This document shows, piece by piece, positions 1 to 64,000 of a DNA stretch of 64,000 nt. Source of the stretch: an uncultured Candidatus Binatia bacterium (GTDB lineage Bacteria > Desulfobacterota > Binatia > UBA9968 > CAXXLF01); NCBI GenBank assembly GCA_965218425.1, contig OZ244621.1, forward strand, positions 3,616,001-3,680,000. Direction: 5' to 3'. The position numbers were made by a program, and so were the translations under genes. The notes under the pieces were generated by a model. It saw only the letters and a program-made list of their open reading frames with translations. It searched no databases and was not told the origin of the DNA. Numbering within the stretch: position 1 is the stretch's first letter; each line of letters starts with the position of its first letter.

Positions 1-371
1 AGGTGGGGGAACTCGTGCTTGACCAACAGATTCGCCTTGGCCAAGATTTCTTCCCCATCGCTGCTGACGGCGGGCAAATCAAAGCTAAGCTTGCCGGCTT
101 TGGATTCGGCGACGATTCGATTGATGGTATCGGCAGTGTTTCCTGCAAACGCTTTGAGTTTTAGAAATGGGTACCTCTTCTTAAATCCTTTGAGTTCATC
201 ACGAAAATTATCGGCATTGCTGCCGGCCACAACGAATTCACCTTCTTTCTTGGCCTTCTCTATCATTTGATCGCGCAGCGAAGAACCATAAAGGGCTCCT
301 GGTTGAAAACCCACGATTCCCACGACAAGCACTAAAACGGTCACCTGGTGTAATCTGAACACGAAACTCAT
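1..371 (-). CDS. Extracellular solute-binding protein of an ABC transporter (iron/polyamine-like family); runs off the window edge
   Basis: Not in the ORF track. Manual translation from ATG at 371 (AGAGGA RBS 5 nt upstream): MSFVFRLHQVTVLVLVVGIVGFQPGALYGSSLRDQMIEKAKKEGEFVVAGSNADNFRDELKGFKKRYPFLKLKAF...NRIVAESKAGK. Signal peptide plus the AKKEG...F.K.YP...RI.AE..AG pattern, also seen in 40816..41982. Confidence 0.8.
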   Translation of the reverse strand, partial: MSFVFRLHQVTVLVLVVGIVGFQPGALYGSSLRDQMIEKAKKEGEFVVAGSNADNFRDELKGFKKRYPFLKLKAFAGNTADTINRIVAESKAGKLSFDLPAVSSDGEEILAKANLLVKHEFPH

Positions 372-527
372 TATAATCCTCTTTTGGGTGATATCCCTTT
401 GATATGACTGTGTTTCTATGACCGGTATGGTGTACGGCTTATTTACGAAACTAACCCGGGCAAGCAAATTGCCAAAGGGCCTTGTACTATGGCTATTGGA
501 TTGAGTCAAGTGGCCGATTCGCCGGTC

Positions 528-556
528 TTGACATTACCCAGAAGGGGGAATATAAA
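528..556 (+). promoter_or_regulatory. Sigma70-type promoter of the pyr operon
   Basis: TTGACA (528-533), 17 nt spacer, TATAAA (551-556), directly upstream of the PyrR-binding hairpin. Confidence 0.85.
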
Positions 557-563
557 TATACAG

Positions 564-606
564 GATATAACCTTTTAAACTGATCCTGTGAGATCAGAAA
601 GGTATC
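564..606 (+). promoter_or_regulatory. PyrR-binding RNA hairpin (anti-antiterminator) in the pyr leader
   Basis: GATA-TAA-CCTTT-TAAA-CTGATC-CTGTGA-GATCAG-AAAGG-TATC: lower CCTTT/AAAGG stem, TTTAA-type internal element, upper stem closed by a CNGNGA hexaloop. Lies immediately upstream of pyrR. Confidence 0.85.
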
Positions 607-636
607 GTGAAAAACAAGCAACTCGCAAATCATATG

Positions 637-673
637 AAGACCCCCTGCGGTAGCTCCGTTGGGGTCTTTTTTT
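637..673 (+). terminator. Intrinsic terminator (attenuator) in the pyr leader
   Basis: AAGACCCC...GGGGTCTT stem with an inner GCGG/CCGT stem, followed by T7 (667-673). Confidence 0.85.
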
Positions 674-1265
674 GTCTATGGAAAGATTAGATCAGGTTTT
701 ATTCCAGGGAGAAGACATCGAGCGGGCCACCAGTCGCATGGCCCACGAAATCCTCGAAAGTGAGGGGAATGGAGAAGGGCTGGCCCTTGTGGGGATTCAG
801 ACCCGAGGCGCCCACTTGGTCCAAAGGATAGCCGAGAAAATCGGTTCTTTCAGCGGCACCGTTCCCCCTGTGGGGTCCATCGACGTAACCCCCTACCGCG
901 ATGACCAGAAAGCAAAGGATGAGACTAGTCCACCCTCGGTTCAATTTCCAATCTCCATTGATGAAAAAACCTTGATCCTGGTGGACGATGTCATATACAC
1001 GGGTCGCACCATACGTGCTGCATTGGAATTGATTTTTCAACTTGGCAAGCCAAAGAGAATACTGGTGGCTGTATTGGTGGACCGGGGTGACAGGGAACTT
1101 CCCATCAAAGCGGATATCGTTGGCAAGAATGTGCGTGTGCCGGGATTGTCACGGGTCAATGTCCTGCTGAGTGAATTGGACGGGGTAGATCAGGTGACCG
1201 TAACTGAGGAGCAAGGCCTGAACCTTCACGGGGGAAATAGACCCCGAACCACAAACTCACGTTAA
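672..1265 (+). CDS. pyrR: PyrR, pyr operon attenuation protein / uracil phosphoribosyltransferase-like (start TTG 672 or ATG 678)
   Basis: RMAHEI, GIQTRG, IDVTPYRDD, LILVDDVIYTGRTIRAAL and VLVDRGDRELPIKAD.VGKN motifs. Confidence 0.93.
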   Translation: MSMERLDQVLFQGEDIERATSRMAHEILESEGNGEGLALVGIQTRGAHLVQRIAEKIGSFSGTVPPVGSIDVTPYRDDQKAKDETSPPSVQFPISIDEKTLILVDDVIYTGRTIRAALELIFQLGKPKRILVAVLVDRGDRELPIKADIVGKNVRVPGLSRVNVLLSELDGVDQVTVTEEQGLNLHGGNRPRTTNSR

Positions 1266-1442
1266 TCCTTTTGGGGGAACCCCCTGGCCGGGAATGAACC
1301 ATGACTCTGAGGAGAAACTTAAAATTTGAATCCCTGTGCTCACGTACTGGGCGTTATGTTGTTCAACCTGCCTGTCGAGAGTCACTAGGTCGAGCGAGAG
1401 ACCATCGACAGGTGGTACGGGGTAAACGTTAAGGATTGAGCC

Positions 1443-3383
1443 GTGAATCAACGAGATCTCGTAACCATCGATGACCTTTCGGATGAAGAGATCGAGGAGA
1501 TCTTTCATCTAGCCGATGAAATGGAGTCCGGCGGACATCGTCTCCCAGAATCTTCCATGGTGCCGGGAAAGATTATGGCCACGCTCTTCTACGAACCCAG
1601 TACCAGGACACGTCTTTCCTTTGAATCCGCAATGCACCGACTGGGGGGGGGCGTCATCAGCTGTCCTGACATGAGGTTTTCTTCCACGGCCAAGGGGGAG
1701 AGTATCGCTGACACGGCCAAGGTGGTCTCCAGCTACGCCGACATTATGGTGGTGCGCCATTATTGGGACGGGGCGGTCCAGGCCATGGCGGAACACGCCG
1801 ATGTTCCAATGATCAATGCAGGTGACGGGAGTCATGAGCACCCAACCCAGACCCTCTGCGATCTCTATACCCTACGGAGGGAAAAGGGAAAGCTCAAGGG
1901 TTTAACCCTAGCCATTTGTGGAGACATGAAACATGGGCGAACCATCCATTCTCTCGTGTATGCCCTGGCACGGTTTGGAGTCAACGTTATTATTTTAGCC
2001 GCCAAGGGAATGGAGCTTCCCGAATACGTGATTGATCGAATGGATACTCAGTATCATTACAGCCCTGTTGCGGTTCCTTCCGGCGATCTGAACGCTGTGG
2101 TGACATCCACGGACGCGGTGTATCTCGCTCCGACTCAACCCCATCAGTTGGCCCTCTTCACACAGTCGAACCTGGACATCGAAGGTCAGTTGAGCAAGGC
2201 GGCCTCTGGGCTAAAACTGGACGCTTTCTACGTTACCCGTCAACAGAAGGAGCGTCAGACCGACAATGGTTCCGAGAACGATCAGGAGTATCCCCGGATC
2301 GACGAGAGGTTCTTAAAGATCAAGCGGTTCAAGGAAACGGTTGTGATGCACCCCTTGCCCCGGGTGGATGAACTGTCGCCGGAGGTGGACAAGGATCGAA
2401 GAGGGATCTATTTCAAGCAGGCTGCCTATGGAGTTCCCATTCGAATGGCTCTCCTGAAGTTTTTGTTCGATGCCTCGGAGGCCAAGAGGCCGCGTCCCGT
2501 GCGAAAGCAATACCTTCTCTTCGAAAATCCTGAGCCGGTGGGTCCGCAATGTCCCAATGCCAAATGCGTGACCCGTATGGAGGCCCCCTCCACTCGGCCA
2601 AGATTTGAAGTCCTGTTTACGGGTCCAGGAAGCGGGCTGATTCTCCGCTGTCTTTACTGTGATCACCAACTCCGGGTCCGTATCATCGGACATTTAAAGT
2701 CCAAGCGATATTGCTCCTACGACGCCACCTTGGAACAGACCACCCGGGAGTGGTTGAAGAGCGGAGAATTGGCCGTTTTCGATACCATAAAACAGGCCGA
2801 GGAGCAGTTTTATGAGCCCTATAAAACGGGTCCACAGCGAACGATCATGGATGAAGCTGAGATTCACGAAGCCATCCAGCACATAGCCGAACGAATTGTC
2901 AATGAGGCGGAAAGTCCCGTTCCTCTGCTCGTTCTCGGTATCCGAACCAAGGGAGTGTTTATCGCCAATCGCATGGTAGCTGAACTGGCCAGGCAGGGGA
3001 GAAAGGCGGAGGCGGGAGAGATTGAGGTATTTGGCACCCAGGGTGAAGAGGACGGCAAGCCACCCATCGCATCCGTGAACGATTCATTACCACTCAATAT
3101 AAAAAGCCGTCCCGTGGTTCTGGTGGACGACGTCATTCATACGGGTCGGACGGTGAAAAGCGCCCTTAGTATCATATTCAAATCGGGCCGGCCCCAATCC
3201 GTACGTTTGGCAGTCTTGATCGATAGGGGCCATCGCGAGGTGCCGGTAAAGCCCAATTATATAGGTAAGCACATACCGAGTTCAGAAAGGGAACGAGTTC
3301 GCGTCAAGCTACGCGAGGTGGAAAAGGATGAGCGGGATAAAGTGGTTATCTATTCGGTGATCAATCCAACGGTCCCCGGGTAG
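1443..3383 (+). CDS. pyrB: Aspartate carbamoyltransferase catalytic chain fused to a PyrI-type Zn domain and a C-terminal PyrR-like PRTase domain
   Basis: Residues 1-~345: [36 protein letters not shown]. Residues 370-406: CPNAKC...RCLYCD. Residues ~467-640: [38 protein letters not shown]. Confidence 0.93.
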
Positions 3384-3397
3384 CGGACCCTCACTGG

Positions 3398-4522
3398 ATG
3401 AAAGCGGTACTGGCATTAGCGGACGGTGAGGTTTACGTGGGTCGATCCTTCGGTAGTGAAGGCGAGGCCGGAGGTGAGGTGGTGTTTAACACGAGCATGA
3501 CCGGATACCAGGAAATTTTGACGGATCCCTCCTATGAGGGACAAATGGTGGCCATGACCTATCCTGAAATCGGCAATGTTGGGGTTAACCCCGAGGACGT
3601 GGAGTCGCGTAAAGCTTTTGTGAAAGGATTCATTGTCAAGGAGTATTCACCTGTTCCCAGTAACTGGCGCTCTGCGGAGTCCTTGCACCGGTACATGAAA
3701 GAAAACGGCATTGTAGGCATTGAAGGGATCGACACGAGATCTCTGGTCAGACATTTGCGTGATAGCGGTTCCCAAGAAGGAATCATTTCGACGGGCGAGC
3801 AAAACCAGCAGGAACTCATTGCCAAGGCCCAAAGCTCGCCGGGTTTGCTTGGAAGAGATCTGGTGAAGGAAGTGACTTGCAAAGAGCCCTACGGCTGGGA
3901 CCGTGGAATTTGGGAGTTAGGCAAGGGCTATCAGGCGCAGGGGCAAACGGCTTACTCCGTGGTGGCCTACAACTACGGCATCAAGTTCAATATCCTACGG
4001 GGTCTGGTGGAGTCGGGATGCAATGTTAAGGTGGTTCCGGCCCGGACCTCGGCAGAGGATGTGTTGGCTGAAAACCCCGATGGGATATTTCTTTCCAATG
4101 GGCCAGGGGACCCCGATGCGGTTCCCTATGGAAAAGAAATCGTGCAGAAACTCGTTGGTGAGAAGCCTATCTTCGGGATTTGCTTGGGTCATCAGATTTT
4201 AGGTCTCGCTCTGGGGGGTAAGACCTATAAGTTGAAGTTTGGTCACCATGGCGGGAACCAACCAGTCATGAACCTAACGACAAAAAAAGTAGAGATCACG
4301 ACTCAGAATCATGGGTTTGCCGTGGACCCAGACTCATTGCAGGGATCGGCGGTGGTAACCCACCTAAACCTCAATGATCATACGGTGGAAGGGCTGGCTC
4401 ATAAGGCGCTACCCATCTTTTCCGTTCAGTATCACCCGGAATCTTCACCCGGCCCTCACGATGCCCACTACCTATTCCAGAGGTTTGTGGAGATGATGAA
4501 ACACAGAAAGAAATATGTTTAA
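3398..4522 (+). CDS. carA: Carbamoyl-phosphate synthase small (glutaminase) subunit
   Basis: [29 protein letters not shown] and SVQYHPE motifs. Confidence 0.98.
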
Positions 4523-4591
4523 AAACAATATATTATCATATATAACTTAAAGTATATATGAAAATGTCTGAACGCCGGATAGCCTCTTTTT

Positions 4592-7500
4592 ATGCCTAAA
4601 CGGACCGACATCAAATCAGTATTGCTCATCGGCTCAGGTCCCATTGTTATCGGTCAGGTCTGCGAGTTCGACTATTCGGGAACCCAGGCCCTCAAGGCCC
4701 TTAAAGAAGAGGGCTACCGGGTGGTTTTAGTCAACTCCAACCCGGCCACCATCATGACCGACCCTGACTTTGCGGACCGAACCTACGTTGAGCCCATCAC
4801 GGTTGACATGGTTGAAAAGATCATCGGCAAAGAGCGACCGGATGCGTTGCTTTCCACACTGGGAGGGCAGACCGCATTGAATGTTGCCATTGACCTGGCC
4901 GAGCAGGGGATCCTCCAGCAATACGGGGTGGAGATGATCGGGGCGAAGCTAGAGGCCATCAAAAAGGCAGAGGACCGTGACCTATTCAAGCTGGCAATGA
5001 GCAAGGTGGGACTGGACCTGCCCAGGAGCGGCTATGCGCACAGTTTGGACGAGGCCCTTGAGATACAACGGGAGCTCAACTTTCCACTGGTGATTCGACC
5101 TTCGCGAACCTTAGGGGGGAGCGGCGCCAGTATTGCTTATGGCCCAGAGCAATTTACCGAGGCGGTTACCTGGGGTCTGAAACTATCACCGGTACACGAG
5201 GTGCTGGTGGAGGAATCGGTCTTGGGATGGAAAGAATTTGAGCTGGAGGTCATGCGTGACCACAAGGACAATGTGGTCATCGTTTGCTCCATTGAGAACT
5301 TCGATCCCATGGGGGTTCACACGGGGGATTCCATTACCGTAGCCCCTGCCCAGACTCTCACGGACAAAGAGTATCAGATCATGAGGGATGCGGCGCTCAA
5401 GATCATACGCGAGATAGTCGTGGATACGGGTGGATCCAATATTCAGTTTGCCGTGAACCCGAACAACGGTCGACTGGTGGTGACCGAGATGAATCCACGG
5501 GTTTCCAGGAGTTCGGCCCTGGCCAGTAAGGCAACAGGCTTTCCCATTGCCAAGATCGCCGCGAAACTGGCGGTGGGTTATACCCTTGATGAAATACCAA
5601 ATGACATTACCCGGGAAACCCGGGCGTGCTTTGAGCCCACCATCGATTATGTGGTGGTAAAGATCCCCCGATTTACCTTTGAAAAGTTTCCACAGGCTAC
5701 GGATTTTCTCACCACTCAAATGAAATCCGTGGGGGAGGCCATGGCCATCGGTCGTACTTTTAAAGAAGCCCTGCAAAAGGCCGTGCGATCACTGGAAGTG
5801 GGATCCTATGGCTTTGATGAGAGGCTCATGCCTGAAGGGGACCACGAGAAAATTGACGGGTTTATCACTCAAAAACTGCAGACCCCCAATGCCCAACGCT
5901 TATGGTACTTAGCCGAAGCTTTCCGCAGGGGATATTCCGTGAGGGACCTTTTCCAGTTAACTCGAATCGACCCTTGGTTTTTAGAGCGCCTGCGCGAAAT
6001 CGTGGAGACTGAGTCCGAAATCCAGCAGTGGAATAAGGCGACACCGCCCATGGGTGAGTTTCTTTATACGGTGAAGCAGATGGGATTCTCTGATCGGCGG
6101 TTGGCTCATCTCATGGGCCGCAGTGAGGCAGAAATACGTTCATCTCGCTTGCAGTACGGAATCCGTGCGGTATTTCGCACTGTGGACACCTGCGCAGCGG
6201 AGTTTGCCGCCTACACACCCTACCTCTATTCCACCTACGATGAAGGAGAAGACGAGTCGAACCCCAGCGGACGAAAAAAAATTATGATCCTTGGGGGAGG
6301 ACCCAACCGCATCGGTCAAGGCATTGAGTTCGACTATTGCTGTGTCCACGCGGCCTTCGCCTTGAAGGAGGATGGCTACGAGACTATCATGGTCAACTGC
6401 AACCCGGAGACGGTGAGCACCGACTACGACACTTCGGATAAACTTTATTTCGAACCACTTACTTTGGAAGATGTTCTCAGCATCGTGGATGTGGAAAAAC
6501 CGGATGGGGTGATCGTTCAGTTTGGGGGACAAACCCCACTCAGGTTAGCCCTGTCTCTGGAAAAGGCCGGCGTCAAGCTCATCGGGACCTCGCCTGATAG
6601 CATCGATCTTGCGGAAGATCGGGACAGGTTTAGAGAGCTCCTCCAGGCGCTCGGTTTGAAGCAACCCGTGAGCGGCAGCGCCCGTTCCTATGAGGAGGGA
6701 AAGGAGATTGCTGAACGGATTGGCTACCCGGTTTTGGTGCGTCCCTCCTATGTTCTGGGAGGGAGGGCCATGGATATCGTTTATGATGAGACTGACCTGA
6801 AGCTCTACATGACCAATGCGGTCGCCGCTTCGCCTGAGCACCCCGTGTTGATTGACGAGTTCTTGGACGATGCCGTTGAGGTGGACGTGGACGCTTTGGC
6901 TGACGGAGAAGACGTGGTCATTGGTGGAATCATGGAGCACATCGAACGGGCTGGCGTTCACTCCGGGGATAGCGCCTGTTCACTACCGCCGAAATCCATT
7001 GATGATTGCGTCCAGGATGAAATCCGACGCCAGACGGTTTCCCTGGCCCGGGCACTTGGTGTCAGGGGGCTCATGAACGTGCAGTTTGCAGTTAAGGGAA
7101 CCGAGGTTTTTATACTAGAGGTTAACCCGCGGGCTTCTAGAACCGTGCCTTTTGTGAGCAAGGCCATAGGGATCCCCCTGGCCAAAATGGCGGCACGGGT
7201 AACGGTGGGGCAAAGGCTTAGAGACCTGGGTATGAGCTCCGAGGTCGTGCCCACCCATATCGCTGTCAAAGAATCGGTTTTTCCCTTTAGCAAGTTTCCC
7301 GGTGTGGACACCCTGCTGGGTCCGGAAATGAAATCCACCGGGGAGGTGATGGGTATCGATCATTCCTTTGGTCAGGCCTTTGCAAAGGCTCAGCTGGGAG
7401 GCGGAATGCGCTTGCCCCAGACCGGAAGGGTCTTTATCAGTATTCGCGATGAACACAAGGAAAGGGCCGGCGCCATCGCCCATAGGCTCCATAAGATTGG

Positions 7501-7849
7501 CTTTCGGGTTTTAGCCACCAAGGGCACTGCCGCGTTTTTTGAAAAGAAAAATATTCCTGCCGAGGTAATCAACAAGGTGCAGGAAGGAAGCCCGCATGTG
7601 GTGGACGCCATTCAATGCGGTGAGGTGGCCATGGTCATCAACACTCCCACGGACGCCCACTCCCAGGCCGACTCCTACTATATCCGTCGAAACGCCTTGG
7701 ACTTTCAGATTCCTTACTTTACTACCATTGCAGGCGCAGATGCGGCGGTGGAAGGGATCGAATTGTTGAAGGATGGTGATCTGGTGGTTCGAGCGCTTCA
7801 AGAATACCGGGCCACAACCCGTCGTGTTACTGAACCGTCAACTGAATGA
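4592..7849 (+). CDS. carB: Carbamoyl-phosphate synthase large subunit
   Basis: [29 protein letters not shown], duplicated ATP-grasp halves, C-terminal MGS domain; 1085 aa. Confidence 0.98.
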
Positions 7850-10047
7850 GGCAATTTCAGAACTCAGCAGTGGAAACTCCTGATTATGAGCTGACCCCTT
7901 TTTCTCCTCGAGAGTGTTTTAACGCCCTTAAAACCCCTATTCGATTCCTCAAAGGCGTGGGCCCCGCTCGGGCCGCGCTGTTCGAGAGCGTGGGCCTGCA
8001 CACGGTGGAAGATCTGTTGTATCATCTGCCGTTTCGATACGAAGACCGTAGGGAAATCAAAAAGATAAGCCAAGCAACCGTTGGGGCAGAGGATTCTTTT
8101 ATCGGTAAATTGGTGGCCCTCGATAAGAGATATGTCCCCCGGTGGAGAAGGCAGATTCTCACCGGTAAGCTTGCGGACGAAACCGGAAGTCTTCACCTAG
8201 TGTGGTTTTACCCCAAGCCTTATATTACGGAGCGGCTTACCGCTGACGGTGATTTCATGGTGTACGGTAAGGTGGAAGGCGGCAGGGGCTCGGAAAAACG
8301 AATCGCTCATCCCCAGTTTGAACCTATTGAAGACGGACAGGATAAGGACATGGAGCGAATCCTTCCGGTCTATTGGAGGCTGGGAGGGATTCCATTGGGG
8401 ATGATACGAAAACTGGTACCACAGGCCCTGAGCAAGTATCGGGACTATTTACCCAGTTTCTTGCCTTTGGCCGTGGCCCGCCGCCATGACGTAACCAACC
8501 TCAAGGAAGCCCTGACGGAAATACATCAGCCGGGCAAGGATTCCGATATTGAATCCCTGGACCGGTTTAGTTCAAAGGCGCACCGTTCCATTATCTTCGA
8601 TGAGTTTTTTTACCTTCAGGTGGGGTTGGCCCTCCAGCGTAAACACCGAACGGTACTCAAGGGAATCCCATTCTCCACCGTCCATGTGGGGATGACCGCA
8701 CAGATGCGGCGACTCACCCCGTTTCAACTCACCGGAGCACAGCAGCGCGTGTTGGAGGAGATCCATAAGGACATGGAACGTCCCCGTCCCATGCAGCGTT
8801 TGATCCAAGGGGATGTGGGTTCTGGCAAGACCATTGTCGCATGGTATGCAGCGGTGAGGGCCATAGAAAATGGTTTTCAGGCGGCGATGATGGCCCCAAC
8901 GGAGCTGCTGGCTGACCAGCATTTTAACCGTCTCAAGACCTTTGCGGACCAATTGAAGATCCCTTCGGCCCTTTTGATCGGTTCCCTTCCGGCCGCTGAA
9001 AAGAGGGAGATCACCCAGAGAACCGCAAAGGGCGAAATCAAGTTTGTGGTAGGAACCCATGCCCTCATTCAGGAGAGTGTTAGGATTCCAAAAATGGGCC
9101 TCGGTATCATCGATGAGCAGCACAGATTCGGGGTGGTGCAACGGAGCGCAATGAAGCGGCTCTCAAATTGGAGAAATTCCACTGCCTTCTCACTTCCCCA
9201 ACCTGATGTTTTGCTTATGAGTGCTACGCCCATACCAAGGAGTCTCGCCATGGTTCTGTACGGTGATATGGAGGTCTCTTCATTGGACGAGATGCCCCCC
9301 GGACGCACTCCGGTGCAGACAAGGGTTTTTAAAGAAAGCCAGCGCACACAGGTCTACGAGCTGGTCCGGGAGGAGATTCGTAAAGGTCACCAGGCCTACA
9401 TTGTCTACCCGCTGGTGGAAGAGTCAGAACGGCTCCCCCTGAAGGACGCTACGGGAATGGCCAACGAATTTTCCCAGGTGGTCTTCAAGCAGTTTCGAGT
9501 GGGATTGCTCCATGGAAGGATACCTGCTGATGAGAGGGAGCGGATCATGCGCAGGTTTAAGGAGGGTGATCTCCAAATCCTGGTGGCCACCACGGTCATC
9601 GAAGTGGGAATTGACGTGCCCAACGCTACTGTCATGATGGTGGAGCATGCAGAGCGATTTGGTCTATCGCAACTGCATCAGCTTCGGGGGAGAGTGGGTA
9701 GGGGAAAGGACCAGTCTCACTGCTTTCTACTACAATACGGTACCCAGAGCCGTGAGGCACATCGAAGGCTTCATGCAATGGAAGAATTGCAAAACGGGTT
9801 CAAGATCGCCGAGGTGGACCTCCAGCTCCGGGGCCCGGGAGAAATCCTGGGGACCCGTCAATCGGGGCTGCCAGATTTTCGGCTAGCCAGCGTGTCCCGG
9901 GACGCGGAGCTTCTCCTGGAGGCACGCAGGGAGGCGCTGGGGTGGCTTGCCACCGATCCATTCCTCAAAGGGAAAGAGTCCCGGGCAATAAAAGAGGTAT
10001 TAAAACACCGTTGGAGCGGCAGATTAGAGCTTGGAAGTATAGGGTAA
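7846..10047 (+). CDS. recG: ATP-dependent DNA helicase RecG
   Basis: [50 protein letters not shown] and DLQLRGPGE motifs. Confidence 0.97.
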
Positions 10048-10206
10048 TTTGCACCGGCTAGGAGGATAGCTTATAAAATAAATAGCTTACAGCAATGGGT
10101 GATTGGTGCCAGTCGACAGCCGGTTAGGATTATCCAGGTGCCTCCCGGATTCCGGAATCTGGAAAAACATGACTCGGGCTAAAACGCGAAGCTTGAATAA
10201 ATTTAC

Positions 10207-10402
10207 AAATTCGAAACTCAAAATCCGAAACTCGAAACAATTTCAAATAGCCAAAATGCAAAACAAAAGCGTCGCTCGGTTGGTTTAGGGGCTCGGTTTT
10301 TCGTGCTTGCGGGAAATGCTAGAGCGTTTGTTGAGCCTTTTGAACATTAATAATTTAAAGTTTTGGCATTGTTTAGGATTTCGTGCTTCGGGTTTAGGAT
10401 TT
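10207..10402. repeat. Imperfect inverted-repeat element built from heptamers (AAATCCG-like / CGGATTT-like)
   Basis: Left arm AAATTCG AAACTCA AAATCCG AAACTCG AAACAAT; right arm ATTGTTT AGGATTT CGTGCTT CGGGTTT AGGATTT. A related copy lies at 37617-37746. Confidence 0.7.
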
Positions 10403-10492
10403 TCCCCTTGGGGGCGTCGTGGCGGGGAAAACCCTGTATAAATCCTGCTGTTCAGCTAATTATCGGTAAGATCCTACGGGAGAGCTAATTGA

Positions 10493-11680
10493 GTGAATTT
10501 CAATCGGATCAACAGACTTCCACCATACGTCTTTAATATCATTAACGATTTGAAGCAGGAGGCGAGGCGCGGGGGGGAAGACATTGTGGACTTCGGCATG
10601 GGAAACCCGGATCAACCCAGTCCTTCCCATGTGGTGGATAAACTCATCGATGCAGCGAGGAAGCCTGCGAACCATCGCTACTCGGCTTCGCGCGGTATCT
10701 ACAAGCTACGCCTTGCCATCGCAGATTGGTACAAGAACCGGTATCAAGTGGATGTCGATGCCGACACCGAGGCCATAGTCACATTGGGATCTAAAGAGGG
10801 ATTGGGTCACCTGGTCCTGGCGATATTGGATCCGGGTGACATAGTTTTTTGTCCCAGCCCCACCTATCCCATCCATCAGTACTCGGTGATCATTGCCGGA
10901 GGTGATCTTCGGAGTATTCCACTTCATTCCAGTGAGAGTTTCTTTGAGCATCTACAGGAAGCCATCAAACAGACCTGGCCTAAACCGAAACTCCTGATCC
11001 TTAACTTTCCCCATAATCCTACAACTGAAGTGGTGGACCTGGATTTCTTCCGTCGAATCGTTGAATTTGCAAAGGAGCATGGACTCCTGGTCATCCACGA
11101 TCTGGCCTATGCGGATATTACCTTTGACGGTTATGAGCCACCGAGTTTTCTTCAAGCGCCGGGAGCTAGAGACATAGGAATTGAATTCTTTTCCCTGTCG
11201 AAAAGTTACAATATGCCGGGATGGAGGGTGGGATTTGCCGTGGGGAATCATGAGTTGGTGAATGCACTAGCTCGCATTAAGAGTTACCTGGATTACGGAA
11301 TGTTCCAACCGGTGCAAATCGCTGCAATCCAGGCCCTAAATGGGCCTCAGGACTGTGTGGAATCCATTCGGCAAACCTATTGCAATCGCCGGGACACCCT
11401 GGTGGAGGGATTGGAACGTGTGGGCTGGAAAATCAATAAGCCAAAGGCAACGATGTTTGTGTGGGCCGAAATCCCCGAACCCTGCAAGAAGATGGGCTCC
11501 GTGGAGTTTTCCAAGTTTTTATTGGAGAAGGCTAAAGTGGCAGTGTCTCCAGGGATTGGCTTTGGGGAGTATGGAGACGACTTCGTCCGTTTCGCTCTCA
11601 TCGAGAACGAGCACCGTACCCGTCAGGCGGTAAGGACCATCCGCAAGGCCCTGGGTGAAGGACCCGGCTCGTTCAAATAA
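10493..11680 (+). CDS. alaC: PLP-dependent class I/II aminotransferase, AlaC (YfdZ)-like
   Basis: [36 protein letters not shown] and [15 protein letters not shown] (PLP lysine) motifs; upstream of hom. Confidence 0.8.
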
Positions 11681-11684
11681 CACC

Positions 11685-13082
11685 ATGGCAAAATCCAATG
11701 ACATCCGTCGGGTCAGAATAGGATTGCTGGGCTCAGGAACGGTTGGACAGGCTATCCAGGAGCTCGTCTTTGGTGGCGATCTTGCGGGCAAACTGGGAGT
11801 CGAGGTTGAGATTGTGAAAATTTTTACCCGCCACCCCGAGCAGAAAAAATCATATGCGAGCCAACCTTCTCTATTTACCACAAAGCCCCACGAGGTTACG
11901 GATCACCCCGATGTGGAGGTGGTGATCGAAGTCCTGGGCTCACGGCAAAACGAAGACTTGCCGGTTTTTAGGGACCATGTCATTCGGGCGATGGAGAAGG
12001 GCAAAGACGTCATTACGTCAGACAAGGCAATCCTGGCCACCTATGGAAATGAGATATGGGCGTCAGCCGAAAAGTACGGCCGGGAGATTGGATTTGAAGC
12101 CTCCGTGGGCGCAAGCATTCCCATCATCAAGTCGCTCAAGGAAAGCCTTGCCGCGGAAGAACCCGAAGCGATTTATGGGATTGTCAATGGAACTTGCAAC
12201 TATATCCTCACCGAGATGAAAAGCGGAGGGAAGTCCTATGAAGAATCCCTACGCGAGGCCCAGGAGCTGGGGTATGCAGAGACGAACCCGGAAATGGATG
12301 TGGCCGGCATGGACGCAGAGGCGAAACTGATCCTGTTGAGCACCGTTGCCTTTGGCCTGCAACTGGAACCAGGTGTCATTTACCGCAGAGGAATTGACGA
12401 AATCCATGCCATCGACTTTCAGTACGCTTGCGCAAAAAGGGCTAGCACCATAAAATCACTGGCCGTTGCAAGAAGCGAGGACGGGGCCATCCAGGCCTTT
12501 GTCTCCCCGGTGCTTGTACCCAATGAACATTTTTTATCGAACATCGATGGTGTTACCAACGCGATTTTCTTCAAGAGAAAAGGGAGCGAGCAGCACTCCA
12601 GCAGTGGCCACCCCGGATGGAACTATTCGTTCATCGGTCCAGGCGCAGGAGGAGGGCCCACAGCCGTGGCCATATTAGGTGACCTGTGCCATCTTGTGCG
12701 ACAACCCCGGCAGAAAGGGGTCAGTTCGAACCCCTGGAGGAAAAGGAAAGGAATTTCGGTTCAGTCTCAGGATTCCATCAGGGCAGACTTTTACGTCAGG
12801 TTTGTGGTCAAGGATCAGAGTGGAATCGTGGGAGACATCTGCCGGATCTTCGGGGACAAGGGAGTGAACATATCCGAGGTTTGGCAACTGAACCATGGTG
12901 AAAAGGAGTTGGAGGGGTTAACCTGGAAATATCACTTGACAGAAAAATCGGCGAGGATTCTTCCATTTGCGATTACATTGGAACGAACCACCATAGGACA
13001 GATAAAAAAAGCACTGGACATCATTAAAAAGAAGGATTTTATATTGGTTGAGCCCATCTGGCTGCCCATCTGGAGTCATTGA
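11685..13082 (+). CDS. hom: Homoserine dehydrogenase with C-terminal ACT domain
   Basis: GLLGSGTVG, FEASVGASIP, GIVNGTCNYIL, AQELGYAE, GPGAGGGPTA and ACT-like DQSGIVGDI motifs. ATG 11685 preferred over the overlapping start at 11655. Confidence 0.92.
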   Translation: MAKSNDIRRVRIGLLGSGTVGQAIQELVFGGDLAGKLGVEVEIVKIFTRHPEQKKSYASQPSLFTTKPHEVTDHPDVEVVIEVLGSRQNEDLPVFRDHVIRAMEKGKDVITSDKAILATYGNEIWASAEKYGREIGFEASVGASIPIIKSLKESLAAEEPEAIYGIVNGTCNYILTEMKSGGKSYEESLREAQELGYAETNPEMDVAGMDAEAKLILLSTVAFGLQLEPGVIYRRGIDEIHAIDFQYACAKRASTIKSLAVARSEDGAIQAFVSPVLVPNEHFLSNIDGVTNAIFFKRKGSEQHSSSGHPGWNYSFIGPGAGGGPTAVAILGDLCHLVRQPRQKGVSSNPWRKRKGISVQSQDSIRADFYVRFVVKDQSGIVGDICRIFGDKGVNISEVWQLNHGEKELEGLTWKYHLTEKSARILPFAITLERTTIGQIKKALDIIKKKDFILVEPIWLPIWSH

Positions 13083-13098
13083 AGATATGGCAAACGCT

Positions 13099-14325
13099 AT
13101 GAAGTACGTCATCCTGCAAGGCGATGGCATGGCGGATTTCCCCATCGATAGCTTGGGGGGGAAGACGCCATTGGAAGCCGCAAAGACCCCCAATATGGAT
13201 TGGCTCGCGGCCCACGGGTCCTTTGGCCTTGCCTATACCATTCCAGAGGGCCTTCCCCCGGGAAGCGATGTGGGGAACATGAGCATTCTCGGTTATAGCT
13301 CTAAGACTTACTACACCGGGAGAGCACCCCTGGAAGCGGCTAGCATGGGAGTCAAACTCAACGCAACCGACGTGGCCTTCCGTTGCAATTTGGTCACGCT
13401 AAAGAACCATAAAGATACCCATATCATGGAGGACTTTGCGGCGGGACATATTCCCACGGAGGAGGCCGCCGAGATCATTGGGGATTTGGGACGTCATTTG
13501 GGAGGGGAAGGAGTCGAATTCCATCCCGGAGTGAGTTACCGCCACCTCATGGTATGGCGCAATGGCAAAGAGGAGATGAAAACCACCCCGCCCCACGATA
13601 TCAGTGATAAGGAGACCGCGCCCTATCTTCCTGAAGGTGATGGGGCCCCGTTTCTTCGCGAACTTATGGCGGCCTCGCAGCCGATTCTGGAGAATCACAC
13701 GATCAATTTAAAAAGGGAAGAGAGGGGAGAGAGAAAGGCCACTTCCATCTGGCTATGGGGGCAGGGTAAGGCTCCTCAACTGCCAACCTTGAAGGATCGA
13801 TTCGGTATCAGCGGTGCGGTCATATCGGCGGTGGATCTCGTCAAGGGATTGGGAGTCTATGCCGGGCTCGAGCGGATAGCGGTACCCGGGATCACCGGAT
13901 TCCTTGATACCAATTACCAGGGAAAGGGAGAGTACGGTTTAGAGGCATTAAAAGAGAAAGACTTGATCTTCATCCATGTGGAAGCCCCCGACGAGGCCGG
14001 CCATATGGGAAGCGCCGAAGAAAAGGTCAAGGCCATCGAAGCCTTTGACGAAAAAGTCGTCGGGACTATTGTGCGGGGCTTGGATCGCTGGCCTGATTGG
14101 AGGGTTCTTCTCCTACCAGATCATGCGACCCCCGTTGCCCTAAAAACCCATGTTGCCGGACCCGTTCCTTTTGTTCTATGCTCCTCTGGCGAGAAAGCAG
14201 AGGCCCAACCCTTCGGTTTCAATGAAACCGACGCGAATAAGAGTGGGGTTGTGGTGAAGGATGCCCACACCTTAATAGAAGGGCTCATAGAGGGGAGGAA
14301 GCCATGGATCGAAACCTCGCCCTAG
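13099..14325 (+). CDS. apgM: Cofactor-independent phosphoglycerate mutase, ApgM type (alkaline phosphatase superfamily)
   Basis: MKYVILQGDGMAD, KTPLEAAKTPNMD, PGSDVGNMS, HVEAPDEAGH and PDHATP motifs. Confidence 0.85.
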   Translation: MKYVILQGDGMADFPIDSLGGKTPLEAAKTPNMDWLAAHGSFGLAYTIPEGLPPGSDVGNMSILGYSSKTYYTGRAPLEAASMGVKLNATDVAFRCNLVTLKNHKDTHIMEDFAAGHIPTEEAAEIIGDLGRHLGGEGVEFHPGVSYRHLMVWRNGKEEMKTTPPHDISDKETAPYLPEGDGAPFLRELMAASQPILENHTINLKREERGERKATSIWLWGQGKAPQLPTLKDRFGISGAVISAVDLVKGLGVYAGLERIAVPGITGFLDTNYQGKGEYGLEALKEKDLIFIHVEAPDEAGHMGSAEEKVKAIEAFDEKVVGTIVRGLDRWPDWRVLLLPDHATPVALKTHVAGPVPFVLCSSGEKAEAQPFGFNETDANKSGVVVKDAHTLIEGLIEGRKPWIETSP

Positions 14326-15257
14326 AGGTAGTCCGAATCACGGAAGCGGCTGCCCTTGCCTGTGCCCGTCATATGGGGAAGGGAGATGAGAAGTTAGCGG
14401 ACCAGGCGGCGGTGGATGCCATGCGTCGAGCCTTCGACAGTGTCTCCTTCAGCGGTACCGTAGTGATTGGAGAGGGAGAGAGGGATGAAGCTCCCATGCT
14501 TTATATCGGTGAGACGGTGGGGGACAGTCAAGGGTCTGCCGTTGACATCGCCGTAGACCCTCTCGAGGGGACTACCATCTGCGCCAACGGAGGACCCAAC
14601 GCCCTTTCCGTTATAGCCATTGCCGATCAGGGAAAATTTCTACATTGCCCGGACACTTACATGGACAAGATCGCTGTGGGTGCGGAGGGGAAGGGGATCA
14701 TCGATCTCGATTATAGCCCCACAGAGAATCTCAGACTGTTGGCGGAGGCCAAGGGGCGGGGTGTGGAGGATTTGACCGTGGTTATTCTCTATCGTCCACG
14801 TCACGAGGCCTTGATCGAAGAAGTACGAAAAGCAGGTGCACGCATCAAGCTGATTAGCGATGGAGATGTTGCAGGGGCCATTGCCACCACCAAACCCGAG
14901 ACCGGGATTGATATGTTAATGGGAATCGGAGGAGCACCCGAAGGAGTCCTGGCGGCGGCGGCCCTGCGCTGTGTTGGGGGCTACATGCAGGCCCGGTTGA
15001 AGCCACGCGATCCGCAGGAAATCGAGCGAGCCAAGGCAATGGGTATCCAGGACATCGAAAAAAAGTATTTCATACAAGAGCTGGCGGACGGTGAAGTCAT
15101 GTTTGCCGCTACGGGCGTAACGGACGGAGAGTATCTCAAAGGGGTTCGATTTTTCGCCGGTGGAGCTACCACCCAGTCGCTAGTCATGAGATCAAAAACG
15201 CGGACCAGTCGCGTTGTTAACGCAACCCATAATTTCGAATTCAAGCCGGGTTATTAA
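14304..15257 (+). CDS. glpX: Fructose-1,6-bisphosphatase class II
   Basis: MDRNLALEVVRITEAAA, VIGEGERDEAPML, VDPLEGT and GIGGAPEGVL motifs. Confidence 0.96.
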   Translation: MDRNLALEVVRITEAAALACARHMGKGDEKLADQAAVDAMRRAFDSVSFSGTVVIGEGERDEAPMLYIGETVGDSQGSAVDIAVDPLEGTTICANGGPNALSVIAIADQGKFLHCPDTYMDKIAVGAEGKGIIDLDYSPTENLRLLAEAKGRGVEDLTVVILYRPRHEALIEEVRKAGARIKLISDGDVAGAIATTKPETGIDMLMGIGGAPEGVLAAAALRCVGGYMQARLKPRDPQEIERAKAMGIQDIEKKYFIQELADGEVMFAATGVTDGEYLKGVRFFAGGATTQSLVMRSKTRTSRVVNATHNFEFKPGY

Positions 15258-15272
15258 ATCTAGAGATGCTCT

Positions 15273-15509
15273 GTGGCTGCCAGCAAGACGAGAAAGAAAA
15301 GAGCCAAACCCAACAAGTTGCCTGTTGCACTTATCTTCGTGTCAGGAATCCTGCTCGCTGTACTCGCGTGGTTCTTTTGGAGCGAGCTCGAAAAATTATC
15401 CGAGCCGGTACAAAGAAAGATCGCGGCAAAGCGCACCCGGGAGAGCCCGCCGGAAGAGATTTCGGAGCAGGAACGAAAGGATCTCGACCGGCTTCTCAAG
15501 CGTCCCTGA
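15273..15509 (+). CDS. Small single-pass membrane protein, hypothetical
   Basis: Basic N-terminus, one hydrophobic helix (VALIFVSGILLAVLAWFFW), charged tail; starts 15 nt after the glpX stop. Confidence 0.6.
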   Translation: MAASKTRKKRAKPNKLPVALIFVSGILLAVLAWFFWSELEKLSEPVQRKIAAKRTRESPPEEISEQERKDLDRLLKRP

Positions 15510-15624
15510 AGGCCACTATTTTCTTTCCGCCACACACGGTTCAGTGAGACTCCATCGACCCTGACCCTTCTGTGACCGAGCCTTTGAACATGTTACGGAG
15601 AGATTGCTGAGACAAAAATAACCG

Positions 15625-16726
15625 TCAGTCGTCCAATTCCTGTGGCGATTCAATTCTGAATGCGGCTGCGACTTTGGGATCTTTCCATCCTTTGAGCTCC
15701 AGGAGCGGAAGCAGGCTGGTGTAGTCATCCGTCCAGGGCCGTACGTGGTGATATGGCGCTGGTTTCTTCGTGGCAGCCCCCGCGATGAGCGGTATGTTTA
15801 GGAACTTCTCATTCCTTGTGAGAATCATCGAGCTACTCCCCCAATCCATATCCGTTTCCGGTTGGGAGTCGACCCGGATGGACTTCAAACCCAGATGACT
15901 TGCCAGACGTCTAATGACCGGCTCAAAATTTGGATGATAGGTATCGATCAAGGTAGCGATCACCCCATCGGCTTGAGATGCCGGAGATAGGTCTCGAAGG
16001 CTTCCACGGTTAACAGGTGTACCGGTATCGCGTCTCCAGTGAAGGCGTCGAGCAGTAAAATATCGAACTCCTGGGACGGGTCCCGTTCCATTGCCAAACG
16101 CCCATCCCCCATAATAATTTCAATCTTGGCGCGGGTATCCCTCAGGCAGGTAAAGTAGAATTCCGCCAAGCGCCGAATCTCCGGGTTGATCTCGTAGATC
16201 CTCATGGTGTCCTGCTCACGAGCGTACAGGGCTAGGGTCCCTGCGCCGAGGCCCACAAGACCGATCCGCCGTTGTTCCCGCCGGGGGAAATGCTTCAGGA
16301 CCAGTCCGGCGCCGCTGCCCGGTGAGTAATAGCCCGCGCCTCTCCGGGGCGGTAAACTGCGCTCCGTGGAGAATGCGGCCGTGGAGGAGATGCCGTTGCT
16401 CATCTGGCGAGCCGCGAAAGAGCTGCCGCACGCCGAGAACGCCGTAAAAGTTCCGTGTCCGGGCAAGGGCGGCTAGCAGAAGCGCGCCGTGCAGGACGGC
16501 CTGGTGGCGGGAGCTCAGCCGGCGGATGCTCAGGTGCACGTATGCGTAGCCACCCAACTTGAAAAAACAACGCGCAGGTGGTCCAGACCGTTGGTCCACC
16601 TGCGAACCGGGCCAGAATATACTTTATGATTAGGGGCTGAACCTGCAAGAGCAGGAACGCGGCTGTAAAAATAGTTACGGCGAACGGCAGAATGCCCAAT
16701 AAAGACGAACATGCATTATGGATCAC
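15625..16726 (-). pseudogene. Degraded fused membrane/spermidine-synthase-like SAM-binding protein
   Basis: Fragments in different frames join up: TIFTAAFLLLQVQPLIIKYIL..GGPTVWTTCALFFQ / LGGYAYVH..RNFYGVL..HGRILHGAQ / IGLVGLGAGTLA..YEINPE..GDGRL..LDAFTGDAIPVHLLT / WTDDYTSLL. At least three frameshifts, and most of the membrane domain is missing. Confidence 0.8.
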
Positions 16727-17098
16727 GGCGATCCCTCGAACCCGGGGGTGGGTTTATTGAAATTTACAAAAAATTCCTGACCAGTCGGTGAATTCAACTA
16801 GAGGTCGAACCCACTGCCGGCTCCATTGCAAGCCATAGAACCGTCAACAACCAGAGAAGGTGCTGAAGTCTGATGATTAGACTCCAAACGATTCCATATG
16901 ATCGTGTCTTAAATAGACAAAGGGAATGGTATGAGCAAAATTGGGTTGATCTTGAAGTAGAATGTTAACTAGCTTGAATGGGCAAAACGGATAGCCAAAT
17001 TGAACTATGCGAGAAATGTAGGCGTTTAAGCTGCCATTAGAAAGAGGAACGGTCCGAGTAAGAAACTCAAGCCAATGATTACCTCGCGTAGTGATGAC

Positions 17099-18235
17099 TC
17101 AAGATCCTCTTTTTAATACGTTATAAAGCCTTGCGCAGTTGTCCCAGAACATCTTTCGCCTTGAGCCGTCGCTAAGCCCATCAATCCGGAGAAAGGTGTC
17201 GATTGCCTTTGGCCAGCGCGAGTCCGCATGGGGGTAATCGGTGGAGATCACGATGTTGTCGTCTCCGATCCTCTTTACTACGTCCACCACCAGGTCTTCT
17301 TCCACATCCACGGACACAAAGCACTGCCGCAAGAAGTACTCACTGGGCTTCAGGCTCAAGGGTTCAGTGGCGTAACCATGCCGGAGCTCCCAGCGTTCGT
17401 CCAATCGATAGAGCATCCAGGGCAACCAACCGCAGTTCCCCTCCAGAAATGCCACTTTGAGTTTGGGAAATCGTTCCAGTACGCCACCGGCGCAAAAGCT
17501 CCCCACGGCCAGCATCAATTCGATGGGGTTACGGTAGGCGTTGACAAGAACACCGTCATTGGGATGTCCCCAAAAACGGCGGGCCACCTGTTCGTGGTTG
17601 GGATTGGCTGCGGGGTGGAAGCAGATGGGCACCCCCAGACGCTCGGTTTCACGCCACAGCGGGTCAAAATAATAATCATGGATATGTCTACCGTTGACGG
17701 GTTCCGAGACCAGTGCCAGACCAACGGCCCCTAGGTCATTGACGGCCCGGCGGGCCTCGTCGATTGCCAAATCCACATCGTGCAGCGTGATTAGCGCGGA
17801 GGGTTTCAATCGCTTGGGATCTTCTTTACAGAAATCGGATATCCAGCTATTCCAAGCACGGCACAGGTCCGTGGCATATTCCGGTTCAAAGTCATCATTC
17901 GTATGGATGGGGCCCGTGCGAAACAGTACGGCGATGTCCAAACCTTCCATGTCCATGGCTTTGAGTTGGTAAGCCGCATCGTAGTCACACCGAAGCGCCT
18001 CTTGATACCGGCCCGCAGCGGCATCGATGCCGGGAGAACTTTTGGAACTCGATGGGGATGCGACTCGTGGCGCCGACCCGTCGGCCAGGGTGAATTTAAC
18101 CGCTCCGTGCTTCTTTCTCGGCTCGGCGCGCGGTATACGGTCATCCCATTTTGGATTCATGTATTTTAAATAGAGGTCGTAGGGTTCGAAAACATGCATG
18201 TCGCTGTCGATGATCCTAAAACCGTTTGGGGCCAT
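17099..18235 (-). CDS. Amidohydrolase-2 family metalloenzyme (decarboxylase/hydratase-like)
   Basis: IIDSDMHVFEP, PICFHP, FPKLKVAFLEGNCGWLP and STDYPHADS motifs; AAGGAGG RBS before ATG 18235. Confidence 0.88.
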   Translation of the reverse strand: MAPNGFRIIDSDMHVFEPYDLYLKYMNPKWDDRIPRAEPRKKHGAVKFTLADGSAPRVASPSSSKSSPGIDAAAGRYQEALRCDYDAAYQLKAMDMEGLDIAVLFRTGPIHTNDDFEPEYATDLCRAWNSWISDFCKEDPKRLKPSALITLHDVDLAIDEARRAVNDLGAVGLALVSEPVNGRHIHDYYFDPLWRETERLGVPICFHPAANPNHEQVARRFWGHPNDGVLVNAYRNPIELMLAVGSFCAGGVLERFPKLKVAFLEGNCGWLPWMLYRLDERWELRHGYATEPLSLKPSEYFLRQCFVSVDVEEDLVVDVVKRIGDDNIVISTDYPHADSRWPKAIDTFLRIDGLSDGSRRKMFWDNCARLYNVLKRGS

Positions 18236-18573
18236 TGCATCCTCCTTCTTTTCCGGTGCTCCAATCAGCAAAGCCTCGCGGTGGAAAGAGTACTGAGGCG
18301 TGTTGTCGTATACTGACCTGCTATTGGGGCTCATATCGCGCCTGGAAAACCGAGTCAAGTCATGATTACTTGATCTTCTGGAAGGTTCGCGTGGGAGAGG
18401 ATAAAACTGGCTAAAATGTTATGAAAAAGCTATGCTTTGACGGTAAAAAAATGAATCAAGTTGCTGGGTGTAGGCGAGTTGGAGCGGGCTCGGCTTGACG
18501 TCAAAAAACGTCGCTGGTAAGGAAACAGTAGCTGTACACTTTAAAAATAAAGCTACGGAGGAGGAATAAGAAG

Positions 18574-19365
18574 TTGGCCAGACTTAATGAACAAAGCATT
18601 AAACAAGCGGCGCAGGCCCTTTTTTCGGCAGAGAAAGACCGGCGTCCAATTCGTCCCTTTACCGAGCAATTCGAGGGGATCGCGCCTGAAGATGCCTATC
18701 GGATTCAGCTCGCCTTGATGGAGTTGAAAACAGCCAATGGCGCAAAGGTGGTGGGTAAGAAAATCGGCCTTACAAGCAAGGCTATGCAGCAGATGTTAAA
18801 TGTAGACCAGCCGGATTATGGTCATATCCTCGACAGTATGATTGTGTCGGATGGGAGTCTTTTCCCGGCCAATGAACTGATACAACCGAGGATCGAGCCC
18901 GAGATCGCATTCGTGTTAGACCGGGACTTAAAAGGGCCGGGTGTAACGTCGGTGCAGGTCCTCGCGGCCACAGCCTTTGTGCTGCCCGCGCTGGAGATCA
19001 TTGACAGCCGGTTCGAGAGTTGGAAGATCAAATTGAGTGACACCATTGCGGACAATGCATCATCAGCGCGCATCGTCCTCGGGGTGAGCCCGCGGCGAGT
19101 GGATCAGCTCGACCTCAGGCTCGTGGGTATGGTGATGGAGAAAAACGGCGAGGTGGTTCAGACCGGCGCCGGTGCCGCCGCCCTGGGGCATCCGGCCAAT
19201 GCCGTAGCGTGGTTGGCTAATGCTGTGGGAGATTTCGGCGTAACCCTGAATGCCGGCGAGGTCATCATGCCGGGGGCTCTTTGCGGTGCGGCCGATGTGG
19301 CCCCTGGGGACACGATTCGCGCTAGCTTCGACGGTTTGGGTACGGCCTCAGTGCGTTTCATTTAG
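18574..19365 (+). CDS. mhpD: 2-keto-4-pentenoate hydratase (FAH superfamily)
   Basis: [30 protein letters not shown] and DTIADNASS motifs; in an operon with mhpF/dmpG. Confidence 0.88.
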
Positions 19366-19376
19366 AGGAGAATTTC

Positions 19377-20300
19377 GTGGAGAAGGTAAAGGTCGCCATC
19401 ATTGGCTCGGGAAACATTGGTACGGATCTACTTTATAAGCTCAAGCGAAGCGGTCTATTGGTCCCCGCGGTGATGGCTGGGATTGTCCCCGAATCGGAAG
19501 GCCTGGCGCGGGCCCGTAAGGAGGGACTAGTAACTACCCATGAAGGAATCGAAGGGTTGCTTAAGCTGGTTGATCAATTCGACATTGCCTTTGAGGCGAC
19601 CACCGCCAGTGCCCATATGCAAAATGCTCCCTTGCTCAAAAAGGCAAACAAGATCGCTATTGATCTCACACCTGCGGCTGTGGGCCCTTACGTGGTCCCT
19701 CTAGTCAATCTCAACGAACATCTGGGTGAACCCAACGTTAATATGGTAAGCTGCGGCGGGCAGGCCACGGTTCCCTGCGTCCATGCCATGCGACAGGTGG
19801 CGCAGGTCGAATACGCGGAGATCGTTGCAACCATCGCGAGCAAGAGTGCGGGGCCGGGGACGAGGCAGAACATCGACGAGTTTACCGACACCACGGCCCG
19901 AGGGTTAGAAACCGTGGGGGGTGCCGGGCGCGGCAAGGCGATTATCGTTTTGAATCCGGCGGAGCCGCCAGTCCTCATGCGAAATACGGTTTACGGCATT
20001 GTAGAAGAGGCGGACCCGGAGAAACTTCGGCAATCCATTGAGGCTATGGTCAAACGGACGCAGGAATATGTGGCCGGCTATCGACTCAAGGCTAAACCCC
20101 TAGTTGAAGATATTTCCGGTGACAAAAGAAAAAAGAAGGTCACGGTATTTGTTGAAGTGGAGGGAGTGGGTGACTATCTACCCAAGTACGCGGGAAATCT
20201 GGATATCATGACCTCAGCGGCCGTGAAGGTAGGAGAAGAAATCGGCAAGCATCTGGTCGCAGGGACCTGGCAGAAGAAGACCATGGAGGCACGGGCATGA
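19377..20300 (+). CDS. mhpF: Acetaldehyde dehydrogenase (acylating)
   Basis: [41 protein letters not shown] and YAGNLDIMT motifs. Confidence 0.95.
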
Positions 20301-21340
20301 GCGAGAAGACCAAGATCCACATTCTAGACAGTACGTTAAGGGATGGAAGCCATGCTCTAGCCCATCAGTTTACGGCAGAGCAGGTGATTCAGGTGGTTAA
20401 AGGGCTGGACGAGGCCGGTCTCGAGATCATTGAGGTCTCTCATGGAGACGGGCTTGGGGGATCGACGGTGACCTATGGCTTCTCGAAGCAATCTGAGATG
20501 GAACTGCTGAAGGCGGCTTCTTCCGTGATCAAGAGGGCCAAGCTAGCTGTGTTGCTTCTCCCCGGTATCGGAACCAAGGAAGACCTGAAAATGGCGGCGG
20601 ATTTCGGAGCGAAGGTGGCGCAGATCGCTACCCATGTAACGGAAGCCGATATCGCCGAGCAGCATATCGGGCTTGCCAAGAAGATGGGCATGAAGGTGAT
20701 CTCCATGCTCATGATGTCCCACATGGGATCCCCCGAAAAGATCGCCGAACAGGGAAAACTCGCGGAGAGTTACGGCGCCGACGTGGTTCTAGTCACGGAT
20801 TCCGCCGGCGCTCTTATGCCCCACACTGCTAGGGAACGAATTGGTGCCTTGAGGTCAGCGGTGAAAATCGACATCGGGTTCCACGGTCACAACAACCTGT
20901 CCCTTGCGGTGGCCAACACGATTGCGGCCATCGAAGAAGGGGCTCGTTGGCTCGATGCATGCACCTGTGGTCTCGGAGCCGGTTCCGGCAACACTCCGAC
21001 GGAAGTCATTTCAGCGGTGTTGGATAAACTGGGCTATGATGCGGGTATCGACCTGTGGAAAATCATGGACGTGGCGGAAGAGATCGTGCGCCCGATCATG
21101 CTGAAGCCGGTGCGCATCGGCAAGGTGAGCCTCACCATGGGATACGCGGGGGTCTATTCGAGCTATTTGCTTCATGCGGATCGGGCTGCGGAAAAGTTCG
21201 GTGTTGACGCCAGGGATATCCTAGTTGAGATCGGCAAGCGCAAGCTGGTGGGCGGACAGGAGGACCAGATTGTTGAAGTGGCCATGGCGCTGGCAGAAAA
21301 AAAGAAGGATGGCATAGGGAGTAAAAACTTGCAGGCTTGA
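20297..21340 (+). CDS. dmpG: 4-hydroxy-2-oxovalerate aldolase
   Basis: [34 protein letters not shown] and GYAGVYSS motifs; ATGA overlap with mhpF. Confidence 0.95.
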
Positions 21341-21451
21341 ACTTAAAACAGAAGGCAGCAAGACGATAAGCGCAGCGCGCAAAGCGTGAAATGCCAGCAA
21401 TCGTAGACCTATATGGATAGACGCATAGAAAGAAAACCCTGTAAGAATATT

Positions 21452-21650
21452 ACCGCGGAGGCACAGGGGGCGCAAAGAAATAAATTGTTGTTTGTCGGGA
21501 GACACCGACAAATGAAATCATTGCCCCAAATGGAGCTTTGAGTTTTTGCCCAATCGTCGTCTCCCAATCGGGCAAAATGGATTGCCTCTGCCTCTGTGCG
21601 GTGCAGTATCCGAGTTTTTATCTGCGAGAATCGGCGATAATCTGCGGTTA
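21452..21650. repeat. Structured intergenic palindromic element (two hairpins inside an imperfect outer inverted repeat)
   Basis: TTTGTCGG-GAGACA-CCGACAAA (21491-21512) and TTTTGCCC...GGGCAAAA (21544-21577), flanked by ACCGC..GAGGCA / TGCCTC..GCGGT and followed by ATCTGCG-type units. Confidence 0.65.
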
Positions 21651-21703
21651 AGTTTTCGGAGAGAGATTCTTCTCCCAAACTCGCCCAGCCTGAGAGTTTT
21701 CAT

Positions 21704-23143
21704 CTAAGTTTTAGTTTGTTCCAATGAGACTTCTTCTATGGGTGGCTCTTGCGGTTTCTTTCCCCGTATCAGTGATGTGACCAGGGCGACGGAAATCATT
21801 ACCAGCGCGACCGTAAAGGTGTTGTTCAAGGAAGAGACAAAAGCCTGGGGGTCGTCGGTGGTGGTGGCGCCACTGTGACCGCTATAATACTGGTAAAATA
21901 GGGTCATGATGAAGGTGGAAAAGGATATTCCAGTCATATGACCAAGGTTAAAACTCACCTGGATGCTTCCATTGGCAAAGCCCCGATACACCTTGGGTAC
22001 AGAACCCATGATCGCGCCATGATTAGGAGCATTGAACAGGCCGTTCCCGAGTCCTGCGAAAGCCAGCATTAAAGCCGGCAATGCCCAGTGAGAGTCGGGC
22101 CTGAGCATGATTCCAACGAATATAGAAGCAAACATCATTAGCAGGCCGGCGGTGGCCGGAATCTGCGGCCCGATACGGTCCGCCACATGGCCGCTGATGG
22201 GCGCCAGAGTTACGGTGAAAATGGGCGCGGACATAAAGAGGATTCCCATGAATGTGGGTGACAGATGCAAGACCTCCTGCAAGTAAAAGGGCACGAGGAA
22301 ACCCTGCATAGCATGGGTGAAGGACACGATCAGCAAGGTAACACAGCTAAAAGTAAACAGGCGGATCTTAAATAGTTGGAGATTGACAATGGGACTTGAG
22401 GTTTTTAACTCCCTGACCAGAAACGCCAGGAAAAAAATCGGGAAGCCAACGTACGCCAGCACTGAAAATTCTGTCCCTAGGGCTTCCCGAACACGGGGGT
22501 TCAGCAAGAGAACCAGAGAAGTGGAGGTGGCTACCAGTAGGGCCGACCCGAGATAATCGATGGGCTGTCTTTTACTGGGTTGAATGGATCGGGTTCGATT
22601 AATATAAGCTAGGATTCCCCCTAAAGTGGCGAGAGGTACCAGAAAAAAGAAAATCACCCGCCAGTGGATGTAGTCAATGATGAGCCCCCCAATGGTGGGA
22701 CCAAGGAGGAATCCCGTGTGAAACGCAGTGGTCATGAGACCCTGCACCTTGCTCCCTTGATCATCAGGAACGGCCTCTGCAGCGAGGGCACGTCCTACGG
22801 ATTGGGTCATGGCGGCCCCCATTCCCTGGAGCATCCGGAAAAGAACCAACTGTACAACGTTTTGGGATAATCCACACAAAAGGGAGCTGACGGCAAAGAG
22901 GGCAAACCCTAAGGAATAAAGTTTCCCCCTTCCAAACATGTCACCGATTCTGCCGAAAATGAGCACGAAACCTAGGTTTGAAAGGCTAAACGAGATGAGT
23001 GCCCAGGAAACCCCGGCAATATCGGTATCCAGGGCACTGGCTACCGTAGGAAGCGAGATACCAAAGATCCGGGATGACGTGCCGGCAATAAAGTTTCCCA
23101 GCATCGTGTTGCATAAAAGTAAATAGTTGATACGCGGATCCAC
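21704..23143 (-). CDS. MFS transporter, DHA2 (EmrB/QacA-like, ~14 TM)
   Basis: FGRIGDMFGR motif A, FRMLQGMG, LLGPTIGG and many TM helices. Confidence 0.9.
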   Translation of the reverse strand: MDPRINYLLLCNTMLGNFIAGTSSRIFGISLPTVASALDTDIAGVSWALISFSLSNLGFVLIFGRIGDMFGRGKLYSLGFALFAVSSLLCGLSQNVVQLVLFRMLQGMGAAMTQSVGRALAAEAVPDDQGSKVQGLMTTAFHTGFLLGPTIGGLIIDYIHWRVIFFFLVPLATLGGILAYINRTRSIQPSKRQPIDYLGSALLVATSTSLVLLLNPRVREALGTEFSVLAYVGFPIFFLAFLVRELKTSSPIVNLQLFKIRLFTFSCVTLLIVSFTHAMQGFLVPFYLQEVLHLSPTFMGILFMSAPIFTVTLAPISGHVADRIGPQIPATAGLLMMFASIFVGIMLRPDSHWALPALMLAFAGLGNGLFNAPNHGAIMGSVPKVYRGFANGSIQVSFNLGHMTGISFSTFIMTLFYQYYSGHSGATTTDDPQAFVSSLNNTFTVALVMISVALVTSLIRGKKPQEPPIEEVSLEQTKT

Positions 23144-23166
23144 GCAATGGATTCCTTTCTCGCGCC

Positions 23167-23196
23167 ACCATACCGGACGAGTGTCGCAAGCGTCAA
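23167..23196 (-). promoter_or_regulatory. Putative sigma70 promoter of MFS gene 21704..23143
   Basis: TTGACG-N18-TATGGT on the minus strand; a near-identical copy lies at 26032-26061. Confidence 0.6.
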
Positions 23197-23309
23197 CAAA
23201 GAGTGTTATGAGAGATGGTGGTAGGCGGCTGGACGGAGTGTTGTGACGGTAACACTCTCCACCGAAAAACGTTAAATGCTGAGAGCAATGTCATGATGGA
23301 CGCCCCTGG

Positions 23310-24500
23310 ATGAAATCACACAATCCCGCCATCAGTCTTCTTGTGTTCTACGGTACCACATTTCTTTGGAACCTTACCAACGGCATGATGATGATACTGG
23401 TGCCCCTTTATGCCTTGTCACTGAACTTTTCGGTTCTAAAGATAGGGAGTGTTATCGCACTTCCCGTTCTGGCGATGTTGGGGGTTCGGTTCGTTGGGGG
23501 GGCCCTATGTGATCGTTTTGGTGAGCGTTTGATATTGCAGGTTTGTTACTGGCTGTCTGTGTTGTCGGTCGTATTTTTGCTTCAGGCCAAAGGTTTTGCT
23601 TCATTGTTTCTTTGCCAGGTGGTTGCCAATTGCTCCCGGAGTTTTTTCTGGACAGCCGCTCAATCGTTGGTCACTCAGCTCCCTGGTTCCACCGTCGGGA
23701 GAAGACTGGGGCACCTTTCCGCTTGGAACCATGGGGGCAATCTCTTGGGCATTAGCGTTGGGGGGGCATTGGCAGCTTTGCTGGGCTATTACGGATCGTT
23801 TCTCGTGTTGACGGGTGTATCCGTGGCCTGTGTGCTCCTCGCACTGCTTCTCCCCCATGTGGAAAGGAAACCCACCGGAAGGACCGTATGGCAGATCACA
23901 GCTGGCATTGGACCTTTTCTTCGGTATCCCAAGGTTTGGCTCGGCATCTTTGCATCCTTCGGTGCAGCCCTGCCGTCCACACTGACCCAATCTCTCTTTC
24001 CGGTCTATTTGTCCCAACTCGACTATGGTGAGCAGTGGATCGGTCTCACGGTATCAGGGCGCGCTTTGGGGACCATAGGGATAGTTCTGATACTGGGCCC
24101 ATTGATCACGGCGTCCAGGCTCATGGGATTCTTTGCCCTTGGAATGGCTGGCCTAGGCATCTTCATAACCGGTAGCGGTCTGTTCCGGGAGCTTTACTTG
24201 CTTGGTCCCTGTATTATTGCGGTGGGTACCGCCGGCGGAGTGTTGGATCTCTGGTATCAGGTACAGGCCACCGAGTTGAGCGAGGCGAGGGACCGATCGG
24301 TAGCCATGGCCACCACTTCACTGGGATGGCCTCTATCCCTCATCATAGCGCCCTTGCTGCTTGGCTGGCTTGCAGATACAAAGGGGTTCTCATTTACCTT
24401 CGTGGTTACCGGTACGTTTTTTATTTTGGTTGCCGGGGTAAGCTACTTATGGAGCTGGAAGGCTCGCCAGCAGGCGGCGTTAAAACCGGACCTTGGATAA
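23310..24500 (+). CDS. MFS transporter (~12 TM)
   Basis: GGALCDRFGER motif A; hydrophobic 396-aa protein. Confidence 0.85.
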   Translation: MKSHNPAISLLVFYGTTFLWNLTNGMMMILVPLYALSLNFSVLKIGSVIALPVLAMLGVRFVGGALCDRFGERLILQVCYWLSVLSVVFLLQAKGFASLFLCQVVANCSRSFFWTAAQSLVTQLPGSTVGRRLGHLSAWNHGGNLLGISVGGALAALLGYYGSFLVLTGVSVACVLLALLLPHVERKPTGRTVWQITAGIGPFLRYPKVWLGIFASFGAALPSTLTQSLFPVYLSQLDYGEQWIGLTVSGRALGTIGIVLILGPLITASRLMGFFALGMAGLGIFITGSGLFRELYLLGPCIIAVGTAGGVLDLWYQVQATELSEARDRSVAMATTSLGWPLSLIIAPLLLGWLADTKGFSFTFVVTGTFFILVAGVSYLWSWKARQQAALKPDLG

Positions 24501-24581
24501 AAATCTCCACCCGGGACGAAACCCTTTTTGATCTCTCATCTGACCTTTCGGTCTCATTTGTCTCATAAATAAGTTTTTTTG

Positions 24582-26009
24582 CTACGTTTTGACTGTTTCT
24601 ACAGCTTCTTCACTGGGTTGTTTTCCTCTTAAAAGGGAAGTGATCAGGGCCGTGGAGGTAATAAGGAATCCCACCAAAAAGGTGGTGTTCAAGGAGGAGA
24701 CGAAGGCCACTGGATCATCAGCGGTCACTCTTACGGTTTTTTGTCCCGTCTGCACCTGATAGGTGAGTGTCATCAGTAGAGTGGTAAAAGAGATGCCGAG
24801 GATATGGGATAGGTTAAAGGATACATTGATGGCGCCATTGGCGAAGCCGCGGTACTGGCTTGGCACAGAACCTATGATGGCGCCGTGATTGGGGGCATTA
24901 AAGATGCCGGAGCTCAAACCCGTAAAAGCCAACATTGCGGCGGGTACAATCCAATGGGAGCTGGGGGTCAAAAGGACACCGATGAAGACCGATACCATCA
25001 TCATAACGACACCCACAGTGGCCGGTATCCTTGGGCCGATGCGATCGGCCAAATGGCCGCTAAACGGAGCCAAGGAGACGGTAAAGATGGGGGCTGACAA
25101 AAACAACAGACCCATAAAAGTAGGGGAGAGGAAAAGAACCTCCTGGAGGTAGAAGGGTAGGAGAAGACCTGCCATGGAGTGGGTGAATGAAACAATCAAA
25201 AGTGTAATGGAGCTAAAGGTGAACATGCGGTTTTTGAAAAGCGCGAGATTGACAATGGGACTTGGGAACCTGTGTTCCCTCATGAGAAATGCATACAGTA
25301 GGAGTGGAAACGCAAAGTAGATGGGAATGGTAAATTCGGAAGGCAACGCCAACCGAATCCGCTGGTCGAGCACGAGGATCAAAGAAACGGTGAGTGCAAT
25401 TAATAGAAAAGCGCCGAGATAATCAATCGGTTGTTTTTTTGCCGGCTGTGAAAAGGTCTTCATCTGCCATAAGGCAAGTGCGGAGCCCACCATGGCTACG
25501 GGAACGAGGACAAAGAAAACGGCCCGCCAATGGATATAGTCAATAATCAATCCTCCGATGGTGGGACCTAGCAGGAATCCTGAATGAAAGGCCGTGGTCA
25601 TGAGACCCTGAACCTTGCTCTGTTGGTTTGCAGGCATGGCCTCGGCAGCCAGAGCCCTGGATACCGATTGGGTCATGGCCGCCCCGATCCCCTGTAAGGT
25701 TCTGAACAGGATCAACTGAACGATGTTTTGAGATAACCCGCAGAAGAGCGAGCCCAGGGCAAAGATCGCAAATCCAATCCCGTACAATCTGCCTCTGCCG
25801 TAAATGTCCCCCAATCGTCCAAACACCAGGGCTAAACCCAGACTGGTGAGGCTGAAGGAAATGAGAGCCCAGGACACACCGGCCAGATCCGTGTCTAAAG
25901 CACTGGCTACGGTGGGAAGGGAGATGGAAAAAATCCGTGATGCCAGCCCGGACATGAAGTTTCCAAGCATGGTATTACAGAGGAGCAGATAATTGGTGCG
26001 TGAATTCAA
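24582..26009 (-). CDS. MFS transporter, DHA2 family; paralog of 21704..23143 (probable TTG start at 26009)
   Basis: Shares NYLLLCNTMLGNF, KVQGLMTTAFH, FLLGPTIGGLIIDYIHWR and FNAPNHGAI with the paralog. The ORF-track ATG at 26036 falls inside the predicted -10 box. Confidence 0.88.
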   Translation of the reverse strand: MNSRTNYLLLCNTMLGNFMSGLASRIFSISLPTVASALDTDLAGVSWALISFSLTSLGLALVFGRLGDIYGRGRLYGIGFAIFALGSLFCGLSQNIVQLILFRTLQGIGAAMTQSVSRALAAEAMPANQQSKVQGLMTTAFHSGFLLGPTIGGLIIDYIHWRAVFFVLVPVAMVGSALALWQMKTFSQPAKKQPIDYLGAFLLIALTVSLILVLDQRIRLALPSEFTIPIYFAFPLLLYAFLMREHRFPSPIVNLALFKNRMFTFSSITLLIVSFTHSMAGLLLPFYLQEVLFLSPTFMGLLFLSAPIFTVSLAPFSGHLADRIGPRIPATVGVVMMMVSVFIGVLLTPSSHWIVPAAMLAFTGLSSGIFNAPNHGAIIGSVPSQYRGFANGAINVSFNLSHILGISFTTLLMTLTYQVQTGQKTVRVTADDPVAFVSSLNTTFLVGFLITSTALITSLLRGKQPSEEAVETVKT

Positions 26010-26031
26010 AGAAGGAAAACCTTTCTTCGCC

Positions 26032-26061
26032 ACCATACCGGACGCGCGTCGCAGGCGTCAA
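26032..26061 (-). promoter_or_regulatory. Putative sigma70 promoter of the second DHA2 MFS gene
   Basis: TTGACG-N18-TATGGT, duplicated with 23167-23196. Confidence 0.6.
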
Positions 26062-26422
26062 CTTAGGTTTGTCGAGGAGTTATGTGAACCTTCTTGAATC
26101 CTATACTCAGGTTATGGAATGCGCCGTCTTGTTCATGGCAAAAGAGGTCCCTGGCCGTATGGGGTTTCGCTGTTGTTGAAACCACCGATCTAAGACCACG
26201 CAGTGATTGGCTCGTATATTTGAGGAAGTGAAAAATAACCCGACTTTGAAATAGCAAAACCGCCAGCTCAGGGAATTGCGTTTCATGCCTGTCGTATAAG
26301 CGTGTATAAGGCTTATAGGGTTGACAATACCTACCTTTTACCGATATATGACTGCCTTCTACTCCCGGTAAGATCCACTTTCCGGGAGTCTATAAGTCTA
26401 CGATAACGGAGGAGAATATTTT

Positions 26423-27394
26423 ATGGACCATGGAAAAATTCGCATGCTGTGCAGTGACATCTCTCACATGTCTCTGCATTTCGTGTTTCGTGACTCGGGG
26501 GTCTCACAAAAGCACGGCTTTGAGCTGGAAGTTGACATTGCCAAGTTTAGCCTGGGAGGAAGGCCCGTTAGGGAGATGAAGGACCGGGCCCCTTGTCTCC
26601 TGGCAGGGGACTATGAGTTCTTGAGCGGGCTGCATCATGAAACCTACATTTACCGTGCAAAAGGGGACAAGCGGTTCCTCTACCTTGCCCAGACGCAAAA
26701 TGACTGGGACGACCGGCTCATTGCTCGGAAGGAGATCCACGACGCCAAGCAACTGGAGGGAAAAAAGATTTGGACCAACCGGGCCCCCTGTGTGGGTGGC
26801 AACCTTGATCACGCGCTGGCTCTGGCCGGCCTGGATACCTCACAGGTGGAATTTATCTATGGAACGGAAGATAGGGGACACGAAGCGGTGGAGAAGGTGG
26901 CTCGCGGGGAGTTGGACGCGGCCAATGTGGACATCCCCTTTGATCTTCAAGGTAAGAAAAGAGGGCTGAACGCTATTCAGCTTCCCGCCGTACCTGTCAT
27001 TCATAACACCACCATCTGTGCCAGTACGGAATTTGTCTGGAAGAATGAAGAGAAGGTTAGGGCCTTCTTAAGGGCTCTCATTGAAACCATTCACTATTTC
27101 AAAACAGAGAAGCAAAAGGTTTGCGAGATCCTGAGCCGTGAGCTAGCTCCCCTGATTAACCTGGAAGGGGACGACGAGGTGGAGTATCTGCACCAGCAGT
27201 GGAGCGAGCTGCTCAGTGCCAAGCCCTATCCGCACCCGGTGGCGGTTTGGAATGTGTATAACCTGGATGTGGCCCATGATCCCAAGGTGAATTTTATCAG
27301 CCCGCTGGAAATCTGGGACACCCATTACCTGAGGGAAATCGATGATAGTGGCTTCATCGATTCGCTATATAACGGGGGCTCGCATAAGGCATAA
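26423..27394 (+). CDS. NMT1/THI5/SsuA-like type 2 periplasmic-binding-fold protein, no signal peptide
   Basis: KHGFELEV, QLEGKKI, AVEKVARGELDAA, KVRAFLRALIE and LREIDDSGFIDSLY motifs; GGAGGAG RBS. Confidence 0.75.
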   Translation: MDHGKIRMLCSDISHMSLHFVFRDSGVSQKHGFELEVDIAKFSLGGRPVREMKDRAPCLLAGDYEFLSGLHHETYIYRAKGDKRFLYLAQTQNDWDDRLIARKEIHDAKQLEGKKIWTNRAPCVGGNLDHALALAGLDTSQVEFIYGTEDRGHEAVEKVARGELDAANVDIPFDLQGKKRGLNAIQLPAVPVIHNTTICASTEFVWKNEEKVRAFLRALIETIHYFKTEKQKVCEILSRELAPLINLEGDDEVEYLHQQWSELLSAKPYPHPVAVWNVYNLDVAHDPKVNFISPLEIWDTHYLREIDDSGFIDSLYNGGSHKA

Positions 27395-27457
27395 ATTGGG
27401 GGGGCAGGTTTGATTCGAAGCCTAAGGATATTTTCATTAAGTAAGGAGGGCACTGCA

Positions 27458-29014
27458 ATGGCCCGATATATATTCATAGCCTTGACGTGGGCATTGTTAA
27501 TAAACCTTTCATTCCCAGTGGATCGTGCCTTGGGTGAACCGAAACGGGGTGGCACTCTGACCATGGCCATCCGCAAGGACCTGACTATGATGAACCCATT
27601 GGTCAGGACCATGTCCACCGACCAGTCCATTCGCGAGCTGATCTATGAGTCTCTATTGACACTTGACGAAAAGGGAGACCTTAAACCGAAACTGGCTGAA
27701 ACGTGGAAAATTTCTAAAGATGGGAAGACCTATACCTTTCAACTTCGCAAAGGGGTGAAATACCACAACGGTCAGGAGATGACGGCGCGGGATGCAAAGT
27801 TTGCCATCGACTACACTTTGAATCCCGGGAACGGGGCCTATGGTCGTTCGAGACTCACCCTGGTTAAGGGAGTTGAGGCCTCTGACAAGTACACGCTAAA
27901 GGTAACGCTGAAAGACCCTAGCACGGCGTTTCTGTCCGTGCTCACGGATATTCAAGCTTTTTCCTTGATTCCCAGTGAATCCCTGAAGGAAGGAGTGGCC
28001 AAGCCCGATTCCTATCCTCCGGGAACCGGCCCGTTCAAGTTTGCGGGTTGGAAGCCAAGACAGCAGATCGTCTTTGAGCGAAACGAAAACTACTGGGGAC
28101 AAGAGCCCTATTTGGAGAAGGTGGTTCTTCGGCCCATCAGAAATGGAACGGTGAGGTTCACCGCGTTGCGGTCAGGTGATGTGGATGTCGTTGAGCGAAC
28201 CCCCTACGAATGGGTACAGCAGGTGGTGAGCGGCAAGATCAAAGAGATCGGCATTGCAGAGGCGTCCACCGCGGCCTATCGGCAGATCGTGTTCAATGTT
28301 GCGGATCCGCCCTTCGATAACAAGAAGCTCCGTCTTGCGGTGATCCACGCCCTTAACAAGAAGGAAATTCTTCAAGCGGCATACTATGGGTTTGGAGATC
28401 CGGCGGACCAAAAATACCCCAAGGGGCACGTCTGGTACGTTGATGGAGTTCCCTCGCCGCAGTACGATCTCGCCAAGGCCAAGAGACTTCTGAAGGAATC
28501 CGGGTATAAAGGCGAGCTCATCGAGGCAACCCTTCCGCAGGGAGCGACGGTTGAAACCGCCATGACCACCATCCAGGCCCAACTCAAGAAGGTTGGGGTG
28601 AACATCAAACTCAATGTGGTGGATTATGGGGCTCATCGAGACCGCGTTCGAAGGGGCGAAATGACCTTTGATTTTATGGGCAGCGATTTTTATGCAGATC
28701 CGACCATTACCTATCGTACGGAGACCGCGTGTGAACCCAACCTGAAAAAACGAACCTCCAACTGGTCGGGGTATTGCAATAAGAAGATGGATGCCCAGCT
28801 TGAAAAAATGGAAATTGAGCGAGACCCTGCAAAACGCAAAGCCATTCTCAAAATGGTGATCACCAAAAAGAACCAAGATGTTCCCATCGTGCCGGTGGGA
28901 TTCGTGCCTCGGTTTTATACCTTCCGTAAACACGTGAAGGGATTTAAAACTGACGATGACGGCGCGTTTGTTTGGTCAGGAGGCGGATTGACACATACCT
29001 GGATCGAAAAATAG
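27458..29014 (+). CDS. ABC transporter substrate-binding protein, family 5 (peptide/nickel)
   Basis: Signal peptide, PKRGGTL, LAETWKISKDGKTYTFQLRKGVKYHNG and GTGPFK motifs; AAGGAGG RBS before ATG 27458. Confidence 0.92.
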   Translation: MARYIFIALTWALLINLSFPVDRALGEPKRGGTLTMAIRKDLTMMNPLVRTMSTDQSIRELIYESLLTLDEKGDLKPKLAETWKISKDGKTYTFQLRKGVKYHNGQEMTARDAKFAIDYTLNPGNGAYGRSRLTLVKGVEASDKYTLKVTLKDPSTAFLSVLTDIQAFSLIPSESLKEGVAKPDSYPPGTGPFKFAGWKPRQQIVFERNENYWGQEPYLEKVVLRPIRNGTVRFTALRSGDVDVVERTPYEWVQQVVSGKIKEIGIAEASTAAYRQIVFNVADPPFDNKKLRLAVIHALNKKEILQAAYYGFGDPADQKYPKGHVWYVDGVPSPQYDLAKAKRLLKESGYKGELIEATLPQGATVETAMTTIQAQLKKVGVNIKLNVVDYGAHRDRVRRGEMTFDFMGSDFYADPTITYRTETACEPNLKKRTSNWSGYCNKKMDAQLEKMEIERDPAKRKAILKMVITKKNQDVPIVPVGFVPRFYTFRKHVKGFKTDDDGAFVWSGGGLTHTWIEK

Positions 29015-29094
29015 ATAAATCGGACGATAGGTTCGAACAAAAAGGCAAGGATCAAGTTAGACACCGGAAAAATGTTAAGGAAGGAGGCTAGATA

Positions 29095-30651
29095 ATGAAA
29101 CGTATTGTAAAACTAGCTTTGACTCCCGTTTTACTGGTTGGCTTGTTCTTGCCTGCCAAAGCTGCCTCAGATACCCCAAAGCGAGGCGGTACCCTGACCA
29201 TGGCCATCAGGAAGGACTTGAGGGTGCTAAATCCCCTCGTACGAACCAGCTCAACTGATCAATCCATCCGGGAATTGATGTTCGAATCGCTCCTCATCCT
29301 CGATGAAAAAGGGCGAATCAAGGGGAACCTGGCCGAGACTTGGAAGATTTCACCGGACGGGAAGACCTATACCTTCAAGGTGCGCGAAGGGGTCAAATTC
29401 CACAATGGCCAGGAGATGACGGCAGAGGACCTCAAGTTCGCCATCGACTACACCGTTAATCCAAAGAACAGCGCCTATGGTATCAGGCTATTGCGTTCCG
29501 TTGAGGAAGCTGAAACCTCAGGAAAATATACCCTGAAAATTCACCTCAAGAAGCCAAACCCGGCGTTTCTTTCCTTTCTAATCAACATAAAAGCCTTCTC
29601 CGCCATACCTAAAGAGTCCATACCCGAGGGAGTGAGAAAGATACGGAACTTTCCACCCGGCACAGGCCCCTTCAAGTTTGCGCAATGGCAGCCCAAACAA
29701 AGGATCGTTTTGGAGCGGTTTGACGATTACTGGGGTCATAAACCTTACGTGGACAAGGTGGTTCTTAGGCCCATCAAAAACGCTACAGTACGCTTTACTG
29801 CGTTACGGGCCGGTGACGTGGATATTGTTGAGCGCACATCCTACGAATGGGTGAACCAAGTTCAAAAGGGACGCTTCAAGGGGCTCGGGATAGCCAAGGC
29901 CAAATATGCGAACTTGAGAGGCATTACTTTCAATGTGGCCAATCCGCCTTTTAACAACAAGGTCCTCCGCCGTGCCGTAGCGCACGCCGTCAATAAAAAG
30001 GAAATCCTTAACGCCGCCTACTTTGGTTTTGGCGAACCGGACAATCAGAGGTATCCCAAAGGTCACGCCTGGCATTTTGAAGGCTTGCCCTGGCCTGATT
30101 ACGATCTCAATAAGGCCAAGGCGCTGCTCAAGGAGGCGGGGTATAAAGGTGAAGCCCTCGAATTGACCACTGCCCCAGGAGAGGTTCAGGAGACCATGGC
30201 GGCGGTATTGCAAGCTCAGCTCAAAAGGATCGGGGTTCCAGTGCGTTTGGCAATCATGGATATCTCGGCCTATAACGAGCGTGAAAGAAAAGGTCAATTT
30301 CATTTTCGTTTTCGTGGTGGAGACTTTTTTCCCGATCCATGGACCACCTACGCCCGCCATTACGTGTGTGAGGCTGATCTAAAAAGGCGCATTACCAACG
30401 TCTCCGGTTATTGTGATCCTCAAATGGAGCAATGGTTGAAGGCCGCGGAGTCGGAGCCAGACGTAGATAAGAGAAGAGAGCTGTTTCGGAAGATTATGAC
30501 CAAAGCGGCTGATGATGTGCCGCAGATTTACATCGGTTTTATTCCTCGCTTTTTTGTCTATCGTGAACACGTCAAGGGGTTTACCACCGGCCCTGACGGC
30601 CGTTTTGTGTGGTCCGGAGGTGGACTCACCCACACGTGGGTGGAGAAATAG
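29095..30651 (+). CDS. ABC transporter substrate-binding protein, family 5 (tandem paralog)
   Basis: Same motifs as the preceding gene; signal peptide present. Confidence 0.92.
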   Translation: MKRIVKLALTPVLLVGLFLPAKAASDTPKRGGTLTMAIRKDLRVLNPLVRTSSTDQSIRELMFESLLILDEKGRIKGNLAETWKISPDGKTYTFKVREGVKFHNGQEMTAEDLKFAIDYTVNPKNSAYGIRLLRSVEEAETSGKYTLKIHLKKPNPAFLSFLINIKAFSAIPKESIPEGVRKIRNFPPGTGPFKFAQWQPKQRIVLERFDDYWGHKPYVDKVVLRPIKNATVRFTALRAGDVDIVERTSYEWVNQVQKGRFKGLGIAKAKYANLRGITFNVANPPFNNKVLRRAVAHAVNKKEILNAAYFGFGEPDNQRYPKGHAWHFEGLPWPDYDLNKAKALLKEAGYKGEALELTTAPGEVQETMAAVLQAQLKRIGVPVRLAIMDISAYNERERKGQFHFRFRGGDFFPDPWTTYARHYVCEADLKRRITNVSGYCDPQMEQWLKAAESEPDVDKRRELFRKIMTKAADDVPQIYIGFIPRFFVYREHVKGFTTGPDGRFVWSGGGLTHTWVEK

Positions 30652-30687
30652 CGGTTGAAATCATTGCCGGGAGAATAGTTTGCCATA

Positions 30688-31650
30688 ATGGGTCGCTACA
30701 TTATCCAACGCCTGCTACACCTGATTCCTGTCTTATTACTCGTCAGCCTTATCGTATTCTTGATCGTTCACATTATCCCCGGTGATCCGATCCTGGTCAT
30801 GTTGGGCGTGGACCCTGAGGTGGGCGCCACCTACACCGAGGAGCAGTATAAAGAACTGCAAAAGATGCTGGGCTTTGATCAACCCGTCTACATCCAATAC
30901 TTTCGTTGGCTGGGACGGGTGCTCGAGGGTGATCTTGGTCTCTCGCTGCAATCCCGGCGGCCGGTGTTGGAAATACTACTGGAACGATATCCGGCAACCA
31001 TCTATCTAGCCCTGATGGCGTTTATCACTGTCATTTTGATTGCGCTTCCTGCGGGGATTATTGCGGCTGTCCGTCAAAACACGATTGTTGACTACAGCGC
31101 CATGGGATACGCCATGTGGGGCGTGGCGATCCCTAATTTCTGGTTGGGGCTTATGCTGATCCTACTCTTCAGCCTGAAACTCGGCATACTGCCATCTATC
31201 GGTTACGCAAGTCCTCTGGAGAGCCCGTTTAAATTTCTGCAGCATGTCTTCCTCCCTGCCATCGTTCTGGGAACCTCCATGGCGGCTTCGGTCACCCGTT
31301 ACATGCGTGCCGAGATGTTGGAACAGTTGCATCAAGACTACGTGCGTACTGCTCGTGCGAAAGGGCTTCCCCCACGTCTGGTCATCGTGAAGCATGCAGC
31401 CAAGAACTCAATGATCTCAATAGTGACAGTTTTGGGCCTGGACATCGCACGTTTATTGGGCGGATCCACCATTGTAGAGACGGTTTTTACCTGGCCGGGC
31501 GTCGCCAGTCTCCTCTTGGAAGGAATTTATGCACGGGACTATCCCATCGTGCAGGGTGCAGTCCTTATTATAGCGCTCACTTATGTGGCCATTAATCTGA
31601 TCGTTGATATCTTATATAAGTGGTTGGATCCCCGGATCAAACTGGAGTAG
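30688..31650 (+). CDS. Peptide/nickel ABC transporter permease (DppB-like)
   Basis: PGDP, GFDQPVYIQY and DYVRTARAKGL motifs. Confidence 0.93.
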   Translation: MGRYIIQRLLHLIPVLLLVSLIVFLIVHIIPGDPILVMLGVDPEVGATYTEEQYKELQKMLGFDQPVYIQYFRWLGRVLEGDLGLSLQSRRPVLEILLERYPATIYLALMAFITVILIALPAGIIAAVRQNTIVDYSAMGYAMWGVAIPNFWLGLMLILLFSLKLGILPSIGYASPLESPFKFLQHVFLPAIVLGTSMAASVTRYMRAEMLEQLHQDYVRTARAKGLPPRLVIVKHAAKNSMISIVTVLGLDIARLLGGSTIVETVFTWPGVASLLLEGIYARDYPIVQGAVLIIALTYVAINLIVDILYKWLDPRIKLE

Positions 31651-31657
31651 CCAAAGT

Positions 31658-32557
31658 ATGGAAACGGCACCGATGACCCCTGATTCCCAGTTAAAGAGAG
31701 GTTACCATATCTACAGCGCGCGCCTATGGGATGCGTCCAGGGTAATTGCCCGAAATCGCCTTGCGCTCATCGGGCTGGTGATAATCTTAACCGGGATATT
31801 TGCGGCAATTTTTGCCCCTTATATAACCACCCATGACCCCTTCGAGATCAGCATCGCGGAACGTTTACAGGCGCCGAGTCGGAACCACTGGTTGGGAACT
31901 GACTTCATGGGGCGGGACACCTATACCCGTGTTGTTTATGGCGCCCGGACAGCCTTTCAAGTGGCCATTGGGGCAGTGGTTTTGGGTGCCTTCTTTGGTA
32001 TACCCATTGGGCTTTTGGCGGGTTATTTCGGCAGGTGGGTTGATGCTGTCTTTATGAGGGTCATGGATGCCATCCTGGCCTTCCCCGGGCGGCTTTTGGC
32101 CATCGCTCTGGTGGCGTCCCTGGGAGGTGGACTCTTTTCCCTTTACGTGGCCATCGGAGTGAATTCCATCCCATCCTATGCAAGGATCGTCCGTGGTGCG
32201 GTGCTGTCACAAAAAGAGAAGGAGTACGTTGAGGCGGCACGGATGACGGGTGAAGCGGATCGAAATATTATGGTCATGCACATTCTTCCTAATTGTTTCG
32301 CGCCCCTGTTGGTCCGCCTGAGCCTTGATTTTGCAAGTGCGATCCTCACGGAGTCATCCTTGAGCTTTCTCGGTCTTGGATTTCCTCCTCCAACTCCAAG
32401 CTGGGGACTCATGTTGAAAGAGGTAAGTCCCTTTCTAGAGCTGCAGCCTTGGGCGGCTTTTGTTCCTGGTCTGACCATTTCTTTGATGATCCTAGGTTTT
32501 AATCTTCTCGGAGACGGTCTCCGGGATGTTTTCGATCCACGACAATATGAACGCTAA
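31658..32557 (+). CDS. Peptide/nickel ABC transporter permease (DppC-like)
   Basis: HWLGTDFMGRD, EYVEAAR, LSFLGLG and FNLLGDGLRDVFDPR motifs. Confidence 0.93.
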   Translation: METAPMTPDSQLKRGYHIYSARLWDASRVIARNRLALIGLVIILTGIFAAIFAPYITTHDPFEISIAERLQAPSRNHWLGTDFMGRDTYTRVVYGARTAFQVAIGAVVLGAFFGIPIGLLAGYFGRWVDAVFMRVMDAILAFPGRLLAIALVASLGGGLFSLYVAIGVNSIPSYARIVRGAVLSQKEKEYVEAARMTGEADRNIMVMHILPNCFAPLLVRLSLDFASAILTESSLSFLGLGFPPPTPSWGLMLKEVSPFLELQPWAAFVPGLTISLMILGFNLLGDGLRDVFDPRQYER

Positions 32558-33533
32558 GAACAATAACAGTGCGCTGCTTGAGATTCGAAACCTCAGGGTG
32601 GAGTTCAATTTAAAAGGGGGAGTCCTTCCCGCGGTGAATGGTGTTTCCTTCTCCCTGCAAGAGAGCGAAACCCTGGGCATCGTGGGGGAAACAGGCTCCG
32701 GAAAAAGCGTGACGGCCTTTTCCATCCTGCGTCTGATCCCGTCGCCGCCAGGAGAGATTGTCGGCGGAGAGATCCTCTTTGAGGGCGAGGACCTTCTCAA
32801 AAAAACGGATCGGGAGATGCAAAAGATTCGTGGGCGTAAGATCTCGATGGTCTTTCAGGAACCCATGACCTCACTGAACCCTTCCTTCACCGTAGGACAG
32901 CAGATTTCCGAGTGCTTTCGTATCCACATGGGGCATTCAAAGAGAGAGTCCCTTGAGGGAGCGCAGTATGTTCTTAATTCAGTGCGGGTTCCGTCGCCGA
33001 AGACGGTTCTGGATCGTTACCCCTATGAGCTCAGCGGCGGCCTCAGACAGAGGGTCATGATTGCCATGGCCCTTGCCTGCCAACCCAAAGTGCTTATCGC
33101 AGACGAGCCCACTACCGCCCTTGACGTCACCATTCAGGCTCAGATTTTGGAGCTCCTCAGGGAGTTGCAAGAACAGTTTAAGATGGCGCTGATTTTTATC
33201 TCTCACAATCTTGGAGTTGTCTCATCACTCTGCAACCGGATCGGGGTCATGTATGCAGGTTCTCTGGTGGAGCTGTCGGGAAAGGGAAATCTTTTCAGCA
33301 AACCCCTCCACCCCTATACCGTGGGTCTGCTGCGTGCCATTCCTAGGCCTGAGTATCGCGATCAACCCCTTGAGGCGATTCCCGGGTCCATTTGTGATCT
33401 TCTCGATCCGCCTTCGGGTTGCAAGTTTCATCCTCGTTGCTACAAGGTCAGAGAGATCTGTAAAACGGACCCTCCAAAACTAGAAAAGAAGGTGGGTGAC
33501 AATCAGGCGGCCTGTTTTTTTCCGGGGGAGTAA
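32547..33533 (+). CDS. Peptide ABC transporter ATP-binding protein (DppD-like)
   Basis: [24 protein letters not shown] and a C-terminal Cys cluster. Confidence 0.95.
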
Positions 33534-33538
33534 CTTGA

Positions 33539-34510
33539 ATGAGTCTTCTTGAGGTTAAAGGCCTGACAAAATATTTTGACCTGAACCCTGGGTTGGTGGG
33601 GCGGCTGCTCTACGGTCAGCGGGTCCTCAGGGCCGTGGATCAAATTGACTTTTCCATCGAAGAGGGAAAAGTGTTTGGCCTTGTGGGAGAAAGCGGATGC
33701 GGCAAGTCCACCACGGCGCGTCTGATTACGCGGTTAGTCCCCGCCACGGGCGGAGAGGTTTATTTTGGGGGGCAAAATATATTTACTCTGCCCAAGAAGC
33801 AGGTTCGTGAGCTGAGAAAACATATCCAAATGGTTTTTCAGGATCCTTTTGCCTCTCTCAATCCCCGGATGCGAATCGTGGATATCGTGGGACGTCCACT
33901 CAATCTTTACTTTGGCGCAACAGGAGACAAAAGGGCAAGGCAAGTGGGCGAACTGTTGGAGCTAGTGGGGCTGCAACCAGACCACATTTACCGTTATCCG
34001 CATGAGTTTAGCGGCGGACAGCGTCAAAGGATTGGAATTGCCAGGGCCCTGGCAACCTCCCCCAAGTTGATCATCGCCGACGAACCGGTATCCTCGCTCG
34101 ACGTTTCAGTGCAGGCACAAATTCTTAACCTGTTTAAGAAACTTCAGCGAGAACTCAATTTGACGATCTTATTTATTTCCCATGATCTGAATGTGGTGGA
34201 ATATATGGCGGATGTGGTGGCCGTCATGTATGCGGGGAAGATCGTTGAGACAGCTCAAACGCAGGATCTGTTTCAACATCGCGTGCACCCCTACACCCAG
34301 GGACTTATTGCATCGAATCCATCAATGAATCTGAATGCCGCCAATGAAAAACAAGAAATTCTAAAAGGAGAGGTGGCCCTTCCCATCAATCCTTCTCCGG
34401 GATGTAGATTTGATTCCCGCTGTCCCATTCGCGTAGATAAATGCAAGAGCATGGAGCCGCCGCTGGAAGCAAAGCGGCCGAATCATCTTGCAGCCTGCCA
34501 CGAAGTATAG
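33539..34510 (+). CDS. Peptide ABC transporter ATP-binding protein (DppF-like)
   Basis: GESGCGKST, FSGGQRQR, DEPVSSLD and a C-terminal Cys cluster. Confidence 0.95.
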   Translation: MSLLEVKGLTKYFDLNPGLVGRLLYGQRVLRAVDQIDFSIEEGKVFGLVGESGCGKSTTARLITRLVPATGGEVYFGGQNIFTLPKKQVRELRKHIQMVFQDPFASLNPRMRIVDIVGRPLNLYFGATGDKRARQVGELLELVGLQPDHIYRYPHEFSGGQRQRIGIARALATSPKLIIADEPVSSLDVSVQAQILNLFKKLQRELNLTILFISHDLNVVEYMADVVAVMYAGKIVETAQTQDLFQHRVHPYTQGLIASNPSMNLNAANEKQEILKGEVALPINPSPGCRFDSRCPIRVDKCKSMEPPLEAKRPNHLAACHEV

Positions 34511-34558
34511 GCCCGAATTCAACCTTGCCGAGAATCCATGTAGAATTTTGTTGAACGT

Positions 34559-36025
34559 ATGAGTCCCATGAGCGATCAACACGATCACCGTCACTCCCAT
34601 GACCACGACGAGCTCCATGGTGTCAAGCTAGGCCGTCTGACCAGCGTCGGGATTGACATCGGGTCATCCACCTCGCATCTAATGTTTTCACAGATGCATG
34701 TGGGGTACCCTTCCTTGCACTGTCGCCGACCCGAGGTGTTGGAGCGCGAGATTCTGAGTCGTTCGCCCGTCCTTTTAACTCCCTTTTCTCACGACTGGAC
34801 TATCGAAATGAAACCGCTGGAGGGACTGGTACAGACCTCCTTTGGGCAGGCCGGTTTGAAACCGGATGAAGTGGATACGGGAGCCGTCATCATCACGGGT
34901 GAGGCGGCGCGACGAAGCAATGCGAAAAACCTCGTGGAATACTTTTCAACCCAATCCGGTCGATTTGTCTGTGCTACCGCAGGACCGAGGCTGGAAATGC
35001 TCTTGGCGGCCCATGGGTCCGGGGCTATTCGGCTAAGCCAAGAGAAGGGGCTGAATTTGATCAACATCGACGTAGGAGGAGGAACCACAAAAGTCGGAGT
35101 CATAAACCGTGGTCGGTTGGTGGATGGTGGGGTCTTTAATATTGGTGCCCGGGTGGTGGCCCATGAGGATGGAAAATTAATCCGTGTGGAACGGTCTGGA
35201 AAGAGTTTCTTGGAGCAGGTGGGGCATCCCGTTTCGGTGGGAGACTCCGTAGATCCGAGGTGGTGCGCTCTTGTGTCCGGGAAGATGTCCGAGGCGCTGT
35301 TTGGCATCCTTGGTGGTACAACTCCCGCAGATGAAATGGTTGTCTCTCCCTTCACAGAAGGTCCGCCGTTTCATGATGTGGACGGGGTCATCTTTTCCGG
35401 TGGCGTGTCCGAATACATTTACGGACGTGAAAAGAGAGTTTTCGGAGATCTGGGGCCCAGCCTCGGGGATGAAATGAAGCGTCGTACGGAGGATTTTGGC
35501 TGGGCTCTCCTGGATGGTATAGAGGGCTTGCGTGCTACTGTTATCGGGGCTTCGCAATACTCGCTTCGGTTGAGCGGAGAGACAATCCATATCCCGGATC
35601 TTGAGGCGCTCCCGCTACACAATATTCGAGTCTACCCGGTGAGGGTGGAATGGGGGCCCGATGTGGCGGTGAAGTCACGGAAATCCGTCTTGGGGGCCGT
35701 TGAAACCATGGACCCTGAGGTGAAAGGGTATCCCTTTGCTCTGGTGATCGTCTCTCCTCCATTTATAGGGTATGGGATGGCCTTAGAATTGGCCAAAGGT
35801 CTCCGTAGCGCTCTGGAATCCTTGAGTCCCTCGGACCGGCCGAAGGTCCTGGTGTTCGAGCAGAATATAGGGCGCGTGGTGGGGGAGGCCATAGGGGAAG
35901 ACCTCAAGACGCTGTGCATCGATGAGGTGACGCTTTCCGAGCTTGACTTCGTTGATATTGGTAGACCGCTGGACCATGAAACCTTTGTTCCGGTGGTGGT
36001 GAAGAGCCTCGTCTTTGAAAGCTAA
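34559..36025 (+). CDS. eutA: EutA-like reactivating-factor ATPase (ASKHA fold) with His-rich N-terminus
   Basis: SVGIDIGSSTSHLMFS, GAVIITGEAARR.NA, ATAGPRLE..LAAHGSGA, NIDVGGGTTK, FSGGVSE, RATVIGASQ and CIDEV....DFVDIG....VPVVVKSLVF motifs. Confidence 0.8.
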   Translation: MSPMSDQHDHRHSHDHDELHGVKLGRLTSVGIDIGSSTSHLMFSQMHVGYPSLHCRRPEVLEREILSRSPVLLTPFSHDWTIEMKPLEGLVQTSFGQAGLKPDEVDTGAVIITGEAARRSNAKNLVEYFSTQSGRFVCATAGPRLEMLLAAHGSGAIRLSQEKGLNLINIDVGGGTTKVGVINRGRLVDGGVFNIGARVVAHEDGKLIRVERSGKSFLEQVGHPVSVGDSVDPRWCALVSGKMSEALFGILGGTTPADEMVVSPFTEGPPFHDVDGVIFSGGVSEYIYGREKRVFGDLGPSLGDEMKRRTEDFGWALLDGIEGLRATVIGASQYSLRLSGETIHIPDLEALPLHNIRVYPVRVEWGPDVAVKSRKSVLGAVETMDPEVKGYPFALVIVSPPFIGYGMALELAKGLRSALESLSPSDRPKVLVFEQNIGRVVGEAIGEDLKTLCIDEVTLSELDFVDIGRPLDHETFVPVVVKSLVFES

Positions 36026-36126
36026 ATTCGAGTTCGGCAACCTCAGCCTCCATTTTTCACACCAAAGACTAGACGCGGATATTTAAAATTTTCGATGGAA
36101 TTTTGGATTACGGAATTGAGAAAAAG

Positions 36127-36202
36127 ATGACTCGCGCGAAGACGCAAAGGACGCCAAGTTCGGAAAAAATAGCTAATGTTTTTCTTTGCGCGCTTGGCGC
36201 GA
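36127..36202. repeat. CGCAAAG/CTTTGCG-type palindromic element; its first 34 bp recur inverted at 37747-37780
   Basis: ATGACTCGCGCGAAGACGCAAAGGACGCCAAGTT ... CTTTGCGCGCTTGGCGCGA. Confidence 0.7.
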
Positions 36203-36350
36203 AAAATCTTCTTGAAGTCGTTCCCCTTTCTGTCAAACAATTGATTGGGCCTAACTCGCCAGGTTTGACATCTGATTGGGCTTTAGATAGCAAGTACATT
36301 AGTCTTTCAGTGTCTGAGGCAAGTCACCACCGGTCATAAGCGGGGAATTT

Positions 36351-37547
36351 ATGAGTTGGAATGGCTGTAAAGTAATAGACATGGATACCCATGTGTACGA
36401 GCGACCAGACAAGATGTACGGCGACTATCTTGATCCGGCTTTCCGGGAACCCTATGAGCAATTGTGCGAGGCCATTGAGAAACAAGCGGCGGAAGGACGC
36501 AACTATTCCCTGTTCGGTACCCGTCACGCAGTGATTGAACCCTTCGAGGCGGGCAGACCCCTTGGCATTCACGACACCTTCGGTCTCAGTCGTCAGCGGG
36601 GTTCGGGAAAGCGGGTCATGAAAGATCGGGGTCAGGCGGTTACCACCGAGCCCATTCGCCCGGAGGTGAGTTGGGACGCCAAGGCTCGGGTAGAGGACAT
36701 GGATAAGGCATCCGTCGACGTGAACGTGATTTTTGCAACCCATGTTTCCAGCTATTGCGCTCTGCGTGATGTGGGTTTTGAGACCGCGCTCTATCGCGCT
36801 TACAACCGATGGGTGGCCGACTTTTGTGCGCAGGCTCCGAAAAGGTTGAAATGGACCCTTTCCGTGAATATGCGGGATGTCCAGGCAGGGGTCGCTGAGG
36901 TCAAGTACTGGGGCAATCGTGATTCGAACCTAGTGGGAATCTATACCCCTCAAGTGGGACCCGGCGGTAAGCTTCTGGATAACCCGGATTTCCATCCACT
37001 TTACGAAGTGGCCCAGGATCTCGAACTCCCCCTTATGGTTCATCCGGGAACGGGACGACCACCTTATACACCCGGTAGTTTTGAACTCGACGGGAGTTGG
37101 TTCCTTATTCAGAGTCTTTTGAATCCTTGGGCGGGAATGACGGCCATGGCAACCCTGGTGGGTGGAGGGATCCTGGACTTGTTTCCTAAACTGCGCGTGG
37201 CCGTTATCGAGACCAGCGGGGGATGGGTTCCTGTGATCGTGGACCGCCTGGATTCACATTACCTGGCCTCGCCTAGCCACGTCCCCAATTTGACACGGTT
37301 GCCACGGGAGGCGGTTACCGACGGACGTTATGCCCACGCCATCGATACCTGGGAAAGTTCCATCGAGCAGAGTGTGCAATCTCTAGGAGAGGACGTTTGG
37401 CTCTTTGCCACGGATTATCCTCACAAAGGAACCCAATGGCCCAGGGGTGTCCGGCAAATCGTTGAGTTGCCGGGCTTGTCGGACGGTGCAAAACGCAAGA
37501 TTCTGGGAGAAAACGCCATGCGTTTTTGTCCAAGATTACGCGACTAG
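36351..37547 (+). CDS. Amidohydrolase-2 family metalloenzyme
   Basis: VIDMDTHVYE, LMVHPG, FPKLRVAVIETSGGW and FATDYPH motifs. Confidence 0.88.
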   Translation: MSWNGCKVIDMDTHVYERPDKMYGDYLDPAFREPYEQLCEAIEKQAAEGRNYSLFGTRHAVIEPFEAGRPLGIHDTFGLSRQRGSGKRVMKDRGQAVTTEPIRPEVSWDAKARVEDMDKASVDVNVIFATHVSSYCALRDVGFETALYRAYNRWVADFCAQAPKRLKWTLSVNMRDVQAGVAEVKYWGNRDSNLVGIYTPQVGPGGKLLDNPDFHPLYEVAQDLELPLMVHPGTGRPPYTPGSFELDGSWFLIQSLLNPWAGMTAMATLVGGGILDLFPKLRVAVIETSGGWVPVIVDRLDSHYLASPSHVPNLTRLPREAVTDGRYAHAIDTWESSIEQSVQSLGEDVWLFATDYPHKGTQWPRGVRQIVELPGLSDGAKRKILGENAMRFCPRLRD

Positions 37548-37616
37548 CCTAAATCATAGAAATGTTCACCCGAACAAATTTAACGGTCTTTATGGCGCCA
37601 AGATCCCCGCGAATTC

Positions 37617-37780
37617 AAATCCGAATTCCGAAGCCCGAAACCTCAAATGAACCGAAACACTCAAATCTGAATATCGAAATCCAAACAAGATTATTTGCAA
37701 TTTTATGTTTTTTGGTCATTTAAGTTTGTTTCGAATTTCTAATTTAAACTTGGCGTTCTTTGCGTCTGCGCGCGAGTCAT
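37617..37780. repeat. Composite repeat: heptamer inverted-repeat element abutting an inverted copy of the 36127 element
   Basis: AAATCCG AATTCCG AAGCCCG AAACCTC ... TTTGTTT CGAATTT CTAATTT, then AACTTGGCGTTCTTTGCGTCTGCGCGCGAGTCAT. Confidence 0.65.
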
Positions 37781-37866
37781 TGTGTTTCGATTCTATCATC
37801 AAAACATCAATCGGGCTTTACAGGTTTCCTTGGCTAGTTGGACACTGAATGAGGAGAGAGAGGTCA

Positions 37867-38796
37867 ATGCAAGAAGTCAAGCTTGCCTACAGGGATAACG
37901 ATCGAACGCCAGTCATTTTTTGTATCAAGGAAATGGCCAGACGCTATTACGATATTGACGTCAAGGTAAAGCAGATCAGAAGTGCGGCTGAGTATGAGGC
38001 GGCGATTTTTGACGGCGCCGCCGACGTGATTATTGAACGGATGGATTATCTTTTCGCAGAGGTGGCCAAGGGACGCAAGGTGACGATGTTTTGTGCCCCT
38101 GTGATTACCAGCGGAGCGGATCTGGTGGTGCCGGACCAAGTCAAAAGCATCAATGACCTAAAGGGAAAGAAGATTGCCGTGCGGGCAGCGGGAAGGCCGT
38201 TTACCGTGGCCGTGAGGCTCAGAAAGATGGGGTTGGAAAAGGATGTGGAGCGGGTCATTGTTTCGGATGATGAGGTGGGTCGTTGGGGACAGTGGAAAAA
38301 AGTAGTAAATGGGGAATGTATTGCGACCTATATGACTCCCATTTATTTGTCTGAGGCCCTTGGGGCGGGTTTGAAGGTCCTAGAGACACCAGAGCTCGAG
38401 GTGATTGGCCATTTCGCGCAAGCCTGTGCCACAAAATTTGCTCGTGAGAACCATGAGCTGCTTGGAAACTACGTTCGGTCCGTGGTTCACGCGTTGTGCC
38501 TGATGAAGCTCCGACGCCGGGAGACAATGGACATTGTAGCTCAGGAACCCATGCGACTGATGAAGATACAGGATCGGAAAGAATTAGAGCGACAGGTGGA
38601 TGGTATCATCCATGAGTTGCAGGTTAAGCCCTACCCGACACCGGAGGGAATCACCAACAGCCACGAGATTTCCACGGATGAGTGGCCCGCGGGCGAGGCG
38701 CTGGAGAATCCTTTGACCCTTTGGGATCTCCATTGGTTGAAGCGGCTCGATGACGAGGGCTTTATTGATGATTTAATCAGGCAAATGAAAGGATAA
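37867..38796 (+). CDS. NMT1/THI5/SsuA-like binding-fold protein, no signal peptide (homolog of 26423..27394)
   Basis: SINDLKGKKIAV, KPYPTPEGI and PLTLWDLHWLKRLDDEGFIDDL motifs; GAGG RBS before ATG 37867. Confidence 0.72.
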   Translation: MQEVKLAYRDNDRTPVIFCIKEMARRYYDIDVKVKQIRSAAEYEAAIFDGAADVIIERMDYLFAEVAKGRKVTMFCAPVITSGADLVVPDQVKSINDLKGKKIAVRAAGRPFTVAVRLRKMGLEKDVERVIVSDDEVGRWGQWKKVVNGECIATYMTPIYLSEALGAGLKVLETPELEVIGHFAQACATKFARENHELLGNYVRSVVHALCLMKLRRRETMDIVAQEPMRLMKIQDRKELERQVDGIIHELQVKPYPTPEGITNSHEISTDEWPAGEALENPLTLWDLHWLKRLDDEGFIDDLIRQMKG

Positions 38797-38892
38797 GCCA
38801 CCTTTTCGATTCTGAAGCGTTAGTTCCCGGAATCGCCCTAATCTATTGTCCTCGTTAAATACTGAACCCAACGCCCTGAGCCTTAGGGGGGA

Positions 38893-40635
38893 TCAATTTT
38901 CTCCACTTCTCACGATCAATCGTCCTCCGAGCATTCGTGCGAGAAGAGAAGTCATCACAACAAGGACCACAATCACTACCCCAACGGCCATCGCCTTTTC
39001 GGGAGAACTTTCGCCTGTAATCCAATCTAACATGAGCAGTGATAAGGTCCGTGTATTGGCGGTTCCCAACAGTACCAATGTGCTTATATCCCTCGCCGCG
39101 GAATTAAAGACCAATAGCCCCACGACAATAAGCATCGGTAATGTGAGAGGAAAGAGGATACGGCAGTAGGTGGTGAACCATGAGCCGCCGCATATACGAG
39201 ACGCTTCCTCGAGCTCGCTGCTTAGTTGGAGCATGGACGTTTTCATGAACTGAACACCGAACGGCATGCTCTTTATGACTATAGCTAAAATCATCAGGTA
39301 GGTAGTTCCATGGAGGCTTTTAAGAATAGGTGTGTTGAGAAAAGTCCACAGAAAACCAAAGCCCAGTAGAATACCGGGGATGGACCAGGGCAACCAAGAA
39401 ATAAAATCCAACAACGATTTGCCGAAAAACTGTCTTTTCACTATCAGATAGGCCACAAAGGAATAAAAAATTATCCCGATAAGGGCCGCTCCTAGGCCAA
39501 TGGCAAAAGTATTGATTAGGGCGCCAATAAAGGTAGTGTCCTGTAAGACTGCGGACCAATGATCCAAGGTCCATACTTTAGGGATGTTGAAGAAGCCGAA
39601 GACGGTCATGAAAGTTCCCAAAACTAGGAAAGCCGTTGGGACAATCGTAATCAGGGACACGACCAATAAGACGAGAGCAAAGATGGGATACCTCCAGCGG
39701 CCCAATGCAGTGGCACGGTTAGAGTAACGGCCGGTAAGAGTCGCATATTCTCTCCGTCCGATATACATGCGATTAAAGGCCACTAGGGCAAGCAAGATTA
39801 GGAGGAAAAAGCTGCTGAGGGCAGAGGCGGGGGCAATTCCGCCCAAGGGATCATGCTCGATCATGCTATGGATCCTTGTGGAGTAAACGTCAATTCCTAC
39901 ACGAAATCCCAAGATGAGCTCAATTTCGAATGCTTCCAGAGCTCGGATGAGGCCAAGGATAGTGGTAACCAAAATAGCCGGCGACATAATCGGAATGATA
40001 ATGTGTCTTAAGGTGATCCACGAACTTGCTCCCGCGGTACGGGATGCTTCCTCGAGGGCTGCGTCCATATTTCGAAAGGCGGGCGTCAATAACATCACCT
40101 TTACTCCGAGGGTCGTAGCGGTGAGATGGGCCCAGACGATTCCCCAGAATGAGTAAATGTTGAAAACCGGCCTGTCAATAAAAGGAAGCGTTCCCAGCCA
40201 TGCATTGACTAATCCAACCTTCGGGTCGAATGCTAAGATCCATCCCATGGTGATGGGCAAGGCCGGCATGAAAAAAGATAGCCAAAACATGAATTCCATG
40301 CCGCCCTTCATGGGAAGATCGGTGCGGGACAGGAGCCATGCCATTAGAATACCAAGCACAAGTGCGATAAGCTGACGGACGATGGCCAAAGCGAACGTGT
40401 TATAGATAGACTTTAAAATGCCCGGAGAGTTGAACGCCTCCTTCCACCCGTCTATACCATGGACTATGGGTTCCCATGGCTTGGAAATGACAAAGCTACT
40501 AAAAACAGTCCATATTAAAGGCGCAAGAACCAGAAAACAGACAATCGCAAGAAATAGACTCAGGAATAGCGCCTGAAGACTAAAGTGCAAAGACCCACGG
40601 GTCGCCTTCGCTAACGATGCACTGGGGCTGGCCAT
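38893..40635 (-). CDS. ABC transporter permease, FbpB (iron/thiamine) type with two TM domains
   Basis: Two EAA loops: ALEEASRTAGAS and ELEEASRICGGS. Confidence 0.9.
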   Translation of the reverse strand: MASPSASLAKATRGSLHFSLQALFLSLFLAIVCFLVLAPLIWTVFSSFVISKPWEPIVHGIDGWKEAFNSPGILKSIYNTFALAIVRQLIALVLGILMAWLLSRTDLPMKGGMEFMFWLSFFMPALPITMGWILAFDPKVGLVNAWLGTLPFIDRPVFNIYSFWGIVWAHLTATTLGVKVMLLTPAFRNMDAALEEASRTAGASSWITLRHIIIPIMSPAILVTTILGLIRALEAFEIELILGFRVGIDVYSTRIHSMIEHDPLGGIAPASALSSFFLLILLALVAFNRMYIGRREYATLTGRYSNRATALGRWRYPIFALVLLVVSLITIVPTAFLVLGTFMTVFGFFNIPKVWTLDHWSAVLQDTTFIGALINTFAIGLGAALIGIIFYSFVAYLIVKRQFFGKSLLDFISWLPWSIPGILLGFGFLWTFLNTPILKSLHGTTYLMILAIVIKSMPFGVQFMKTSMLQLSSELEEASRICGGSWFTTYCRILFPLTLPMLIVVGLLVFNSAARDISTLVLLGTANTRTLSLLMLDWITGESSPEKAMAVGVVIVVLVVMTSLLARMLGGRLIVRSGEN

Positions 40636-40815
40636 TTAGGGTGTTCCATTGACTTAATGTATTCTGGAAGCGTCGGTTTGAGGTCTCGCTGAATGGAAGT
40701 CTAATATACCTGAGCGCACGGCAGACTAACCGTGCCGAGATTTCACTTTAGAGAGGGGCCGCACGAGAATTTGAGTCCTGCGAGGACCCCTCTGATCGGT
40801 GGGAATTCTTGTTCG

Positions 40816-41982
40816 TCAACGTTTTATAATCGTTTTCAGGTACTTAACGATTTCACCTCGTTGTCTTACATACTTCTCCTTGTAGTTCGCTTGATAAGAG
40901 TCGTACTTTTCCGGCCTTGGCACGATGCCAGGATCGAGATGGTCTTGCGAGACATCCACACGCCGGCTCCAGTATCCCGAGGCTTTGCTATATGCCAGCT
41001 GGGCATCCTTGCCCAAGAACCAGTTGATGAATACCTTGGCGGCATTGGGATGGGGGGCGCGATTCACAAGCGCGATGCTTGCCGTGGCGGTGGTTAAATA
41101 ACTTCCTTCCTTGATGTTGTCAGCGGAGAATCGGCCGAGGGGCAGACCCTTTGATGAAAGTTCATTATATATGCCCTGGTGAACGCCGATTCCAAGATGA
41201 TAGTTTCCCCGCGCCACCTCTTCCAGGAGTTGACGGTAGTTTCGCACTAGAGTAATTTTTTGCTCGCTAAGTAAGCGCCGCAGAAATTCCTTTCCCAAGG
41301 AAGGTTGAACATAGGCAAAGGTAGCCGAGGCTAGACCGGCGCCGGGCTGTCGCGGGTCAAACATAAGTATTTTCCCGCGCCACTTGGGGTCGAGTAAATC
41401 CCAAAATGATCGAATATCGTCCTTCTTTACAAGATTGGTATTAAACGCAAAGGGCGGAATAACGTACCCGCCAAAGGCCAAGTTGTATGTTCTCGCGTCA
41501 TCGGCAAAATCGATTTTTCCACCAAACCATTTACTAGGATCAGACACCTCTGGAAGGATGAAAGCGGGTCCTATGGGGTCAAATGCCCCTGCCGGCATTA
41601 ACAGTCTAAGGGCCGTGGTTGTCCCTCCTATATATACATCCCATCCGTATCTGCCAGCCCGCCGTTCTGCTAACGCGCGCGGGGCTATGCTTCTGCCACC
41701 GGCAACAAGGAGTTCTACTTTAATCCTGGGAAATTTTCCCTCAAAACCCTCCTTGAAAAGTCGTCGCATGGCTGAGGAAGCACCTCCTCCGTGCATGACG
41801 GCCACCCGTGCTTCTTTTCGGGCCGCTTGAAGAGTGCGATTCCACTCTACCTGTGATTCCCTCTCAGCCGCCGCGAGCCCAGGAAAAGAGGCCATAAGGA
41901 TTAATCCTAACGTCCCGACGAATAGTTTCCGCCAACCACGATCAAACCGTTCACCACCGGTTAAAATATGATTGATTCGCAT
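40816..41982 (-). CDS. Extracellular solute-binding protein (iron/polyamine-like family)
   Basis: Signal-like N-terminus, WNRTLQAARKEA, DLLDPKWRGKI and APHPNAAKVFINWFL motifs; AAGGAG RBS before ATG 41982. Confidence 0.88.
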   Translation of the reverse strand: MRINHILTGGERFDRGWRKLFVGTLGLILMASFPGLAAAERESQVEWNRTLQAARKEARVAVMHGGGASSAMRRLFKEGFEGKFPRIKVELLVAGGRSIAPRALAERRAGRYGWDVYIGGTTTALRLLMPAGAFDPIGPAFILPEVSDPSKWFGGKIDFADDARTYNLAFGGYVIPPFAFNTNLVKKDDIRSFWDLLDPKWRGKILMFDPRQPGAGLASATFAYVQPSLGKEFLRRLLSEQKITLVRNYRQLLEEVARGNYHLGIGVHQGIYNELSSKGLPLGRFSADNIKEGSYLTTATASIALVNRAPHPNAAKVFINWFLGKDAQLAYSKASGYWSRRVDVSQDHLDPGIVPRPEKYDSYQANYKEKYVRQRGEIVKYLKTIIKR

Positions 41983-42040
41983 AATTAAGCTCCTTTTTGG
42001 ATAAACTTTTATTGAGTTTTCTCTTCTCACTTACTTCGAC

Positions 42041-42562
42041 TTAAAAGAAGATATTCAGATGTCTAGCCCCAACCACCGTCTGGTCCAGCAGGATCGTTCT
42101 TTTCGCAAGGTGCCATACTCCATCGACCTTTCGTAGAAGGTCCTGGCGTTCCCCGGAGTAGAGATCCGGGCTAGGCTCTCCCAGACGATTTCGCGAGACC
42201 AGGATAAAACTGGAGACCTCAACCTCTTGCGGTATATTCGTTGTTTTGATGGTAACGTTTGTAACCATATGGCGGGTCCGTGAAGGGGGTGTATCCGCCC
42301 AGGCAAATTCCGTTGCCAATTTGTTGACTCGAACTCGCAAGGAGGCAATATTCTCGGAGAGAATCTCGGTCTGCTGTGAGTAGTCAAGGGTTCGCGCCTT
42401 GTTTAGCGGGAGCGGCATCCGGTAGCTGATATCCTCTTCCAGCAATTTCAGCCATTCTGAAAAACGACGATCATCCAGCAGCTTGGCCTCGAGGTAGAGG
42501 AAGTGAAGGATTTCAGAATAAAAAGGATCGGCGAGCATGATTGGACTACCGGTTTCAACCAT
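42041..42562 (-). CDS. Aromatic ring-hydroxylating dioxygenase beta subunit
   Basis: FLYLEAKLLDDRRF.EWL, WADTPPSRTRH.VTNV and GERQDLLR motifs. Confidence 0.93.
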   Translation of the reverse strand: MVETGSPIMLADPFYSEILHFLYLEAKLLDDRRFSEWLKLLEEDISYRMPLPLNKARTLDYSQQTEILSENIASLRVRVNKLATEFAWADTPPSRTRHMVTNVTIKTTNIPQEVEVSSFILVSRNRLGEPSPDLYSGERQDLLRKVDGVWHLAKRTILLDQTVVGARHLNIFF

Positions 42563-42574
42563 CTGAATCCTCTT

Positions 42575-43897
42575 TCACCTTATGAGAGGTTCACGCGATT
42601 CTTGCATCAAAAATTTTATACACTGTCCATAGAAGAAGCGCTCGAGGGAATCGAAAAAGGGCGGTTGTCCATAATACCCTTCGCCGGGACCGGGCCACTC
42701 CTTTGAGGGTGGCATATCCAGGCCCAGCTCATAGTGAAGCCAAAGTTCTTTGGCCACCGAGCCACGTAACCCCTGGGTAACTTGAGCCCAGTTTTCTAAA
42801 TCGTCCTGCTCAAATGTCCCTGCGACGCCAAATACCCGTTGGTAACACTGCCTGGAGCACTCCTTCCACCACTGTGGCGCGTTCTTGTCCACAAAGAGCC
42901 AAGTCCATCCCTCCATTTTATCCGGTCCCTTGGGCTGCCACTGACGAAGGGTCAAAAATGAGATGGGCATTCCATCAGGACCTCCCCATTCCTCAGGGGT
43001 GTGGCCCGCCGTTTGAAGAAAACTTAGATTCGGAAAAACGTTGCCGGCCAGCACGATTAGGGGTTTAATTATCTCAAACTGCTCTTTGCTTAGTTTCTGT
43101 TCTAGCTCCGACCAGAGTTCTTGAGGCAGTCCAAGGTAAATCGGCGGGCGTGAGGATGGACCCACCAGCGAGGCGCCGTGGCCGTTACCCAGCGAAACTG
43201 CGTAACCCACCGGCGGACCCGTCGTCTTCAATTCGTGTAAGCCAAGCTGAATGGAAAATCCGTGGGTGGTGAAAACGTGGAAGCCATCTCCAGTGAAATT
43301 AGCCGCACCTAATTTCCAGTTTGTATCTGCTACCCATCGAATGGGTGGACCAACCACCTCAGTTGCCTCCGTTCGTCCGAATGCTAGATCCAACACCCAC
43401 TTCATGGGGCCCAGATAATCAGCCAGGGGCTCCGCGGCAGGATTCCAAGCTGCAAATATCAGACCGTGATATTTGTCGACGGTGGCCTGATAGAGTCCGT
43501 TTTTGCTCTTGTCTAGCCTCCCCTGATAAGCCTCAAGAAACGGGACTGCAATGAGTTCTCCCGCTTCGTTATAAGTCCAACCGTGGTAGCCACAAATAAA
43601 CTTGGAGGTGGTGCCGAGATCCTCCCCGCAAACCTTTCTCCCGCGGTGTCGGCAAACGTTCAGAAACACTCGGATCTTCCCGTCCCGACCCCTCGATACA
43701 ATAACGGGGTCTTCTCCCATTTGGCGCGTAACGAAATTTCCGGCCTGGGGGATTTCTGATTCGTGAGCTACATACAACCAGGTCCTGGCAAAAAGTCGCT
43801 CTAGCTCTAAACGATAGATTTCAGGGTCCGTGAAAATCCGCGAACTCACTAACCCTTCTGCTGGCTTGATCAGATTATCAAACGATACATTGGCCAT
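42575..43897 (-). CDS. Aromatic ring-hydroxylating dioxygenase alpha subunit (BphA/HcaE-like Rieske oxygenase)
   Basis: Rieske CRHRG...CGYHGW; mononuclear iron region NWK....NFTGDGFH....H and EQDDLENW. Confidence 0.93.
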   Translation of the reverse strand: MANVSFDNLIKPAEGLVSSRIFTDPEIYRLELERLFARTWLYVAHESEIPQAGNFVTRQMGEDPVIVSRGRDGKIRVFLNVCRHRGRKVCGEDLGTTSKFICGYHGWTYNEAGELIAVPFLEAYQGRLDKSKNGLYQATVDKYHGLIFAAWNPAAEPLADYLGPMKWVLDLAFGRTEATEVVGPPIRWVADTNWKLGAANFTGDGFHVFTTHGFSIQLGLHELKTTGPPVGYAVSLGNGHGASLVGPSSRPPIYLGLPQELWSELEQKLSKEQFEIIKPLIVLAGNVFPNLSFLQTAGHTPEEWGGPDGMPISFLTLRQWQPKGPDKMEGWTWLFVDKNAPQWWKECSRQCYQRVFGVAGTFEQDDLENWAQVTQGLRGSVAKELWLHYELGLDMPPSKEWPGPGEGYYGQPPFFDSLERFFYGQCIKFLMQESREPLIR

Positions 43898-44124
43898 GCT
43901 GAGTGTCCTCGTCCAATGTGCTTCGTCGCATTTGCCTATGGGCTGAGACCGCTCACACTCAATGGCTGCCAAGGGCAAACACCGGATGACTATATTGAAG
44001 GGATTGTGACTTTGTCAAGTTGGCTTTTAGACCGTTTTTCTCTTACAAACGCTGTGACTTGTGAATTTGCAGGTACAGCCGCGGTTATGGTAGAAGCTGG
44101 CCAAGGCAATTCAAAGGAGGGAAA

Positions 44125-44961
44125 ATGGCACAACTCGGAATGGTTGGCGTGGGGGCTATGGGCAGTTCGCTTTTAGGGCGTTTGAGGCTGGCAGGTCTGG
44201 ATGTAACCGTGTACGACTGCGATGGGGCGGCTCAGGAGAAGGCGCTCTCGCTGGGTGCGCGAGGTGTATCTTCTGCGGCGGCGGTGGCTGAAGTTTCGTC
44301 CATTATCGATGTGGTGGTTCGGACCAACGAGGAGATGTTGGATTGCATGCTGGGGGGAAAAGGGGTCTTGGCGGGTGCCAAGGGCGGCACCCTGGTGCTC
44401 CTCCACAGCACCATACTGCCGAAAATCACAAAACAAGTTGCGGAAGCGGCTCGTGGAAAGGGGGTGGACGTCATTGATGCCTGCATGGTTGGAGTTCCTA
44501 GGGTCGTCCAAAAGGGTGAAGTCAATTTCCTGGTTGGAGGTTCCGCTGAACTTGCGGAGCGCGCGCGCCCGCATCTGCTCAATATGGGTAAAGCTGTAAT
44601 TCACATGGGCCCATTGGGTGCTGGGAATGCCGCGAAGCTGATCAAAAACCTGGTGACTGGTTCAGAAACTTTGATTCTCCACGAGGCCATCAAAATCGGG
44701 GAGGCCTGTGGCATCAAGTACCGCGATGCGCTGGAAATGATGAAACAAGTAGCGTCTTCGGACAGCCTGATTGACCACTGGGAGGAAAGGTTTGACCCTT
44801 CCGGTGCAGACCCGACACCAAAAGTGGGAGTCAACCTCTACGATAAGGACTTACCCCTGGCGGGTCAGGTGGGACGGGAATCTGGGGCCGATATACCCAT
44901 AACCGAACAGCTTGTGGCGGCGGGTTTACGACTCATGGAGGCAAAGAGTAGAGCAAGCTAG
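44125..44961 (+). CDS. NAD(P)-dependent beta-hydroxyacid dehydrogenase (3-hydroxyisobutyrate dehydrogenase family)
   Basis: GMVGVGAMG, HSTI, GPLGAGNAAKLIKN and KDL motifs. Confidence 0.88.
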   Translation: MAQLGMVGVGAMGSSLLGRLRLAGLDVTVYDCDGAAQEKALSLGARGVSSAAAVAEVSSIIDVVVRTNEEMLDCMLGGKGVLAGAKGGTLVLLHSTILPKITKQVAEAARGKGVDVIDACMVGVPRVVQKGEVNFLVGGSAELAERARPHLLNMGKAVIHMGPLGAGNAAKLIKNLVTGSETLILHEAIKIGEACGIKYRDALEMMKQVASSDSLIDHWEERFDPSGADPTPKVGVNLYDKDLPLAGQVGRESGADIPITEQLVAAGLRLMEAKSRAS

Positions 44962-45107
44962 TTTCGAAAAAAGAGGAATAAAAACCAATATAAACCAACT
45001 CATTGATTGGTAATAGATACTTTTATACTTTAAGTTCATAATGCTCCGTTTGGAATCTTAAATTAGAAGGCGGGCCATGTCTGTTCAGTTACTCTCACCC
45101 TAGAACC

Positions 45108-46280
45108 ATGGATGACCCAAGGATCGATTTTGTCCATACCGGACCCGGTACGTTAGCCGGAAAGTATTTACGAATGTTCTGGCAACCCGTTTATCGAGCC
45201 AAGGATCTGGGTATAGGCCGTGCTGTTCCTATCCGCATCATGAGTGAAGGGTTCACCCTTTATCGTGGGGAAAGCGGAATGGCTTACATGGTGGATTTCC
45301 GTTGTGCCCACCGCGGCACGCAACTCTCAACTGGTTGGGTGGAAGGGGATACCATCCGGTGCAGGTATCATGGTTGGAGATACGAAGGAACAGGGCAATG
45401 TGTTGAACAACCCGGGGAGGAAGAGTCCTATGCGAGCAGAGTCAAAATTAAAAGCTATCCCACTTGGGAGTATTTGGGTCTTATTTTTGCGTATCTCGGG
45501 GAAGGCGCCCCGCCACCCTTACGGCGTTTTTCGGATTTTGACAGACCGGGTTTAACCGGCGCCGCGGAGATTGAATATTGGCCCTGCAACTACTTCAACC
45601 GTTTGGATAATGCCTGCGACGCGGGGCATGTGGTATTTACCCATCGAGAGTCGATTCAACGGTCCGGCAGGCTGGACCAGCTTGCGGTGCGCCAGGTCTC
45701 TGCCGAAGAGACCGATTACGGAGTGCGCACTAGTATTCAAGTCCCAGGAAAATCGCCCATTTACCTTCATTGTCACATGCCGAATATCAATCAGGTCAGG
45801 GTCCAGGTGATGATCGAGGGATCAGCGGAAGATGTAAAATCCCTCTGGGCAGACCGGTTGTTTTGGAGGGTCCCCGTGGATGATGAACACTCGGTGAGCT
45901 ATGCGGCGGACTGGCTCCCGTTGACTGGGGAGGACGCAAAAAAATACCAGGAACGGCGCCAGGAGTCCCAGGCATCATTTGAACTCGTGGGTCGTTCCCA
46001 TGGTGAATTGGGCGAAGCCATTCTCCAGGGGCAAATGCAGATAAAGGACATTGACCCCATAACCAACATGTACCAGCTTTTTTTGGCCGAGGACTATGCC
46101 GTGCAAGTGGGGCAGGGGACCGTCGCGGATCGTTCCCATGAAACTCTCGGACGGTCGGATGTGGGAGTGTTCCTTCTACGCAAAATTTGGGAACGGGAAC
46201 TCCGGGCCCTGGCCGAGGGCCGCTCCCTCAAGAAATGGAATACGCCTGCCGGATTAGCCGATCAAAGCGTCATTGCGTGA
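45108..46280 (+). CDS. Single-subunit Rieske oxygenase, phthalate 4,5-dioxygenase/LigX-like
   Basis: TGPGTLAGKYLRMFWQPV, CAHRG...CRYHGW, DNACDAGHVVFTH, EDYAVQVGQG and LGRSDVGV motifs. Confidence 0.9.
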   Translation: MDDPRIDFVHTGPGTLAGKYLRMFWQPVYRAKDLGIGRAVPIRIMSEGFTLYRGESGMAYMVDFRCAHRGTQLSTGWVEGDTIRCRYHGWRYEGTGQCVEQPGEEESYASRVKIKSYPTWEYLGLIFAYLGEGAPPPLRRFSDFDRPGLTGAAEIEYWPCNYFNRLDNACDAGHVVFTHRESIQRSGRLDQLAVRQVSAEETDYGVRTSIQVPGKSPIYLHCHMPNINQVRVQVMIEGSAEDVKSLWADRLFWRVPVDDEHSVSYAADWLPLTGEDAKKYQERRQESQASFELVGRSHGELGEAILQGQMQIKDIDPITNMYQLFLAEDYAVQVGQGTVADRSHETLGRSDVGVFLLRKIWERELRALAEGRSLKKWNTPAGLADQSVIA

Positions 46281-46902
46281 AGCGAAGAATCCAAGTTCCT
46301 TGATGACTCCAATTTTCCTCCGTGAGGAGCCGCGCTAATTCTTCGATGGATAGGGATGATCCGTTGAAAAATCGGCGTTATTTTGATTGATCCACTTTTT
46401 CTGTTTATAAGCTGTAGATAAGTCGGATGAATACCACTTTAGGAGGCTAAAAATAGCGTTTCTCAGCGATATGCTTAACGCCTAGGCTAAAGTTCTTGCA
46501 ATAAAGCAATGACTTACGTGATTTAGCCGGGAATCCGGGACTGAGATGCCTCGCCTAGCCAGGCGGTCCGTAATGGCGCTGGAGAGGAATCTCCAGAAGA
46601 TGGCAGAGCAAATATATCAATCTTCCCAAAACCAGCCCGACAAGTAGGCCTGTCAACCACTTTCGTGCATGTAAACCGATAGAGAGGCAGGGAAAGAAAA
46701 CGGCCATGGCAACCGGACCAAGCATGAGTATGACTCAGTAAAAAAGACGTTTGGCTGAAATCGTGTAAAAACGCCACGGTGAAATGTGGTGGCGTCGGGA
46801 TTTCGGATGAAACGACTTGTCGATACTTGCACTCTCAAGGCTTTCGTTAGGATGATAAGGAGTCTGTTTGCAGAAAAAATCGTGAAAAGGTAGAACCTGG
46901 CC

Positions 46903-47814
46903 ATGGACAAACTCTGTGACCTTTCGGGGGCCGTCTCTCAGGAGGTAAAAGACGGTATGGCCGTGGCCATGGGTTGCGGCCTTGAATCCCTTATCCCGTT
47001 TGCCAGCGGGTATGAAATCATCAGGCAGAGGAAAAGGGACCTTACCCTGATCGCTCCTATCTCCGATATCCAGTTTGACCAGCTCATAGGGGCGGGCTGC
47101 GTTAAAAAAGTCATCGCGGCTTGGGTGGGAAATGTGGCGGCGGGACTGGGCCACAACTTCAGACGAGCCATGGAAGAAAGTGTCCCCAATCCGCTGCAAA
47201 TAGAAGAGCATTCTAATTTTACTTTGGGGTTGGGTCTCAAGGCTGCGGCCATGGGTTTGCCGTTTCTTCCCACCGGCACGGTGCGAGGTAGCGACTTTGG
47301 TCAAGGCTCCCAATTTCGAACCGTGGAATGTCCGTTTAGCGGTGAAGAGCTCTTAGCCGTGGGGGCCATTGTTCCGGACGTAGCGATTCTTCACGTACAT
47401 CGGGCCGACTCGGCGGGCAACGCCCATGCTTGGGGCAACCTGGGAGTCATCCAGGAGGCGGCGCTGGCCGCAAAACGGGTGATACTTACCTGTGAGGAAA
47501 TCGTCAACCATGAGCATATCCTCAGTGACCCCAATCGGACCATCGTGCCCGGTTTCCTTGCGTCCAAAGTGGTTCACCTTCCTTTTGGCTCACACCCGTC
47601 ACCCACCCAGGGGTATGCGCGAAGAGACGACCTCTTTTATTTTGATTACCACAAGCAGTCGCGTAGCCGGGATGATTTTTTGAAATGGCTGGAAACGTGG
47701 GTCTACGGGGTCGAGGGCCATAAGGGTTACCTCCATCGCCTCGGCAAAGAGCGATTGGAGAAGCTAAAGCCTGCCGGTGATTTGTTGTCCCCGGTAGTGA
47801 ATTTCAGCATGTGA
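46903..47814 (+). CDS. CoA-transferase subunit A (GctA/CatI-like, family I)
   Basis: EIIRQRKRDLTL, LIGAGCV, IEEHSN, AAAMGLPFLP and HVHRADSAGN motifs. Confidence 0.9.
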   Translation: MDKLCDLSGAVSQEVKDGMAVAMGCGLESLIPFASGYEIIRQRKRDLTLIAPISDIQFDQLIGAGCVKKVIAAWVGNVAAGLGHNFRRAMEESVPNPLQIEEHSNFTLGLGLKAAAMGLPFLPTGTVRGSDFGQGSQFRTVECPFSGEELLAVGAIVPDVAILHVHRADSAGNAHAWGNLGVIQEAALAAKRVILTCEEIVNHEHILSDPNRTIVPGFLASKVVHLPFGSHPSPTQGYARRDDLFYFDYHKQSRSRDDFLKWLETWVYGVEGHKGYLHRLGKERLEKLKPAGDLLSPVVNFSM

Positions 47815-47844
47815 GGCGCTAAAGGGGGATCATTCCGCACTTCC

Positions 47845-48621
47845 ATGTCCAATACGCAGAATCTTATGGATTATACGCGAAGGGAATTGATGGTGGTGGC
47901 CGCGGCGCGTGAGATTCGTGACGGAGAGAAGGCGTTTGTGGGTATGCGCTTACCTTTACTCGGTTTCGCCGTGGCAAAGGAACTCCATGCGCCCAATGCC
48001 ATTGGAATATTTGAAAACGGTGTCGTTCGCGATTGGCCTGCCATGGATCCGATATTTACCATGAGTGACCCGCCGAACGTAGCGCGTTCTCTATACTGCG
48101 GTGGCCTAGTGGACGTTATGGGGTTGCTGCAGAGCGGGCGTGTGGAATTGGGCTTTATCGGGGGAGCCGAAGTGGATCGATTCGGCAACTTAAACACCCA
48201 TTGGGTGGTGGAAGGTGAAAAGCAAACAAGACTACCGGGCAGTGGAGGGGCAGCGGATATTGCAACCCTGGCGGGCCGTTGTATCATCATCATGAATCAT
48301 GAGAGACGTCGGTTTCCTCCCAAGGTCCACTTTATCACCTCGCCGGGATACGGTGATGGTAAGGATTGGCGAAAAAAACAAAGCCTCAGGGGAGGTGGGC
48401 CGAATCGAGTGATTACGAGCCTGGGAATCTTTTCCTTTGACCCAACGAGTCATGAAATGGTTCTCAGTTCCACCCACCCTGGTGTTACGATCCATGAGGT
48501 TCAGGGGGAGACCGGTTGGTCTCTCAAAATCTCTGACGACATCAAAGAAACACCTCCCCCTTCCAAAGACGAGGTCGCCGCGGTGAGAAAATATGATCCG
48601 AAGGGCGTTTGGACGTCTTGA
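47845..48621 (+). CDS. CoA-transferase subunit B (GctB/CatJ-like)
   Basis: IFENG (catalytic Glu region), GAEVDRFGNLN, RLPGSGGA and FITSPG motifs. Confidence 0.9.
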   Translation: MSNTQNLMDYTRRELMVVAAAREIRDGEKAFVGMRLPLLGFAVAKELHAPNAIGIFENGVVRDWPAMDPIFTMSDPPNVARSLYCGGLVDVMGLLQSGRVELGFIGGAEVDRFGNLNTHWVVEGEKQTRLPGSGGAADIATLAGRCIIIMNHERRRFPPKVHFITSPGYGDGKDWRKKQSLRGGGPNRVITSLGIFSFDPTSHEMVLSSTHPGVTIHEVQGETGWSLKISDDIKETPPPSKDEVAAVRKYDPKGVWTS

Positions 48622-48675
48622 AAAGGCTCCTCCCATGGAACCACCTGGTCAAGCATCCGCCATCTGAGGGATTCA

Positions 48676-50583
48676 ATGGGATGGATCGATGTGGGCGTCA
48701 TTGCCCTTTTTATCATCTACGCCATCGGCTCAGGGCTTAAAAACCGGGGCCAAGCTTCCAAAAACATAGAAGAGTATTTTCTGGCAGGGCGCAGTCTGCC
48801 GGGGTGGAAGGCTGGACTGAGCATGGCGGCTACACAGTTTGCCGCCGACACTCCGCTGCTGGTAACTGGAATTATCGCTACTGCGGGGATATTTGCCCTT
48901 TGGCAACTATGGATCTACGCCTTAGCCTTCTTACTCATGGGATTCGTCATGGCTTCCAACTGGCGGCGAGCCGGCGTGATCACAGACGCGGAACTCACGG
49001 AGGTGCGTTACGGTGATAAGCCGGCGGCGGTCCTTCGAGGGATCAAGGCTCTCTATTTTGGTACTGTCTTCAACTGTACCGTTCTTGCCTGGGTGCTATT
49101 CGCCGCTGTAAAAATCGCTGAACCCTTTCTCCTTTGGGAACTTTGGTTACCCTCGGGAGTCTTGCGGCCCGTTGTGGATTTAGTGGAGTGGGTGGGAGTC
49201 CCGTTAACCGTGGTCCCGGCCAACGATCCGGACGTTTGGGTTAAATCTGCGTCCAACCTGGTCTCCATCCTGTTGATGGTCTTTGTGACTACACTGTATT
49301 CGGCCACCGGGGGATTGAGGAGCGTCGTGTCCACCGACATGGTGCAGTTCTCCATCATGTTGCTTGGGACTCTGTGCTTTACGATCATTGTGGTGGCAAA
49401 GGTGGGAGGTCTCCATGCGGTTACGGATCAGATCTATGCCAAGTTTGCCGGCGCAGGGCCAGGGGGCATCTTGCCCGGACAGATCTTGGCCTTCACTCCA
49501 GATCAGGCAAAGGATGCTTCCTTGGCCTTACTCTTTCTCTTTGCCTTTCAGTGGCTCATTCAACTCAATTCAGATGGCACCGGCTATCTGGCTCAAAGGT
49601 CCATGGCCTGTCGCAGCGAGAAAGACGCGAAAATTGCGGCTGTTGTCTTTACCTTCGCCCAGGTCCTGTTGAGGAGCCTCTTGTGGCTTCCTTTGGGCTT
49701 GGGGCTTTTAATCCTGTTTCCTCCGGATCCAAACCTGGCGCGGGAATACCTGCAAGGCGATCGAGAGGCAACCTACGTGAGGGGAATGGCGGAACTGCTA
49801 CCCCCCGGGGTGTTGGGCTTGACGCTGACCGCCATGCTGGCGGCCCTGGCCTCCACCGTGGACACCCATTTGAATTGGGGAGCTTCCTATTGGACCAACG
49901 ATATTTACAAGAGGTTTATCTGCCAGGCCTGGCTGGGGCGGGAGCCGGGGGAGCGCTCCCTGGTTTGGGTGGCCCGCGGTGCCAACATGCTCATTTTGAC
50001 CATTGCCCTGGTTATTATGACCCAACTGACATCCATCAACCAGGCATGGCAGTTGAGTCTTCTCCTGGGCGCGGGTATGGGAGTGGTTTTGATTTTACGC
50101 TGGGTATGGTGGCGCATGAACGCATGGGCGGAAATTGCGGCCATCGTGGTCTCCCTAGTTGTTGCGCCCTTTCTCCTGGTCTATGTGGACGATGAGCATC
50201 ACGCGTTGAGATTGCTGGTCATGGCCATGGTCTCCACAGTGGCCGCACTATTGGCCATACGGGTTGCGGGGCCGGAGGATAGGGCTCAATTGACTTCATT
50301 TTATAAAAAAGTGAGACCCGCCGGATTCTGGGGACCCATTGCCAGGGAAGCGGGTGTGGTAAATGATCATGGGCCCCGTCGCCTGTGGCGCTCCATCGGT
50401 GCCATGTTGGCCTGTGGGCTTTCCGTATTTTGTTTGTTGGTGGGAATCGGCAGCTGGCTTGCCGGAAGTCCGGCCCCCTTTTGGTTCCCGTGGCCGTCTC
50501 TCTGGGTGTTTCTGTTAACCTTCTTTGGACTGGCTCTTTTTCCTTTGTGGTACCGGCTTGGATTTAGCGAAGACAACGGCTAG
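48676..50583 (+). CDS. Sodium:solute symporter (SSS family)
   Basis: YFLAGRSLP, ATQFAADTP, GGLRSVVSTD and ASTVDTHLNWG motifs; many TM helices. Confidence 0.92.
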   Translation: MGWIDVGVIALFIIYAIGSGLKNRGQASKNIEEYFLAGRSLPGWKAGLSMAATQFAADTPLLVTGIIATAGIFALWQLWIYALAFLLMGFVMASNWRRAGVITDAELTEVRYGDKPAAVLRGIKALYFGTVFNCTVLAWVLFAAVKIAEPFLLWELWLPSGVLRPVVDLVEWVGVPLTVVPANDPDVWVKSASNLVSILLMVFVTTLYSATGGLRSVVSTDMVQFSIMLLGTLCFTIIVVAKVGGLHAVTDQIYAKFAGAGPGGILPGQILAFTPDQAKDASLALLFLFAFQWLIQLNSDGTGYLAQRSMACRSEKDAKIAAVVFTFAQVLLRSLLWLPLGLGLLILFPPDPNLAREYLQGDREATYVRGMAELLPPGVLGLTLTAMLAALASTVDTHLNWGASYWTNDIYKRFICQAWLGREPGERSLVWVARGANMLILTIALVIMTQLTSINQAWQLSLLLGAGMGVVLILRWVWWRMNAWAEIAAIVVSLVVAPFLLVYVDDEHHALRLLVMAMVSTVAALLAIRVAGPEDRAQLTSFYKKVRPAGFWGPIAREAGVVNDHGPRRLWRSIGAMLACGLSVFCLLVGIGSWLAGSPAPFWFPWPSLWVFLLTFFGLALFPLWYRLGFSEDNG

Positions 50584-50836
50584 AATTCTTGAGTCTATTC
50601 GTTCCATTGATATGGGTGAGGTTTCGTGGTGTGGGATAAAATAGGCCTTGCAGAAAAATTCGCGACCAGGTAGATAGAGGTTCCATGAATTGCCCCACTA
50701 GGGAATTCAACCGGTCTTCATTTGGTGTTGACCATGGTGTTTTCATGCCGACTCATCCACGGGAAGTGTGTCCGTCGACTCCCTCAATGCCAATTCGCAC
50801 ATTGAAAAAAGCATCAGGGGCGGGTTGCGGATAGTC

Positions 50837-51331
50837 ATGTTGCGGGTGGTGTCAAAATTTCTAATCCTGCTGTGTTTTTGGATCCTTCTTTCAGGTCAGA
50901 TCGATATTCATGAAGCCGGGGATCGCTTCTTGATGGCCTGCGGCGTGGTGACCTGTATCTTTGTAACCTATCTTACCCACCGCAAGGGCATACTGGACGA
51001 GGAAGGACATCCCATTCATCTGGCGCTGGCGGTGCTCGCTTACTTTCCATGGCTCCTTTGGCAGATTGTCATTGCAAATCTGGATGTGGCCTATCGAGTC
51101 TGGCATCCAAGACTAAACATCTCACCCCGAATGATACGAATTTCCTACAGCACCAAGACCCCGGTGGCGACGGTGGTCTACGCCAACTCCATCACCCTCA
51201 CGCCGGGCACCGTTACCGTCAGTGTGGACGAACAGAAAGGTGAGATGCTGGTGCACGCCCTTTCCGACAAATCAGCCGCGTCGCTACTCTCTGGCGCCAT
51301 GCAGGACCGTATTCACAAGCTGGAGGGATAA
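50837..51331 (+). CDS. mrpE: Mrp Na+/H+ antiporter subunit E
   Basis: ANSITLTPGT and LVHAL motifs. Confidence 0.9.
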   Translation: MLRVVSKFLILLCFWILLSGQIDIHEAGDRFLMACGVVTCIFVTYLTHRKGILDEEGHPIHLALAVLAYFPWLLWQIVIANLDVAYRVWHPRLNISPRMIRISYSTKTPVATVVYANSITLTPGTVTVSVDEQKGEMLVHALSDKSAASLLSGAMQDRIHKLEG

Positions 51332-51340
51332 ACCATAGGT

Positions 51341-51613
51341 ATGAATCCAGCCGAAGGCGCTTCCTGGCTCGCTGTCTTTGTTATCCTCCTGGGTTTAATC
51401 CTCGTATTGATCCGCGCGGTTATGGGTCCAACACTATTCGATCGCATCTTGGCCGTAAACATGGCTGGGACAAAAACCGTGATTCTCGTGGCGCTTTTGG
51501 GATTTGCCAGCAAACGTCCGGAGTTTTTGGATATCGGGCTTCTGTACGCGCTGGTGAACTTTATTGCCACCATCGCCATTCTTAAATTTAAAGAACGAGG
51601 ACGACTGGGTTAA
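51341..51613 (+). CDS. mrpF: Mrp antiporter subunit F
   Basis: GPTLFDRILA motif; three TM helices. Confidence 0.9.
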   Translation: MNPAEGASWLAVFVILLGLILVLIRAVMGPTLFDRILAVNMAGTKTVILVALLGFASKRPEFLDIGLLYALVNFIATIAILKFKERGRLG

Positions 51614-51618
51614 CTGTC

Positions 51619-51951
51619 ATGACGGTGGTTTTTGACGTATTGACGGTGGTCTTCCTCGCTGTGGGTTCTTTCTTCGCTCTCACCGGGGCAGTTGGGATTT
51701 TGCGCCTTCCCGACTTCTATTCCAGAATTCATCCTGCCGGGAAAAGCGATACTTTGGCTCAATTGATGATCCTGATGGGATTGGTGTTTCAAGTTTTTCG
51801 TAACGACAGCTATGACATTTTTATCGGTGTCAAATTGATCTTAATCGTTCTACTTTTATTTATTACATCGCCCACGGCGGTCCATGCCATTGCCAGGGCG
51901 GCCCATTTGGATGAACAAAATTCCAGGAAGAATCCTGAGAGCCATGACTGA
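51619..51951 (+). CDS. mrpG: Mrp antiporter subunit G
   Basis: GILRLPDFYSRIH and TSPTAVHAIARAA motifs. Confidence 0.92.
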   Translation: MTVVFDVLTVVFLAVGSFFALTGAVGILRLPDFYSRIHPAGKSDTLAQLMILMGLVFQVFRNDSYDIFIGVKLILIVLLLFITSPTAVHAIARAAHLDEQNSRKNPESHD

Positions 51952-52549
51952 GTTCCTGATCCTGGACGGGATATTTCTTTTGCTGCTGGTGGTCACGTCG
52001 TTGATGGTACTCAAGGTGGGTGATCTCTTTTCTTCCACCATCCTGTTGGCCCTGTACAGTTTGCTCATGGCCCTTGTCTGGTTGAATCTAGACGCCGTTG
52101 ACGTGGCATTTACGGAGGCGGCCGTGGGGGGCGGAATCTCTACCATTCTGCTCATTGGAGTGATCATCCTGGTGGGACCTGAAGAGAAAAAGAACCGAGG
52201 TTCTTACGCTTTGCCCCTCCTGGTGGCGGTTCTAACCACCGCAGCTTTAATCTACGGGACCCTGGACATGCCCTCCTTCGGAAACCCAAAAGCGCCTCCA
52301 CAAATCCACGTGCGCCCGGAATATGTCGCGCAGACGGTGAAAAAAACAACCTCGAAACCGAATAGCGCCGGTCCGTCTGCTGACCAAAACTACTTCCACG
52401 GGCACGTACCGAACCTGGTGACCTCGGTGATCGTGAACTACCGTGCGTTCGATACGCTTTTCGAGGTGGCGGTAATCTTTACCGCCGGTCTAGGTCTCAT
52501 ACTATTACTGCGAGGTCGCGGATCCGGGGGAAGTGGAGGGCATGGGTGA
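51944..52549 (+). CDS. Mrp subunit B-related protein (DUF4040 plus MnhB N-terminal part)
   Basis: AVDVAFTEAAVGGG and NLVTSVIVNYRAFDTLFE motifs. Confidence 0.85.
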   Translation: MTEFLILDGIFLLLLVVTSLMVLKVGDLFSSTILLALYSLLMALVWLNLDAVDVAFTEAAVGGGISTILLIGVIILVGPEEKKNRGSYALPLLVAVLTTAALIYGTLDMPSFGNPKAPPQIHVRPEYVAQTVKKTTSKPNSAGPSADQNYFHGHVPNLVTSVIVNYRAFDTLFEVAVIFTAGLGLILLLRGRGSGGSGGHG

Positions 52550-52986
52550 AAGATCAGGTTATCCTCCGCATCATTACAAAGATCAACCTCCCCTTTATGA
52601 TCGTATTTGGTTTCTACGTCATTGCCCACGGGGAGCTGGGTCCTGGAGGCGGATTTCAAGGTGGGATCATGTTGGCGTCCGGTTTCATTTTGTACGCCAT
52701 GGTGTACAGCGGCGAGGAGATGCGTAAAGTGGTCCCCAGGCGTCTGACGGACGCCCTGGCCTGCACGGGAGTTCTGCTTTATGCCGGTGTGGGAGTGTTT
52801 AGCCTTCTGGCCGGCCATAACTTCCTTGATTTTACACCGTTGAAACCATGGGACCACGCGGGCGCCGAATCCTGGGGAATGACTTTGGTGGAATACGGAG
52901 TGGGTATTACAGTGACTTCGGTGATGATCACTATCTTTAACGAGATTACCGAGGGAACGGTTTCGACCTCAGAGGGAGGCCGTTGA
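52546..52986 (+). CDS. mrpB: Mrp antiporter subunit B
   Basis: HGELGPGGGFQGG motif. Confidence 0.9.
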   Translation: MKDQVILRIITKINLPFMIVFGFYVIAHGELGPGGGFQGGIMLASGFILYAMVYSGEEMRKVVPRRLTDALACTGVLLYAGVGVFSLLAGHNFLDFTPLKPWDHAGAESWGMTLVEYGVGITVTSVMITIFNEITEGTVSTSEGGR

Positions 52987-53025
52987 GCAGCCCGCCGGAT
53001 TTTTCACCGATGGCTGGGGTGGACC

Positions 53026-53379
53026 ATGGATCTAGTGCTGGACCTTTACAACTATTGGATTTTCATTCTTCTGATGATGATCGGTTTGTATACGGTCATT
53101 TCACGACCCAACCTGGTTAAGAAGGCCATTGGACTGAGCCTCTTACAAACGGCTGTATTTTTGTTCTTTATCTCTCTGGGCAAGATCCAGGGAGGCTCCG
53201 CGCCAGTCCTGGCCCCAGGAGTGACCCTCTATTCCAATCCGTTGCCCCATGCATTGATTCTAACCGCAATTGTGGTCTCCGTTAGTACCCTGGCGGTGGC
53301 CCTGGCCATAATCGCCAATATCAAGGACTTCTATGGCACGGTGGAGGAGGACGAGGTGGAGAGCGCCGACCGGGTGTGA
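53026..53379 (+). CDS. mrpC: Mrp antiporter subunit C
   Basis: NPLPHALILTAIVV motif. Confidence 0.92.
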   Translation: MDLVLDLYNYWIFILLMMIGLYTVISRPNLVKKAIGLSLLQTAVFLFFISLGKIQGGSAPVLAPGVTLYSNPLPHALILTAIVVSVSTLAVALAIIANIKDFYGTVEEDEVESADRV

Positions 53380-54884
53380 TGATAGATCAGCTGCCGGCTC
53401 TCATCGTAGTGTTACCGCTTGTGGCGGGGTTCCTTATGCCGTTCTTGGGGCGTGGGAACATGCCCTGGCTTCTTGCCATTCTTGCCACCTGGGCGGTGTT
53501 GGGACTTTCCATCACGCTCTTATTCCAGATTTACGGAGGCACTCAGGCCGGCGGATCGGCTGATGCCGTGATCAGTTACGCCATGGGAGGCTGGAAGATC
53601 CCGTGGGGAATTGAATACCGGGTGGACGCACTAAATTCCTTTATGTTGCTTGTTATCGCCCTGGTGTCGGCGGTGGTTACCGTTTATGCGCGTTTGAGCG
53701 TGGCGCAAGGCATACCCCGGGAGCGAATACGTTACTTTTATTCTCTGTGGCTCCTGTTCATCACCGGCCTGTTGGGTATCACCATCACCGGTGACGTTTT
53801 CAATGTCTACGTCCTGGTGGAGATCTCATCCCTAGCTGCCTATACCCTGGTGGCCATGGGAAAATACCACAACCGTCGGGCCCTGCCGGCCAGCATGAAT
53901 TATCTCGTTTTGGGGACCATCGGCGGGGTCTTTTTTCTCATAGGGGTCGGTTATCTCTACAGCGTGACCGGGACATTGAACATGATCGACCTTGCCGAAA
54001 AGATCAGAGGCTTGCATGACAACCGCACGGTGATTACCGCAGTTGCGTTTCTCTTGATTGGACTCGGCATAAAAATGGCGTTGGCTCCCCTCCATGGGTG
54101 GCTGCCTGGCGCCCACGGTTATGCCCCGCCCATTGTCTCCGCAGCGCTTTCCGGCGTGGCCATAAAAGTCGCAGCCTATGTCATGATTCGTTTCATATTT
54201 ACCATACTGGGAGTTGAGTTCAGCCTCGAAAAAATGCCCACGAGAACCATTCTGCTGGCCTGCGCCTGCGTTGGGATTCTAGGTGGTTCCTACATGGCGA
54301 TTCACCAATCCACACTCAAACGCATCCTGGCCTATTCCAGTGTCGCACAAATCGGTTACATCACCCTTGGATTTGCCCTTGCAAATGAGCAAGGACTGAC
54401 GGGCTCTCTTATTCATATCTTTAATCATGCTTTGATGAAGAGCGGTCTGTTCCTCGCGGCGGGGATCGTGGTCTACCGTTTGGGAGACACCGACCTCTCA
54501 AATTTACGGGGATTGGGCCATAAGATGCCATGGACGGCCGCCGCGGTAACTGGCGGTGGTTTAGGACTCATCGGCGCTCCCCTGACGTCAGGGTTCGTAA
54601 GCAAGTGGTTTCTTGTCACCGGGGCATTGGATCGTGGATTGCTGACCCTGGCGGCTGTCGTACTTCTTGGATCGTTGCTTGCGGTCATCTATGTATGGCG
54701 CATTGTCGAGGTGATGTACTTCCAACCCCCTCAGGAGGGGGAGCCGGAAGTGAAAGAGGCCCCATGGTCGCTGGTTCTGCCCACTTGGGTTTTGATCGGT
54801 GCCAGCTTGTACTTTGGAATCGATACTTCCCTGTCCTTTCACCTGGCCAATGGAGCAGCCCGAGCCTTGCTGGGAATGGGATGA
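53376..54884 (+). CDS. mrpD: Mrp antiporter subunit D family (copy 1)
   Basis: GDVFNVYVLVEI, KMALAPLHGWLP and ILAYSSVAQIGY motifs. Confidence 0.92.
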   Translation: MMIDQLPALIVVLPLVAGFLMPFLGRGNMPWLLAILATWAVLGLSITLLFQIYGGTQAGGSADAVISYAMGGWKIPWGIEYRVDALNSFMLLVIALVSAVVTVYARLSVAQGIPRERIRYFYSLWLLFITGLLGITITGDVFNVYVLVEISSLAAYTLVAMGKYHNRRALPASMNYLVLGTIGGVFFLIGVGYLYSVTGTLNMIDLAEKIRGLHDNRTVITAVAFLLIGLGIKMALAPLHGWLPGAHGYAPPIVSAALSGVAIKVAAYVMIRFIFTILGVEFSLEKMPTRTILLACACVGILGGSYMAIHQSTLKRILAYSSVAQIGYITLGFALANEQGLTGSLIHIFNHALMKSGLFLAAGIVVYRLGDTDLSNLRGLGHKMPWTAAAVTGGGLGLIGAPLTSGFVSKWFLVTGALDRGLLTLAAVVLLGSLLAVIYVWRIVEVMYFQPPQEGEPEVKEAPWSLVLPTWVLIGASLYFGIDTSLSFHLANGAARALLGMG

Positions 54885-54885
54885 G

Positions 54886-56349
54886 ATGAGCACAACCGGT
54901 TCACTACTCGCCTTAACGCTTTTTTTACCCTTCTTGGGTTCTGGCCTGGTGGTGGCATTCGGCCCCTGGCCAAACCTGCGCGAATCTGTAAATCTCCTCA
55001 TCGCCGCCTGTCTCCTGGGGACCGTGGTAACCCTCTTTCCCCAGGTGGGGTTGAAAGAGCCCCTCGCCTTCACCCTTATCCAAATTATGCCAGGATTGCA
55101 GTTGGCCTTGGCGTTGGAACCCCTGGGAATGCTTTTTGCCACGGTGGCTTCAGGCCTTTGGATCGTTACAGCGGTATACTCCATCGGTTACATGCGAGCC
55201 CATCACGAACAAAATCAGACGCGGTTTTTCGCCTGCTTTGCCATGGCCATTGGGGCCGCCATGGGGATTGCCTTTGCGGCCAATGTCTTCACCTTGTTCA
55301 TTTTCTACGAAATCATGACCCTGGTCACATATCCCCTGGTGACTCACCACGGGACCAATGAGGCAGTGCGTGCGGGAAGAATTTATCTCGGTTATCTCTT
55401 TAGTACTTCCATAGGTTTTTTCCTTTTGGCCATTGTCTGGACCTGGATCTTGACGGGCACTCTCGAATTCAGGCCGGGGGGTATTCTCGCGGGCAAGGCG
55501 AGCAACGGCGTCCTTGGGGTGCTGCTGGCCCTCTACGCCTTTGGGATTGGAAAGGCGGCCCTGATGCCTTGCCATCGCTGGTTGCCTGCGGCCATGGTGG
55601 CACCGGCACCGGTCAGCGCGTTGCTCCATGCCGTGGCCGTGGTCAAGGCAGGTGTGTTTTCCATTTTAAAGATCATCGTTTATATCTTCGGGCTCGATAT
55701 GCTCAAGGAAACCGGAATGAGCGTGTGGCTCATGTATGTGGCGTCCGGGACCATCCTCATTGCCTCCCTCATTGCCCTCACCAAGGATAATCTTAAGGCT
55801 CGTCTCGCCTATTCCACCATCAGTCAGTTATCCTATGTGATCCTGGGTGCGGCTCTGGCCAATACGTGGGGCGTTGTGGGGGCGGCCATGCACATCGTGA
55901 TGCATGCCTTTGGTAAAATCACACTTTTTTTCTGTGCCGGGGCCATTGACGTGGCCTCCCGCAAGAAACAGATCAGCGAGATGACCGCCATTGGGAAAAC
56001 CATGCCCATCACCATGGTCGCGTTTCTGGTGGCTTCCTTGAGCATCATCGGTCTGCCACCTATGGGAGGGTCCTGGAGCAAATGGTACCTCATCATGGGG
56101 ACCCTGGGCGCTAACCACGCCATTTTAGCTGTGGTGCTGATGGTGAGTTCGCTCCTTAATATTGCCTACCTCATGCCGGTGGCGATTCGGGCCTTCTTTG
56201 TTGCTCCCACTACTGGGGCGACCAATGAGACGAGTATCCACGAGGCCCCATTGGCGTGCGTCGTTGCCCTGTGTATTACCTCCATTGGATGCGTGGCCCT
56301 ATTCTTTTTCGCAGACGTTCTATATGAATTTCTAAGCAGGATTGTTTGA
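54886..56349 (+). CDS. mrpD: Mrp antiporter subunit D family (copy 2)
   Basis: FIFYEIMT, KAALMPCHRWLP, ALLHAVAVVKAG and RLAYSTISQLSY motifs. Confidence 0.9.
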   Translation: MSTTGSLLALTLFLPFLGSGLVVAFGPWPNLRESVNLLIAACLLGTVVTLFPQVGLKEPLAFTLIQIMPGLQLALALEPLGMLFATVASGLWIVTAVYSIGYMRAHHEQNQTRFFACFAMAIGAAMGIAFAANVFTLFIFYEIMTLVTYPLVTHHGTNEAVRAGRIYLGYLFSTSIGFFLLAIVWTWILTGTLEFRPGGILAGKASNGVLGVLLALYAFGIGKAALMPCHRWLPAAMVAPAPVSALLHAVAVVKAGVFSILKIIVYIFGLDMLKETGMSVWLMYVASGTILIASLIALTKDNLKARLAYSTISQLSYVILGAALANTWGVVGAAMHIVMHAFGKITLFFCAGAIDVASRKKQISEMTAIGKTMPITMVAFLVASLSIIGLPPMGGSWSKWYLIMGTLGANHAILAVVLMVSSLLNIAYLMPVAIRAFFVAPTTGATNETSIHEAPLACVVALCITSIGCVALFFFADVLYEFLSRIV

Positions 56350-56366
56350 TTTCGTGAAGCACAGAA

Positions 56367-56615
56367 ATGCTTAGCGAGAAAAAGTATTGGCTCGATGAGC
56401 CCCGCAACGTAGACAAGATCTTCTGGGGACTCTGTGCGGTTTGCGTGGGATTGACGCTCCTGGATCTCTTCTACCACAAGCATGTTCACTTCTCTTGGGA
56501 GCACTGGTTTGGCTTCTATGGGTTCTATGGTTTCGTTTCGTGCGTTGGATTGGTTGTCCTGGCCAAACAGTTGAGAAGAGTGCTCAAGCGCGGGGAAGAC
56601 TACTATGACCATTAA
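56367..56615 (+). CDS. Small 2-TM membrane protein within the mrp operon
   Basis: Co-oriented, overlaps the next gene by 11 nt; two hydrophobic stretches; ends KRGEDYYDH. Confidence 0.75.
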   Translation: MLSEKKYWLDEPRNVDKIFWGLCAVCVGLTLLDLFYHKHVHFSWEHWFGFYGFYGFVSCVGLVVLAKQLRRVLKRGEDYYDH

Positions 56616-58287
56616 TCTACCCCCAGGGCTGATCATCATTGTAGGCGCGTTGCTCGTTCCTCTCTTCCGGGGCCGCGGGCAAGCCCTTTACATGCTTGCC
56701 TTGCCCCTTCTTAGTTTTGTTCAACTATTGGTGCTGCCCCATGGAGAATTCGGTCAGGTTGCGTTCCTGAGTTATACCCTGACAACCATTCGAGTGGATG
56801 CCCTCAGCCTGGTATTCGGGATCATTTTTCATATCGCGGCATTTTTAAGTGTCCTTTACGCCCTTCACGTGAAGGATTCGGTACAGCATGTGGCTGGGCT
56901 CATCTACGCGGGGAGCGCCATCGGAGCCGTGTTCGCCGGTGACCTGGTTAGCCTGTTCGTTTACTGGGAACTGACAGCGGTTTCATCGGTATTTTTAATA
57001 TGGGCGCGCAGAACCGAGAGGTCCTATGAGGCGGGCATGCGCTACCTTATCATTCAGGTGGCCTCGGGCCTGCTCTTACTTGTGGGTGTGATTTTCCACG
57101 CCCAGAAAACCGGCGCTATCACCTTTGGCTTCTTAGGTCTAGACGGATTGGGCTCGCAACTTATTTTCCTTGCCTTTGGGATCAAATGCGCCTTCCCGTT
57201 GCTTCACAACTGGCTCCAGGACGCTTACCCCGAGGCTACCGTTACGGGCACCGTCTTCTTGAGCGCCTTTACCACAAAACTAGCCGTATATGCCTTGGCC
57301 CGTGGGTATCCGGGGACCGAAGTTCTGATCTGGACCGGCGCCATTATGACCGCATTTCCCATCTTCTATGCGGTGATAGAAAACGACCTCCGGCGTGTAT
57401 TAGCCTATAGTTTGAATAACCAGCTTGGATTCATGGTGGTTGGAATCGGAATCGGCACAGAATTGGCGCTCAACGGTACCGTTGCCCACGCGTTTTCCCA
57501 TATCATTTACAAAGCGCTTTTGTTCATGTCCATGGGAGCCGTATTGTTCCGAACCGCAACCATCAACGGTTCGGAACTGGGGGGACTGTACAAATCCATG
57601 CCCTATACGACTTTCTTCTGCGTCGTCGGGGCGGCTTCCATTTCAGCCTTTCCCCTTTTCAGTGGTTTTGTGAGCAAATCCCTTATCATGACATCAGCGG
57701 CGGACGGAGGGTTTGTCTGGGCCTATTTAATCTTGTTATTTGCCTCGGCGGGTGTATTTCACCACTCCGGAATCAAAATTCCTTTCTTCGCGTTTTACGC
57801 CCATGATTCGGGTATCCGTTGCAAGGAAGCCCCTTGGAACATGCTCCTTGCAATGGGTATTGCCGCATTTTTATGTGTTGCAATCGGAGTCTATCCCGGG
57901 CCGCTATATCAGTTGCTGCCATACCCAGTCGATTATGTTCCATATACCACGACCCACGTAATCACCCAGCTTCAACTCCTCCTGTTTTCCGCTCTGGCCT
58001 TTGCCGTGCTAAAGCGCACAGGCATCTATCCGGCGGAGCTGAAGGCGACAAACCTCGATACCGATTGGTTTTACCGGGGATTGCCAAAACTCATGTGGAC
58101 AGCGGTGGGCGCCCCTTTAGCTACAGGACTTGGTTCTGTCCGCAATGGAATAACCAAGCGGGTCTCTCAGTTCACCATCCTTTTCCCAAAGCCACTGGAA
58201 GTCAGCCAAATGGTTCTTTTGATTGTGCTCTTGCTCTTTATTTTTTTGGTAGTCGACTTCTGGCAGTACTGGCAGTCCCGGCAATAG
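56605..58287 (+). CDS. mrpD: Mrp antiporter subunit D family (copy 3)
   Basis: FVYWELTA, KCAFPLLHNWLQDAYPEA, RVLAYSL and HIIYKALLFM motifs. Confidence 0.9.
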   Translation: MTINLPPGLIIIVGALLVPLFRGRGQALYMLALPLLSFVQLLVLPHGEFGQVAFLSYTLTTIRVDALSLVFGIIFHIAAFLSVLYALHVKDSVQHVAGLIYAGSAIGAVFAGDLVSLFVYWELTAVSSVFLIWARRTERSYEAGMRYLIIQVASGLLLLVGVIFHAQKTGAITFGFLGLDGLGSQLIFLAFGIKCAFPLLHNWLQDAYPEATVTGTVFLSAFTTKLAVYALARGYPGTEVLIWTGAIMTAFPIFYAVIENDLRRVLAYSLNNQLGFMVVGIGIGTELALNGTVAHAFSHIIYKALLFMSMGAVLFRTATINGSELGGLYKSMPYTTFFCVVGAASISAFPLFSGFVSKSLIMTSAADGGFVWAYLILLFASAGVFHHSGIKIPFFAFYAHDSGIRCKEAPWNMLLAMGIAAFLCVAIGVYPGPLYQLLPYPVDYVPYTTTHVITQLQLLLFSALAFAVLKRTGIYPAELKATNLDTDWFYRGLPKLMWTAVGAPLATGLGSVRNGITKRVSQFTILFPKPLEVSQMVLLIVLLLFIFLVVDFWQYWQSRQ

Positions 58288-58311
58288 AAGGGGTGGCCAT
58301 CGATTTACGAT

Positions 58312-59337
58312 CTAGAAGGTCCCTCCCAGTCGAAACAGCACGAAAAGGCCCACGAAGTAAACGATCGCCAGAATGATGCTGTCGGGCTCGAGGAGGTACC
58401 ACCGCTTTTCTCTGCGGAAAATAACGCCCATGATGCCGATGCTCATAAGAATAATCGCCAACAGTCCGGCTATGGTCTGAGTTGATCCAACGCTTTGGAG
58501 CAAGGAGCCTTTGGAGTAGGCGATATCGGTGGGAAAAACCAGCATCATATTGAAGGCGTTACTGCCGAAGAGGTTCCCCACTGCCAGGTCGTAGGCCCCC
58601 AGGCGAACTGCGGCAAGGGAGGTGACCATCTCTGGGAGTGACGTGGTCAGGGCCACCAGTGAGGCTCCGATGAAAGTTGTGCCGATGCCGGTGATGTCAG
58701 CAATGCTCTTGGCGGACTTGGCGAGAAGGGGGGCGAAGATAATGATGGTCACCGCGGCGGCGGCGAAGAGCAGACTGGCACGTTTGAGGGACATTGAGTC
58801 ATCTGCAGTGGAAACTTTCGTTTCAGACCCGGAGCTATTCTGAGTTTCAGTCTCGTACTGGAGAATAAAACGGAGACCAAAAACGTATAATGCGGCGATC
58901 AGCATGGTATCCCAACCCAACCGCCCAAAAAATGCAGTATCCAGATCTGCGATAATAAAGAGCGCCACAAAGGCTGCTAACATAATGGCCAGGCCTGCTA
59001 TCAAAATCTGGGAATAGGACACGCTGTGCCAGACCTTTGCTTCTCGGTTCAGGAGATCTACCAGCGCCAAGGTGAACATGTTCAGCATGCAGGCGCCGTA
59101 AAGATCTCCCAGGGCCAGGTCGGGTGCATCCACCCAGGTCACGGCACTGATGCAAGTGAGGCCCTCGGGGAGAGACGTGGCGCCAGCCAATAGCAGGGCC
59201 CCGATCCATATTCGTCCTAGGCCCGTGAGGTCTGCCAGTAAGTCGCCGTACTTCGATAGTTTTGTGCCGGCAACAACGATGACTACGGCACTCGCTAAGA
59301 ACGTCAGTAATGCGGTTTGAAGCGTGAATTCTCCCAA
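58312..59337 (-). CDS. Sodium:calcium antiporter (CaCA family, YrbG-like)
   Basis: Two alpha repeats: GATSLPE...GDLYGACMLN and TTSLPE...GNLFGSNAFN. Confidence 0.9.
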   Translation of the reverse strand: MGEFTLQTALLTFLASAVVIVVAGTKLSKYGDLLADLTGLGRIWIGALLLAGATSLPEGLTCISAVTWVDAPDLALGDLYGACMLNMFTLALVDLLNREAKVWHSVSYSQILIAGLAIMLAAFVALFIIADLDTAFFGRLGWDTMLIAALYVFGLRFILQYETETQNSSGSETKVSTADDSMSLKRASLLFAAAAVTIIIFAPLLAKSAKSIADITGIGTTFIGASLVALTTSLPEMVTSLAAVRLGAYDLAVGNLFGSNAFNMMLVFPTDIAYSKGSLLQSVGSTQTIAGLLAIILMSIGIMGVIFRREKRWYLLEPDSIILAIVYFVGLFVLFRLGGTF

Positions 59338-59426
59338 GATGTTCTTTCTCAGGCTGAAAAAAGCTTGAACCGCATTTTATAACGTTTCTTCGGTGAAATT
59401 GCAAAAAAAAAGGTTAGGAATAATGG

Positions 59427-59455
59427 TTGACAGGGAGGTTTGTTCCCCATATGCT
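59427..59455 (+). promoter_or_regulatory. Sigma70-type promoter of the otsA-like gene
   Basis: TTGACA (59427-59432), N17, TATGCT (59450-59455). Implies the true start is downstream of the ORF-track start at 59393. Confidence 0.7.
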
Positions 59456-59512
59456 TTGAGGGCGATCATTTCAGTCTTCAATTCAAGGATTGCTTTGGAC
59501 CGTTCGCCATTT

Positions 59513-60940
59513 ATGGGTGACATGGAGGACATAGCCGATCCCCTGACCATCATCTCGAACCGCGCTCCCTACGAACTCAGAAAAAGAGCAGGAAAAGCCT
59601 CCTATGAAAAAACCGTTGGTGGTTTGGTTTCTGTTCTGGACGAAATCATGTGTCGGGGTGGCGGCACCTGGGTGGCATGGGGAGAGGCCGCAGGCACAGT
59701 TGAACGGGTGAAAGTCCCGGTGGAAGATCCCAAATACTCTATAAAATTGATTCAGCTTACCGACCAAGAGGTAAGGAATTATTACCAGGGGTTCTCCAAT
59801 CGAGTCCTATGGCCCCTGTCCCACTATTTCCTGGATCGATGTCACTTTCGCTTCGAGTACTGGAAGGCCTATGAGAGTGTTAATCATAAGTTCGCCCAAG
59901 CCTACACCTCGGAGGGTCGAAGCGAGGGCAGTATCTGGATTCACGACTTCCATTTAACGCTGCTTCCCGGTCTGATTCGAGGGGAAAACCGGGATCAATC
60001 CATTGGTTTTTTTTGGCACATTCCGTTTCCTTCCTCTCCGGTATTCAGGGTGCTGCCGTGGCGCAAGGAAGTCCTCCACGGCCTATTAGGAAGCGACTTG
60101 ATTGGCTTTCAACTCCACGCCCACGCCGACAATTTCCTTCAATCCGTGGAGGACGTCCTCGGGCTAGCGGTGGACCGAGAAAATTATCTGATTGAATATC
60201 AGGGCCGTACCGTCAAAGTGGGGGCTTTCCCCGTAGGAATTGATTACCAGAGATGGAATCGCTTGGCCGCGAATCCTACAAATCAAGAAAAGGCCTTGCA
60301 GATCCGTCGGGAAGTGGGCGGTCAATACCTTCTTGTGGGTGCGGATCGACTGGACTATACCAAGGGGATTCTGGAGAGACTACTTGCTTATGAGCGCTTT
60401 TTAGAAAAATATCCCGAATACCACGGGAACGTGTGCTTGATGCAGATCGCCGTCCCCTCGCGCACACGTGTGGAGGAATACATAAGGCTTAGACGCAGCA
60501 TTGATGAAACCATCGGCCGCATCAGTGGGCGATTTAGCACCCGAAAGTGGGTTCCAGTGCGTTATCTCTTTAAGGCCTTTCCCACCGAGGAGCTGGTGAG
60601 CTACTACTCAGCGGCGGATGTGGCCATGATCACACCCCTCAGGGATGGAATGAATCTGGTAGCACAGGAGTACGTGGCATCCAGGGCGCGGGACGACGGC
60701 AGCCTCATTCTCAGTGAATTCGCCGGAGCCGCTGGGATCCTAACAGACGCAATCATAGTGAACCCTTATAACCTTGAAGACTTGGCCGATACGATACATC
60801 GATGTCTAGCCATGTCAGAGAGTGAAAAACAAAGCCGAATGCAAGGCCTCCGACGATCCGTCAAAACCAATGACGTTTATCGGTGGTGCCAAAGCTTTCT
60901 CCAGACCCTTACCCGAGCCCCCGTGCCGGTGCAAAACTGA
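59513..60940 (+). CDS. otsA: Trehalose-6-phosphate synthase-like glycosyltransferase (GT20)
   Basis: ISNRAP, GGLVS, GFSNRVLWPLSH, WIHDFHL, FFWHIPFP, DRLDYTKGI, TPLRDGMNLVAQEY and LSEFAGAA motifs. Confidence 0.85.
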   Translation: MGDMEDIADPLTIISNRAPYELRKRAGKASYEKTVGGLVSVLDEIMCRGGGTWVAWGEAAGTVERVKVPVEDPKYSIKLIQLTDQEVRNYYQGFSNRVLWPLSHYFLDRCHFRFEYWKAYESVNHKFAQAYTSEGRSEGSIWIHDFHLTLLPGLIRGENRDQSIGFFWHIPFPSSPVFRVLPWRKEVLHGLLGSDLIGFQLHAHADNFLQSVEDVLGLAVDRENYLIEYQGRTVKVGAFPVGIDYQRWNRLAANPTNQEKALQIRREVGGQYLLVGADRLDYTKGILERLLAYERFLEKYPEYHGNVCLMQIAVPSRTRVEEYIRLRRSIDETIGRISGRFSTRKWVPVRYLFKAFPTEELVSYYSAADVAMITPLRDGMNLVAQEYVASRARDDGSLILSEFAGAAGILTDAIIVNPYNLEDLADTIHRCLAMSESEKQSRMQGLRRSVKTNDVYRWCQSFLQTLTRAPVPVQN

Positions 60941-60968
60941 CACCCAAGAGGCGAAGGCTTCCATTTTA

Positions 60969-62609
60969 TTACCCTAGTTTCTGCATCAGTGCCGAAACGC
61001 CTACTATTAGGACAACGTAGAAACCCAACACGCCATAGACTGCCGGCCAGTTGATACGACTCGGCTCCTCTGGTTCCAATGCAACCTCTTTAGTCCCCTG
61101 TGTTTCCCAAGCAGAAACTAATCCGGCAATGACCACAGTGGTCAGGAACCCGGTGAGATTCCACCAGAGCCACGAAATGGAAATAAGCTGCGCCCACCAT
61201 TGTAGAAAAAACAGGCCGATGTTTGTCATCGCACCTGAGATAATTCCAATCTTCGTGGCCCTAGGGCCGGCCCAGCCCGTCAACATCCCAAGAAGAAACG
61301 CTGCCAGTATAGGCCCATAGAGAATGCTTCCAATGGCGTTGATCAGGACAATGGTGGTCTGGCGGGTGGCCTCGGGTGTGGCCGCAAACAGCAGGGCCAC
61401 TCCGACACAGAAGACGCCCCAAAGCAGGGTGAAGGCCTTCGATGCAATGAAATAGTGCCGTTCGCTGGCGTCTTTGTTCCAGTAACGCTGATAAAAATCG
61501 CGTATGGTCACAGCACTCAAGGAATTGAGCGCTGAATCTAAACTGGACATTAGGGCGGAGAGGATAGCCACGAAAATGAACCCGATCACCCCGTGGGGAA
61601 GGTAAGATAAGATGAATAGAGGGACCATACGGTCTGGATCCCGTTGAAGTGTGACGGTTACGGTTTCGGGAGAACTCCCTATTGCAATAGCGGCACGCCC
61701 CAGGAACTCGGGGGTTGTAACCACCGCTCCTACAAAAACTCCCATCATGCAATAGAGGAGGACCAGGGGGAAGCGACCAAATGCATTTACCAGAAGCGAC
61801 TTTTTGACGTCGTCGATTTTCCCTACGGTTAGCTCCCTCTGAACCTGGCTCTGATCGCATCCATAGTAGGAAGCATAAAGAAAGAACCCGCCAAGGATCA
61901 TGGGCCAGAAGGCGTAGGTCCCTGCCGGGCTTAGCCCCAGGTGTTGAAAATCCAAAACCCGAAGGCGAGCCGGTTCCATGTTTGCCCAGGCCGTGTCCCA
62001 ACCCACGAAGCTAAGGGCCACGCCGCCACAAACTAGGATTCCGATCAAAATGATAAACATTTGAATTACGTCGCTTAGGATCACGACCCGGATGCCGCCG
62101 AGAATATCGTAAAGGATGGTTACCAAGCTGATGGCGATAATTGCCGCGGGTGTTGAAATGCCGAGCACGGTGGAAAGGATGAGCCCACCGGCCAGCACGG
62201 TCACGGCCGTGGCCAAGCCCCGTCCAATCTGAAAGAGAAGGCTGACCAGGGTGCGAGTTCCCGCATCAAAACGGGCCTCGAGGTACTCATAGATGCTGAT
62301 GACACCGGCGCGATGAAAAGTGGGAAGGATGACGACCATGACCAAGATAAGGGCTAAAGGGACTCCAAATTCATAGGCAAGCCATTTCAATCCGCCGCCA
62401 TCTTTGAGCACCACAAAGGCCGGAGCGGAAACGAAGCTTACGGCCCCCAGTTGAGTTGCCATGGTGGAGAGGCCGGATTGCCACCAACGAACGGTTCTGC
62501 CCCCAAGGAAGTAATCGTGCATTGTGTTCTGGGAGCGGCCCAATAAAAACCCCGCTCCTAGAATGAAAAAGACATAGAGCGCAATGACTCCCCAGTCGAG
62601 AAAATTCAT
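60969..62609 (-). CDS. Sodium:solute symporter (SSS family)
   Basis: DYFLGGR, STMATQ, GGIRVVILSD, YGCDQSQVQR and MSSLDSALNSLS motifs. Confidence 0.92.
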   Translation of the reverse strand: MNFLDWGVIALYVFFILGAGFLLGRSQNTMHDYFLGGRTVRWWQSGLSTMATQLGAVSFVSAPAFVVLKDGGGLKWLAYEFGVPLALILVMVVILPTFHRAGVISIYEYLEARFDAGTRTLVSLLFQIGRGLATAVTVLAGGLILSTVLGISTPAAIIAISLVTILYDILGGIRVVILSDVIQMFIILIGILVCGGVALSFVGWDTAWANMEPARLRVLDFQHLGLSPAGTYAFWPMILGGFFLYASYYGCDQSQVQRELTVGKIDDVKKSLLVNAFGRFPLVLLYCMMGVFVGAVVTTPEFLGRAAIAIGSSPETVTVTLQRDPDRMVPLFILSYLPHGVIGFIFVAILSALMSSLDSALNSLSAVTIRDFYQRYWNKDASERHYFIASKAFTLLWGVFCVGVALLFAATPEATRQTTIVLINAIGSILYGPILAAFLLGMLTGWAGPRATKIGIISGAMTNIGLFFLQWWAQLISISWLWWNLTGFLTTVVIAGLVSAWETQGTKEVALEPEEPSRINWPAVYGVLGFYVVLIVGVSALMQKLG

Positions 62610-62701
62610 TCCATGCACCTCTTTTGGTACTTAAACACTAGAATTGCACTCACTGTCAATCCCCCCTTGTCGTCACGGGCGGCTTTGGGTAGTCTAAAGT
62701 T

Positions 62702-64000
62702 ATGAGGGACGTGGCTCAGTTAAGGAAAGACGCATGTTCCATATTTCAGTGTGGTGTGAGGGAGGCGGCTCCGGAAAACGCCATTGGGCGATCGTTGAAG
62801 GTAGATGGGGAGAGGTTGGAGGTCCACAATGAGGTTTATGACCTTGCACGCTACGATGGTATTTCCGTCATCGGTGCCGGAAAAGCCGCAGCCGTCATGG
62901 CTCAGGCCGTGGAGGCTCAACTCGCTCCACGAATCAAAGGTGGATTCGTTAACGTTAAGTATGGGCACAGTGCTTCCCTACAACGCATTGAAGTAAATGA
63001 GGCGGGCCACCCGGTTCCAGATGAAGCGGGGATACGGGGAGTGGACCGAATGATCCAACTCCTCCATGGAACCGGTGAGAAGGACTTGGTCCTCGCGTTG
63101 ATATCAGGTGGAGGATCAGCGTTGCTGCCGTATCCGGCTAAGGGTTTGACTTTAGGAGATAAACAAAAGGTCACCAAGCTTCTGTTGGATTGCGGCGCCT
63201 CCATTCGTGAGATCAATGCGGTGCGGAAGCATCTCTCCCAGATTAAAGGGGGCCGAATGGCTCGACTCGCTCACCCATCCACTTTGATCGGCTTGATCCT
63301 CTCAGATGTCATCGGAGATGATATGGATTGTATTGCCTCGGGACCTACGGCTCCCGATGGAAGCACCTTCCATGACTGCATCTGGATTATTGAAAAGCAT
63401 GGTCTTCGTACCCGGATGCCAAGTGCCGCCATGAAGGTACTAGAGAGAGGGGAGGGGGGAGAGCTGGAGGAGACGCCCAAAGTGGGTGGTACGGTCTTTA
63501 GGAACGTCAAAAATGTCATCGTGGGTAATAACGATCTGGCCCTCCAAGGGGCAAAGGAAAGGGCGCAACAGCTGGGTTATCACGGGCTCATCCTTTCGAG
63601 CTCCATTCAGGGAGAGACTCACGTTGCCGCAAGGGCTCATACGACCTTGGCTAATGAAATCCTAACCACGGACCATCCAGTTCTGAGACCCGCCTGCGTT
63701 ATTTCCGGGGGGGAGACCACCGTGTTTATAAAGGGAAACGGCTTGGGTGGACGAAATCAGGAGTTCGCGTTAGCAGCCGCTATGACAATTGACGGATTGG
63801 AACCTGTGGTCATTTTGAGTGGTGGAACCGATGGAACGGACGGTCCCACGGATGCCGCGGGAGCCCTTGTGGACGGCAGGACCATTGCAAGAGCAAAAGC
63901 GGCTGGCATGGATCCAAATCACTACCTTGAACGGAACGATTCGTACCATTTTTTTCAAAGTCTCGGAGACCTGCTGATCACCGGCCCCTCCCGCACGAAC
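62702..64000 (+). CDS. Glycerate 2-kinase (MOFRL/TtuD family); 3' end runs off the window
   Basis: Not in the ORF track. Manual translation from ATG 62702: MRDVAQLRKDA...VIGAGKAA..M...EAGHPVPD...LISGGGSAL...NAVRKHLSQIKGG...SDVIGD...IASGPT...SGGETTV...GGRNQE...GTDGTDGPTDAAG...TGPSRTN. Confidence 0.92.
   Translation, partial: MRDVAQLRKDACSIFQCGVREAAPENAIGRSLKVDGERLEVHNEVYDLARYDGISVIGAGKAAAVMAQAVEAQLAPRIKGGFVNVKYGHSASLQRIEVNEAGHPVPDEAGIRGVDRMIQLLHGTGEKDLVLALISGGGSALLPYPAKGLTLGDKQKVTKLLLDCGASIREINAVRKHLSQIKGGRMARLAHPSTLIGLILSDVIGDDMDCIASGPTAPDGSTFHDCIWIIEKHGLRTRMPSAAMKVLERGEGGELEETPKVGGTVFRNVKNVIVGNNDLALQGAKERAQQLGYHGLILSSSIQGETHVAARAHTTLANEILTTDHPVLRPACVISGGETTVFIKGNGLGGRNQEFALAAAMTIDGLEPVVILSGGTDGTDGPTDAAGALVDGRTIARAKAAGMDPNHYLERNDSYHFFQSLGDLLITGPSRTN

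Follow-up and report, generated by a model that had tools for sequence, protein, structure and literature searches.

An aspartate carbamoyltransferase fused to a PyrI-type zinc domain, an Ada-like module and a PyrR-derived domain is conserved in families of Candidatus Binatia

Aspartate carbamoyltransferase (ATCase) is a textbook case of allosteric feedback control. A single gene of an uncultured Candidatus Binatia bacterium, which joins an ATCase catalytic chain to a zinc domain of the PyrI type and to a domain derived from the attenuation protein PyrR, raises the question of how such an enzyme is built and which of its modules could act as nucleotide sensor. The excerpt consulted of a 2015 review (PMC4581275) recognises only three quaternary types of bacterial ATCase. 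The gene was analyzed within a window of 64,000 nucleotides (contig OZ244621.1 of assembly GCA_965218425.1, positions 3,616,001 to 3,680,000), and all positions below are those of the window or, for residues, of the fusion protein.

Reading frame, domain make-up and conservation of the fusion

The gene and its parts are distributed as follows:
1443-3383, + strand: four-module ATCase, single open frame of 646 codons with a GTG start
1443..2477, + strand: ATCase catalytic part, aa 1-345 (Pfam, NCBIfam and alignment with solved structures)
2043..2216, + strand: aspartate-domain insert specific to the family, about 40 residues long and located within aa ~201-258; it includes PHQLALFT
2508..2681, + strand: PyrI_C-type four-Cys zinc domain, aa 356-413 (PF02748, profile search and structure match)
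2682..2840, + strand: Cys-less Ada-N-like module, aa 414-466 (conservation, hhalign, PF02805 matches and structure match)
2841..3383, + strand: PyrR-derived phosphoribosyltransferase (PRTase) domain, aa 467-646, and the stop codon (Pfam, NCBIfam, 4p81_A and tree)

A first-pass annotation had described an uninterrupted frame of 646 aa with a catalytic ATCase, a four-Cys module and a PyrR/PRTase fold, and had named four Pfam domains for a scan. Pfam and NCBIfam scans confirmed this make-up, and all four domains were matched: OTCace_N (aa 4-145) with 173.7 bits, OTCace with 80.4 bits in two parts, the last of which ends at aa 340, PyrI_C (aa 369-413) with 26.7 bits against 23.4, and Pribosyltran (aa 473-608) with 71.1 bits. 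The NCBIfam ATCase model TIGR00670 scored 302.6 bits against a cut-off of 236.95, which is passed genome-wide by this frame only; the second carbamoyltransferase of the genome is an OTCase (432.8 bits, cut-off 306). Judged by these profile scores, the fusion is the organism's sole aspartate carbamoyltransferase, one chain of four modules, with only about 25 residues between the catalytic domain and the zinc module. The full-length AF2 model is moderate (mean pLDDT 68.3, pTM 0.61), and pLDDT falls below 50 at aa 594-646, the C-terminal third of the PyrR domain, and at aa 216-255, where the insert is modelled poorly.

The architecture is real and conserved. A total of 694 homologues were found. 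Of 40 relatives, 18 carry the gene at full length and stop-free: 15 of 18 from family f2, three of four from f1, which also has one copy cut by a contig end, and 0 of 18 from f3. Of 200 other genomes in the class, 57 have it, and within five of the families the share is 57 of 60, one of these genomes (G312) being unpublished. Window positions 1300-3500 show 0 differences and 0 gaps in independently assembled contigs from public runs of two studies, one of which runs may itself be the source of the window, and a contig of a third study is identical over positions 1300-2729. The absence from relatives or reads that the first-pass annotation had considered is thus contradicted both by the full-length copies and by the identical contigs. 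That a stop codon was lost, that the region was mis-assembled or that the gene is decaying has a negligible probability; nothing was found in support of it, the 694 homologues, the frames intact across dozens of genomes and the identical sequence in contigs from two to three studies all argue against it, and a decaying gene would be the only ATCase of the genome. The stop-free full length in 18/40 relatives and the presence in 57/60 five-family genomes rather point to long purifying selection. A full-text literature search found no description of this PyrB-Zn-Ada-like-PyrR architecture.

Among solved structures the catalytic part is closest to two archaeal ATCases, 2rgw and 1ml4; PyrI chains have been solved from these organisms too (2yww). 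The carbamoyl-phosphate and aspartate motifs of ATCase given in part of the review (FxExSTR, RxQxER and HPLP; PMC4581275) are found in the fusion translation as FYEPSTRTR (aa 49-57), TRQQKER (aa 265-271) and HPLPR (aa 303-307). Within alignment A1, which contains 110 full-length homologues and defines all invariance counts given for the fusion, STRTR (53-57), HPxQ (133-136), TRxQxER (265-271) and HPLPR (303-307) are invariant. The catalytic chain appears to be of the type that is partnered by PyrI. The aspartate-domain insert, some 40 residues long, breaks the OTCace match in two; solved ATCases do not have it, and their alignment jumps from query residue 200 to 259. It is found in 19/19 sequences with an Ada-like tail, against 0/6 short forms that consist of PyrB and the zinc domain.

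Zinc domain and Ada-like module

The four cysteines of the zinc domain (C370, C375, C403 and C406) are invariant in the 110 full-length homologues. PF02748 scored 29.9 bits on the isolated module (cut-off 23.4) and matched 19/19 members of the A2 set, and a profile of the module matched PyrI chains in the PDB with an E of 8e-8. The modelled domain superposes on the zinc domains of PyrI chains 2be7_D (Z 6.6, rmsd 2.6, 49 aligned) and 2yww_B (Z 5.9), and the fusion frame holds the sole PyrI_C above cut-off in the genome. In classical enzymes it is by this type of zinc domain that the regulatory chain attaches to the catalytic one. The PyrI allosteric domain, which the earlier annotation had reported as absent from its usual place, was found neither in the protein nor in the genome: PF01948 gave no match in the fusion at E up to 0.1, nor at E up to 1 across the 97%-complete single-contig genome, and the same domain was detected in seven of 14 known genomes used as control.

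The residues between the zinc and PyrR-derived domains had been taken for a linker of about 60 aa. They are instead a conserved folded module, with 15 invariant positions in A1 (n = 110) and a block pLDDT of 80-91 for aa 414-466 in a model of aa 356-468. According to hhalign, aa 414-466 matches the C-terminal tails of ATCases composed of PyrB, the zinc domain and a tail (97.9%, E 4.5e-13). PF02805, the model of the Ada N-terminal metal-binding domain (N-Ada), matches seven of 19 such tails, one of them above the cut-off (L040, 28.0 bits against 23) and the six others at 13-17 bits, and gave no match to aa 414-466 of the fusion at E up to 10. A search with the tail part of the A2 profile brought up six true multi-repeat PF02805 proteins, with PF02805 scores of 60-115 bits. 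Furthermore, a model of aa 413-464 superposes on N-Ada residues 27-73 in 1u8b_A (Z 4.5, rmsd 2.7, 47 aligned) and matches 1eyf_A (Z 3.9); these matches rank 3 and 4 among 48,161 chains and are weak by the guidance of the comparison tool, under which any Z <8 is. A Foldseek search with a model of the zinc domain and tail returned nothing at E up to 0.001, the best matches being PyrI chains (E 0.012), and a search of the ESM Atlas gave no usable match.

These comparisons indicate that aa 414-466 is homologous to the second half of N-Ada, minus its cysteines. A four-Cys metal site is the defining site of N-Ada. The fusion module differs from N-Ada (PF02805; PDB 1u8b, 1eyf) in that it corresponds to roughly the second half alone and has a single Cys (C424), and no set of Cys or His residues is conserved in the tail columns of A2. 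Nothing suggests that the fusion module takes part in DNA repair as Ada does.

The PyrR-derived domain and its operon

The fusion lies in an operon with the following features:
567..675, + strand: PyrR-binding RNA element of the operon leader (RF00515, matched over the whole model 1-115 with E 1.6e-4 and 48.6 bits against a gathering score of 54)
672..1265, + strand: free-standing pyrR, 197 aa from the first listed TTG (NF003549, 190.6 bits, cut-off 138)
3398..4522, + strand: carA, carbamoyl-phosphate synthase small chain, the next operon gene (CPSase_sm_chain and GATase)
4592..7849, + strand: probable carB, large chain, ORF of 1085 aa (own sequence and position after carA)

The assignment of the ORF of 1085 aa as carB is probable. 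The PyrR-type domain of the first annotation is confirmed, and its PRPP/nucleotide-binding loop is conserved. The NCBIfam PyrR model NF003549 matches aa 465-637 with 146.6 bits (cut-off 138), and the other models remain below their cut-offs: NF003547 (138.7 against 230), NF003548 (134.5 against 218), NF003546 (110 against 268) and NF003545 (93.4 against 140), so that the domain passes one of the five NCBIfam PyrR cut-offs (PRK05205 models). It aligns end to end with 4p81_A over about 170 residues (E 9e-35). The PRPP/nucleotide-binding loop of type I PRTases corresponds to aa 558-570, and D562, D563, G568, T570, D594, R595, G596, R598 and E599, in the loop and its neighbourhood, are invariant in the 110 homologues; the first four are also kept across 115 fused domains.

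The fused domain conserves LVDDVI.TGRT and DRGHRE, and shares the PRPP loop and DRGHRE with Bacillus PyrR, an attenuation protein and UPRTase (PDB 1a3c, 1non, 4p8x series). It differs from it in lacking two motifs of free PyrRs, is joined to an enzyme, and has a true PyrR encoded alongside. The R...R[IM]AHEI helix and the YRDD loop are absent from the consensus of the 115 fused domains, and the fusion of the window shows AIQHIAERI and FGTQGE at these places, whereas both motifs are kept by all 27 (11 + 16) free PyrRs of neighbouring genes and by the free PyrR of the window. Helices of the R...R[IM]AHEI type reportedly carry the RNA-binding residues of PyrR, a finding ascribed to Savacool and Switzer in 2002. 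A tree that includes 24 free PyrRs separates the fused domains from them as a clade of their own with 100/100 support. In the more distant fused forms, labelled Binatus, the loop reads SGWT in place of TGRT, and the ligand site therefore varies within the family.

RF00515 is also found upstream of the free pyrR in 9/9 related loci, in four of them at or above the gathering score. Since the free pyrR and the RNA element are kept both in the window and in these loci, the fused copy is not needed for attenuation.

Shorter relatives, proposed function and alternatives

Two shorter types of ATCase share the catalytic subfamily and the zinc domain with the fusion. Enzymes of about 360 aa (PyrB-Zn), from Bacillota, Bacteroidota, Poribacteria and Armatimonadota, end after the zinc domain, and enzymes of about 470 aa (PyrB-Zn-Ada-like), from Chloroflexota and Alphaproteobacteria, have in addition the insert and the Ada-like tail and end after this tail, without a fused PyrR domain. 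The literature search found no description of either. Their existence implies that PyrR was the last addition, and the occurrence of forms without it in other phyla that the loss of the allosteric domain and the gain of PyrR were separate events. A free pyrR lies directly upstream in 16/16 loci of the Chloroflexota type, and no other sensor domain was found on the Zn/Ada-like arm in a small sample of 22 proteins scanned among the matches listed (150 of 411). A frame of 313 aa in genome G214 was considered as a free-standing Zn-Ada-PyrR gene and rejected, as it is cut by the contig end and its start still encodes the final residues of the catalytic domain; two database proteins of 313 and 327 aa, P0132 and P0133, are probably similar fragments.

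Class B ATCase of E. coli and archaea (PyrB6-PyrI6), in which dimers of PyrI connect two catalytic trimers, has a similar catalytic chain and shares the PyrI_C-family zinc domain; in contrast, the fusion lacks the PyrI allosteric domain, carries everything on one chain, has the Ada-like module and the aspartate-domain insert as extra parts, and its candidate sensor, of PRTase fold, follows the zinc domain. In PyrI the zinc domain comes after the allosteric domain, and because the module order of the fusion is the reverse, the signal path of PyrI cannot simply be assumed. The proposal that PyrR replaces the allosteric domain holds as far as the loss of that domain, but PyrR sits after the zinc domain as an added module, in a different topology, and does not take the place that the lost domain has in PyrI. 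The PyrB-PyrI fusion of Thermotoga maritima, which the first-pass annotation had mentioned, is indeed cited in the consulted part of the review, as Chen et al. 1998 (PMC4581275). It likewise has catalytic and regulatory parts in one polypeptide, but contains the whole PyrI chain with its allosteric domain and neither a PyrR nor an Ada-like module; its model NF009916 scored 94.5 bits on our fusion against a cut-off of 800, over aa 5-203 only.

We favour, with a probability of about 0.55, that the fusion is a single-chain ATCase in which the zinc domain, the Ada-like adaptor and the PyrR-derived domain together would form a built-in regulatory arm, the last of them being the nucleotide sensor. 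The PyrR-derived domain would bind a phosphoribosyl ligand in its conserved PRPP/nucleotide site, by analogy with PyrR probably UMP/UTP against GMP/GTP or PRPP, from which a signal would reach the catalytic trimer by way of the Ada-like and zinc modules. According to the excerpt consulted of PMC7430163, PyrR works as a dimer and has UMP/UTP and GMP as antagonistic ligands; the PyrR-derived domain probably pairs with a second copy in the same way and could link two trimers. Transcriptional control would be left to the orthodox PyrR encoded just upstream, acting on the PyrR-binding RNA of the leader.

An invariant PRPP loop in 110 homologues would also suit a bifunctional enzyme, with a working UPRTase that joins de novo synthesis and salvage and has no allosteric role. 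No upp above the Pfam cut-off was found in the genome (control: 12 of 14 known genomes), and the part consulted of PMC7430163 counts two UPRTases in B. subtilis, one of them PyrR. We consider this unlikely, since YRDD, present in all sampled free PyrRs, is lost from the fused domain, the adjoining free PyrR could supply the activity, and a simple fusion needs no zinc docking domain or adaptor between its parts. UPRTase activity would in itself be compatible with a sensor role. The loss of two PyrR motifs and the change from TGRT to SGWT in distant members, together with the dimerisation of PyrR family members (PMC7430163, in part), would fit a domain that has lost its ligand function and merely oligomerises or stabilises the trimers; the invariance of the phosphoribosyl-binding residues in the 110 homologues, needless for a pure scaffold, makes this improbable. 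Finally, the fusion always has a free PyrR and a PyrR-binding RNA encoded beside it, as would be expected if the fused domain bound the pyr leader RNA or paired with the free PyrR and so linked the enzyme to operon transcription, but the fused domains are missing the R...R[IM]AHEI helix, and we regard such a coupling as very unlikely.

For the favoured reading of a sensor-bearing arm, a more detailed form is conceivable but doubtful: PyrR-type dimers would tie two trimers, uridine nucleotides against purine nucleotides or PRPP in the PRTase site would set the T/R balance of a single-chain holoenzyme, and the unfused Chloroflexota enzymes, with the same docking arm encoded directly downstream of pyrR, may recruit the free PyrR as a detachable regulatory subunit. 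If true, evolution would have arrived a second time, independently, at the control by pyrimidines against purines for which E. coli uses the unrelated PyrI allosteric domain. The fusion family has kept the zinc docking domain and dropped the classical nucleotide-binding domain, and it has gained first an Ada-like adaptor and later a nucleotide-binding fold derived from PyrR, by steps still seen in living lineages. Its members are soluble enzymes of metabolism, and the environmental bacteria that encode them are non-pathogenic. If the arm regulates, it is a natural experiment in which the sensor of an allosteric machine was swapped while the docking piece stayed, and a transcription attenuator was recruited as the regulatory domain of an enzyme, probably an unstudied mode of feedback control for this textbook enzyme. 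The PyrB-Zn-Ada-like enzymes function without a fused PyrR, so the arm may have a sensor-free role.

Domain organization and genomic context of the fusion

The fusion belongs to a gene cluster in the order PyrR-binding RNA, free pyrR (encoding a stand-alone PyrR), fusion, carA and a 1085-aa ORF taken to be carB. Its first elements are:

567-675, + strand: PyrR-binding RNA (RF00515), just upstream of free pyrR; full-length match scoring 48.6 bits, slightly under the gathering score of 54 (E 1.6e-4)
672-1265, + strand: free pyrR, between the RNA element and the fusion
1443-3383, + strand: fusion ORF, one open frame of 646 codons

The uninterrupted frame and the ATCase, PyrI zinc and PyrR/PRTase parts claimed by the first-pass annotation were all recovered. 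The Pfam scan shows OTCace_N (aa 4-145), OTCace in two stretches ending at aa 340, PyrI_C (aa 369-413; 26.7 bits, cut-off 23.4) and Pribosyltran (aa 473-608). According to NCBIfam, the fusion reaches 302.6 bits with the ATCase model TIGR00670 (cut-off 236.95) and, at aa 465-637, 146.6 bits with the PyrR model NF003549 (cut-off 138); it scores under the cut-offs of the four remaining PyrR models. The start matches the consensus N-terminus of 110 full-length homologues, and the full-length structural model is moderate (mean pLDDT 68.3, pTM 0.61).

Each of nine related loci (9/9) has the RF00515 element ahead of free pyrR, with four reaching the gathering score; counting the window, the element is found in 10/10. 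In the genome, searched as one contig with 97% completeness, no PyrI allosteric domain was found anywhere, so that the absence claimed for the protein extends to the genome. The same genome shows no second PyrI_C above the cut-off and no other ATCase, the second carbamoyltransferase being an OTCase.

Catalytic part, zinc module and Ada-like tail

The closest solved chains to the catalytic part (aa 1-345) are the archaeal ATCases 2rgw and 1ml4, and the STRTR, HPxQ, RxQxER and HPLPR residues are invariant in the 110 homologues. An insert of ~40 residues within aa ~201-258, missing from solved ATCases, is poorly modelled in the full-length fusion. It was found in 19/19 sampled sequences with the tail module and in 0/6 without it; since these sequences are related, the association marks the family and gives no independent evidence that insert and tail are in contact.

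The four Cys of the zinc module are invariant in the same 110 homologues and PyrI_C matches all 19 members of the zinc-plus-tail alignment. The zinc profile retrieved PyrI chains from PDB at E 8e-8, and, in a zinc-plus-tail model of aa 356-468 (mean pLDDT 81.2), the module superposes on PyrI zinc domains with Z of 6.6 and 5.9, in agreement with the PyrI-type domain proposed at first.

The region aa 414-466, initially described as part of a ~60-aa linker, is instead a folded module with 15 invariant positions (110 homologues), modelled as strand-helix-strand-helix. PyrB-Zn enzymes of ~470 aa from Chloroflexota and Alphaproteobacteria carry this module as their C-terminal tail: hhalign restricted to tail columns gave 97.9% (E 4.5e-13) between window-type and other tails, and an HMM from the other tails detects 7/7 window-type tails. 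Pfam, profile and structure lines tie it to the Ada N-terminal metal-binding domain. Ada_Zn_binding matches 7/19 tails, only that of locus L040 above the cut-off (28.0 bits versus 23), and does not match the window's own tail. When 1.84 billion representatives were scanned, multi-repeat proteins with 60-115 bits on PF02805 were retrieved by the tail half of the alignment profile. Residues 58-109 of the zinc-plus-tail model superpose on N-Ada 27-73 (1u8b_A, Z 4.5; 1eyf_A, Z 3.9), matches that are weak alone and rank 3-4 of 48,161 structures. The tail columns show no conserved Cys or His set, and we call aa 414-466 a Cys-less Ada-like adaptor. The proteins retrieved by the tail half include P0157, P0176, P0193, P0200, P0205 and P0215, with 3-6 tandem Ada_Zn_binding repeats; some also carry a staphylococcal-nuclease domain or DUF6233.

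Distribution and graded architectures

Using aa 340-646 as query, 694 proteins were found at E up to 0.001. Among the 120 matches listed, 110 have 600-700 aa and share the Pfam families of the fusion; the N-terminal ATCase domain is missing from the other 10, which are shorter and resemble truncated genes. The architecture search proposed with the first-pass annotation, which had also raised possible absence from relatives or reads, located a stop-free full-length match in 18/40 relatives (family f1, 3/4 plus one copy cut at residue 401; f2, 15/18; f3, 0/18). The Zn-tail-PyrR unit is present in 57/200 other genomes of the class: f1 1/1, f2 12/14, f8 25/25 (including the unpublished G312), f91 18/19 and f89 1/1, with 0/140 in 15 other families. 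In the phylum-wide sample it appears in 1/200 genomes, that one of the same class. Furthermore, window 1300-3500 is identical and without gaps in independently assembled contigs from public runs of two studies, and 1300-2729 is also present in contigs of a third, although one of these runs may be the source of the window. With these homologues, intact frames and matching contigs, an artefactual fusion can practically be discarded.

Public records name the fusion homologues plain "aspartate carbamoyltransferase", and no description of a PyrB-PyrR protein was found in full-text literature, in which subscription journals are mostly uncovered. The available part of a 2015 transcarbamylase review lists three prokaryotic ATCase types, with no mention there of PyrR (PMC4581275).

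Comparison of 80 loci from named genomes shows five layouts: classical PyrB with separate PyrI (e.g., Thermoplasmata loci L049 and L054); PyrB-Zn of ~360 aa in Bacillota, Bacteroidota, Poribacteria and Armatimonadota; PyrB(insert)-Zn-Ada-like of ~470 aa in Chloroflexota, where free pyrR immediately precedes the gene in 16/16 loci; the same ~470-aa layout in seven loci from Alphaproteobacteria-labelled genomes, with no pyrR seen in their flanks; and the full fusion, in seven loci labelled delta proteobacterium or Binatus/Binataceae. This graded series looks like a succession of steps in which the allosteric domain was lost, the adaptor and insert were gained and PyrR was added, in an order suggested by nesting and not by a rooted tree. 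The upstream position in 16/16 Chloroflexota loci raises the possibility that free PyrR serves the ~470-aa enzyme as a detachable partner.

PyrI_C was found in 6/6 scanned ~360-aa enzymes, four above the cut-off. Loci L037, L079, L044, L062, L067 and L072 (matches starting near 4001), from Bacillota, Alistipes, Poribacteria, Armatimonadota, Ruminococcus and Christensenellaceae, encode ~360-aa ATCases with a PyrI_C C-terminus and neither allosteric domain nor tail. Their 4-kb flanks gave no separate PyrI-like ORF when searched by BLAST with the zinc domain of the window, and no description of this layout was found in the literature. In the Chloroflexota/Dehalococcoidia loci L012-L018, L020, L022-L028 and L030, free pyrR often overlaps the ~470-aa gene. 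A Chloroflexi-labelled MAG contig (L073, 3161-5421) matches query residues 42-612 with the catalytic part and the PyrR-like piece in different frames, and could represent a full fusion, frameshifted or mis-assembled, that lies outside the main clade. In G039 (f2; 98% complete, 7 contigs), the fusion as query found no ATCase; the single whole-protein match is OTCase-like (34% over aa 2-228).

The PyrR-derived domain and its possible role

The claimed PyrR/PRTase fold held: the fused domain aligns with solved PyrRs over ~170 residues (E 9e-35), with the PRPP/nucleotide loop and DRGHRE retained. However, R...R[IM]AHEI, which we take to lie on the RNA-binding face of PyrR, and YRDD, presumably in its flexible catalytic loop, are lacking in 115 fused domains, whereas both are conserved in free PyrRs from 11 fusion loci (just upstream) and 16 Chloroflexota loci. 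An unrooted maximum-likelihood tree separates 12 fused domains from 24 free PyrRs by a branch with 100/100 support, a topology that would fit a single old fusion.

We consider, with a probability of about 0.55, that the C-terminal modules are a built-in regulatory arm. Docking on the catalytic chain would be the task of the zinc domain, as it is in PyrI. The Ada-like module would link the zinc domain to the PyrR-derived domain, and the latter would bind a phosphoribosyl ligand and probably pair with a second copy. Because PyrR is known for antagonism between UMP/UTP and GMP, according to the part of a review available (PMC7430163), analogy suggests these nucleotides as opposing effectors. That the fused domain is a working UPRTase is unlikely, although the genome shows no upp above the cut-off in its favour. 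A scaffold blind to ligands is quite improbable, and coupling to RNA or to free PyrR deserves very little credence.

At the place of DRGHRE in fused domains and in Chloroflexota free PyrRs, the window free PyrR reads DRGDRELP; in free PyrRs adjoining fusions that position is variable (DRG.RELP).
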